Shown here piece after piece: positions 1 through 64,000 of a stretch of 64,000 nucleotides of DNA. Positions within the stretch are counted from its first letter, which is position 1, and the number at the start of each line of letters is the position of its first letter. Position numbers and translations under genes: made by a program. The notes beneath the pieces are model-generated. The model was not told where the DNA came from. It ran no database searches and saw only the letters and a list, made by a program, of their open reading frames with translations. Origin of the DNA: Octopus vulgaris (Eukaryota); NCBI GenBank assembly GCA_951406725.2, contig OX597823.1, positions 110,794,001 through 110,858,000 on the forward strand. Direction: 5' to 3'.

Positions 1-247
1 ACAAGTCATGTGAATTCTACAGAAATGATTGTAATTCACAACTGAAAAACTAGTCAGAAATAGACAAAGATATGTTTACATTGAAAGGAAAACAACTTGC
101 TTTTGTGTAATAAGAGGATTCACAAATTGGCTTCAGTTTTGAGTTTATGACTTTTCAGTACTCTCTCTATATATAGAGGCCGTAAATTAAAATCAGTAGA
201 TTCACTTTTAAAGCTTTGGTGTTAGTATTACTCTTTTAATCATTTAT

Positions 248-635
248 TTGTTTCAGTCATTTGATGACTGTGGCCATGCTGGAGCACAGCTTTTAGTCAA
301 ACAAATCACCCCCAGAACTCATTCTTTGTAAGCTTAGTACTTATTCTATTGGGATCTTTTGCCGAACCACTAAGTTCCGGGGACGTAAACACACCAGCAT
401 CAGTTGTCAAGCGATAGTGGGGGTACAAACACAGACACACAAACATGCACACTCACACACACACACACACACACAAGATGGGTGTCTTTCAGTGTCCATT
501 TGCCAAATCCACTCACAAGCCTTTGGTCAGCCCGAAGCTATAGTAGAAGACACTTGCCCAAGGTGCCACATAAAGGAACTGAACCTAGAACCATGTGGGT
601 CATAAGCAAGCTGCTTACCACACAGCCACTCCTGC
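248..635 (-). mobile_element. tRNA-derived SINE, family A
   Basis: Minus-strand head with A box TGGCTGTGTGG and B-box-like GGTTCAGTTCC, CORE-like CCTTGGGCAAGTGTCTT and an internal (TG)n; more than 10 homologous copies in the window. Confidence 0.85.
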
Positions 636-761
636 TTGAATATTTGAAGTTTGTATTTCTTAATTGAAGACAAGAACAGTTTCTTCCTCTCATATTAATG
701 TTGACACCATGATTTTAAGGTTTTTTTTATCTGATTCTCATTATTGCTAGCATCAGATTAA

Positions 762-965
762 GGAAGCGAACCAGCAGATTTGTTAGCACACTGGACAAAA
801 GGCTTAGTGTTACTTCATCCATCGCTACATTCTGAGTTCAAATTCCGCTGAGGTCAACTTTGCCTATCATCCTTTCAGGGCCGATAAAATAAGTACCGGT
901 TGAAGACTGGGGTTGATGTAATCGACTCCTCCCCACCTTCCCCAAACTGCCCTTGTGGCAAAAAT
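762..965 (+). mobile_element. tRNA-derived SINE, family B (Meta/Sauria-like central domain)
   Basis: B box GAGTTCAAATTCC followed by CTTTGCCTATCATCCTTTCAGGGCCGATAAAATAAGTACC; many copies in the window. Confidence 0.8.
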
Positions 966-1366
966 TTAAAATAATTATTAGAATCAGATTGTGTGTAAGT
1001 GATAATAGCTCCTGTGATCATTATATCCATTTGGCTTTGCCGTAGTGCATCATACTTTTAATAACATTGCTTTCTTCATTTCCTTTTAAAAGCCAAATTT
1101 ATTTTCAGTGGCATAAAGCACTGACCATACAGCTGGACCCAAATAAATGGCTATGTTGTGTGCTTGTTAGCAAATGACTTCCCCAACCTCTGCCATACTT
1201 GTATATGTTTTAATTAAATATATAGATATATATATATATAAATATATAGATTATTAATCATATGTCTAAATGTAAACTTGCTTGTATGTTTATATATAAG
1301 CATAATAATGTAAGTTTATGTGTGTGTGTTTGTGCGTACAATTGTATATGCTCACATATGTGTGTT

Positions 1367-2660
1367 TACAAAGTGCATTCCAGAAGTTTCCAAACTTTTT
1401 CAAGAGTGACATTTATTATTTCAAAAAATTCAAGACTCTTATCTCTTCCAAAGTAGATTCCTCTGACTTCAATGCACTTATTAAAGTCCTTCAGCTATTT
1501 CATGGAAGTCGCGTGAAAGTTCTTCAAACTGAAGGTGTTCAGGACCCTTGTGACAGTCACTTTCATCTCAATGTCTTCAAAATGACTGCCTCTGAGGTTC
1601 TTTTTCAGGTTGAGGAGCAAGCAAATGTAACCAAGCGCAACATCTTGACTGTAGGGAACATGAAGGGCAGTTTTGACACCCATCTCTGTGAAGTAGTTGG
1701 TTACCAGGATGGAACTGTGGACTGCTGCATTGCCCTGGTGCAGGTATCACTGACCTGTGTGATGAAATCTCTTCCTAAACTCCCTCAAAACCTCCATAAA
1801 GTACTCTTTGTTAATTGACTGACCAGAGGGAACCCACTGGTTGTAGATGCTGCCCTTGCTGTCAAAAAACAGAATCATCAAGAGCTTCTTGGGGAAACTG
1901 CTTTGTGTGACTTTTTTTGATCTTGGGGAAGCAAGATATTTCCATTGGGTATTTTTTGGATCATAACAGGAGATTCAGCTTTCATCATGGGTCACCAGAG
2001 ATTCAAGTGCTCTTGTATCAGAGGTAATGGGCTCAAACATTTCCCTAACGTGACCAACATATTTCCTTCTGTTTGTCACTGAGCACCCTGGGAATAAACT
2101 TTACAAGAATGTTGCACATGTTCAGATCTTCATAAATAACTCTGTGCACAGTTGCTACATCAATTCCAAACTGTATGCTTATAGTCATTATTGATACATG
2201 ACAGCTTTCATCCAGAAAATTGCCCTAATTTTCTGTCTTCTCTCTCTCTCTCCCTCTTACACCCTTCATTTTCTCTCACCTCCTCTCTACAATTCTTGAA
2301 CCTCTTGTGCCAACAAACAACAGATGCTTGACTCATACATGTTAATCCATAAACAGTTGGAATATTTCATACATTTCTGAAGTGCTTTTGCCAAATTTCA
2401 CAAAAAAATTTTATTGGATATTGAGCTTCAAAATTGTCTTCGAATCCTTACTGCAATCATTCAAACAAGTCAGCTATGTAACAAGGAGCATGTAGCAGGG
2501 CGTATTAAAAGTGCTATTTCCTTCAATCTGAGATAAAAAAAAATTGCCAAGTCAGCTCTATTAGATGTATAGTAATGACATGCTAAACTTAAAATAATCT
2601 AGGACCCTTAAAACTGTCTCTCCTAAACATGTCTCCAAATTTTCTGAAACCCACCTCATA
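1367..2660 (-). mobile_element. Decayed Tc1/mariner transposon (transposase pseudogene)
   Basis: Minus frames give VKFGKSTSEMYEIF...MSQASVVCWHKRFK (N-terminal HTH) and HVPYSQDVALGYICLLLNLKKNLRGSHFEDIE (YSPDLAP-like); degenerate TA-bounded TIRs at both ends; ~1.3 kb. Confidence 0.8.
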
Positions 2661-3018
2661 TGTACATGCATGTGTGTACATATATACATGTCTATGCGTA
2701 AATATTTTTTCATCTTAATGCTTATCTCTATATATTAGCATTTCATACATATGTGTATATTACTGAAACTTTAAAAGTTTCGATTTCGTTATATTTTCAT
2801 TTTATTCTTGATATTTTCTTTATTCGCTTTGATTTATGGGTAGATTTTGAAATTTAGTGATTATCACATGATTCTCTAATAATAATGTTTATTCAAACAA
2901 TCTGGGAGAAAAAAAAATATATATTATTCCTATAAAAAGTGAATCCATGATTTCTAAATTAGTAAGTGCCATGCATGAAAATCTTTGCCCTTGAGTCACT
3001 TATACAACTTCTCAACAT

Positions 3019-3063
<45 letters not shown>

Positions 3064-3371
3064 ATATATCGGTATGTGTATATGGATGTCTGTTTGAGTG
3101 AATGTGTGCTTGCATATATACACATATATACACATACAGAATATCATCTCAGTGTCATGTGATATATCAAAATCATTATAGACTGTCAGAAAAACCACCA
3201 GGTCCATTACCACTTTGTCACTTACATTAATTTCAAAATGTTTTAAAATCACATTTTATGGACAAGACAATCATAAAATGTAGACACAAAGAAAAATGGC
3301 AAAAAGTATTATTTGCCATTCTGGTAATTGTTTTTTATTATATTTTTTTGTCTTTTAAGTTTTATTTGTTA

Positions 3372-3432
<61 letters not shown>

Positions 3433-4822
3433 CATTATTATTATTATCAACTTCATCGTCGTCATCATTGCTGATGTATTTTCAGTCAGTAGTTTATTTT
3501 TATTTCCTGATTTAAAAGTTATTTTTCTATTCTTGTTAAGAATAAAAATAAACCATTTAGACAATATTTTAGGAGGACAAACTGTGTTTTTTTAGAAATA
3601 TTGAAATCACTTCAAATTGTCAGTAGAATTTAGGATGGGATGATGTATGGCATCCCAACACAAATAGCATGAATCTGAGTTGAAAATACAGAGCTTTTAC
3701 TTGTTTGCATAGAATAATTCAAATTTCAAGCAGGCAATGTTAAAGATATAGCATTACTAGAGAAACTTTGATGGGTCTAACATCAAAGAAACTTTGCTAT
3801 TAGTCGCATGAATGTAACTGAAATACTTTGCTTTTCTATTCAGTGTAGAATTGTGTATGTATGTCAAAATCATAAGGATTTCCAATTGGCAGCTGATGAT
3901 GTGCTGTTTATATATGTCGTCCTTGTTTAATTGAATATATTTTTTTGTTGTGAGCATTTTGTACCTGTGTTCTCCTAATTTCTGTAACTTTCTCTATTAT
4001 GGTCCTGGTTCTGGTTGGGTCCTTCCGTTGTTTGGGATTGGTCTGAGTTATGTTTTTAGTTCGCTTTGTAAGTTAAATGATTACAGGGTATGTAAGGTAA
4101 GCATCTGTTGCTGAATATGTTTTATTTTTAATGTTTTAGGGATTCCGTGAATTGATTTTTATGGTTTTATTACAAATGTGCGCGTGCATGTATCTGCATG
4201 TGTATATATTTGTGTGTCTATATGTATGTGTCAGTGTTATATTTCTATTTCTATTTATATATCTCACATATATATATTTTTATAAACACACACAGACACA
4301 CATATATATACATATATATATCAATAGATAGATACATACATACATATATACATACATACATATACATATATATATATATATGCATACACACATATACACA
4401 TATACATCCACATACACATATATTTATTGAATAAGTTTTCTTTTTACATACTAATAACTATAAATTTTACAGGTATCCTTCATTACACAACATCCTGTTT
4501 ACACTACTACTCCAACAATTCCTGTTCATAAAATTCTTTCACAAACACTAAGCTCTAATAACTAACCTAATCCAAAAATTGAACATTCCATTGTGATATA
4601 AGCTACAAACTTTCTAAAATACATCCAGTTTTTTTCTTCCCAATTATTACAAATCTTGCTCCAGTTCTTTAAAATCACTGTCAGGGATTAATACCAATCC
4701 CTTTCAGATTATTTTTAATTGGTTTGTCATATATTTTATTGTTCTGAAATTTTAAAGAATATGCATCGAACTCACTTGTACTGAATAAATAATTTCACAA
4801 TGTTTCGTCCATTTTCAGCTTG

Positions 4823-5653
4823 CTAGAAAGAGAAAAAAATATGTGTATGGATGAGGACAGCTGCAAAAAAAGTGCTGAGCTCTATCTGTGGAGGGAACCT
4901 GGGGAAGGGGTAGACCCAGGAAGACATGGAACGAAGTGGTGAGAAAGGATCTTCAGATGCTAGGCCTGACTGAGGAAATGACGAAGGACCAGCTGTCATG
5001 GCAATTTGCTGTACTTGAGATGACGCATAAAGCTATGTAAAATCTTTGTCAATCATGCATGATAGATGAATATGTGATTCAAATTACATAAGAACATTAT
5101 GTGATGCCATGTAAAAACATCCAGCACATTCTGTAAAGTGGTTGGGGTTAGGGTGGGCATCCACCTATAAAAACCATGCCAGATAAGGCTGGAGTCTGGT
5201 GCAACCCCCTGCCATGCCAATGCCATAAGAACAATATGCTGGTATAGGCTGGGTGGTGTGACCAGAGCTGGCACGGCAGGGGGTTGCACCAGACTCCAGC
5301 CTTATCTGGCATGGTTTTTATAGGTGGATGCCCTCCCTAACCCCGACCACTTTACAGAATGTGCTGGATGTTTTTACATGGCATCACATAATGTTCTTAT
5401 GTAATTTGAATCACATATTCATCTATCATGCATGATTGACAAAGATTTTACATAGCTTTATGCGTCATTTCAAGTACAGCAAATTGCCATGACAGCTGGT
5501 CCTTCGTCATTTCCTCAGCATCTGAAGATCCTTTCTTACCACTTCGTTCCATGTCTTCCTGGGTCTACCCCTTCCCCAGGTTCTCTCCACACTTAGAGCT
5601 CAGCACTTTTTTTGCAGCTGTCTTCATCCATACACATATTTTTTTCTCTCTAG
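4823..5653. repeat. Long inverted repeat (arms 4823-5219 and 5269-5653, 49-nt spacer)
   Basis: Arms are reverse complements with about 9 substitutions, one 10-nt indel and one 2-nt indel; each arm holds an RTE LINE C-terminus (VEGTWGRGRPRKTWNEVVRKDLQMLGLTEEMTKD) plus family-C sequence. Confidence 0.97.
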
Positions 5654-6030
5654 ATTCAGCTCAGAACTGCAGCCATGCTGATGCACCACCGTTTTGCTAC
5701 ACTGTTATTATTAAGAGCCTCCTCTAATATGTGGCACATGGTGAAGAATGGAGTTTGATATAGCTACCCTCATTTGCACCTCTTGCCGTGAGGTAGGTTC
5801 ATCTGGGACTCTCAACAGGAAGAGGTCCAGCTTTGATTTGAAAACCCCTACATCTACTTTGTGCAAGTTCCTCAGACTCTTTTGGGAGAATATTAAAAAG
5901 CTGTGGGCCCTTGAGACCCAGGCTGTTGCAGTAACTGGTCCTGAAGCGTGATGGCATTGCTGGGATCTTTGGCACTATGCAGTGTCATCCCGTTCTGGCA
6001 CTGGTGTAGCTTTCAATGCCAAAATTTGGC
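5654..6030 (-). mobile_element. CR1-clade LINE 3' end
   Basis: Minus frame YCNSLGLKGPQLFNILPKSLRNLHKVDVGVFKSKLDLFLLRVPDEP, typical of invertebrate CR1 ORF2 C-termini, followed by a short 3' tail. Confidence 0.75.
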
Positions 6031-6382
6031 ACAATTGCTTCCAAGAATGTAAATATATTTATGTGTGTGTGTGTGTGTATGCATATGAGATAATATCTAA
6101 ATATTTGAATCATAAATACACAATAAAAAAGAGAATAAAGTGTATAAACATATACATATTTATACACACATAAATATTAATGTTTGTTTTCAGGTTCATT
6201 TGTGATAAAAACAATTTTACATTGATCTGAAGGGTTGCTCTATACTTTTGTAGAGTACAAAACAATAATGGATTCACTGGCTGAAACTTCGAAGTCACTG
6301 TCAATAATATTCTTATTTAAAGAATGATAAATACATACATACAAACATACGTACATACACACAGATATATACACATATATAC

Positions 6383-6437
<55 letters not shown>

Positions 6438-6443
<6 letters not shown>

Positions 6444-6645
6444 GCTATGATAGATCATTAGCCACTACACACATTTTTTTCTCTCCTTGTTTCTCTCCTT
6501 GTTTTTTTCTGGGTCCCTTTCTGTAGAAGAGCATAGGCACGAAGCGTAAAAGAGTTTTCCTATTCCTGAGCATTATACTAATACATCTGTTTGTTTTGTA
6601 AACTACCTGTCTTCGTCTTTTGCTTTTTTCATAAACTCTCCCTAT
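6438..6645 (+). mobile_element. TA-tract-embedded repeat (family H) with degenerate minimal hammerhead-like motif
   Basis: Homologous to 39295-39490; motif cttt-CTGTAGA-a-gagc-atag-gcac-GAAG-cg-TA-aaag at 6517-6552. Confidence 0.55.
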
Positions 6646-6655
6646 ATATATGAAT

Positions 6656-6716
<61 letters not shown>

Positions 6717-7434
6717 CAGTCAGACAGACAGACATATAGATACACACACATAAACACACACATACACACACACGCACGCACACACACACATACACACAAA
6801 CACACACACAACCAGATCAACAACACAGACAAACCCATAAACAGAATCACACATCATTCTATATATGAAATTACATTGTAAACTTTTCTAAAAGTTCTAT
6901 TTCAATCAGTTGAGATTTTAACCGCAAATGTTAAAAATCTCTCTATAAACAGGTGACATTAAGACATTACTGTGACATTTTTTCTAAGAAGCATTTCTTC
7001 TTCAATTGAGACACTATAATTTTCCTGTTGAAACAATCTTCAATCTTCTTCAGGAATTTATTTCAATGGAAATGCCAAAAATTGATATAATAAATGGTCA
7101 GTCGTCTGAAATCTTAATGTGTTTTATTTTTGTTTATATATGTTTTCTTTTTTAAGTATTTTGTTTGTTTTGACCGATAAATTTCTCTTAGAATTTAGTT
7201 ACTTAATTCTTAGTATAGAATTTTGCTAAGTGATTAACTTGGAGTATCTTGCACTGAAATCATTTTTTATTTCTTTTTATTATTATATATAATTACATAA
7301 CCTATCTACTTATTTATGTATCACTTTCTGCATATATTCATTCAATCATACATACAAATGTATGTACAAACATATATACTTATATATATATATATATATT
7401 TATATTATGATAATAATAATAATAATGATAATAA

Positions 7435-7655
7435 GGCATGATAAAAAAATGTTCAGACAAATACATAACAAAAACACCAGGACTTACAAACACATATAAC
7501 ACAGAAAATTGCACTACTAGGCCCTGTACACATTCTATGCGGAACACTTTCAATACAGTAACCATCAGAGCATCACATTAAATCACAGCACATACCCAAG
7601 GCACACAGAGCTGCACTCAGTAGTGAAGTGAAAGCACACTATAAAAATAAAAGTA

Positions 7656-7659
<4 letters not shown>
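7435..7659 (+). mobile_element. R4/Dong-like LINE 3' fragment (second subfamily)
   Basis: GMIKKCSDKYITKTPGLTNTYN/KIALLGPVHILCGTLSIQ* (one frameshift) is homologous to the C-terminus of the adjacent element; bounded by (TAA)n. Confidence 0.7.
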
Positions 7660-7719
<60 letters not shown>

Positions 7720-8490
7720 GATAAATGGCAAGAAAAACCTCTCTATGGCAAATACCCAAAGAGAGCGAATAATGCAGATGTTGACAAAGCCCCGACCCAT
7801 CAATGGCTAATGGCCTCTGGCTTAAAATCTGAAACAGAAGGGTTTATCATAGCAGCTCAAGATCAATGCCTACCAACAAGGAACTACCAGGCCAACATAT
7901 TAAAGAACAGCAGTAGCCCAACATGTCGTGTATGTCAACAACAAAATGAAACCATTGATCATGTTGTCTCCAAGTGCAGTCTTCTAGCGCCTACAGAGTA
8001 TCTCAACAGGCATGATAGAGCTGCACAATATATTCACTGGGTAATTTGCAAAAACCTGGATTTGCCCCATGAAAAAAACTGGTGGGAACACAAACCACCT
8101 CCAGTGCTTGAAAATGACCACATCTCACTCCTCTGGAACTTCCCCATTCAAACTGACAGAAAAATAGATGCAAATAGGCCAGACATCATATTGAAAGATT
8201 TCAAACAAAGAACATGCCTCCTCGTTGATATGACTGTCTCAATCGATATAAACGTATCTGTCAAGACCTACCAAAAACTGAGCAAATATAAAGATCTTGA
8301 AATAGAAATCAGCAAAATGTGGAACCTGAAGACTAAAACAATACTTGTTGTCATAGGTACCCTGGGAATGATAGCAAAAGGGGCTGATTGCTACCTAACT
8401 CAGATACCAGGAAACACCAAAATGGCAGAAATTCAAAAGATAGTGCTCATGGGAACTGCTCATATCCTACGCAAAATACTTTCTATGTAA
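7720..8490 (+). pseudogene. C-terminal part of R4/Dong ORF: CCHC zinc knuckle plus restriction-like endonuclease
   Basis: ETEGFIIAAQDQ, CRVC...ETIDHVVSKC (CCHC), YLNRHD, NRPDIILKD, KLSKYKDL motifs; RT domain absent (truncated). Confidence 0.9.
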
Positions 8491-8683
8491 TCTCAAGTTT
8501 TAAAACAAACATAATTTTCGTTTCTTTTTTTTAGACATTCACTTGTACAACACTAAATACAAAACCAAATATATGTCACACTAGGTGTAACAACATCACA
8601 AACTTCCAACCTGTTGTCTCTTGAGGTCTCTGGGTGAGACTTGGAGCCAACTTGTACAAATATAAAGCAAAAGTCAAGCATAG
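7720..8683 (+). mobile_element. 5'-truncated R4/Dong-type non-LTR retrotransposon in (TAA)n
   Basis: Open frame 7720-8490 followed by a 3' UTR; TAA repeats on both sides; near-identical 3' end at 53401. Confidence 0.9.
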
Positions 8684-9799
8684 AATAATAATAATAATAT
8701 GAGGGAATATAATTGAGTAAAATATTAAATCTATAGATACTACATATATATTAATAATATAGTTAGTTTATATAATAGGTGTGTATATATTTGAACCATT
8801 TCCTATTTTTAATTCTAAGATTTGTAGCTTGTATTAGCATTATGTATATTACTTAACATTAAGGTTTTTAATATGAATTACTTAATGAGTATAAGATTTT
8901 ATTTAGATGTTTATTAGATAAATAAATTAATAATTTAATTTAATGTATATATATATATAATCACTGTTTAGAGTTTGTTTTCCATGCTGGCATTAGTTGC
9001 ATAGGTTTATCAGATCCAACATACCAAACAACTGCACCAAGTTCGAATGTCTGTCTTGGCACAGTTTCTATGTGAGGATTCCCTTCCTAATGCCAGTCAT
9101 ATTACAAAGGATATAGGGTCCTTTATACATGCCACTAGTGAGATCACCAAATAAAAACTTGCAAGAGTCCCTTCTAATGAGTTGAATGTAGCAATGAAGG
9201 AGGGGATTTTTATGCTAAATGTTGAGATGCTAAAATATGATGGAAAAACTAGAACAGGTATCTTGCTGAAGAGGAGAGACAAAACGTCCCCAAGTGGAAA
9301 GAAAGAAGCCAGATGGTGAGGGCTTACTTTCAAGTACAAGGGGAATATAAGAGAAAAAAATATGGATAATAGATTGGAAGATGTGGGGGGGATAGGTAAG
9401 TTCATGAGAGTGTGAAAGGAGAGTGACAGATGGTTAAAGATGGGAATAGATGTAGAAGCAGTGAATGGTACCCACAAGTGGAGACATGGACAATGGTAAC
9501 TGCTGGTTTAGGTGGATTTGAAGGAAATAGGATGGGGGTCAGAGGGAAAGGGGAGGAGGAGGAGACATGATAAGTGACAGTATTAGGGGAACAATGGAAA
9601 GTCATCATCATCATGTGAAGTGGTGAAAGTGTAAGGTGATAAATGGTATCACCACCTTAGTGAGTAGTGTAGCAATTACAAGAGTGAATGAGGGATGGGT
9701 GTTAGAAGATGAATTGTAGGATAAGGCTTGACAGGACTCAGTTTTGACTGAGTTGGATGGATCTTCTCAAGCACAGCATATCACTAATCATCTAACTCT

Positions 9800-9945
9800 T
9801 TTGTCATTCCTTCTATTAATCTTAAGCTCTTATGGTTTTCTTCACTACTTCATCCCATGTCTTCCAGGATTTCCTTCTTCCACAGCTTCCAATCATTATT
9901 TCTATATGCAGCTGACCTCACCCATTCATGACATATGACCATGTA
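9800..9945 (-). mobile_element. Degenerate RTE LINE 3' fragment
   Basis: Reverse complement contains GGAAGACATGGGATGAAGTAGTGAAG (KTWDEVVK), homologous to the RTE end in the 4823 arm. Confidence 0.55.
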
Positions 9946-10147
9946 GCTGTTCAAGAATTTGGACCTGGAGATCTCCATTTCCAGCGACTTCAACAGCCAC
10001 CTCCCAGTGGTGTCGGGCATCAACAAAGAGCCCTCGACTACAACAAGATGACCAAAGTTTTTTTTTCCAAGGTCTGGGGGTCTCCCGCCCCTAAGCCCTA
10101 GACTATCACCTAATCACCCATACCCGTTTTGTTGCTTAACAACAACA
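9946..10147 (+). mobile_element. Short retroposed insertion with (AAC)n tail and 13-bp TSD
   Basis: TSD ATATGACCATGTA at 9933-9945 and 10148-10160; GC-richer than the flanks. Confidence 0.75.
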
Positions 10148-11023
10148 ATATGACCATGTACATCACAAAAATTTCCTTAAATTACTGTCTAACATGTTTC
10201 TTGAAGTCAAAATCCCAGACATTGTCATCAAGGTGCTGCAGGAGAGCCTCTCAAAAACGGTCCTTTGGTTCATCGGCCAGCCCAGCTGTGAAGTAGTCTA
10301 AACTTTATGTAAATCATAGTTTCTCACTTGCTTACAAAGAACATAATGGTCCACAATGCATTTTGATATTTTGTAATAAGATTGAGTAGTAAACTTTGTG
10401 AATGCTATTAAATGCTAGACAAAAGCTGCTGAAGAATTAATTAACCAGCTATTTAACATTAATGAAATTGTTTATTAGGCTGCAAAGTTGGTGACTGTCA
10501 TTAAACTGTAGAAGAAAAATGACTGAAGAATTAACAGCCTTTTAATAGTGATGAAAATATGCATTATTTACTACAACTACTCTGTTGCTAATAATAGTAA
10601 TGATATTTTCTAATCTTTTGCAAATAGTGTTTTGATTAGAAACAGTCTTTTCGAGCAATATGCAATAATGAGTAAAATTTAAAATACTTAACGTTCTAAC
10701 TTCAGTTTCGTTGGACTTGGAAATATCATCCCCATCAGGACACTCTTTTCAAAGAGTTATAAACTATATTTTGTCACAGTACTGAAATTATTGAAGTCCC
10801 TCATGTTGATTAGAACTTCCTAGTTGCATAACTAATACTTGCAAATGTATCCCCCACCACATACACACAGTGATGTAAACTGGGATTTGACAGATGAGCA
10901 ATCTTAACTATTAAGATTAATAAATTTATTAGCTGTTGTATGCATGTATATGTACATACATGTGCATGTTATATACATATGTAGGTGTGTGTGTGAATAT
11001 ATGTACTGACATATATATGTACT

Positions 11024-11071
<48 letters not shown>

Positions 11072-11850
11072 CACACACTCACACACACACATAAATGTAA
11101 TACTGTATAACAATACAGTGAAAGATATGAACATATATGTACATAGAGTTTGTACACAATATTATTGATAAACATATTTCCAGTTCTGGTGCAAAAAATA
11201 GAAGCCATTGATAAGCATCAGTCATTGTGGCAGCTAAGAAGAAAGCCTACCATTTTTCTGTCAAAGTTTAGATTCTCAAATGAGGAACAAAACTCAGAAC
11301 AATCCTTAATCCAGCTGATAAAGCTCTTGAAACCTCAATTAATTAAAACTGGAAATATATATTGTTTGAGAGAAAAATACAACAAACTTATCACATGTCA
11401 CAATATTAAACTAATTTGATTTTCTGATAGCAAAGGATATATGTATTTGCTGAAAGAAAAATATAGAAGAGAACAAGTATTAATATTAAACTAACGTGAC
11501 CTTCTGCAAGCAAAGAATAAATATTGTAAAATTAAATTAAATTAATTTTTTTAGAGGAGAAGCCCTGGATTAAAATCTGATGACATTTGTTTGTTTAGAA
11601 TTATTTTCTATTCACATATTTCAAAATTTTCCATAAAGATATATTGAAGAGAAGTAACATATCTTATCTGTACATGCATTGTGTGCTTCTGGTAACTTGA
11701 AAATCGTAATAGGATTTTTGTTCTTGGGCAAAACTATAAATCTGAGGGAAATGAAATTGAGAAATTTGCTTTTCAAAAAGTCTTTAAGTTTGCAGGTATG
11801 AGGCGCACTCAAAAATCTCCCAACTCAATGGTTTTCAATGATAAAGATTA

Positions 11851-12081
11851 CATATATTTCTTTACCACCCACAAGGGGCTAAACACAGAGGGGACAAAGA
11901 AGGACAAACAGACTAAGTCGATCACACGGACCCCAGAACGTAACTGGTACTTAATTTATCGACTCCGAAAGGATGAAAGGCAAAGTCGACCTCGGTGGAA
12001 TTTGAACTCAGAACGTAACAGCAGATGAAATACGGCTACGCATTTCGCCCAGCGTGCTAATGTTTCTGCCAACTCGCTGCC
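11851..12081 (-). mobile_element. SINE family B, full length with TSD
   Basis: TSD TTCAATGATAAAGATTA at 11834-11850 and 12082-12098. Confidence 0.9.
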
Positions 12082-12417
12082 TTCAATGATAAAGATTATA
12101 TATGTGTTTGTAAGGATATATGCTTGTGTGCATATATGGAAAGAACACAGTACACACTGTGCTATTAGGAAGGGCATTCAACCATAGAAACTATGCCTAA
12201 ACTAAAACATTTGAGGAAGACATGGCCATGTTGTCTGCCAGACCATTGGATCATGCCAAACCATCTAACCAATGCCATTACCACCAACACCACCATCACC
12301 AGCACCGTCACCACCACTACAACCACTACCGTCACCACCACCACCACCACCACCATCATCATCATCCAACAGTTTTATACTGCTACAATGGGTTGCAGGC
12401 TTCCATCTTTCAATGTG

Positions 12418-13013
12418 TATGAGGTGGTATCAAGAAGTTCCTGGACTACTTTTCTGGCACATCAACAGATGGCAGCACAAGTTGTGTGCCCAGTGAGAAA
12501 TAGCAGTGACCTTCATTAGGCAGCGTGCAGAGTGACATCACTGTTTTTACTTGACAAGTTGTGAAATTTGTGTCTTTGTGATTGATGTGTACGTTGTAGT
12601 CAGTGAATTTGTTATGGACAGGAACAAAGAGCCAACGTGAAATTTTGGCATTAAACTTGGGAAGTCTCCTACAAAGGCCTTGAAAAGACTTCAGCAAACT
12701 TATGGCAACAAGGCAATGGGTCATACGCAATATTTCAAGTGGCACAGATGCTTCACAAAGCAGGATTACATCCTTTTTTTCTGTTTCTTTCTTTTTATTT
12801 GATTCAGTCATTTGACTGCGGCCATGCTGGAACACAGCCTTTAGTCGATCAAATCGACCCTATGACTTATTCTTTGTAAGCCTAGTACTTATTCTGTCGG
12901 TCTCTCTTGACAAACTGCTAAGTTACGGGGACATAAACACACCAGCATCGGTTGTCAAGCGATGTTGGGGGCGACAAACACAGACACACAAACACACACA
13001 CACACACACACAT

Positions 13014-13057
<44 letters not shown>

Positions 13058-13218
13058 GACGGGCTTCTTTCCAGTTTCCATCTACCAAATCCACTCACAA
13101 GGCTTTGGTCAGCCCGAGGCTATAGTAGAAGACACTTACCCAAGGTGCCACGAAGTGGGACTGAACTTGGAACCATGTGGTTGGTAAGCAAGTTACTTAC
13201 TACACAGCCATTCCTGCA

Positions 13219-13264
<46 letters not shown>

Positions 13265-13890
13265 TATGACGGGCTTCTTTCAGTTTCTGTCTACCAAATC
13301 CACTCACAAGGCTTTGGTTGTCCCGAGGCTATAGTAGAAGACACTTGGCCAAAGTGCCACACAGTGGGCCTATACCCGGAACCATGTGGTTGGTACGCAA
13401 GCTACTTACCACACAACCACTCCTGTGGCAGACGATGAACAATCGGGAAGATCTGCTATGAATGTCACCCCTGGAAATGTGGTATTGTGCATTAGGAATT
13501 CTTCTCCCATTGCCAGACTGTCAATCATGAGTTCTACTGTGACATTTTGAAGTGTTTGAGGGAAGATATTTGGTGAAAGCAACTGGAAGTGTGGTGCACG
13601 AAGAATTGGTTTCTTCACTGAGCTCTCCTCAATCATGAGTTTTTCACTATAAAGAACATGGTATCACTTAGCACTTGCCGACTTCCATCTCTTCCCCAAG
13701 ATGAAAATGCAGCTCAAAGGTTGCTGTTTAACACCATTGTTGACATCCAGAGCAAATTGCAGAAGGTTCTCAACTCACTTACACAAAATTGCTGCTAGGC
13801 CAGATTCCAAAAGTGGCAAGAATGCTGGGCAAGGTGACTATTTCAAAGATGTTTTAAAACTTTGGTAAATAAGTTATTTTGTATTAAACA
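12418..13890 (+). mobile_element. Decayed mariner, interrupted by SINE A
   Basis: TIR-like TATGAGGTGGTATCAAGAAGTTCCTGGACT; IKLGKSPTKALKRLQQTYGNKAMGHTQYFKWHRCF before the SINE, and DDEQSGRS and LADFHLFPKMKMQLKG after it. Confidence 0.75.
12790..13425 (-). mobile_element. SINE family A with tandemly duplicated head module
   Basis: Head segment present twice (about 13057-13220 and 13268-13425), separated by (TA)n. Confidence 0.85.
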
Positions 13891-13942
13891 TAACTATATA
13901 TATCATCATCATTTAGCGTCCGCTTTCCATGCTAGCATGGGT

Positions 13943-13977
<35 letters not shown>

Positions 13978-13981
13978 TTAT

Positions 13982-14391
13982 ATAGGCATAGGAGTGGCTG
14001 TGTGGTAAGGAGCTTGTTTACCAACCAAATGGTTCCGGGTTCAGTCCCACTGCATGGCACCTTGGACTAGTGTCTTCTACTATAGCCTTGGGTCAACAAA
14101 AGCCTTGTGAATGGATTTGGTAGATGGAAACTGAAAGAAGCCCATCGTATATATGAATATATATATATGTGAGTGTATATGTTTGTGTGTCTGTGTTTGT
14201 CCCCCCAACATCGCTTGACAACCGATGCTGGTGTGTTTACGTCGCCGTAACTTGGTGGTTCAGCAAAACAGACCGATAGAATAAGTACTGGGCTTACAAA
14301 GAATAAGTCCTGGGGTTGATTTGCTCGACTAAAGGCGGTGCTTCAGCATGGCTACAGTCAAATGACAGAAGCAAATAAAAGAGTAAATGAG
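13982..14391 (+). mobile_element. SINE family A, full length
   Basis: GGCATAGGAGTGGCTGTGTGGTAAG...GGTTCAGTCCC head; tail GGCGGTGCTTCAGCATGGCTACAGTCAAATGAC. Confidence 0.9.
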
Positions 14392-14404
14392 TATATATAT
14401 ATAC

Positions 14405-14561
14405 ACCGTATTTGAATGGAACTATTTTTTGTCAAAACTTAGGTTAAAAAAATATTGCAGATTCCTTTACATAGATAGTATTATAATCTCTAACAAAACC
14501 TTTTTTCCAAATTTTAAGCCCCAAAAATTAGGGGTTCCTTTTACACGATAAAATATGGTAT
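14405..14561. mobile_element. Possible Tigger/pogo-like MITE remnant
   Basis: Short inverted termini ACCGTATTT / AAATATGGT in a TA context. Confidence 0.3.
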
Positions 14562-15348
14562 ATGCATATATGTATGTATAATGGAATTGTAATATTATGT
14601 TGGAAAGTAATGAGTGTTCATTGCCAGCATGGAAAGCAGATGTATGATAATGTGAATATTGATGAAGATACTGTTCATAATGATGGTGATGATGATGCCA
14701 CTGATGCTGATGTCGATAATGATGATGATAATGATGATGATCATCATCATCATTATTGTCAACAGCATACAGTAGATTCAATCTGTAGATGCTAATTTAA
14801 TAGATATTGTATTTTAGCAGACAAGAATGCATGCACATAAAATCATGTATACAGACTCACAAGCACACACATGTATGTAGAATTTCTTACCCTACTTCAA
14901 AAAATGCAGATATTAATAAATAAAATTCATTTAACAAATGTATTTAATAAAAAAATAACAACACTTTGTAACTTTTTTTTTTTTGTATTTTCTAATTGTT
15001 ATTTTCTGTTGTTATTCTTTTTGGTTTTTCCTTCAATAACGACTGAAAAATCAACAGTGGTGATGCTGGGGCCTTGTGCTTGGTACTAAATTTCAAGTGA
15101 CTTAGAAACGACACACCCCTCTCTTCTATTATTTCCTTCTATCTCCTACCCCTCCACCTTCTATCTTTCCTCCTTCAGTGGAGGATCAAAGGAATGCAAA
15201 ATTTAATTTTGATTCATATCAGAATCGATGAAGTCTGCATCGTAAATTTTCATTTTTTTTTTTTTTGAGAGCAGCAATAAATACTTTTTTTTTAAAATAA
15301 AAAGCAAAGAAAAAATCCAGCTGCCACAAAACAAACAAACAACAAAAG

Positions 15349-15367
15349 TAACAACAACAACAACAAC

Positions 15368-15456
<89 letters not shown>

Positions 15457-15475
15457 CAATAATAATAATGATGAT
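15349..15475. repeat. (CAA)n(TAA)n microsatellite
   Basis: Direct inspection. Confidence 0.95.
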
Positions 15476-15949
15476 TGTGTATATTATACTTTATTGAAAA
15501 TATTACTGTAATTTACCATTTATATCTTCCTATTAATACTCTTGAACACAGTAAAAAAATTGGATACATCTTTCAAGAGAGATGGAGAAAGAGAGAGAGA
15601 GAGACATGAAGAGAATGAAAGAGAGATAGAGAGGGTGGAGAGAAGAGGGGGAGTGAAGGAGTGAGAAAGAGTTCCTAAAGAACAAAGAAAGGAAAGAAAG
15701 AATGCGAATGCTCATTAAATTTTAACATTAAATTTTAACATCAATGAATATGTAAATGTGTGTGAGTATGTGTGTGAGTATGTGTGTGAGTATGTGTGTG
15801 TATTTTAGAAACTCTCAGTTAATCATGAACATAGTTTGGGAAAACAATTAAATAGTAAAAAAAAATGTAAATAATTCTTAGTTAAATCAATATCTAAGTA
15901 AATGGTTTGTAGCTGAAGAGCTTGTGTGTATACTTGAGTAAAATATATT

Positions 15950-16004
<55 letters not shown>

Positions 16005-16061
16005 ATAATTATATATATATGTGTGTGTGTCTATATCATTATATATATATATATATGTATG

Positions 16062-16093
<32 letters not shown>

Positions 16094-16122
16094 TATATAC
16101 ATATATATACATACACACACAT

Positions 16123-16173
<51 letters not shown>

Positions 16174-16751
16174 TAGAGAGAGAGAGAGATAGAGAGAGAG
16201 AGAGATAGATAGATAGATAGATATATAGATAGATAGATAGATATATCTACAGAAACTCTTGCAGAGTTTTCCACCTCACTTAGGCAGTTTGTATACACAC
16301 ACAGCCAAAGAGATATACATATGCATATGTAGATATTTAAGAATGTCATCAAACACACACAAGATTGTGTGTTTATGTGTATGTGTATATGAGTGTTGGG
16401 ATATATGTTGGGGTGTATAGTTGGGGTATGAGTCAGCACAGTACAATATATAATAACAATAATGATAAAGATAATAATAATAAAAATTACAACAATACCT
16501 ATGAGATATTTAGCAAACAGTGAGTAATTTATTAAAATATGAAAAAAAACCCATTAATTTTATAAGTTTGTCAGTAATAAAACTATATTTAATGAATAAA
16601 GTTTTACATTTCACTTGCACGCATGCATGTGTATATATACACATGCATGCACACTTAAACATACATATAGACATATACATGTATTTTCATATATAGGGAT
16701 AAATAGTAACACATATGGCTATATATATATATATATATATATACATATATT

Positions 16752-16797
<46 letters not shown>

Positions 16798-17378
16798 TCC
16801 ATATATATAAATATATGATCTGTGTATAATTATATATATATATATATATTTATGTATTTATATATTATTATGTATATACTGTATGTCAGTATGTATGTAT
16901 GCATGTGTTCTATTGTGTGTTGACATTTCAATGATTCAACTTGCAAAACCTCTTTAAAAATGAAATAGGAAAAGCGAAAAAAAAAGTAAAATTCTTATCC
17001 AGAACCAGTAAACTATTTTGAGATATTACAGTCCTCCCACTGAAATGTTTAATACACACGACTTCAACAACAAGAACATCAACAACAGGATGATCAGATT
17101 GTGAAGTATGTTGATGCTTCTGATGCTGGCTGCAATTATGAAAGCCATGGAGTTTGCCATGATGTAATTGATGATTGTGTAAGGGCTGTTGTTGTTGCTG
17201 TTGTTGTCTATGATAATAATAAAGATGATGGCAACAACAGCTATGACGATTATTGACGATGGTGATGATGTTGAAATTTTCTACATTATCAAAATAATGA
17301 GATTCTTGAATTATTCTGAACTGGATAATTTCTTAAAAAGTCAAATGTATATAAAAAGTCAAATATATATATATATAT

Positions 17379-17450
17379 ATAGGCATAGGAGTGGCTGTGT
17401 GGTAAGTAACTGTGTGGTAAGTAGACGGAAACTGAAAGAAGCCCGTCGTA

Positions 17451-17497
<47 letters not shown>

Positions 17498-17719
17498 GTG
17501 TATATGTTTGTGTATCTGTGTTTGTCCCCCCAACATCGCTTGACAACCGATGCTGGTGTGTTTATGTCCCCGTAACTTAGCGGTTTGGCAAAAGAGACCG
17601 ATAGAATAAGTACTAGGCTTGCAAAGAATAAGTCCTATGGTCGATTTGCTCGATTAAAAAGGCAGTGCTTCAGCATGGCCACTGTCAAATGACTGAAACA
17701 AATAAAAGAGTAAAAGAGT
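17379..17719 (+). mobile_element. SINE family A with internal head deletion
   Basis: Head jumps from a duplicated CTGTGTGGTAAGTA to GACGGAAACTGAAAG. Confidence 0.85.
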
Positions 17720-17835
17720 ATATATATATATATATATGGCTCAGCTAATCTTATAAATACCTAAATTATTAATTAGCAGATAAACACCATTTTATGCTAA
17801 AATAATTAAGTAGTGAAGACAGAGCTTTTTACAAT

Positions 17836-18146
17836 GCATGGCTTCCGTGCTGGTGGCACGTAAAAGGGCCCCATTCGAGCGGGATCATTACCAGCATCGC
17901 CTTACTGGCACCTGTGCCGGTGGCATGTGTAAAAGATTCGAGCCAGATCGTTGCCAGTACCGCCTGTGGCACATAAAAGTACCCACTTCACTCTCGGAGT
18001 GGTTGGCATTAGGAAGGGGATCTTCCTAATTCTGCCAGATCAAGATTGAAGCCTGGAGCAGCCATCCGGTTCGCCAGCCCTCAGCCAAACTGTCCAACCC
18101 ATGCTAGCAAGGAAAGCGGACGTTAGACAACGATGATGATGATGAT
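17836..18146 (+). mobile_element. Family C retroposon (RTE-associated 3' region, GAT tail)
   Basis: GTGGTTGGCATTAGGAAGGG...CCAACCCATGCTAGC...GGACGTTA...(GAT)n; multiple copies. Confidence 0.75.
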
Positions 18147-18678
18147 ATTTCAGGCAGAAAGGCCCATCCTCAGAGGTAAACCAGTCGAGAAACATAACTC
18201 TTTACAATACTGGATATGTTGTTATATGTGTACATGATTGTTGATCAACAGGGCCAGTATTGTATAGACTAACATTTCTTGACTGTTTACTTCTGATGGT
18301 GGGGGTTTGTGCTTGAAATACATAAAAGTTATTAAACTTTTTCCTTTAAACATTGTAACAAGCTCTCTGTCTTTCACTATTTTATTATTTTACTTTATCA
18401 CAATATTCAATGACAGTAATAAAACTTGTAGGAAAAAAACAAAGCACAGTTCATTTTATAAAAGGTAAGCTTTTACTACAGGTGAACATAAACCAAAGCA
18501 CAATAAGAAAAATCTTTAATTATCATTGAACTCCGAAAAATCTTCATCATCAAACTGGTCTATAGTAATGAATGTCAAAGACTAAATTAGCTTTGGGAAG
18601 CTCAACTTTGCATATAGGACCCAGGTTGATTTTTTAAAAACATATTCTTAAGGAAAAAGTGTGTTATATGCCATCAAA

Positions 18679-19235
18679 TAGGCGCAGGAGTGGCTGTGTG
18701 GTAAGTAGCTTGCTAACCAACCACATGGTTCCGGGTTCAGCCCCACTGCGTGGCATCTTGGGCAAGTGTCTTCTGCTATAGCCCCAGGCCGACCAATGCC
18801 TTGTGAGTGGATTTGGTAGACGGAAACTGAAAGAAGCCTGTCGTATATATGTATATATATATATATATATATATACATTTTAGTAGGCGCGGGCATGGCT
18901 GTGTGGTTAGGGAGCTTGCTTCCTAACTACATAGTTTCGGGTTCAGTCCCCACTGCGTGGCACTTTGGGTAGGTGTCTTCCACTATAGCCCCTAGCTGAC
19001 CGGAGCTTTGTGAGTGAATTCGGTAGGTGGAAGTTACTGCCGTGTGTGTATGTGTGCGTGTAGGTGCTTGTGCCTCTCCGAAAGAGAGAGAGAGGGTATG
19101 TGTGTTTGTTTGTGTGTCTATGTTTGTCCCCTTAGCATTGCTTGACAACCGATGCTGGTGTGTTTATGTCTCCATTACTTAGTGGTTCGGCAAAAGAGAC
19201 CGATAGAATAAGTACCAGGCTTACAAAAAGAATAA
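18679..19235 (+). mobile_element. Two SINE A copies (head-only plus near-full)
   Basis: Heads start at 18679 and 18884. Confidence 0.85.
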
Positions 19236-19440
19236 GTTTTTTCCTGTTTCTGCTTTTTATTTATTGCAATGTTTTTTTTACAAAGTGGTCATTAATCAGT
19301 GTTTGAGTAATAATTTGTTTGATGATTTGATCAATGAATTAATGGCTGGTAAGGCTTTGCAGATGACAACCTGAGAGATATATTTATTTATTCTGCGTAT
19401 ACTGGATGTCTAACTTGTGAGTTTGACATGCCTAAAATAT

Positions 19441-19838
19441 ATTTTTTTCTACTCTAGGCACAAGGCCCAGAATTTTGGGGGAGGTGTGGAGCCAGTCGAT
19501 TAGATCAACCCCAGTATGCAACTGGTACTTGGTTTATCAACCCCGAAAGGATGAAGGGCAATGTTGGCCTTGGTGGAATTTGAACTCGGAACGTAAAGAT
19601 AGACGAAATGCCTGTTTCTTTATTACCCACAAGGGGCTAAACATAGAGGGGACAAACGGATTAAGTTGATTACATCGACCCCAGTGTATAACTGGTACTT
19701 AATTTATCGACCCCGAAAGGATGAAAGGCAAAGTTGACCTCGGCAGAATTTGAACTCAGAACGTTATGGCAGACGAAATACCGATAAGCATTTCACCTGG
19801 CATGCTAGGCACGCTAACGTTTCTACCAGCTCACTGCC
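19441..19838 (-). mobile_element. Dimeric SINE B with 18-bp TSD
   Basis: TTGACATGCCT(A/G)AAATAT at 19423-19440 and 19839-19856 encloses two body units with different tails. Confidence 0.8.
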
Positions 19839-20169
19839 TTGACATGCCTGAAATATTACCTGAGGAATGGTCAGATACCAAACCTTTTGCCAGCATTGTT
19901 GGTCTGAAAATACTTTTAGGATTTAATGAGGCTTGATGAGTATTATTTTTTTCAACCTTTCTCATTGAGTTTTAATTAGCATGACCACCCAACAAACTAA
20001 TTTGTTTGTGGAACTAAATGAGACAGTCAACTTGGTAAATATTTTGATGAAATTCACGTACATCTGGGTATATTGTTTCTGATGGGAGAAACAGCTTGCC
20101 TATAAACTTTATAATGAACGAACTACTAAAGGATCAGGGTAAAATATTTCTTCTTTTGTTTGTCATAAA

Positions 20170-20459
20170 GCACCATCCGTTTGTGGCCGTTGCCAGCCTC
20201 GCCTGGCCCTTGTGCCGGTGGCACATAAAAAGCACCATCCAATCGTGGCCGTTTGCCCAACTCGTTTGGCACCTGTGCCGATGGCACGTAAAAAGCACCC
20301 ACTACACTCATGGAGTGGTTGGCGTTAGGAAGGGCATCCAGCCGTAGAAACATTGCCAGATCAGACTGGGCCTGGTGCAGCCTTCTGGCTTCTCAGACCC
20401 CAGTTGTACCGTCCAACCCATGCTAGCATGGAAAGCGGACGCTAAACGATGATGATGAT
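20170..20459 (+). mobile_element. Family C retroposon
   Basis: GTGCCGGTGGCAC subrepeats, GGCGTTAGGAAGGGCATCCAGCCGTAGAAAC, (GAT)n tail. Confidence 0.8.
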
Positions 20460-20502
20460 ATATATATATATATTTAGGCATACATGTTACTATTTACCTT
20501 TA

Positions 20503-20736
20503 GTTCTTTATTGCCCACAAGGGGCTTAACACAGAGGAGACAAACAAGAACAGACAAACGGATTAAGATGATTATATGGCCCCCAGTGCGTAACTGGCAC
20601 TTTATTTATCGACCCCGAAAGGATGAAAGGCAAAGTCAACCTCGACAGAATTTGAACTCAGAACATAATGGCTGACGAAATACCGATAAACAATAATTCG
20701 CCTGGCGTGCTAACGTTTCTGCCAGCACGCCACCTT
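20503..20736 (-). mobile_element. SINE family B
   Basis: Homology to other B copies. Confidence 0.85.
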
Positions 20737-21028
20737 CAAAAGCAAGTCAAATGTAAGTATTTGTGCTTCTCTCTCTTTCCTTCACTTTCTTTCTCTTTCT
20801 GTCACGCACATGTGAAGACATGGTCGAGAAATCAAGAAACTTGCTTTAGAAATGCAAGGTTAGTGGTTTTGTTCAGACTGTTGGTAGTTTATCAGCTGGT
20901 GATTTTATAACTATGAGAACTGATGCTTGAATTTGGCACAAATAGAAACTGAAGAAACCCTTGTGTGTGTATGTCTATCTGTCTATCTATCTATCTCTCC
21001 CCCTCTCTTTCTTTATATATATATATGC

Positions 21029-21065
<37 letters not shown>

Positions 21066-21068
21066 GTG

Positions 21069-21113
<45 letters not shown>

Positions 21114-21231
21114 TTAGGGAGTATAACTCCAAACTTACAGGGAAAATTTCAATTTAGTATTAAATCAAATTTCACAATATAAATATGTTTGAATTGCATA
21201 ATAGTGGTAATAGTGTTTTTATCTCTAATTA

Positions 21232-21290
<59 letters not shown>

Positions 21291-21294
<4 letters not shown>

Positions 21295-21766
21295 ACAATT
21301 GAGGGTAAAACTAATTAATTAATCAATTTCACCAAGTGTTCAGTATGTAAAAGGACCATTTAAGGCGAATTCAAAATATTACATTATATAATTAGGGCTT
21401 AGTAAAATAAATTACTTTGCCACATACTGAACTTAGTAGAAATAGCAGCCAAAAAAATTTTCTTAGCATTTCTACTACTTAAAAGAAAATTTCTCTCAGA
21501 TAATGTTTACTCCAGACAGCCCACGAAGGTTTGGAGGTAAATACAGAAAAATATCACAAGTACATAGATCGTTTGAGTACGTCAACGTTTCAAGATTAGC
21601 CAAATAAAACCAGCATTTCTTTCGTCAGCTCAAAATTTCTTAATTTGGATTTGGAAATACTAAAAAGAAGGAACTTTACCTATCAGCGAACTTGTCGCTT
21701 CAGATGAACCACTCCAACTAACAGTATCAACAAATTCAAAATGCGCAGGCGTAAATCTCTGCAATT
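21291..21766 (-). mobile_element. Hammerhead-bearing non-coding element (family K), TA-flanked
   Basis: Homologous to 29210-29964 but with different end points; (TA)n on both sides. Confidence 0.75.
21572..21634 (-). ncRNA. Type I hammerhead ribozyme
   Basis: tttgag-CUGACGA-aaga[22 nt]tctt-GAAA-cg-ttga-cg-UA-ctcaaa: full core with stems I, II and III and a GUA cleavage triplet. Confidence 0.75.
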
Positions 21767-21767
21767 T

Positions 21768-21798
<31 letters not shown>

Positions 21799-22109
21799 GT
21801 ATGTATATGTATATACAAACATACATATATGTGTATATATATATATGTATATATACTTTTATATGTGTACATATGTACACACACACACGTAGGTGCAGGC
21901 ATGGCTGTGTGCTAAGAAGCTAGCTTCTCAACCGCATTGTTTGAGGTTCAGTCCCATGTCACATTGAACAAGTGTCTCCAACTATAGCACCAGCTATAGG
22001 AGACAGTTGTCCAAGGTGAATGGATTCAGTAAATGGTAACTGAAAGTAACCCATCGACTCCAGTATGGCCGTAGGCAAATGACTAAAAAAAATATAAGAA
22101 TGAAAGTAA

Positions 22110-22199
<90 letters not shown>

Positions 22200-22201
<2 letters not shown>

Positions 22202-22440
22202 GTATTATGCAAAAGTGTTGTAAGTTCAAAATGTTGCTTTTTCAGAAAATGTAAAAATAGTTTCACCATTCCATGGCAAACTGTTGTAATACACTTTGAC
22301 AATTTTTGATATTTTGGCATCTGAAGCAGCTGGAAATATGATAGTTTGCTGAAAAGAACCGGGTACTGCAAGCAAAAATAAATATTGAAAGAACGCATTT
22401 GGACAAATTTGGACATATGACAGTTTAACATAATAGTAAT
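22200..22440. repeat. Unclassified interspersed repeat
   Basis: Clear homolog at about 50600-50828 (AAAAATAGTTTCACCATTCCA...CAGTTTAACATAAT). Confidence 0.7.
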
Positions 22441-22451
22441 GGCATACACAA

Positions 22452-22482
<31 letters not shown>

Positions 22483-22526
22483 CTTATATGAATATATATA
22501 TACATATGTAAATATGTGCATGTATG

Positions 22527-22563
<37 letters not shown>

Positions 22564-22751
22564 CATATGTAAATATGTGCATGTATATATATGTAATATT
22601 TTGTGTCTGTGTGAGTTTGTTTCTCCTCTTGTCTTAAGATGCATTCACAGATTCTAAACAAATGCCTTGCCATTTATACAGCTGTTGTCATTTTCATGTA
22701 GTCCACCTTGATAATATGTCCATGTTTTTTGACGTGTCTTGACATGACATA

Positions 22752-23146
22752 CTCTTTACTCTTTTACTCTTTTACTTGTTTCAGTCATTTGACTGCGGTC
22801 ATGCTGGAGCACTGCCTTTAGTCGAGCAAATCGACCCTGGGACTTAATCTTTTGTAAGCCCAGTACTTATTCTATCGGTCTCTTTTGCCGAACCACTAAG
22901 TGACAGGGACGTAAACACACCAGCATCGACTTTCAAGCAATGCTAGGGGGACAAACACAGACATATATATACATATACATATATACGACAGGCTTGTTTC
23001 AGTTTCCGTCTACCAAATCCACTCACAAGGCATTGGTCGGCCCGGGGCTATAGCAGAAGACACTTGCCCAAGATGCAACACAGTGGGACTGAACCCGGAA
23101 CCATGTGGTTGGTTAGCAAGCTACTTACCACACAGCTACTCCTGCA
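22752..23146 (-). mobile_element. SINE family A, full length
   Basis: Homology to other A copies; (GAGTAAAA)n tail. Confidence 0.9.
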
Positions 23147-23424
23147 TGTTGCATGATGTTTACAAATGAGAGGCTCTGCTGTGTTGTTTGTTTCCATGTC
23201 TCTGCATAGGTATGTCTTGGTTGTTTATTGTTTGCTACACTGAGGAACTACAACCATGTTTGGTAACAGGTGGGGATTGGTAGCAGGAAGAAAAGGGATT
23301 GAAGTGTAGAAGATTCTTTCCCAGCATAGCCTCACCTGACCCATGCAAGCATGGGATAGGTTCACATAAAAACAAGGATGACGATAATGAGGCCAGTATG
23401 GATGTTAGTATGTATGTGTGCATA

Positions 23425-23670
23425 TCATCACCACCACCACCACAACCACCACCACCATCACCACCACCAAAACCACCACCACCATCATCATCATCACCAC
23501 CACCATCATCACCACACCACCATCACCACCACCACCACCACCACCACCATCACCATCATCACCACTACCACCACCTCCTCCACCACCACCACCACCACCA
23601 TCACCACCACCACCACCACCACCACCACCACCACCACCACCACCACCACCACCACCATCATCATCATCAC
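23425..23670. repeat. (CAC/CAT)n microsatellite
   Basis: Source of the spurious poly-H/P/T ORFs. Confidence 0.95.
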
Positions 23671-24844
23671 TTTATGTCTGCTCTCCAGGTCACCACAGTT
23701 GTTGTCAGTGCATATATATGTAGTTGCCTATACATAGCATTGCATTTATGCATCTGCAGGTGGTAACGAATACACTAGCACAGAGGCATTGGACAGCGTT
23801 AAAATTACATTATTCAGTAATGAATGAATTTTGGGAAAAAAACTATTTTGTAAATGACATTGTATCTGTGTATTTTCACTCAATGAACAATATTCGCAGA
23901 TTTGGCCTGGCGGATTCTAACAGAGATCATCTGGGTTTTTAATTCTTGAAGTGCTGATTGAAAGCTTACCATGTGCAATGAGAGTATCTGCTGCATTCTT
24001 CCAAATGACTGTCAATCATTATTCTTGAGATTTATTGATGGTTAAGCAATACTAAGTCTGACATGAAATTGAAACCTTTTTATATTCAAATAGTAAGTCT
24101 CTTGACTTTAGAGGTATTTTGTAAACGAAACAATTGACTCTAAAAGACATTTTGAACATCAATGTGACCTTCATTATCATCCTACAGTATTTCCAAGAGA
24201 TGGTTAGACTAAATGTAATAGGATATTCATGTAGGATGTTGGAACATGCATATTAAACCAGGATGTTGACATTCGTCAATGATGGATGGAACCATTACCT
24301 CAATCACATCACACTCACCCACCAAAAGATAAAACTGCATAGGTATGTTTGAGGATAAATTAAAAGAACATTATTTTAACCCTATTGTATCTTTCATACG
24401 TATTGATAAATGAATTTCAAATGTAGTAGCCAATCATATTTAGGCACAAGCCACAACACCAAATGGGGCCAAAAAATGTTGGGCTTGCACAACAGAAATA
24501 AATTGTAAAACTCTGCAAATTTTTTAAACTATTGATTAGATTTCTTCACAAGATGCCTCCATTTTAGTAAGTTTATGATCAGTCAGTGGAAAAACCAACT
24601 ACGTCAGACTAATCTGTAGCCTTCTAAACATTCAAATCCTTCTGCATAAACTAGGAACCAAACCATTCTCACCTTTGCACTAACATACCCTGACTCATCA
24701 CACTACTTTCATAAACAATTACAATCTGCAGATAACAATTACTGGTGTATTGAAACACACACTACAAACACATTTGTTATCAATCATGTATACTGACTCT
24801 GTATACTACTTAAACTATGTCAATTTTCATAAACTAAACAAGGG

Positions 24845-25582
24845 ACCAGGAATTGTGGTGATTTGCTGTACTTGACAAGAAATGTCAAGCTAAGTAAAAT
24901 CGCTACCATCCATACATACAGGCTTCTCATTTACAGGTGGCAGTGCCACATAAGATGCATTTGTGCTGGTGTTGCATAGGCATGCTCATTCCATAGTTTG
25001 TTTACTCTATTTGCATGCATATTCTTTTGGTGTGTGAGTGTGTATATAATTCTCTCATTGTGTACTTATATTTATATATTACTGATCGCACAAGTCAAAA
25101 TTGCTGACGTGGCTAATGACAGTACCACCTGATTGGTCCTCATGCCAGTGGAAAGTTAAAAGCACATCTGAGCATGATCGTTGCCAGGGACATGGATTGG
25201 TTCATGTGCTGGTGGTGCATGAAAAGCACCATTTGAGCATGATCATTGCCAGCATCACCTTACCAGCACATGTGCTGGTGGTACATGAAAAACAACATTT
25301 GAGCATGTTCGTTGCCCATGCCACTGGACTGGCTCCTGTGCAGGTAGCATGTAAAAAACACCTTTGAATGTGGTTGTTGCCAGAACCACCTGACTGGCCC
25401 TCATGCCGGTGTCACATAAAAGCACCCACTACACTCTTAGAGTGGTTGGCGTTAGGAAGAGCATCCAGCTGTAGAAACTTTGCCAGATCAGATTGAGCCT
25501 GGTGCAGCCTCTGGCTCACCAGTCCTCACTCAAGCCATCCAACCCATGCCAGCATGGAAAGTGGATGTTAAATGAAGATGAT
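24845..25582 (+). mobile_element. Degenerate RTE 3' end plus family C region with tandem subrepeats
   Basis: TTTGCTGTACTTGA...AAGCTAAGTAA matches the RTE stop region of the 4823 arm; subrepeats and C-type tail follow. Confidence 0.6.
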
Positions 25583-26599
25583 CAAAATATTCATTAGTTT
25601 AAAATTTGGGTTCAAAGCCAACTTTCCACTGCCACATAAATTTAATGACTAATGAGTGACAAGTGACATCTTCACCGATTATAAAAGAATGTAATCACTC
25701 CTTTATTTACCCCTTCAGTCACAGATAAAATAGTAAAACTAGTTTTTTAATTTAATTTTTTATCTACACCAAAATACAAGTAAATAACACATAATGAGTA
25801 AATTTTTGAAGAACTCAGTATTCAATATCCTTAATATTTGGAATGGATAGATAAAAAATTTGCTAAGACTAGGTAAAAAAATACCAATTTACCTCCACCT
25901 GTGAGATTTAGAAGAAGATGCAGCCATCCTTTATAACTTGTGGGAAATCAATAAGTCAAAATCACGTATGCATTTCAGAGGTGCCCAAAATGTTGGTAAC
26001 TGTGACTCAATTATAACTTATATTTCTTTTGTAATTTATGCTAAAAAATTGTCCTATGCTTGGACAAAGTGACTGAAGGGTCAAGCAGAGACAAAGATTG
26101 ACTCTGCAGCACCAGACAGCAGCAACAGCACATACAAAAATGATAAGCAGTATTCTACTGTTTCCTAAAGAAAATACAGATTTTATCATATCTTTCTATA
26201 AATAATTAAGAAAAACAATATCTTCAATAATTCCCAAATTGAGGAAAAGATTTTCATCCTAGCTATCTGAAATATCATTCACACTTCATGTTCCCTGCTT
26301 CAAATGTACTCCATCTTGAGATAATGTCATGCACAATCCATACCTTTCATTATATATAAAAAAAAAATTCATTCAAAGATTTCATAAATAGGTGCAGGAG
26401 TGGCTGTGTGGTAAGAAGCTTGCTTCCCAACCACATGATTCCAAGTTCAGTCCCACTGTGTGGCACTTTAGGCAAGTGTCTTCTATTAAAGCCCTGATCT
26501 GACTAAAGACTTGTGAGTGGATTTGGTAGATGGAAACTGAAAAAAGCCCATCATATATATATATATATATACACACACATATATATATACAAATATATA

Positions 26600-26890
26600 C
26601 ATATCATTATTGTTTTTTTGTATTAATTTTGTATTTATATCTGTGTAACATCGTCTGTTTTGCCGTCCTTGTTTCGTATACATGTGATGCTTTTTTGCAA
26701 GGAATCTAATGCTCATAGCTTAGTTTTTCCTTGGGGCTGGCCAGATTGGAGCAATCTCAAGATTAATCAGCCGAAATTGTGAGGATGATCCGGTTCTTGA
26801 CTGAAGATTAAAGGCTTCGAATGACCCATCCGTGTTTTTTGTATCATCTATCTGGATGTTTTGCGTTCTTGTCCCCTTTTGTATTTTTTT
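26600..26890 (+). mobile_element. Family F element (permuted-hammerhead family)
   Basis: Homologous to the reverse complement of about 59220-59480; inserted in the TA tract of a SINE A. Confidence 0.75.
26751..26816 (+). ncRNA. Candidate non-circularly permuted hammerhead ribozyme
   Basis: gcaaUC-tcaaga / agcc-GAAA-ttgt / tcttga-CUGAAGA-ttaaa-ggct. Confidence 0.5.
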
Positions 26891-27325
26891 ATATATATAC
26901 ATATGTATGTGTGTATGTATATGTGTGTATGTGTTTGTCCCCACCACCATCGCTTGACAACCGATGTTGGTTTGTTTATGTACCCGTAACTTAGCAGTTC
27001 AACAAAAGAGACTGATAGAATAAGTACTAGGCTTCCAAAGAATAAGTTCTGGGGTTGAAATGTTCATCTAAATGCAGTGCTCCAGCATGGCTGCAGTCAA
27101 ATGACTGAAACAAGTAAAAGAACAAAAGAATTTTAAAAATCATTGGTTGGGATATCTGATGCATTGTAATCTCATCTGTTATTGATTCCTAGTTTCTCTG
27201 CCATTGGGATGTTTTGCTTGAGATTTACTTTCACTTTCACCATATTTATTCTTAGAATATGGAACTGTGTCCATGATCAAGTTGCATTAGTGTGACAAAA
27301 ACTGTGACACATCAAGAAATAAGTC

Positions 27326-27582
27326 CATTATTTACACTTACATTTCACAGATATTTGTCCTCATCTTCTTTGTTATTAACACGTTTTGGTTGATGCACTC
27401 TCCAGCCTTTATCAGGTATCCTGAGGGAATTTCGAACCTGGGTTCTCATTCCTAGGGTTTTTTCTGACAACGATGACAACGTCATCGTCATCATCATCAT
27501 CATCCAGGTCACTGCCTGGAATCAAACTCGGAATCTTGGGGTTAGTAGCTCGCGCTCTTAACTACTACGCCATATACCCGTG
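27326..27582 (-). mobile_element. tRNA-headed SINE (family E) with hammerhead-like 3' part
   Basis: A box TGGCGTAGTAG and B box GAGTTTGATTCC; downstream CTGATAA-a-ggctg...caacc-AAAAC. Confidence 0.65.
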
Positions 27583-27694
27583 GGCAATTATGGAGTGAAT
27601 TTTAAGGCTTATAAATCTAATATTTTCTTATCCTTCCTCAATACCAGTTCCCATATGCTACTCATATCTACACTCGGTCTGCTTAGGAGGTTAC

Positions 27695-28071
<377 letters not shown>

Positions 28072-29129
28072 CTTTGAAGCCTATTTTGTAACATATTATA
28101 TTTGAAGTGCTGTTTGTTTTTTGCACCTTTACACTAAATCCCCACCCCTTTCGCTCTTTTTCCTGGTTTCACACAACGAAATATTACAACTAAATAAGAA
28201 CGTCTTATCTATTTAACTATACAATCAATACAATTTTTAAAATAAAGCACTAAATTGATGTAAAGCTACGTATTTCTTTTAATCAAAATAATAAAAGCAA
28301 CTGTAATTTAGATGTAATCTCATATGTATATATTCTGTTTTCCTTTTCAAGCTGTTTATATATAACATATCTGAGTATAATTTAACTGAGTGTAAATATA
28401 ATTGTTTAAGATAACAACCAAAAATATTCTTTTAGTGTTTTTGTAGGTTAGCAGCAAAAATCTTACTATTTATCTGTTCTATCTTTATGGGTTTTCTCAT
28501 AACATATCGATATAATAAAAGGATAAAATCGCTTTTGTTTCTAAAAACTCTTATCACCTTTACCCTGAATATTTCTATTTCATACCCATTTCTCTCACTT
28601 TGTTAATATGTTTTTAAATAGATTCATTGAGTACACCTATTAAAACCGATATAAATGTTTTTTTATGTATCTGTTGTTACATTGTTAATTTAATTTCTTT
28701 TTGCTTGCTAGATCTTAAGGATGGGACAGTGTCCATAACCTTTGCACGCCTTGAAGACAAGTGAAAGTGATGTCATTACCTTTCTGCTTAAATTTAGTAA
28801 ATATATATCTGTAGGAATGATGTGTGTGGGTGAAGGAGGAATTCCGGAAGGACATATCCAGTGAAAGAAGGCCTGGGCACAGTGATTAATTAGTGCAGAG
28901 CCTGAAGCAGTTAACAATAACAAGAGTGATATGAGGAGGAGATGGGAGTGGAACAGGTAACATGACCCCCCTGCCACTTCTCGAAAAAGAAGTCACTATA
29001 CTAGTAGCAGAAAAGGCACAGATAGGTGACAGTGACACCTAGTGAACAAAAGCTGGAATTCATTTATCAGTGACTTTATGATGATTATTTGGATGTAGTG
29101 TTATGTGTGAATATATATATACAAATATA

Positions 29130-29209
<80 letters not shown>

Positions 29210-29210
<1 letters not shown>

Positions 29211-29962
29211 GACGTTCTCAAATGATCTTTGTACTTGTGATATTTTATTGTTTTTACCTCCATATCTTCGTGAGTTATTTTTGAGTAAACATTATCTGAG
29301 AGAAATTTTCTTAAAGTAGTGGAAATGGCTAAAAAACTTTTTGGCTGCTATTTCTAGAAAGTTCAGTATGTGGCAAAGTAATTTATTTTACTAAGCCCTA
29401 ATTATATAATGTAATATTTTGAATTCACCTTAAATGGTCCTTTTACATACTGAACACTACTTTGGTGATATTGATTAATAACTAATTAATTTTACCATCA
29501 ATTGTTGATATTATAATTCCTTTCTCTCTGTTCTATTGCTTCGGTTCTCACCGTTAAAATATATGTTTACTAGATAACTCACGTGGGTGGAAGGGGAGAG
29601 AACATGAATCTTCGCTCGTACATTTTGAATTTGCTAGTACTGGCAGTCTGAGCGTGTTCGTCTGAGGGGTATGTTCATTCTTTTAGTGCTTTCAAATCCA
29701 AAATTAAGAAATGTTGAGCTGACGAAGGAAATGCTGAGTTTTATTTGGCTAATCTAGAAACGTTGACGTTCTCAAATGATCTTTGTACTTGTGATATTTT
29801 ATTGTTTTTACCTCCATATCTTCGTGAGTTATTTTTGAGTAAACATTATCTGAGAGAAATTTTCTTAAAGTAGTGGAAATGGCTAAAAAACTTTTTGGCT
29901 GCTATTTCTAGAAAGTTCAGTATGTGGCAAAGTAATTTATTTTACTAAGCCCTAATTATATA

Positions 29963-29964
<2 letters not shown>
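29210..29964 (+). mobile_element. Family K element: 554-nt unit with 201-bp terminal direct repeat, TA-flanked
   Basis: 29210-29410 identical to 29764-29964; no long ORF; hammerhead motif at the repeat junction. Confidence 0.85.
29714..29775 (+). ncRNA. Type I hammerhead ribozyme (weakened stem II)
   Basis: ttgag-CUGACGA-agga...tcta-GAAA-cg-ttga-cg-UU-ctcaa. Confidence 0.6.
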
Positions 29965-30021
<57 letters not shown>

Positions 30022-30027
30022 ATAATA

Positions 30028-30865
30028 ATATTAAGGAGTAAATCCAAATTTACAGGGAAAAATTTGATTTAGGATTAAATCCAATTTCACAGTATAAATA
30101 TAAATTAAATTAGAGATAAAACCACTATTAGGCAAATCAAACGATGAAAAACATAAACCAAAACATAAAAATAAACATAATTAATATAATATACAAAATA
30201 TATATATAACCTATAAAATTTAAAATTTAAATAATTTAAATTTTAAATTTTATATTTTACTAGCAGTATCGCCCGGCGTTGCTCGGGTTTGTAAGGGAAA
30301 TAACTATATAAGCATTTTTAGAGAGTTACTTCCCTTATAAATTCGGGCTTTCTTAGCCATTTTTGTTTTGGTGTCTTCAAGCCATGAAGTCGTTGTTCTA
30401 AAAGAACGCTGGTTTCCTTCACAACGCATTACGACGTTGATTTCTTTACACTCCCTTCCCCACAGCTTCACGAGGGAGGGAAGGGGGAGAAGCAAACAGG
30501 TGCAGCTGTGAGCGTGGACGCCAACTCCGCCGCCATCGACACACGATGCATTTTATGCATTAAAATGGAATAAAAAATGATGTTAAATTATTTTTAAAAT
30601 CGTAGACTCATCGTTGACACGCGCTAATAGTCAGACGGGCTCGATATGAATCACGACTATAAGATACCCGAATTTGGTTAAACTGCACCGCAAAATGTGG
30701 GAGGAGTTAGGAATCTAAATCGAAGGGGACAGACACTCACACAACTAGAGTTTTATATATATAGATATATTTTGTATATTATATTAATTATGATTATTTT
30801 TATGTTTTTCATTGTTTGATTTGCCTAATAGTGGTTTTATCTCCAATTTAATTTATATATATATT
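30028..30865. mobile_element. Family D element with inverted-duplicated end, split by a Helitron
   Basis: GGAGTAAATCCAAATTTACAGGGAAAA start shared with 21112, 38675 and 58398; about 30100-30208 is inverted at about 30766-30860. Confidence 0.7.
30260..30765 (-). mobile_element. Complete non-autonomous Helitron (506 bp)
   Basis: 5' TCTATATATATAAAA; 3' hairpin CCCGAGCAACGCCGGG followed by CTAG; inserted between A and T with no TSD. Confidence 0.9.
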
Positions 30866-31044
30866 GTATATAAATAAAAGGGGCAGGCAACAGGTTGCTT
30901 AGCTACAAACCGAAAAATTAGAAATAGCTGTCAAAGACTGTTTATTTCTATTTTCTACAAATGAGACTCCACATACGACATATCCTTGTAATTCACATAT
31001 GCAAACCAGAAGGAAGAAATAACAAAAGTAAAGTCTAATGGTTA

Positions 31045-31101
31045 TTTACGAACGCGTTTCTAGATTAGAAATATAAACTCCATGTCTTTCATCAGCGTAA
31101 A
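31045..31101 (-). ncRNA. Minimal type I hammerhead ribozyme (Penelope-like)
   Basis: tttacg-CUGAUGA-aaga...tcta-GAAA-cgcg-UU-cgtaaa; palindromic ACGCGU in place of stem III. Confidence 0.65.
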
Positions 31102-31133
31102 CCTCCTCTTAAATAGATTTTTCAAATGCTACG

Positions 31134-31206
<73 letters not shown>

Positions 31207-31386
31207 ATATTCATGTATACATATATATGTGTATATATGTGTGTCATCATCATCATCATCGTTTAACGTCCGCTTTCCATGCTAGCATGGGTTGGACGGT
31301 TCAACTGGGGTCAAATGCTACGTATGTATATATATATATATGTATGTATATATTCATGTATGCATATATATGTGTATGTATGTGTA

Positions 31387-31433
<47 letters not shown>

Positions 31434-31468
31434 GTATGTATATATATGTATGTATATCTATCTATCTA

Positions 31469-31517
<49 letters not shown>

Positions 31518-31521
31518 AAAG

Positions 31522-31595
<74 letters not shown>

Positions 31596-32072
31596 ACACA
31601 CACACACAATATACCGTTTCTGTGTACATTAATCAGTGAGGGATTGTTGCAGAAGACACTCGGCCAAAATGCCAAGCAATGAGACTGAACTTGGAGTCAT
31701 GTGGTAGCAAAGTGAACTTCTTAACTAGAAATGTATACGCGCGTGTGTGTGTGTATAATATCTATATATATATTTAGATATTTCACATTGTCAGATAATT
31801 CAACTAATCCCAATACAATGAACTAAAACAATCCGATATTACAAGTAAATATATAATCTTAATCTTAATTTCATAATATTGATTATTTTTATATAATCAC
31901 AAGTAATCTATAATTTAAGTTATTGTATTTATTATTTTTCATTTTTTTACTTTCCTTTTGTTTGATGCCATAACGATGTAGAAATTAAATTGTCAAAAAT
32001 AATTAAAAATAAATAAAGGAAAACAATTTAAGCAATTTAAGAATATGTAAAAAGGCCATATGTACAACTTTT

Positions 32073-32512
32073 TCATCATCATCATCGTGTAACGTCCGCT
32101 TTCCATGCTAGCATGGGTTGGATGATTTGATTGAGGGCTGGCAAACCAGATGGCTGCACCAGGCTCCAATCTTGATCTGGCAGAGTTTCTACAGTTGGAT
32201 GCCCTTCCTAATGCCAACCAATCCGAGAGTGTAGTGGGTGCTTTTTACGTGTCACCAGCACGGACGCCAGTCAGGTGGTACTGGCAATGAACTCGCTCGA
32301 ATCTTTTTACACATGCCACCGGCACAGGTGCCAGTAAGGCGACATTGGTAATAATCACGCTCGAATGGTGCCCTTTCACGTGCCATGGGCACGGAAGCCA
32401 GTTGGCTGCTCTGGCAACGATCATGCTCGGATGGTACTCTTGGTACCCTACTAGCACGGGCACAAGTGCCAGTAAAGCGACGTTGGTAATGATCGCACTT
32501 GAATGGTGCCCT
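32073..32512 (-). mobile_element. Family C retroposon
   Basis: (CAT)n tail at 32073 and ~70-bp subrepeats; continues at 32870-32990 after a SINE A tail. Confidence 0.8.
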
Positions 32513-32810
32513 TAGAAATTGCCATATGAAATATCATTTATTATTGTCTGTTGAAAATGGGACTAGTATCTTTTTACTTTTTACTCTTTTTACTCTTTTA
32601 CTTGTTTCAGGCATTTGACTGCGGCCATGCTGGAGCACCACCGTTTATCGAGCAAATCAACCTCAGGACTTATTCTTTGTAAGCCTAGTACTTATTCTAC
32701 TGGTCTCTTTGGCCGAACCGCTAAGTTACAGGGACGTAAACACACCAGCATCAGTTGTCAAGCGATGTTGGGGGAAAAACAGACTCACACACACACACAC
32801 ACATACATAC

Positions 32811-32867
<57 letters not shown>

Positions 32868-33424
32868 CATGCTCGGACGGTGCTCTTGGCACCCTACTAG
32901 CACGGACACAAGGGCCAGTAAGGCGACACTGGTAACGATCACACTCAAATGGTGCCTTTTATGCGCCACTGGCATGGAAGCCGGTTAGCTGAGAATCTTC
33001 CTAGGGAACTCACTAAAAAGCTCTTCAGATGAGCAAACAAATATTTCATTTAGCTGAACAATGATGAATTCATCATTCCATAAATCAAAATATCAATGGC
33101 CAGGTTCCCTTTCAACTTTTAGGTATTAGAAGTACAAACTTCAATAACCAGATATGAGTCCCACCAAAAACATTCATCTGTTTTATATTCATTTGTTTTA
33201 TGTTTATTCATTTCATGTTAATTTCTCTGTATTAAAATGAGTTGGACGAACCCATGTTATTGAAGCATGGTTTTAAAGTTGGACACCCGAATCTTTGCCT
33301 GTTTTCTCAGCTAAACTTGTCTTCCAGGACAGCTCAATGATGATTCTGTCGACGGGGAATAGCAATAAACATTAATGTTTTTAATTCAGCTCTAAGATGT
33401 ACCATGTAAATCTTCACAATGATA

Positions 33425-33495
<71 letters not shown>

Positions 33496-33581
33496 TCTCA
33501 CATACTGATATAAATACACACACTCCCACATGTACATGTAATGAGCTTCCTTACAGTTTCTATTTACTAATGTATTCACAA

Positions 33582-33927
33582 GTTTTGGTAGGGGACTTCA
33601 ACAGTCCCTACCAAAACTAACGATTTGGACAACGAAAAACCTGGCTGATGACCACCAAGGTTGATCTGGAACCCAACCTATGCCCCCATATCTACGGCGT
33701 TCACTGCTGGAATAAGGAGTGGTTGGAGATCACGCAGTCGTTAGACTCAAATCGCCAGGCCTGGTCGGCGTTTGTGAGAGATGCAGCATTGAGGATAAAT
33801 GAAGCCAGCTCAACCCACCCCAGGTGAATGCTGTAAGAAGAAGAAGGAGAAGAAGAAGAAGAAGAAGAAGAAGAAGAAGAAGAAGAAGAAGAAGAAGAAG
33901 AAGAAGAAGAAGAAGAAGAAGAAGAAG
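33582..33927 (+). mobile_element. RTE-clade LINE 3' end with (AAG)n tail and 13-bp TSD
   Basis: GQRKTWLMTTKVDLEPNLCPHIYGVHCWNKEWLEITQSLDSNRQAWSAFVRDAALRINEASSTHPR*; TSD AATGTATTCACAA at 33569-33581 and 33928-33940. Confidence 0.85.
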
Positions 33928-34938
33928 AATGTATTCACAACACATTTGGATGGCACAAGACCACAGTACAAGACACTTGCCCAAGGTTTTTCACAGTGAG
34001 ATAGAACTGGAAGCCCCTTGATTACAAAGAAAACTCTGTACCTACAGTCACGTTTGTTCTTATAACATTCAATGTGACAGTTATGTTAGCAAATGACAGA
34101 AAAGTTTATGATGAGGAAATATTTTTCATTGAGGCCTTTCACAAACAGACATGAATAGTGCAGACAATATAAAATATCAACTTCACATTGAAACTGTATA
34201 AGTCTCATCTCTCTGTTAGTTTGATTTTTTTTCCTCTACATATTTCAACACAGACAAATCTATATGAATTATAGAAATCTGTCATTTAAAACTTGTATAT
34301 TTTGCCAAAATATGATATCATAAGATATAGAAATATAAAAAAAAAAATGACGTTGCTTTACATATTTTTAAAATAACTTCTGTTTTTCTTACATTTTTCT
34401 TTGTTTCTTTATTTTTTGTTTTTTTTATTGCAATTATATTTTTCATCATCCTCTCACTCACCCTCTCTGTGTGTGCATGTATGTGCGAAAATGTTGCCAA
34501 ATTAAGACAAGTTATTTATCCTTGTATAACATTGAAGAAATATCTTATAAGAATAAATTTCTTAAAATAAATCAAAATGAGTTGAAGTTTGCTGTAAAGT
34601 TTTGAATTGTGTATTTTTATTGCTTTTTGTTGTTGTTATATTTGCCATTAATATTGTTGTTGTTGTTGTTATTATCATCATTTGTCTCATCATAATGTTA
34701 TTTTAAGTTTGGTTTTCTTACATCTATTACATTCATGTTTGGTGAAATAAAGATGTATTAGAAATGAATTTGATAAATTCAAAATATTAATGTTTAAAAT
34801 CTATAAGTTGAAATAACAAAAAAATACAGACAGATTCATACACTCACACACTCATACACACACACACGTTTACACACAGATGCATGCATTTACACTCATT
34901 CACATTTATATATGTACACATACATATATATATGTGTG

Positions 34939-35910
34939 TACAAGATCTGATCAATATGTGTGTGTATAAGAATCTGGACTGTTGCCATAGTAACGAAGTT
35001 AAAGCATGCAGAGTGAAGCTGCTTGGCTCAGATTGACCTTGAAATCTGCTGTGGATGCACACTAAGTTTTAACATTCTAGTTCCCTCCTGCTGCTTACAG
35101 CAGTGCTTGGAAGGAAGGTGTGTAGCATGTGATCATAGCGTTGACAGTGACAGAGAAAGTTGTCACGGTAATACCTGTTCAGAGGCTGATGCAAAGTTGC
35201 AGAAAGTGTATGGAGAAGAGTATATGAGCCATACACAAGTGTACAAGTGGTTCAGCCATTTCTATGATGGCCAAAAATATATCGATATTGACGAACTTTC
35301 TGGGAGACCCGCAACCAGCAGAACTGAAGAAAACATCACTGATGTGCATGCATTTCTCTGTATTAAAATGGGTTGGACGAACCCATGTTATTGAAGCATA
35401 GTTTTAAAGTTCTCAACTAAACTTGTCTTCCAGCACAGCTCAATGATGATTTATCAGAGGATGTGCAGATTAGTTGTGGTTCAGTTCAGTTCATTATCAC
35501 TGAAGATTTGGGTATGAGACACATATCTGCCAAGTTTGTACCAAAGCTGCTTTCAACTGACCAAAAAGATACCCGGGCTTCAGTTGCACAAGATCTTCTT
35601 GATTGTGTTGAGAATGATGAAAGCTTTTTGAAAACTTTGCATAGGCCTCTAAGCAGGCATTGCCAAGCTTTTGTCAAAATTTGATGCAGATTCTCTGCAC
35701 AACTTTCTCTGTCATGTTCATTGTGATGATCACATGCTACACACCTTCCTTCCCAGCACTGCTGTAAACAGCAGAATTGAGCTAGAATGTTAAAACTTAG
35801 TGCACATGTACAACGGTGTTTAAGATCAATCTTTTCCAACTGGGTCCACTTTGCATGCTTTAGTTTGTTACTATGGCAACACTCCTGATCCTTATTGATC
35901 AGACCATGTA
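34939..35910 (+). mobile_element. Non-autonomous mariner derivative with long inverted ends
   Basis: Transposase N-terminus (LQKVYGEEYMSHTQVYKWF...SGRP; ITEDLGMRHISAKFVPKLL); right end about 35632-35910 is an inverted copy of the left end; TA boundaries. Confidence 0.85.
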
Positions 35911-36263
35911 TGTAATATGCCTGTATAAATGCAACTCAGGAGCAATATTTATCTCTGCATGTACGCCATAGTTAGACCTGACAGAAGAATAGAAGAACAG
36001 AAGAATCGCTTCTTTTAAATCTTTCTACAGACTACTTCAATCATGAGTGACTTCACCAATGTGGTTGGCAACTTAAATGGACATCTTGGTAAACAAGATG
36101 ATAGATTCTGGAGACTATGTGTATGGTTCAAGCAATGAAGAGGATGTAAGGCCTTGAATTTCTTGGAGTCGCCTTATTTAAGGAGGTACTGTAACAGAAG
36201 ATAATGTGGAGGAAACAGATATAGAAGATCAAAGATTCTGCAATTCGGAATAGGTTTAGAAAT

Positions 36264-36499
36264 TTTCTTTTTCTTTACTACCCTCAAGGGGTAAACACAG
36301 GGGGGACATACAAGGACAGACAAACAGATTAAGTCGATTACAGTGACTCCAGTGCATAACTGGTACTTAATTTATCGACCCCGAAAGGATGAAAGGCAAA
36401 GTCAACTTCAGCGGAATTTGAACCCAGAACGTAACAGCAGACGAAATACGGATATGCATTTCGCCTGGTGTGCTAAAGTTTCTGCCAGCTTGGCACCTT
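36264..36499 (-). mobile_element. SINE B with 13-bp TSD
   Basis: TAGGTTTAGAAAT at 36251-36263 and 36500-36512. Confidence 0.9.
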
Positions 36500-37244
36500 T
36501 AGGTTTAGAAATATTGTAACTGATGCATATGACTGTAAGAAGAGAGATTTGGATACAACTTAAGACTACAAATCAGGGAAAGTGCCAGCCAAGCCAAAGA
36601 TAATGGTGTGGTAGAATGGCATGTTTGATAGGGTAAATAAAAGTGAAGATTCAAGTTTGAAAATTTTGGAGGAAGGTGGTAGTAGGCAGAATTACCAAAT
36701 GGTTATAAAAACAGCAAGTCAACAGGTATACTTGGTGAGGCAGAAAAGAAAAAAATTACACATATTCTGCAACATGAGGATCAGAAATATAAAGTGTTTT
36801 GGATTGTGAAACAATGTGTGAGAGAGAACTGGGACGTTATTTGTGAGAAGTGTATTTGGAATGATGAAAGCATATTTGTTATAATTATGGAAGACAAGAA
36901 ATGGGGTGGAAGTGCAATTATGAAAGGCTGCTGAACATGGAACATACATAGGATAAAGTATGGCTACTTCGTGCTGATTCTATAAAGGGTCCAGCAATTC
37001 AAGTTGATCATCGTATAGTCAACAAAGGGATCAAAAACAAAGAGAGGGGAAGCTGTAGGACTATCAAAGATAATTCAGGAGATGCTAAAAATATCTCAGC
37101 GAGCAGGATACATCATCACCCCTGGATAGTTAATCATGTTATACAAGGTGGTGTCACATCTATTGACTGTCATACCAGTGTCATCCTAAACTGGAACAAA
37201 GGCAAAGACGATACCTTAGAAAGATTAACTTAGAGAGATTATAA

Positions 37245-37476
37245 GGTGGCGAGCTGGCAGAAACGTTAGCACACTGGGCAAAATGCTTAGCAGTATTTCA
37301 TCTGCCATTACGTTCTGAGTTCAAATTCCTCTGAGGTTGACTTTGCCTTTCATCCTTTCGAGGTCGATAAATTAAATACCAGTTACGCACTGGGGGTCGA
37401 TGTAATCGACTTAATCCCTTTATCTGTCCTTGTTTGTCCCCTCTATGTTTAGCTCCTTGTGGGTAATAAAGAAATA
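37245..37476 (+). mobile_element. SINE B, full length
   Basis: GGTGGCGAGCTGGCAGAAACGTTAG head, B box, tail GTGGGTAATAAAGAAATA. Confidence 0.9.
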
Positions 37477-38586
37477 AGAGATTAACTATAAATTAATCAA
37501 AGCACTGGATAAAGATATGAGGATCACAGAGAGAGATATAACAAAATTAATTTGTGACAGAGTAGACCTAGATGAAATGTAGTTTGATTTCATACCCAAA
37601 AAAGGAACCATTGATGCAAACTTCCTGGTAAAGCAACTGCATGAGAATTCTTGACTAAAAGTAAACCTCTGTTCAAGGCATTCAAGGATCACTAAGAAAC
37701 CTAGTGGTAGAGAAATTGCTTGTGAGGGTTGTACCAGCCATGTATAAAAATGCAATAAATATACTGAGGGTCGTTTACTTCCCCAGTTTACTGTGTTACA
37801 CTCTGTGACAAAATTTTAATTTTTGCTTTTGTCTTTGGTCAGTAAGTGTTATCTTCTATTTGCTTCTATCCAGAAATCAAAGGATATGACTATTATTCCC
37901 TTCAAAATTTGCATTTGTGACCTGAAGCAGAAATATCGTTAAATATTCTGCTCCATACTGCAGATTTGCATGTAAGTTGCTTGACTTTAACCACTTGAGC
38001 ATGTTTCTTAGTGACTGATAATATGTGCATCTCTGATCATAAGCAAGAGTAGTTGGGGAGCATCATATTCATGTGTTGAGAGAGATTCTTTGGTAATGGC
38101 TACAAAAAAAAATCATTTTTTTATGTATATATTTATGTGTATCTTTGTGTATATATTTGTCACTCACACGGTGGCTTGACAATCAATGCTGGTGTGTTTA
38201 CATCCCTGTAACTTAGCAGTTCTGTAAAAGAAACTGATAAAATAAGTACTAGGCTTACCGAGAATAAGCCTGGGGGTTGATTTTTTCAATAAAAAAAAAA
38301 ACCCCTTTGAGGTGGTGTTCCAGCATGGTCACAGTCAAATGACTGAAGCAAGTAAAAGAAATAAAAGAAAGTAAAAGACATACATACATACATATACAAA
38401 TAGGTGTATATATATATATAATTGGCTGTAAATTTACAGAAGGGACTCAAATGCTAATATTTTTGTGCCTCCATCATAAATTTGACAAATGCCATGTAGA
38501 AAACACTTCAGTCACTATTGTAAATTTTCACATACATACGTACATACATACACACATACATACCAACATACATACATACATACATA

Positions 38587-38664
<78 letters not shown>

Positions 38665-38674
38665 ATAATTATAA

Positions 38675-39100
38675 TATGAGGGAATATTATTCCAAACTTA
38701 CAGGGAAAAATTCAATTTAGAAATACTAAATCAAATTTCACAAAATTAAACATATATATATAAATTAGAAAAAAACTACCTTTTATCAATTCAATAATGC
38801 AAAATTAAATTATACCATTTAGAAAAATTACCTATTATTGCAAGATTAAATATAAGATAACACATATAACGATGATTAAGTAATGTGCAAAATGATAAAT
38901 AAAATGTATATGTATAAATAAAATGTATGCCAAAGATGTACATTTTATTTATTATTTTGCACATTACTTAATCATCGTTATATGTTTTATCGTATATTTA
39001 ATCTTTCTATAATAGGTAATTTTTCTAAATGGTATAATTTAATTTTTCATTATTGAATTGATAAAAGGTGATTTTTTTCTAATTTATATATATATATATA
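38675..39100. mobile_element. Family D element forming a ~155-bp-arm palindrome
   Basis: About 38753-38908 is reverse-complementary to about 38939-39100. Confidence 0.8.
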
Positions 39101-39172
39101 AGTTCAGCAAAATTTAGATTCAGATGAATATGGTACTTAAGTTAAAGGCACCAGAATTTGAAAAATTCTATA

Positions 39173-39260
39173 TGTGGCTGAAGATTGCTGGTCATTTTAA
39201 AACTGATGTAATACTTACAGTGTTTAATAAAATGAAGTAACATGAAACAATTGTACTACA
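39173..39260 (+). ncRNA. Type I hammerhead-like motif with long stem II insert
   Basis: tgtgg-CUGAAGA-ttgct...agtaa-cat-GAAA-caattg-UA-ctaca; palindromic stem III. Confidence 0.5.
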
Positions 39261-39294
39261 CTACCTTAGACATCCTTGTTGCTTATTTTGAAAT

Positions 39295-39490
39295 CACCAT
39301 GATTGACCACTAGCTACTAGAGCTTTCTTTTTTATTCTCTTTCTGTCTGTTTATTTTCTCGTGTTCCTTTTTGTTGAAGAACATAGGCTCGAAACATAAA
39401 AGACTTTCTTACCTTCCTGAGCGTTAAACTAATACACCTGTTTGTTGTTTACACACCTGTCTTCGTCTTTTGTAAATTCCAACTATATTT
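39295..39490 (+). mobile_element. Family H repeat, second copy
   Basis: Homologous to 6438-6645. Confidence 0.7.
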
Positions 39491-39541
39491 ATATATATAT
39501 ATATATAATATTCATAATATATGTAATATATATATATACAC

Positions 39542-39580
<39 letters not shown>

Positions 39581-40559
39581 TACACACACACATATAGACT
39601 CACACACAAGTATGCTTGCATCAAACATAGACATGCATAAGTACGGGCATGTTTTTATTGTTAAAAAGCACACTTCCTAATCATGTGGGTTCAGTCCCCC
39701 GCAATGCTGACTTGGGCAGTGTTTTCTATTATAGTCTGAAGGCAGCTATAGCCTTGTGAATGGATGAAGTAGATAGAAGCCTCATCTTAAATAAATTATG
39801 TATTTTAAATATTGTGCTGGCCATGTACCCCTGCAGCACATGTGTGGAAGGAAAAGAATTGTCTAACTGTCATTTTAAGTATGAAGAAGAAATTGTCGAT
39901 CGCACCTTTGACCATCTTCAGAGATATAATGATATTGTGGAACAATAATTAAGTGGGTTAAAACTCTGTGAAAGGCACTGGTGACAAAAATCTCATGTAT
40001 ATATTTTATACACTTTAATTTAGTAGTTATAAATGAATAGAACTGTGGCTTAATGTATAACATTATATTGTGATTTGTTGACATGGTAGCTATTGTGTGT
40101 ATATATATGTGTATGTATTAATATATATGTATTTGTTGTGCTTATATGTTTGTGTGTTTTTATGAGTATTTGCTTTAAGTGTGATGAATTTTGTGGATAA
40201 TGATGTGTTGTAAGGTGTATTCTAACTTCTTTTGCACTTATTTCAATCTTGTCACTTATTGGTTTTCATTTTTCATGTCCCTTGAATAATTAATTTGTTG
40301 TTTGCTTTCTTGATTGTCTAAATTTGACAATTCCAGTGACACTCTAGACTTTCTGTATCAATTATTCGAATATAAAAGGTAAGTTCCTGTGCACTTTTAA
40401 GATTGATTTCAGTCAGGAATTTCAAATTTCTTCACCCTTTATTTTGATGTGTTGTTTTATATTTGTTTAAACACATACACACACATATAGATGTATAAAA
40501 ATATACATATCTTATTCTTTTATATAAATGCTCACACACACACATGCACACACACACAT

Positions 40560-40665
<106 letters not shown>

Positions 40666-40921
40666 CCTCTCACTCTCTCTTTCTCTCGCTCTCTCACACA
40701 CACACACTTAATCATTTTCCAAGCATTTTCAGTGCTTGCTTGGGTTGGACAAGTCCTCTTCAACTCAGCTTTCCACAATGTCCTATACTTTTGTCATCTT
40801 CTTTGAGAGGCTGAGCCTCTTGAGAACAGCTTCCATCAGTTCTTCATGCCTCTTTTAGTCTTCTACTTCTGCTTTTTCCTTTACCCTGCATCTTCTGGCA
40901 TTTCTTTACCTATCATATATT

Positions 40922-41329
40922 CTTTTGCTCTTTTACTTGTTTCAGTCATTTGACTGTGGCCATGGTGGAGCACCGCCTTTAGTCGAGCAAATCGACCCCA
41001 GGACTTATTCTTTGTAAGCCTAGTACTTATTCTATCGGAATCTTTTGCTGAACCGCTAAGTTACGGGGACGTAAACACACCAGCATCGGTTGTCAAGCAA
41101 TGTTGAGGACACAAACACAGACACACAAACATATACACACACATATACATATATACATATATACGCCGAGCTTCTTTTAGTTTCTGTCTACAAAATCCAC
41201 CCACAAGGCTTTGGTTGGCCCAAGGCTATAGTAGAAGACACTTGCCCAGGGTGCCATGCAGTGCAACTGAACCCGGAACCATGTGGTTAATAAGCAAGCT
41301 ACTTATCACACAGCCACTCCTATGCCTAT
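40922..41329 (-). mobile_element. SINE family A, full length
   Basis: Homology to other A copies. Confidence 0.9.
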
Positions 41330-41690
41330 TGTCAACGTATACTACATATTTATACCAACACAGATGATTTGAAGTACCTTATTTCTCCTGTTCACCTTCT
41401 TTCTCATCTCATCTGTACCTCATCGTTCATGCACTCTGACATTAATCAATTATTTCATCACAAAACTAACCTCAGGGACCTTAATTACACTTATGCTGAC
41501 ATACAAGGAAAGAAATAATAATTGACAAATCGTTGTTTATATTTATGAAGGTTTAATGGGAGGTGATTCGTTAATGTTGAAGGATCATTAATTCTTTGAA
41601 CCTGTGAGCTAGCTTTAGCAGATGAGAATTCATTTGACCAAACACCTGGACGGTGCAAAAGCAAGCAGCCATTAGATTCTGGACTTAAAA

Positions 41691-42296
41691 CTTCCTTTTG
41701 AGCATTTAGCCTCATGGAGGCAAGTGGCTGAGTTTCTCTGAGCATTGGGCCTCATAGAGGCAAGCTGGCTGAGTTCTTTTGAGCATTGAGCCTCATGGAG
41801 GCAAGTTGGCTGAGTTCCTTTGAGCATTGGACTACATGGAGGCAAGGTAGCTGAGTTCCTTTGAGCATTGGGCCTCATGAAGGCAAGTGGCTGAGTTCCT
41901 TTGAGCATTGAGCCTCATGGACGCAAGGTGGCTGAGTTCCTTTGAGCATTGGGCCTCATGGAAGCAAGGTGGCTGAGTTCCTTTGAGCATTGGACCTCAT
42001 GGAGGCAAGCTGGCTTAGTTCTTTTGAGAATTGGGCCTCATAGAGGCAAGTGGCTGAGTTCCTTTGAGCATTGGACTTCATGGAGGCAAGGTAACTGAGT
42101 TCCTTTGAGCATTGGGCCTCATGAAGGCAAGTGGCTGAGTTCCTTTGAGCATTGGGCCTCATGGAGGCAAGTGGCTGAGTTCCATTCGAGTGTTGGGTCA
42201 CACAGAGGCAAGGTAGTTCAGTTCCTTTCAAGCATTGGGCCCCATAGGGGAAAAGTTGCTGAGTTCCTTTCGAGTGTTGGGCCTCATGGAGGCAAG
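41691..42296 (+). repeat. Minisatellite, about 15 x 40-41 bp
   Basis: Unit GAGTTCCTTTGAGCATTGGGCCTCATGGAGGCAAG(G)TGGCT. Confidence 0.95.
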
Positions 42297-42570
42297 ACCT
42301 TTGGCATTATGTTGTGCTTGAGAAGAAGCGCCATCAAGCCCAGCAAAACTGCAAATGTAGCAGATATCAGTGTGGCTGGTGGCAAGTAAAAGCACCCATT
42401 TATACTCTCAGAGTGATTGGCATTAGGAAGGGCATCCAGCAAGAGAAAAAGAAGCCAAATAAGACTGGAGCCTGGTGCAGCCTTCCACCATGCCAGCCCA
42501 ATCAAACCGTCCAACTCATGCCAGCATGGACAACGGACGTTAAATTATGATGACGATGATGATGATGATT
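42297..42570 (+). mobile_element. RTE-end plus family C retroposon tail
   Basis: GACCTTTGGCATTATGTTGTGCTTGAGAAG (DLWHYVVLEK), then C-type body and (GAT)n. Confidence 0.75.
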
Positions 42571-42754
42571 TACTGATGAGCAAGGCCATAATGACAAAAC
42601 CATGTGGCCCCACACTTTTGCATTTGCTAGGGATATACTCGGATAAAACCATGTCCACTAGAGAGTATTTTGGGGTTTAAAGGATTAAGGAATCTTCTTG
42701 ATTTTTTCCCCTGTTTTTGGAAGATAGCAAATTGGTAGTTCTTAGTTGGATAGA

Positions 42755-42878
42755 TATCAAGAGTGATACCGGAATGGACATAGCCAATCTGAGAGAAGCA
42801 GCCCAGGATAGAACTGACTGGAGGACACTGATCCAACGAGTGACCGAGAGTTGTCTTCGACTGAGCAGATAGAGAGAG
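42755..42878 (+). mobile_element. BovB-like RTE 3' end with 11-bp TSD
   Basis: IKSDTGMDIANLREAAQDRTDWRTLIQRVTESCLRLSR*; TSD AGTTGGATAGA at 42744-42754 and 42879-42889. Confidence 0.8.
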
Positions 42879-42993
42879 AGTTGGATAGAATACTTTATGT
42901 TCTTTGTTCCAGCCCCTTGTACTTTGAGCTCCTATAATGCCAAGGTCAACTGTGTATATATGCATTCTATGTATATATGCATTCTGCCTGTTG

Positions 42994-43452
42994 CTTCTTC
43001 TTCTTCTTCTTCTTCTTCTTCTTCTACTTCGTCTTCTTCTTTTCTTCTTTATCTTCTTCTTTTTCTTCTTCTTCTACTTCGTCTTCTCCTTTTCTTCTTT
43101 ATCTTCTTTTTCTTCTTCTTCTTCTTCATCTTCATCTTCTTCTTCTTCTACTCCGTCTTCTTCTTTTCTTCTTTATCTTCTTCTTTTTCTTTTTCTTTTT
43201 CTTTTTCTTTTTCTTCTACTTCGTCTACTCCTTTTCTTCTTTTTCTTCTTTTTCTTCTTCTTCTTCATCTTCATCTTCTTCTTCTTCTTCTACTTCGTCT
43301 TCTTTTCTTCTTTATCTTCTTCTTCTACTTCTTCTTCTACTTCGTCTTCTCCTTTTCTTCTTCTTCTTTTCTTTTTTCTTCTTAATTTTCTTCTTCTTCT
43401 TCTTCTTCTTTCTTTTTCTTCTTCTTCTCCTCCTCCTCCTCCTCCTCCTCCT
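42994..43452. repeat. Compound (TTC)n/(CCT)n polypyrimidine tract
   Basis: Direct inspection. Confidence 0.95.
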
Positions 43453-43911
43453 TCGCTTTCTCCTCACGTTAGCCTGTCGTTTAACCCCAGGCCACTCCTG
43501 TTTAAGCAGACCCATATTCGAAATAACTTAATCGATGACCATCTTATCTTACATAAGTTACAATGCATCTAGGGGCTACATTTATACTGGACAGACATGC
43601 TTCCTTCTTTTACAAGAGAAGGACGTGATCTGAGAGAGATGTGGTTACTATATCTACCAAGTCCTAAGACCATAAAGAAGCAGGTTTGTTGCCCTTTTCT
43701 AAATGGTGTATATGATGCTAACTTGTGACTTAATCATGTAGAATGTGATTAGAAAGTATACTAACATATCAATCAATTATATGGTTATAATACTCTTAAT
43801 TATTTATTAGTAATATCTCTTTATTTTAAATATTTATGTTGGCATTTTCTATATTTTAGATTTTGCAATAACTATTACACCATAGCTCTGTTATTATTTT
43901 TCATTTTATAC

Positions 43912-44295
43912 GGTGGCGAGCTGGCAGAAACGTTAGCACGCTGGGAGGAATGCTTAGCAGTACTTTTTCTGCAGCTACATTCTGAGTTCAAGTTCCGCCG
44001 AGGTCGACTTTGCCTTTCATCCTATTGGGGTTGATGAAATAAGTACCGGTTGTGCACTGGGGTCGATGTAATCAACTATCCCCCTTACACACAAAAATTT
44101 TCAAGGCCTTGTGCCTAGAGTAGAAATAATTATTTCTATATATGAGTTCAAGTTCTGCCGAGGTCGACTTTGCCTTTCATCCTATCGGGGTTGATGAAAT
44201 AAGTACCAGTTGTGTGCTGGGGTCGATGTAATCGACTATCCCCCTTACACACAAAAATTTTCAAGGCCTTGTGCCTAGAGTAGAAGTAATTATTT
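43912..44295 (+). mobile_element. SINE B with tandemly duplicated 3' two-thirds
   Basis: About 43983-44135 repeated at about 44142-44295. Confidence 0.85.
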
Positions 44296-44397
44296 TTCAT
44301 TTTATATTCTATACAAGTTGCTGTTTTAATATTACGTTCTTGATACTTCTGTCATTATTTCTTATATTAAAGAGATTTCTTTTGCTATCTTTTTTTA

Positions 44398-44779
44398 TTC
44401 TTTTATTTCTTTTAGTCATTTGACTGTGGTCATGCTGGAGCATTGCCTTTTAGTTGAACAAATTGACCCCTAGGACTTATTCTTTGTAAGCCTAGTACTT
44501 ATTCTATCAGTCTTTTTTGCTGAACTACTAAGTTACGGGGATGTGAACACACCAACATTGGTTGTCAAGCGATGGTGGGGGGACAAACACAGACACACAA
44601 ACATATACATATATGGTGGGCTTCTTTCAGTTTCCATCTACCAAATTCACTCACAAGGCTTTGGTCAGCCCGAGGCTATAGTAGAAGACACTTGTTCAAG
44701 GTGCCACACAGTGTGATTGAACCCAGAACCATGTGGTTGGTAAGCGAGCTACTTACCACACAGCCATGCCTGCACCTAT
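44398..44779 (-). mobile_element. SINE family A
   Basis: Homology to other A copies. Confidence 0.9.
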
Positions 44780-44959
44780 GTATATATTCTAGATATTTTT
44801 TCGCTATTTCTTTATTTTAAATATTCATGTTTTTTTTATATTATACTCAAGATACTTCTGTTGTTATTTCTTATATTCAAAACTATCAGTTACTATTTTC
44901 CATATCAAAGATATTCTGTGGCTATTTACTATATTTCAAGTAATAATGTTGATAACATC

Positions 44960-45165
44960 TGTGCCACCAATGTTATCCAAGGAAAAGGCAAAGGCCGATA
45001 CAGCTTAGCGCCTGTGATGTCGCAACTCATTTCAACAGATGAAGGAACTGGAGCAACATGAAATAAAGTTTCTTGCTCAAAAACACAACACGTAGCCTGG
45101 TTCAGAAATTGAAATCATTACCTTATGATTGTGAACGTGACGCTCTAACCACTGAGCCATGCAAC
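44960..45165 (-). mobile_element. CORE-type tRNA SINE (family J)
   Basis: Minus head GCATGGCTCAGTGGTTAG; CORE-like TTGAGCAAGAAACTTTATTTCATGTTGCTCCAG. Confidence 0.7.
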
Positions 45166-45277
45166 TTCATGATGATAAAGAAGCAGAGGATTAGGGAAAG
45201 GATGATGCTGATTGATAATACTGCTTATAAGTGTTATTTCTGTAAGTGTTATTTCTGTAGCAGTTTTTATTAAAGTA

Positions 45278-45620
45278 GTGTGAAGGCTCAGTGGTTAGAG
45301 CATTGGGCTTATGATTTGTGAGGTTGTGAGTTCGATTCCTGCACTGGGCTGTGTGTTGTGTTCTTGAGTAAAACACTTTATTTCACGTTGCTTCAGTTCA
45401 CTCAGCTGTAGAAAAGAGTTGCGATGTCACTGGTGCTTTTTCTCTTGAATGACATTGATGGCATGGAGAGTGAAGCCTGGTATGCATGGGCGACTGCTGG
45501 TTTTCCATAAAAGCAACACTAGGTTGTGCGTTCACCAGTGATGTGACTTCCCACATAGACTTGTATCCCAGAGGAGAACCTCTTTGGTGTACCCATGCTC
45601 ATTCATGACCGACAGAGTCG
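45278..45620 (+). mobile_element. CORE-type tRNA SINE (family J)
   Basis: A box GGCTCAGTGG, B box GAGTTCGATTCC, CORE-like body. Confidence 0.75.
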
Positions 45621-45837
45621 AGTTTAGTAACGATAATGGTGGAAGTAACACTCCGGTAGAGCCTGCTCAGTCAGACTTATGCTAAAATGCATATTACACA
45701 TGACCATCCTGTCTCTTACAAACAGATTACCTAAGACCACATTACCTAAAGCATCCTTTTGTCAGACAGAGGAATTTTGGTTGCTGTTTCTAGCAGTCTA
45801 AAAGACCATGTAGATACTTCTCTTTTGGTTGTGTTGT

Positions 45838-46108
45838 AGTGATGATAATGATGATGATGATGACGACGATGGTGATAATGATGATGGTGTTGACGATGAC
45901 GATGATTATGATGAAGGTGATGATGATGAAGATGATGATGATGATGATAATGATGATGATGAAGATGATGATGATAATGATGATGATGAAGATGATGATG
46001 ATGATGATATGAATGATGATGATCAAATTAATGGGGGAATGTTGTTCTTGTTACACTTATTATTGATATAGTAGCAGTAATAGTAGTAGTAGTAGTAGTA
46101 GTAGTAGC

Positions 46109-46148
<40 letters not shown>

Positions 46149-46160
46149 CTAGCAGTAGTT
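45838..46160. repeat. (GAT)n and (TAG)n microsatellites
   Basis: Direct inspection. Confidence 0.95.
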
Positions 46161-46457
46161 GCAGCAGTGATGTTGGTTATGGTGTTGATGCCGGTTCTGA
46201 TCTTGGTGGTGTAGGTGGTGGGGAATTAGCTCTCCCTGTGATGTTCAAGCCAAGAATCAATGGAAGACTCGCCTGAAAATATCGTCAAAAGAAATAAGAT
46301 GAAGTCTTTGATTGTCTGAGATATTGGATGATATTGAATTGAAGAATGGTCTGTTTATTTTAGTTCGATGAATTCCATTCTGAAGGATTACATTCAAACA
46401 TTCAATACACGGCTTTTGGTCAAGATATCAGTTTAGAGATACCGAATAAATACATAT

Positions 46458-46503
<46 letters not shown>

Positions 46504-47030
46504 AGACACACACGCACACACATCACACATATAGACATATATGGAAATGTGCATGTGTATGGGTGTATGTATTTACATATACATATATATGCATACATAT
46601 TTTTACATATATATATGTATACATGTATATATATATATATGTGCGTGTGCATGCGTGTGTGTATGTGTAATGTATATATGCATATATGTACATATATATG
46701 TATGTGTTTGTGTGTGTGTAATGTATTTATGCATATATGTGTGTATATATATATATGTGTGTGTGTGTGTATGTATGTATGTGCAATGTATATATGTATA
46801 TATGTGTATATATATTTATGTGCATGTGTGTGCAATGTATATATGCATATATGTGTATATATATATGTGTGTATGTGTATGTATGTGTAAAGTATATATG
46901 CATATATGTGTATACATATATGTATGTATATGCAATGTATATATGCATATATGTGTGTATATTTATATATATATGTATATATATATATACATGTGTGTAT
47001 GTATGTGCAATGTATAGATGCATATATGTG

Positions 47031-47068
<38 letters not shown>

Positions 47069-47807
47069 CATATATATCTGTGTGCGTGTGAGTGTGTATA
47101 TGTATATATATGTGCATGTACTTGTAGATAGATATATAGATAGATCATTTTTATGTATATATGGTTTCTTTTTCTTTCCATTAATTTTCTATTCAACATT
47201 TCATTTATAATTTTACATTTCTTTCCTGTTTTTCTTTTTATCATCACATCTTTATTTCACATTCTCTCTCCTCCTCTCTCTCTTCCCCCTCTCTCTTTCC
47301 TCTTCTCTCCCTCTCTCTCTCTCTCTCTCTATCGCCCGCACTCACACATATAAAACCATTCACTCTAACTCTTTCACTATTATTTCATTGCCTTTTATTG
47401 TTGCGGCTGTTTTTGTTATTGATATTGTTGCCGTTGTTATTGTTTATTTAACATTGTTATTGCTGGTGGTGGTCTTTATGTGTTGTTTAGGTTGTTGTTG
47501 TTGTTGTATTCAGTGAGGATGTTGTTATTGTTGCAGTTATGATCAGTGGCGTTTTACTTGTTGTTGTAGCCCTAAATGGTGATGGTGTTGTTGTTGTTGT
47601 TTGAGGGTAGTATTGAGGTGATGTGTGTTTTTTTTTTTGCTGTTTGGCTATTTTTATTATTGCTGTTATTATTGTTGTTGTTATTTCATGTATGATAATA
47701 TCATTTGGGAGATTGGAACGAAGTTTGGTGATAAAGTTATCATAGGAAGTGAAAAGAAAAATAATGGTACTAGACGAAGGAGAGGAGGGAAGACATGTAC
47801 AAGAAAG

Positions 47808-47857
<50 letters not shown>

Positions 47858-47864
47858 TAATAAC

Positions 47865-47948
<84 letters not shown>

Positions 47949-48015
47949 CATAATAACAATAATAACAATAATAATAATAATAATAATAATAATAATTATA
48001 ATAATAATAATAATC

Positions 48016-48050
<35 letters not shown>

Positions 48051-48090
48051 TACAATAACAATAATAATAATAATAGCAACAACAACAATG
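47808..48090. repeat. (TAA)n microsatellite
   Basis: Direct inspection. Confidence 0.95.
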
Positions 48091-48409
48091 ATAAAAGTGG
48101 TTTCAAATTTTGGCACACGACCAGCAACTTCGGGGGGAGGAGGTAAGTCAATTACATCGACCCCAGTACACAACTGGTATTTATTTTATTGGTTCTGTAA
48201 GGATTGACAGGCAAAGAATGTAAAGCAGGATGAAATGCCACTGAGCATTTTGCTTGGCAGCTCACCTTAATTATGATGATGATGATGAGGAGGAGGGGGA
48301 GGGGGGAGGGGGAGGATAATCGTGATGATGATGATGATACTAATGATGATTTCATTTATTTGCCACAAGGGCGATGGATGAGAGGGATAATGGAGTGACA
48401 GGCATAAAG

Positions 48410-48875
48410 TGTGGGGGTTTACAGCAAATATTCTGCTCAATACCACAGATTTGCTTGTCAGTGGTTTGACCTTAACCAGTTGAGTATGTCCCTTAGTGGC
48501 TGACGATATGTGTATCTCTGATCCTGAGCAGAAGTAGTGAGGGAGCATCATAGCCATGTGCTGAGAGGGATTCTTTGGGGTTTGGATAATTCACCTTTGG
48601 AAACATGTGTGATTTGTTCAACATTCTTAAACAACCCTTATTCATGGACCTTTTGAGTGGGATGGGCTTCTCGACCAGAAGAAAATTCTAACTGGGCCCC
48701 ACCTGCAAAGCCATGTACTGTTTTTCCTGATATGAGATCACCATGTCGTGCACATATGGTTGTGATGCATGTGCCTGGTGTACCCTTATCGGACAGGTAG
48801 TCATGATGGGTATACTGGGCTTCGTATATTTTACCCCAGTGTCACTTTGATGGCATGCACTGCTCTCTCACTCAA
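48410..48875 (+). mobile_element. Unclassified TAA-tailed retroposon fragment
   Basis: Degenerate homolog at about 37940-38092; ends CTCTCTCACTCAATGATAATAAC. Confidence 0.5.
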
Positions 48876-49050
48876 TGATAATAACAACAACGTCATTCCA
48901 ATAGTTGTTGGGGCATTCGGAGCACTAACAACCAATAAGGAAATAATAAAAAAAGTATACATGGTATACACTGGAAAGGAAGGGACATATGCATAGCATA
49001 CAACGATAATAATAATAACAATAATAATGATAATGATAATAATAACAATG

Positions 49051-49107
<57 letters not shown>

Positions 49108-49109
<2 letters not shown>

Positions 49110-49321
49110 CCTTTCTACTAAAAGCACGAGGCCTGTGATTTCAGTGGGGTGGTATGTCGATTATACTGACCTCAGTACACAACTGGTACTTATTTTAATG
49201 CCCCCTAAGAAAGAAAAGCAAAGTCAAAGTTTGCGGAGTTTGGACTCAGAATGTAAAGACAGACAGGATGTTTGGTAAGCATTTTGCCCAGCATGCTAAC
49301 AACTCTGCCAGCTCGCCACTT
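49108..49321 (-). mobile_element. Degenerate SINE B within (TAA)n
   Basis: CTGCCAGCTCGCC head on the minus strand. Confidence 0.7.
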
Positions 49322-49335
49322 TAATAATGATGATG

Positions 49336-49415
<80 letters not shown>

Positions 49416-49421
49416 TATAAT

Positions 49422-49620
49422 GGTGCCTGTGGCACGTAAAAAGCGCCCACTACACTCTCGGAGTGGTTGGCGTTAGGAAGGGCGTTCAGCTGTAGAAATT
49501 CTGCCAGATCAAGACTGGAGCCTGGTGCAACCATCTGGTTCACCAGCCCCCAGTCAATATCGTCCAACCCATGCTAGCACAGAAAGCGGACGTTAAACGA
49601 TGATGATGATGATGATGATG
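49422..49620 (+). mobile_element. Family C retroposon
   Basis: Body plus (GAT)n tail. Confidence 0.8.
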
Positions 49621-51172
49621 CTTTGTACTCTTGGCACAAGCTAGCATTTTGATGGAGTTGAATTAGTTAATTATATAGAAACCATTACTTGACTGTTACT
49701 TTATGTTATTGACCTCAAAAGATGAAAGTTAGAATTCAACTCAACTGGATTTGAACTCAGGACCTAAAGAGCCAGTAAAAGGTGCCACAATGTATTTCCT
49801 TCCAAGAAACCGATGGTAACATTTTAACTACAAATATTCGAGAACGAGTAGAACATTATTTGTTGATGTGGAACAATATGGGCATAAGGCACACATGTTT
49901 ATGAATAGATGCTCGTTTGACTACGCATGTTACAAATTACTAAGAAAAAAAATAAGAGTTTGAAACAACTGACAACGCCTGAAAGACTATAATGGAAACG
50001 TCTTGTAGAGCTTTTGCTGAAAAAGGAATTATTGGTTACTATGAGACTTTTTCACGAAGAAGAATTACCCTGGAAACAACTGTTATTCTGTATGTAAACA
50101 CTAAGAAGGTTCTCTTTTCTCTCAGTTATCAAACTACTAACGTTCTATGACGAAACGAAAAACAAAAAGTCTACGATATTTCTTTTTCGTATTTGGTTTC
50201 AAGATTCTTTATATGAGTTCGTGTGTTGAAGCATATTCTGTTGCGTCTGGGGAGAGTCATTCTCATTTAGTGCCTTATTATTTAACAATAGTCTTGACTA
50301 TTGAAAAGGTTGCAAGACGCAGCGAAAATTTTAGAAAATAAAAATAAATAAGTGGAAATTTTAGCGGTGATTGTCTTAAATAATAAGGCACTAAAAGAGA
50401 ATGATTCTCCCCAGACACAACAAAATAGTCTACGAATTTCATCTTTAATGAAATGTCACACTTCGTAAAATAATGTTTCCTTAATAACACTCAGACGATT
50501 TCTAAAAAGATAGAAATAGTGCTATACATGATTATTAACAATTAGAAAACGTTAAAACTTTGTAATTAGTAGCAAAGAAACAAATTAAACAATTTGCTAG
50601 TATGCAAAAGTCTCGTAAGTCCAAAACGTTGCTTTTTCACAAAACGAAAAAATAGTTTCACCATTCCACAACAAAACTCTTGTACTATACTTTGACAATT
50701 TTTGATATTTTTAGATCTGAAGCTGCTGAAGATAAGATAGTTTGACCAAAACAACCGGCAATTGCAAGAAAAATAAACACTGAAAAAAAAATGGCCAAAT
50801 TTGACTATACGGCAGTTTAACATAATGGGAACGATGTGAATTCTATGCCACCTTTTCCTCATAATTCCTTAATTTCAAATCCAAAATTCTAAGTAACACT
50901 TCATATTATGAAGCAATTATGTTCTCCCTATCTGTTAAGAAAACATTTTTGAATGTACGTGTGTGTGTATATATGTATATGTGTGTGTGTGCATTTATAT
51001 GTGTGTGTGTGTACGTATATATACATGTGTATATGTATATATATATATATATATATATGTACATATATATGCATATAAGTATAAGTATATTTATTTATGT
51101 GTATATATATATGTATGTGTGTGTATATATCTACATACACCCACAACACACACATCAGCGCGCGTATATATA

Positions 51173-51345
51173 TCTACTATATATATGAGAAGTTCTGTCT
51201 GTGGGTGTGTTTGTGGAGTTGTTAGCTAACTCCTCGTACACTTTGATGAAACTTGACATGTGAGTAGAACTCGCGTCTAGAAACCTCAAGGTATACTCAG
51301 ATTGTTTTTTAAAAAAATCGAAAATAGGGCCTCTGGAAGGGATCC
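51173..51345 (+). mobile_element. Possible Helitron 5' end fragment
   Basis: A|TCTACTATATATATGAGAAG...CTGTCTGT...TTTGATGAAACTTG resembles a Helitron-N 5' terminus; no matching 3' hairpin/CTAG identified. Confidence 0.4.
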
Positions 51346-51918
51346 TTATATATATATCTAAATTATTTTGGTAAAAATGAATTGAGTATGCTTATTTCTT
51401 AGTATTTAATCTGTTAGAGTTATTTTTGCAATTTATCCAGTACAATCCTTAAACAAGTAAATAGTATTTTCCTAAATAATAGATCAACTTATTTTAGTTA
51501 GTGACTTATTCACGAATATACCAACACTAGCGCCCCAGAGGGCAACATTCTCTGGGAACGCACAAGAGCACTTTTCAGAGTTACTTTGAATTGTTATTAT
51601 CTTATATCTGATTAGTCTGTTATTACGTAACATGCTTCACGATTTTAGTATACATATCTTATTAGTATTTTTTCCTATGTTCTATATACTTTGGGAACGC
51701 ATTAAAGCCCTTTTCGGGACTACTTTATTTGAATCCACAATTTGGGTATTCATAACTAATTGGGAATTCCTAAAAGCAAGATAATGTGTAAGAGAGTTCG
51801 GTATTCTCTGTAAGTGCACAAAAACCGGTTTAAGGGCTACATACTTTGTATTGTTGTTATTAGATTAGCGAAACAATTATGTGAACTGAACCAAGGGATA
51901 AGCCCTGCTTTCCCGGGA

Positions 51919-52343
<425 letters not shown>

Positions 52344-53239
52344 ACAAAGTGGAGTTGTAGGGTACCGCACGAGTGGAATTATATACGAAAGAAGGTTATT
52401 GCCTATTATTTTTATGCGTTCTTTTGAGGTACCTACTGTGGTACAACGTATCATCAAAGGTATCTAGCAATTTCAGCCTGCCTTTGCTTCGTTTTAAGCA
52501 TTAAAGTTACAGCAACTGGTCCCGTATATTTTCCTTTTTTCATTTGAGATAATTGACACATCTCCTAATATGTCTTGGAGAGCTTTTGGCATTATTTGAC
52601 GCTTGAGTAAATTTAAACTGCTTCCATCAGTTTTATAGGCAGAATTATGCATGTTTTCTCTTCTCTCTCACCTGGATTATCTCTTGGGGAAAAGAAAAGC
52701 AATTCAGTTTTAAAAATTTGTTTCTTATACATTTTTTCTTGTATGTATGATAGGTCCGATAATTGTTCTATTTGTGCTGGAAGAAGTTTTGTCTTCACAA
52801 ATTTCCTGTCCGAATAAGCCACAGTATTTGGAATGGGTAAGTGTTACTACTATTGTTGTTGCTATTTCTGTCTTCCAAATTCCTTTTTTGAGCTTCTTTT
52901 AAATGTTGACTATACTGTTTATTTTCTTCTTCCTCCTGAACATCTGTGTGCTTTGATCGTGTTTGTTTATTTTTTTTATTTATTATTTTTTGCCATTGTA
53001 GTGTTTAATAATGTGTAATTTTGGATGTGAAAATATAATGTAAGTACAATTTCAAAAGTGTTTGAAGCCGACCGCCTTTTTCTATTGTCCATCCCTGATT
53101 ATCGAGTTCAGACCATCCTTTACCAATTGCAGTTCGTTTTAATCGTTTTATAAATACTCCAAAAAGTTTCACTTGGTAATACTTGAAATGGTCGTGTTTC
53201 TACAAGAGAATCAAAAGACATTTCGACATTACTAAAGTA

Positions 53240-53325
<86 letters not shown>

Positions 53326-53327
53326 TG

Positions 53328-53400
<73 letters not shown>

Positions 53401-53402
<2 letters not shown>

Positions 53403-53795
53403 GGTGCCCTGGGAATGATAGCGAAAGGGACTAATTGCTACCTAACTCAGATACCAGGAAACCCCAAAATGGCAGAAATTCAAAAGATAGTGCTTATGGG
53501 AACTGCTCATATCCTACGCAAAATACTCTCTATGTAATCCCAAGGTTTAAAACAAACTTTATTTTATTTATTTATTTATTTATTTTATTTTATGATTGAT
53601 TGATTGATTCTAGTTTCAGCTCATATAATAATATTTTTTTTTTTTTATATGTATAAGACATTCACTAGTACAACACCAAAAAAAACAAAACCCCAAATAT
53701 ATGACACAGAACATCCAACCTGTTGTCTCTTGAGGTCTCTGGGTGAGACTTGGAGCCAACTTGTACAGACATAAAGCAAAAGTCAAACATAGAAT
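53401..53795 (+). mobile_element. R4/Dong 3' fragment in (TAA)n
   Basis: GALGMIAKGTNCYLTQIPGNPKMAEIQKIVLMGTAHILRKILSM* nearly identical to the 7720 element; TAA arrays on both sides. Confidence 0.9.
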
Positions 53796-53799
53796 AGTC

Positions 53800-53850
<51 letters not shown>

Positions 53851-55443
53851 TCGTCCATGTGAACTAGTCTCAGATCCAAGATTACCAGATGAACAAAGGT
53901 ATATTTATTTATTCTCAATTCTCCAACACCAGCTTCGTACTATATACACGATCATTCCATTGCACTAATTACACTGGGTTGATAAAATGTATCGTTTGTA
54001 ATGCGCTCATTCAAAAATGATGCTTGCAAAAACAGGAATGGACTTTCCAAATACACAGAAAAATTTCAAACTTATAATTGCAATGAGATAAATGTAAAAA
54101 AAATATATAATAAAAGTGGGGGAAATGCCAAATTGAATGACTAACAAAATCATCTTTGTAAACTAGAAAAATTGATATTTTTTTAGTATTGCAAATGAAA
54201 AATATATAAATAGACACAGGTCAGCTTTCAGTAAAAGAAAAGTGCAAAAGAGGTATGTTACAAGAAAGAGTACCTCCTTACCTGAAATTACGAATTTAGA
54301 TATGCTTTACGATGTTCATATGTACCCGACTTTGAATATCGATATACGTACATATATATAATTATGGAGACCAGCTACGTTTCAGTGAAGATATTTGAGC
54401 ATAAAAGCCCATTCACTGATGGATGTTTTACACTCAGAAATTTTTATTTGAAAAACTGTACTTTATTCAACTTACTTTTAAATTCAAATATTTAAACCAC
54501 TGAAACGAGAGACTGTTTTTGGATGTTTTCTAAGGCTACTAATTGCACAGATGTCCATTGCCAATAAATAACACCTGAGTTATACTTGCTGTATGTGCAC
54601 TGTCACGAATGTTACATTTCAGTCAAGAGTTTTTTTTATATAAATTTTTAACTGAAAACTCTTCGTTTATGGTTTTGACACCTGGGAAATTTTTCACGCA
54701 ACATAACATAGAAAACTTAGCACATAATGGACTCATTTATGACTTCAATAATGCAAGAAATACTGATTTCAAATTTTGGTACAAGGCCAGTAATGCTGCA
54801 AGAGGGCTTATGTCGATTACATCGACACCCAGTGCTCATCTAGTACTCATTTTATCGAACCAGAAAGGATGAAAGGCAAAATCCATTCTCAATGTAAGGA
54901 CTAGTGAAATTCCACTCAGCATTTTTCCTGGTATGTTAACATTTCTACCAGCTTGCAGCCTTATCAATGCAAGCAATATTGACAGTGAGTTTAAATTTTT
55001 ATCTTGTGAGCAAAAACATCAATGTCAGTCTAGACCAGATTCTAATGCTGGATATCGGGCAAGGAAGCAAAACAACTAACACGAAGTTTCTGCTGTTCAG
55101 CTAGAGGTTGTTATTTTTAATACTGTTATAGAAAGGAGATCAGTGGAGGCTCTCTTGAGATCTAACTGCAGTTGTTAATAAATGTTTGACAGAAATAATA
55201 CGTTATACTAGATGATATTGCTGATATGCTTGCTTTAGAGAAAATAATATATAGAAAGCATAATTTAATGAATGACCACCAACGTACTACCACCATCAAT
55301 CTAACAGATTTGTAATAATAATTGTTGTCAAAAAACTCAACTGCATTGTGGCAGTTTGTTCTCACTGCTTTGATTCTGGTTTCAAATTCTGTTAAGGTTG
55401 ATACATTGCCTTCCGTCATTCGAATATTGATAAAATAAATACC

Positions 55444-55666
55444 TATTTCTTTATTACCCACAAGGGGCCAAACACAGAAGGAACAGACAAACGGATTAAG
55501 TCGATTATATCGACCCCAGTGCGTAACTGGTACTTATTTAATCGACCCCGAAAGGATGAAAGGCAAAGTCGACCTCGGCGGAATTTGAACTCAGAATGTA
55601 GCAGCAGAAGAAATACCACAAAGCATTTCGCCCAGCGTGCTAAGGTCCCTGCCAGCTCGCCGCCTT
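55444..55666 (-). mobile_element. Young SINE B
   Basis: Close to the window consensus with CpGs retained; inserted into an older B copy. Confidence 0.9.
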
Positions 55667-55682
55667 AAGAACAGTAATGCCG

Positions 55683-55724
55683 TTCCCATGCCGAGAATCG
55701 AACCCGGGCAGCCTGGGTGAAAGC
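55683..55724 (-). pseudogene. 3' half of tRNA-Glu(TTC), retroposed
   Basis: GCTTTCACCCAGGCTGCCCGGGTTCGATTCTCGGCATGGGAA matches the anticodon loop to acceptor end of metazoan tRNA-Glu(TTC). Confidence 0.8.
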
Positions 55725-55911
55725 AAAATAAATACCAGTGTTTTACTTCCTCTCAATATGATTGATTATATTCCTCCACCGAAACTTCGTGTATAAATAT
55801 GTATGTTAATGAATGGATATTAAATTGTTTTACTGACTTGAATGCTCCTGTGGAAATAAGGCATTCACTAATCAAGTGTGACAATGCAAGTGTACATATT
55901 CTACAAGCCTA

Positions 55912-56190
55912 GGCGTGGAGGCATATGGCCTAGTGGCTAGAGCAGCGGACTCGCGGGTTCGAATCTCAGACCGGGCGATATGTGTGTTTATGAGCGAAAC
56001 ACCTAAGCTCCACGCGGCTCCAGCAGAAGGTAATGGCGAATTTCTGCTGACTCTTTCACCACAACTTTCTCTCACTCTTACCCCATGCATCTTGCAGCTC
56101 ACTTGCGACGGACCGGCGTCCTGTCCAGGTGGAAACCGGGAAACCGGCCCTTATGAGCCAGGCATGGCTCGAGAAGGAACAAACAAAAAA
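55912..56190 (+). mobile_element. tRNA SINE with V-domain-like segment (family I)
   Basis: A box TGGCCTAGTGG, B box GGTTCGAATCT, TGCGACGGACCGGCGTCCTGTCCAGG. Confidence 0.75.
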
Positions 56191-57356
56191 AACCTAGGCA
56201 GATTTATTTTGAGAAAGACTGGCAGTTGTCCATGCATGCAAGTTTCCTTCCCCGCACCACCAGTGTTCATCCATGCAGACACAGGCTGGCACCATTCATC
56301 ATAGGAATTGCTGTTATAATGCAAAGTGCATAACAGCTTCCTCGCCCGAGTCTCTAACAGTTCTGTCATCAACCAGCCTGGATTGGCATTGTTTTATGGA
56401 CCCTGAGACAATGAAAAGCAAAATTTACCTTGTCAGGATTTGATCTCAGAACACAGAGAGTTAGAAAAAAATAGCATGAGGGATTCTTACAACACCGCCA
56501 ATTTCTACTGGTTAAATAAGTTTTCTAGATGTGATGTCAGTGTCAATGAACTGAACGACATACACGACACTTATATTTTATATATTTTGTAGCATTCACC
56601 TGATAATTAGAAGAGTAGTGCTTACCTACACATTGAAATGATTTAGTAACATGGTGGACTTAGCTAGTAAAAGTTAAATGATCTGACCATGGATTCAGTA
56701 CCATTTTACTTGCAAGATACCAAAAATGTCGGCACTTACCAAAATGTTGACAAGTAGACATTCTCTAAAACCAGTCATTTTTTATTTATTCAACTTTTAT
56801 AGCAAGCATCGATATTCTGAAACTAGTAAAGATTCTTCTATAGATTGTGGGAGAAAGGGTCGACTGAAAAAGACAGGGCTGAAAAAATAAATAAAAAGAA
56901 TAAGTACATAAGAAAACCTCAGTTACTAACAAGAAAATCTGATATCTTTGTTTAAAAAATGAATAGAAAAAATCAACAATAGCAAACAGAAAATATATAC
57001 GTTTCTGTTTTCTAGATATTCTGAAATGTTTTTAGTAAGAAATATGAGACATAAAACACAAAAATATTTTTAAAAATAACAAAACAAAAAGCACAACCCT
57101 CAGATCTGTCTACAAATGGAAAATTCTGAATTGTTTAAGTCCGGCCCCCCCTCCCTCTATACAGCCATACTTCCAAACCAATCTAGTGTTCTTTTTGAAA
57201 ATATATCGAAAAAATCAGTAGAAAGAAAGGAAAAAAAAGAACCAAAATAAAATAAAGAAAAGAAGAATGAATAAAATCAAGATATATCAAGAAATGAAGA
57301 ATAAAATGGATGAAATGAAGATGTGTAAAGAGGGAATGAGTGAAATACTCTACGAA

Positions 57357-57392
<36 letters not shown>

Positions 57393-58341
57393 AGGGAGAG
57401 AAGGAACAAAACAGAAAGAAATAAATAAAGGAAAAATAAGAAGGATAGAGAAGGCCAGAAAGGTAGAAAGAATAGTTAAAAGATAGCCAGAAAAGATGGC
57501 ACAAAGAAAAGTCAATGCATTAGGATTCTAACAGAAAATGGCAGAATAGATAAAATGGTTTCTGGAATTTTTGTTGTCTTCTTACATTTTCTTCCAATTC
57601 CTTTTACAATTTTGTCCACATCACAAATCTTCCTTCTCCCTGGAGATACAATTTTACCAGATTTACCATCGTACAATGCATGAACATAGAGAAATACAAA
57701 TATATACATAACCATACATACATACATACATATATATATATAATTATACACACATATAAACACAAATACGCAGAGATAGATAGACAGATAGACAGATATA
57801 TATATATATATACACGTACACATATACATATTCATATATATATATGTATATATCTTTAAAGTGTGTACGTGTGTATACATACATACATATATATATACAC
57901 ATACACACACACATATTTTAAAGGGTCCACTAGAAGGTGCAACATGTTAACGTATGTTTTGAATACAGTAGAAAAGTTCCACATTATTACATACCTCTGT
58001 TTGACAAAGTTCGACAACTGCTTTCATGCTCCACCCCACCATCCGATAGACTATATAACAGAATTCAAAATATCATGTAGAAGCGAATGAACACAGAAAG
58101 CATAACTGGTATTTTATGCTTTATAAAATGTACCCCCGTTTCTGTAAGCTGGCTGTCTCCATTATTCTATAGAGTTAAATTATTTCCTCAGCATCATAAA
58201 CAAATACTTTTCTGAAACACATAAAGCACAAAATATTAATTATGTTTTCTGTTTTCATTATCTATCTATCTATTTATTTATCTGTCTATATGTATGTCTG
58301 TTTATCAGTTCTCTCTTTCTCTCTCTCCCTCTCTCACTAGC

Positions 58342-58397
<56 letters not shown>

Positions 58398-58400
<3 letters not shown>

Positions 58401-58570
58401 GGGAGTATAACTCCAAACTTACAGGGAAATATTCAATTTAGTATTAAATCAAATTTCATAATATAAATATATAATATACATAAATTAGAGAAAAACCACC
58501 ATTACGTAATACTATGTGGTGTGATTTAAGTGTATCATTGTTTGAATTAAATAATAGTGGTTTTTCTCTA

Positions 58571-58580
<10 letters not shown>
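58398..58580. mobile_element. Family D element, short inverted end
   Basis: TAAATTAGAGAAAAACCAC at about 58481 is inverted at about 58557-58576. Confidence 0.7.
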
Positions 58581-58627
<47 letters not shown>

Positions 58628-59045
58628 TATATATGTGTGTGTATGTATGTATGTGTGACTGTGTGCGTGTGTGTTTGCTTGGCTGTAGACGCCATTAAAA
58701 TTTTATAAACATACGAGAGAACGTGAGTTAATTACTTTTTGGAACATCTCGAAATACACACACATAAAACTATAAGTAAAAGCATGTAAATATAATGTTG
58801 GGTCAAAAAACCGTTTACGCAAAAGCTGCCCGATCTTAGGACACAAACCTTCATCTCCTGTAGACAGAACAGAAGTTCTACCATTGTACCAATACCTTTA
58901 GCAATATAGAATCCTTCATTTCACACGTTATAACAACGTCTATGTTTATAACATTTACATACACCTATGTGCATTTATACAAACATACATCATACACACG
59001 TAATTATATGCGCGTGTGTGTGTATGTATATATGTATATATATGA

Positions 59046-59084
<39 letters not shown>

Positions 59085-59163
59085 AATATATATAATAATT
59101 TAATTAATAAAATATATGCATACATGCATACATATATGTGCGTACCTACATCTACATGTATAT

Positions 59164-59220
<57 letters not shown>

Positions 59221-59304
59221 TAAACAGTAAAAATAATTACAGACATGGACAAGAACATGAAACACCACAGAGACGACACAAGAACCACAGGACGGGACAT
59301 TCGA

Positions 59305-59370
59305 AGCCCTCAGTCATCAGTCAAGAACCAGATCATCTTAGCAATTTCGGCTGATTAATCTTGAGATTGC
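59305..59370 (-). ncRNA. Candidate non-circularly permuted hammerhead ribozyme (copy in 3' repeat)
   Basis: gcaaUC-tcaaga / agcc-GAAA-ttgc / tcttga-CUGAUGA-ctgag-ggct. Confidence 0.55.
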
Positions 59371-60072
59371 TCCGATTTGGGCAGCTCGCCAAGTGAAATC
59401 TAAGCCAAGCGCATTAGATCCCCTGGAAGAAAGCTTCGAATGTATACAACACGAGGACGGAAAACGAACGAAGTACACGAACAAAAATACAGAATACGTG
59501 ACACCAATAAGAATACAAAAACGTAAAAACAATAACGGTAAAAATAAAAGACAAAACAAAACCAGGACGTAGGACAAGGGTCTTTCGACAGGACGAGTTG
59601 AGTTTGGGGCTGGCTTATGAAGTTGTGCCTAATGGCCGCAGGGAGACGAACAAATACGTGTTGCTTCGGCGACTGCTGGAACGAAAAGAGCGCTCAACAG
59701 TGGCTAGCGGTCACGTGAGAACAAAAGACAGGAGAAAGGGACAGATGAAAAGAGAGAGAAGGTGGACGAGGGAGGAGAAGAAAGAGACAGATCGAGGGGG
59801 CTGGAGGTGAGAGAGATAGAGAAACGTAGAAGGGGGGGAAGACGGATGGAGAGGGAAAGAAAGGAAGGGGAATAAGGGAGGAGAGAGAGAGAGAGAAAGA
59901 GACAGATTAAGAGTCGTATCAATGCTAGAGAAAAAATATACTTATCGTATAAGGACAATTGTGGATACGTAGCCGCCGATTATATAGGTAAACAGTAAAA
60001 ATAATTACAGACATGGACAAGAACATGAAACACCACAGAGACGACACAAGAACCACAGGACGGAACATTCGA

Positions 60073-60138
60073 AGCCCTCAGTCATCAGTCAAGAACCAGA
60101 TCATCTTAGCAATTTCGGCTGATTAATCTTGAGATTGC
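60073..60138 (-). ncRNA. Candidate non-circularly permuted hammerhead ribozyme (copy in 5' repeat)
   Basis: Identical to 59305-59370. Confidence 0.55.
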
Positions 60139-60150
60139 TCCGATTTGGGC

Positions 60151-60197
<47 letters not shown>

Positions 60198-60204
60198 TAT
60201 ATAT

Positions 60205-60840
60205 ATGAGTACAGGACACCACAAATAAACGTAGAACTCAACGAGAAACGAAAACATAAAAACAAACATGGAAACGGTCTTTTTTTTAACAACGAAAAAA
60301 CAGAGTACAAGACAAACAATACAAGGAATATTCCCCTTCATCACCTGTCCCTGGTTCGACTCCATGCGTGTCTCGAAGGTAAGGACAGAACAAGAGCCGC
60401 CGAACCAGTCCTTCTTGAAAAAGAATTAAATAAAATTCCTTTGCAGAGGGGTAAAAACAAGGAAAGAAAAAATGTAACAAGAACAGGACGTAAAAGCAAT
60501 ACAAATAAAAATACAAATAAAATACAAATACAAAATAAAAATACTATATAAAAAATACAATACACATAAAGAATAAAAACAGGACAAGGAAACCAACATT
60601 GAGGGCCTTTTTTTAAGCCTAGACGATGGAAAAATTCAGAGCGCAAGAAAAAAGCCATGTTGGCTTGTAGAAGGCAGCGAGTCAAAGGAAGTTGGTCGAC
60701 TCAGCAGTGAGAGAGATGAGGAGGAGTGAGAGAGAGAGAGAGATAGAGAGGAAAGGAAACCAGAAAGGGTGAAAAATAAGAAGGAGAGAGACAGGCAAAG
60801 AGGAAGACAGATAGGAAGGAAGGAAAGGTCAAGCATACAT
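60205..60840 (-). mobile_element. Family G TA-embedded element with decayed permuted hammerhead-like motif
   Basis: Same pyrimidine-rich minus-strand organisation as family F; motif at 60333-60392. Confidence 0.55.
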
Positions 60841-60849
60841 ATATATACC

Positions 60850-61049
60850 ATTGTGACCGAGCAGGCCAACAGAAGAAATAGTGAAAGTTGTAGCGAAAGA
60901 GTACAGCAGAGATCGCCACCACTCCCTGCCGGACTCGTGGAGCTTTAGGTGTTTTCGCTCAATAAACACTCACAACGCCCGGTCTGGGAATCGAAACCGT
61001 GATACTACGTCCACTAGTCCTATGCCCTAATCACTGGGCCATTGCGCCT

Positions 61050-61052
<3 letters not shown>
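60850..61052 (-). mobile_element. tRNA SINE family I (5' part)
   Basis: ATGGAGGCGCAATGGCCCAGTG head; GAGCGAAAACACCTAAAGCTCCACG shared with 55912. Confidence 0.75.
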
Positions 61053-61131
<79 letters not shown>

Positions 61132-61249
61132 ATATATATACATATTTATACACACATATATATATATATATATATTTACACATACATATATATACATATT
61201 TATACACACACATATATATATAAAGTTTCTTCCAGAGACACATATATAT

Positions 61250-61416
61250 TCTTTTCTACACTAAACACAAGGCTCAATTTTTTTGTGGGAGGGAAAGGGG
61301 CCAGTCAATTAGATAGACCCAAGTATGCAACAGGTACGTAATTTATCGACTCCGAAAGGATGAAAGGCAAAGTCGACCTCGGCGGAATTTAAACTCAGAA
61401 TGTAATGGCAGACGAA
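61250..61416 (-). mobile_element. 5'-truncated SINE B
   Basis: Central domain and tail present. Confidence 0.8.
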
Positions 61417-61701
61417 TAGACGTATATATATTACAAACATATAATCAATAGTCATGTATCATACTATTATATACTATTTACATACTTTCATAGTTAGTTT
61501 CCTTTACATTCATTCATAAAATGTGTATATTATACATAAATGCAAATCTATGTATCAATCAATCACTTACTCAGTCGGTCAATCAATCACTGTAACTATC
61601 TCACTATCCATATATTGTTCCCTCACACAGTCTATTCGTCCTTGTAAACATTTACTTGGCAGTGTATGTCTATCTAGATATAGATAGAAGTATATCTATC
61701 C

Positions 61702-61770
<69 letters not shown>

Positions 61771-61818
61771 CCTATCTACCTATCTACCTACCTACCAATC
61801 TACCTATCTATCTATCTA

Positions 61819-61923
<105 letters not shown>

Positions 61924-61962
61924 GAAGGAAGGTTTGAAAATGCAATTTTAAAAGATGTTTAT

Positions 61963-62007
61963 TTACTTTACCGGTTTCACTCTTTGGAAAAAGATTGTCA
62001 AAAGTAA
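61963..62007 (-). ncRNA. Decayed minimal type I hammerhead
   Basis: ttactt-UUGACAA-tcttt-ttcc-aaaga-gt-GAAA-ccgg-UA-aagtaa; two transitions away from CUGACGA. Confidence 0.45.
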
Positions 62008-63186
62008 CATGTAAAAGTTTGGTTGCGTTAATTATTGGTTGTTACAAAATGCTACATTACATATATACAGTCTTTGGTAACAAAAACATGTTAAGGAAAT
62101 AAAAAAGTTTAACAAGTTCCTTAAAATATTGGGCACAAAAGATTACAACATAAATATACATTCTCAAGAAAATGTTAAAGATTGTTTCCAGAAGTTCAGA
62201 GGGATATTGGTATTGTAAACCACATAGACACATCTATGCACACCACATATGTACACACACACACACACACTCGAACCATTCTGACCTCTAAAGACCAATC
62301 CCCAAAATCATTAATAGGCAATAAAAATAATAGAACCAACATAGTTCCATGGTTAATAGTGATTATTGCGGGGCAACTTGGTAAAGCAAACTTAAAACCA
62401 AACTTGATTAGAAAGTTCTAATGACTCCGAAGACCATCAAGCAATACCAGAACTGAATTTAAAGGCAACAAATTGATGAGAGGGCAGTAGAAGGTTTAGT
62501 CATTATATTTGTTGAATGAAATCTCATCTTAGAGCTGGACACCCTGATAAACTAGGAAAACTAAATTAAAATAAGGTAAACGTAAACAATGAATTGCATG
62601 AACAAGAGTTATATTACTAATGACAACAATAAAAAAAATAATCTTTCATTAAAGAAAAATTTTATGAAATATTTAATAAAATGAAATTACTATATTTGCC
62701 AGTATGTATGATACACTTTAGCATAAGATGCACTCTAATTTTACTAGTAGATTTCGTGGAAGAAGTAAATTTAGTATGTTTCATCACAGGCTGATTGAAA
62801 GGTATTTTAAAGTGGTTTTGTTGGGAAAATATATTGTTCTGTGCATATAAAGAGAATGCTGTGACAGTATACTGGCAAAATGTACGAAACCATAAATTTG
62901 TCAAATACGAACCATGTTATGGGAATACCGTATTTCAACTTAATTTTCTTTCTGTTCAACAGTATAGTTGATTATATTTTCCTCAAGGGAATTGCCATTC
63001 AGAATATAAAACTTTTGTCTACTATATTCTATGTTACAGCAATCGGCCACCAGGTTGGTTCTCCACCGCTATGATTTTGTTGTCATCCACTCATTGCAAA
63101 TTGCTGATAAGCTGATGAAAAATCTAGCATTCCTTTCATCTTTCTGGGAGAATTTTCATGTAGATGATTTATAAAATGTTTCTTAA

Positions 63187-63396
63187 CCCTTTAGCATTCA
63201 GATTATTCTATACTTATATATTCACATTCTTTTGAATTAGTCATATATTATCTTGAGGCTTTGAGATTTTGATGATGGGATTGTATATTTTTAAAATGAC
63301 ATCATGGAGTAAGCGTGAGAAGCCAAATTGAACTGGTTTGAACATAAAACACGTAGAATATTTGGGTTGGATATAACCAGTTTAAATGCTAAATGA
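63187..63396. mobile_element. TTAA-flanked (piggyBac-type) MITE
   Basis: TTAA-CCCTTTAGCATTCAGA ... TTTAAATGCTAAATGA-TTAA. Confidence 0.7.
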
Positions 63397-64000
63397 TTAA
63401 AGGTAACACTGTTATTAAATAATGTAAAACACATCAAATGTGAGTTGTGTATGCTAGGAAGGTGATATAACAAGGTGATGTGACCTTTCCACATAACTGT
63501 TGATGTAGCGTAAGCAATTTTGTATAAGTTTGTGCAAACAGACTGTGATAATTTGGCTTGTTCTCAATATTTTATTAATAGTAGCTATTATTGTGCTGCG
63601 CAGACTTATACTTATTTGGCTCCATTGCCTACAACATTTCGTCTCCCATCGTGATATAGCCACATTGAATGCTGGGCAATTTCTGGTACATTTAAAAATA
63701 AAAATATGTGCATCTTGCACAATGACTAGTACAGTATATTTGTTGGTGAAAGATAATATTAAATCAAGAAACTTAATAGAAATCTGCCATTTTAATAACT
63801 TATTTAGCAATATATGAATATGGATAATAATATAATATAATACTAAGTAATCAATAAAAAATATTTTTAAAGCAGGCTCTAGATTTCTGAGAGAAGGTCG
63901 CGCTTTTTGGTCTGAGAGGCCTCAGGTTTTCCATTATTAATTTAGTAGATTATAACAATCCAGCGCTTGACTGGCTCTTTATTTTACCGAACCCGAAAGG

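Follow-up and report, generated by a model that had tools for sequence, protein, structure and literature searches.

How did a 201-bp sequence come to lie in two exact copies with a period of 554 nt, and was DNA or RNA the template for the second copy? We addressed this question in a window of 64 kb of the Octopus vulgaris genome, the whole stretch of DNA that was analyzed and to which all positions refer unless a locus is named. An earlier note on this DNA had described the direct repeats and their (TA)n flanks, and both descriptions hold: the maximal exact repeat pairs 29210-29410 with 29764-29964 on the plus strand, and TA microsatellites lie to the left (29111-29209) and to the right (29965-30018) of the insertion. 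The first repeat also begins where it was said to begin, 7 nt 5' of the position equivalent to the predicted ribozyme cut, and its leading T could belong to the TA run. Mapping of the ends places 29210-29964 (plus strand; locus L001) at unit +557 to +199 of the reference frame. We read this stretch as a single-arm retrozyme insertion of 1.36 units, truncated at the 5' end, in which the first copy of the repeat, which retains just 7 nt of the ribozyme on the 5' side of the cut, would come from a second pass of reverse transcriptase (RT) and the second copy from the first pass. There are no LTRs; the terminal repeat represents part of one additional turn around the unit.

The monomer from cut to cut (29217-29770, plus strand) is 554 nt long, has a GC content of 32% and is non-coding, its longest stop-free stretch being 51 codons. 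It is predicted to be strongly self-paired (z -7.2 for the linear fold). Folded as the predicted circle, the focal unit reaches z -7.7, and all six natural units that were folded (6/6, 12 shuffles each) range from -5.0 to -8.7. In these circular minimum-energy structures the ribozyme is not in its active fold.

The predicted ribozyme is a type I hammerhead at 29714-29775 (plus strand), with a GUU triplet and a predicted cut after 29770. Stem I pairs 29714-29718 with 29771-29775 (5 bp), and the core consists of CUGACGA (29719-29725), GAAA (29757-29760) and GUU (29768-29770). Stem III has 3 bp, and stem II is extended, carries an internal loop and opens with an A-A pair in the focal copy. A search with Rfam returned no hammerhead at the gathering threshold in the window and none among the 12 matches at E <= 10 in 29100-30100, so that the assignment rests on the motif and on covariation. 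We aligned 25 representatives of the family, chosen by hand from 62 distinct motifs. In this alignment 92.6% of the cells are paired, the core is invariant or nearly so, and 8 of the 17 pairs show two-sided changes, with compensatory changes in stem I and in the outer part of stem II. The covariation score, of a kind that related sequences inflate, is 0.419, compared with 0.154 for shuffles and at most 0.151 for slid controls. The complete hammerhead claimed at this place from the sequence is thus confirmed by motif reading and by covariation across subfamilies.

In 24 of the 25 aligned members stem II opens with a non-standard pair, which is therefore a trait of the family rather than decay of the focal copy. 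By analogy with the axolotl motif HHR_Amex2, which has U-U and is likewise described as non-standard at this base of stem II (PMC7229834), it may slow cleavage. The focal copy contains one complete hammerhead plus 7 nt, which differs from the two consecutive complete hammerheads that 10.64898/2026.07.22.740005 takes to mark active copies. Such pairs are present at other loci of the family, for example L055, L109 and L140. As read from the sequence, the 7 nt before the first cut could pair as 5 bp of stem III (29210-29216 with 29757-29764). Because this remnant could form stem III with the downstream ribozyme, the focal 1.36-unit copy might still release a full monomer.

We searched the whole assembly (2.8 Gb, 227 contigs) for relatives. 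The ribozyme core has 445 exact matches genome-wide and a 20-mer of the 3' part of the unit has 2,737, while the reversed controls have none, which indicates that the hammerhead family is not a product of chance. A looser motif for the superfamily returned 5,010 matches (none for the reversed control) and a looser pattern for the ribozyme returned 285 relatives. We extracted 26 distinct natural units from cut to cut, 554 to 570 nt long and falling into five clusters. Head-to-tail arrays reach 5.9 units, and their internal units can be identical across 500 compared columns. The genome hosts a non-coding family of about 560 nt with thousands of arms. Assembled contigs of three presumed-RNA runs and of one unlabelled run cover the unit, contigs being uninformative on level, strand, ends and circularity.

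By its sequence-level features, which at the level of the family fit the definition, this is a metazoan non-LTR retrozyme, that is, a new family of a known kind. In common with the metazoan non-LTR retrozymes described in the available parts of PMC7229834 (Cervera and de la Pena 2020) and 10.64898/2026.07.22.740005 (Li, Clavereau and Pollet 2026), it has a tandem unit that is non-coding, low in GC and equipped with a single type I hammerhead, a monomer predicted to be self-paired, and Penelope-like elements (PLEs) in the same genome. Its units of 554 to 570 nt are longer than the 150-450 bp given in the former report and within the 51-972 bp given in the latter. It differs also in its extended stem II with a conserved internal loop and in its mostly short and often two-armed insertions. 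Finally, the circle was shown by northern blot in those systems, whereas here it is a prediction. No publication on this octopus family was found in the openly searchable literature, a scope that lies outside subscription journals and Repbase/Dfam.

The window hosts a further, independent copy at about 21284-21765 on the minus strand. It belongs to a sister subfamily with a GUA triplet and a 563-nt unit, is 88% identical to the focal copy and flanked by (TA)n on both sides, and spans 0.85 unit, from +376 through the ribozyme to +293. The earlier note was right that this copy reads through the ribozyme. Its 3' end is not arbitrary, as had been supposed, but is one of two ends that are fixed throughout the family. 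Elsewhere in the window, a weak 42-nt match to the ribozyme region at 31055-31096 (minus strand) is possibly a distant relative. The window also contains an inverted repeat of 250 nt, 98% complementary with a spacer of 49 nt (4970-5518), a minisatellite of 14.8 copies with a 41-nt period (41692-42296), and an open frame at 7660-8490 (plus strand) that we take to resemble the C-terminal zinc-knuckle/restriction-like endonuclease part of a non-LTR retrotransposon.

To describe the ends of the insertions, we mapped 105 loci onto repeated natural units and dropped eight as non-independent (L040, a local duplicate of L038, and seven hitchhiker loci), as well as the hitchhiker part of L152. The remaining 97 loci comprise 168 arms. 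Arms were retained above 80% identity for the counts of ends and above 85% for divergence, private variants and crossings of the cut. We also defined a less-biased sample of 47 loci, namely those with the 20-mer in the first 93 Mb of contig C1. The 3' ends are far from scattered: measured from the predicted cut, site A (near +200) accounts for 66 of the 168, site B (near +293) accounts for 83 and only 19 lie elsewhere, so that 149 fall within the two windows (+186 to 212 and +283 to 296), which were fixed after inspection of the data. Both sites are TA-rich, and 116 of the 149 ends run into (TA)3 or more. The 5' ends, by comparison, are spread over 70 distinct positions in 83 arms and show no ceiling at any one position. 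The claim that copies start and stop at arbitrary points of the unit therefore stands for the 5' ends and fails for the 3' ends.

In the focal copy, which is single-armed, the 3' end lies at site A (29950-29967, plus strand; internal equivalent at about 29396-29413), where RT would have started, and site B is internal (29500-29515, plus strand). The copy at 21 kb ends at B. The stretch from A to B, about 90-100 nt, is referred to below as the tail. Two-armed insertions, with arms placed back to back, account for 31 of 49 in the less-biased sample. When both outer ends lie at A or B, one arm ends at A and the other at B in 46 of 50 cases, compared with 25 expected (P-value 2e-10), and the same pairing occurs in 24 of 27 cases in the less-biased sample. 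At the inner junctions, the opposite arms overlap by at least 2 nt in 34 of 59 cases.

This architecture is that of PLEs. Their insertions are described as partial tandems with an inverted 5'-truncated arm, a tail of 30-40 bp at one end and microsatellite targets (PMC8557442; Craig et al. 2021). In vitro, the Poseidon PLE PAc was shown to cleave AT-rich DNA on both strands, to extend both, and to initiate reverse transcription at two internal RNA sites, the interval between which is the tail (PMC11167929; Frangieh et al. 2024). The octopus family shares with these elements the two internal RT starts downstream of a hammerhead, the tail at one end, the partial tandems, the inverted 5'-truncated arm and the AT-rich or (TA)n targets. 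It differs in lacking an RT or GIY-YIG ORF, in the length of its tail (about 90 nt compared with 30-40 bp in PMC8557442) and in the position of its starts, which are found about 200 and 293 nt downstream of the cut compared with about 85-92 nt in PAc, as computed from the coordinates in PMC11167929. Fixed ends of this kind are not among the features described for retrozymes in the available parts of PMC7229834 and 10.64898/2026.07.22.740005.

The earlier note had held that fixed collinear ends, together with a duplication unique to this locus, would speak for a simple local tandem duplication. The first half of this expectation is borne out by the 3' ends, but the duplication is neither local nor unique. 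Moreover, fixed internal start sites are a signature of PLEs (PMC11167929), and the fixed 3' ends therefore do not refute copying from RNA. In the fold derived from the alignment, a long stem encloses site A with a small covarying hairpin inside it, and a second hairpin lies just before site B. These elements are kept across subfamilies, with two-sided changes in 5 of 29 pairs (aligned regions include L003:2199-2369 and L207:2775-2951). In this model the conserved stems are a candidate recognition signal for the PLE protein. A pseudoknot around site A was dropped, since the alignment fold places the strand in question in the hairpin before site B.

Given this likeness, the unit could itself be the pseudo-LTR or the 3' end of an autonomous PLE whose copies are truncated. 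The shared insertion architecture (PMC8557442) is in line with such an origin, as is the resemblance of Xenopus retrozymes to PLE pseudo-LTRs (10.64898/2026.07.22.740005). For the present copies we nevertheless regard it as very improbable. Upstream of the ribozyme, every long arm returns to the unit after 554-570 nt, and no arm in the 97 loci enters an ORF. The earlier note had proposed to look for linked RT/GIY-YIG ORFs; none was found at the 97 mapped loci or at 30 relatives, where no arm runs on into an ORF, and the family thus lacks what distinguishes an autonomous PLE. Apparent fusions with neighbouring PLE fragments at L139, L140, L186, L188 and L205 proved to be separate insertions. 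Judged by its insertion scars, the octopus family inserts like a PLE without being an autonomous PLE.

We then searched for a partner. Of 6,136 GIY-YIG candidates 150 were scored, and 16 of these 150 lie in an open frame of 781 codons. The frame encodes both an RT and a GIY-YIG domain, together with a cysteine linker like that which PMC8557442 attributes to Neptune/Nematis. This Neptune-like PLE ends in (TA)n. A tail of about 34 nt is found at 3 of its 13 terminal ends and none at the other 10, and one locus has tailed and untailed arms in opposite orientation. Upstream, this PLE carries a further open frame, 359 codons long, whose start lies in the tail region (L121:906-1985), and a minimal, degenerate hammerhead is found some 70 nt ahead of its short end. 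The resident element thus resembles the retrozyme family in its (TA)n ends, pseudo-LTR, optional tail, inverted arms and apparent youth, and differs in being autonomous, in its 3' sequence, in its degenerate minimal hammerhead and in its shorter tail. No sequence shared with the unit was detected by blastn or nhmmer in 50 PLE loci taken from the top GIY-YIG matches (150 of 6,136 scored), and because of this the partner is proposed from architecture. On the strength of that analogy, the Neptune-like PLE is a candidate partner of the retrozyme family.

Several further observations concern PLEs and the superfamily. A PLE supposed to end at site B was rejected, as that element runs more than 1.5 kb further. 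Superfamily copies adjoin PLE insertions at 3 of 48 PLE loci not selected for this property (L068, L087, L136), small numbers that fit shared TA targets. One ribozyme-less two-armed retrozyme insertion lies inside a PLE-type element that has an RT/GIY-YIG-like ORF, within the 3' region rich in microsatellites, and has been amplified as its passenger (L097, L101, L107, L143, L152, L158, L161, L163; L211:1075-2553, minus strand). The ORF of the carrier has no significant Pfam match, and by its motifs we take the carrier to be Hydra-clade-like.

We next asked what the template was. In the less-biased sample, 28 of 75 arms exceed one unit, with the period unchanged. The RT could have copied cleaved linear monomers and, on reaching a 5' end, have jumped to the 3' end of that monomer or of a different one. 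The closest relative of the focal copy (L002) starts within 1 nt of the cut and the focal copy 7 nt from it, as this would predict, but L002 is a biased example, coming from loci selected for covering the query. In the less-biased sample only 1 of 64 encounters with the predicted cut ends there, compared with 3.2 expected, and 142 of 143 crossings read through without an indel within 3 nt. Since stops are not in excess at the cut and the crossings are clean, jumps between cleaved ends are disfavoured, and we hold this route to be improbable. Of the RNA-templated reading in the earlier note, what survives is a retrozyme-type element that reads through its ribozyme, with a circular or single-unit template as the best fit; the template jump at cleaved ends fares badly. 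Its two alternatives, retrozyme circle or Penelope, are moreover not exclusive, as our results suggest that Penelope-type machinery copies a retrozyme.

The passes within a locus are closely related. Divergence within the locus is lower than the mean between loci in 50 of 51 tandem and in 46 of 46 opposite-arm loci, although only 22 of 51 and 16 of 46, respectively, show higher identity within the locus than to the closest other one. More informative are the variants that are strictly private, that is, seen in no other sampled locus, some of which unsampled loci could carry. We found 53 of them, at 26 loci, that are common to all passes, including 27 shared across inverted arms, and 169 that occur in one pass only. 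A>G and T>C changes make up 30 of the 53 shared variants (57%) and 31 of the 169 single-pass variants (18%; P-value 3e-7). Because the two spectra differ, the shared variants are unlikely to be mutations that arose after insertion and were spread by conversion. A>G and T>C are found 13 and 17 times among them, with no strand bias, which leaves a footprint of A-to-I editing on the sense strand unsupported. The focal locus has no private shared variant, and its nearest relative, L002, differs at 10 substitutions.

These data bear on the origin of the 201-bp repeat by local tandem duplication or gene conversion in DNA. The two repeats are perfectly identical and adjacent, as expected from such an event. 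At the level of the family this origin is effectively refuted by the many arms that exceed one unit at the same period, and by private variants that are common to inverted arms and have a spectrum unlike that of post-insertion changes. For the single locus taken by itself the case against it is weaker, and overall we consider it the least probable of the explanations. Since private variants are common to all passes of a locus, we infer that one unit yields all passes. The best fit to this pattern would be a ligated circle, the simplest single-unit template, which we prefer to local duplication.

A more serious competitor retains the PLE machinery and replaces the circle with a linear RNA of several units that has not been cut and that is transcribed from a small number of homogeneous source arrays; its ribozyme would be slow or idle. 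Multi-unit arrays do exist, the base of stem II is non-standard, and the clean read-through of the cut fits such a template equally well; in Xenopus, 8 of 9 dimers failed to cleave (10.64898/2026.07.22.740005). Linear copying, however, only shortens arrays and offers no way for a new variant to reach every pass, as the 53 private variants require. Several subfamilies each retain multi-unit arrays, and the 5' ends lack the ceiling at one position. We consider a linear multimer rather unlikely, though clearly less so than the other explanations considered above.

The circular template is thus the one we retain, and the focal copy is a 5'-truncated insertion of the non-coding ~560-nt hammerhead family. 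The RNA of this family probably cuts itself and is circularised, and a Penelope-like RT/GIY-YIG enzyme acting in trans probably copies it into (TA)n. In the proposed sequence of events, the unit RNA would cut itself and then be ligated into a circle, and the endonuclease would cut both strands of a TA repeat. One DNA end would prime RT at the internal site A and the other end at the internal site B, and each arm would circle the unit until RT falls off. The two cDNA 3' ends would then be joined by microhomology, or one arm would be lost. For the focal copy, RT would have started at site A (29964), completed one circuit and halted during the second, 7 nt beyond the cut, and the 201-bp duplication would be the consequence.

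The pairing of A with B may say more about the enzyme. In vitro, PAc used mainly uncleaved RNA as its substrate, and the start sites did not differ between the strands (PMC11167929). Such behaviour, which does not predict the A/B pairing and needs no circle, counts against the model; opposite arms in the octopus use different sites, while PAc in vitro showed no difference between strands. As a tentative model, to which we give somewhat less than even weight, a PLE enzyme, probably a dimer, might prime both strands of one cut from two structurally defined sites about 90 nt apart on one circular retrozyme RNA. The tail would then reflect a strand-specific division of labour in vivo. The arrangement of unit length, stems around both sites and ribozyme, conserved across subfamilies that are about 70% alike, would be the minimal cis-signal for PLE mobilisation.

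The kind of element is already known, and the octopus family is a well-quantified further example rather than a new system. On the basis of co-occurrence and phylogeny, earlier work proposed that PLEs mobilise animal retrozymes and that the retrozyme circles undergo rolling reverse transcription (PMC7229834; 10.64898/2026.07.22.740005). The scars of the octopus insertions show the features by which a PLE was characterised biochemically in vitro, namely two internal starts and extension of both strands (PMC11167929), and the pattern of variants points to a single-unit template. Together, these PLE-type scars and variants make a direct test possible, with a 560-nt RNA and the intact resident PLE protein.
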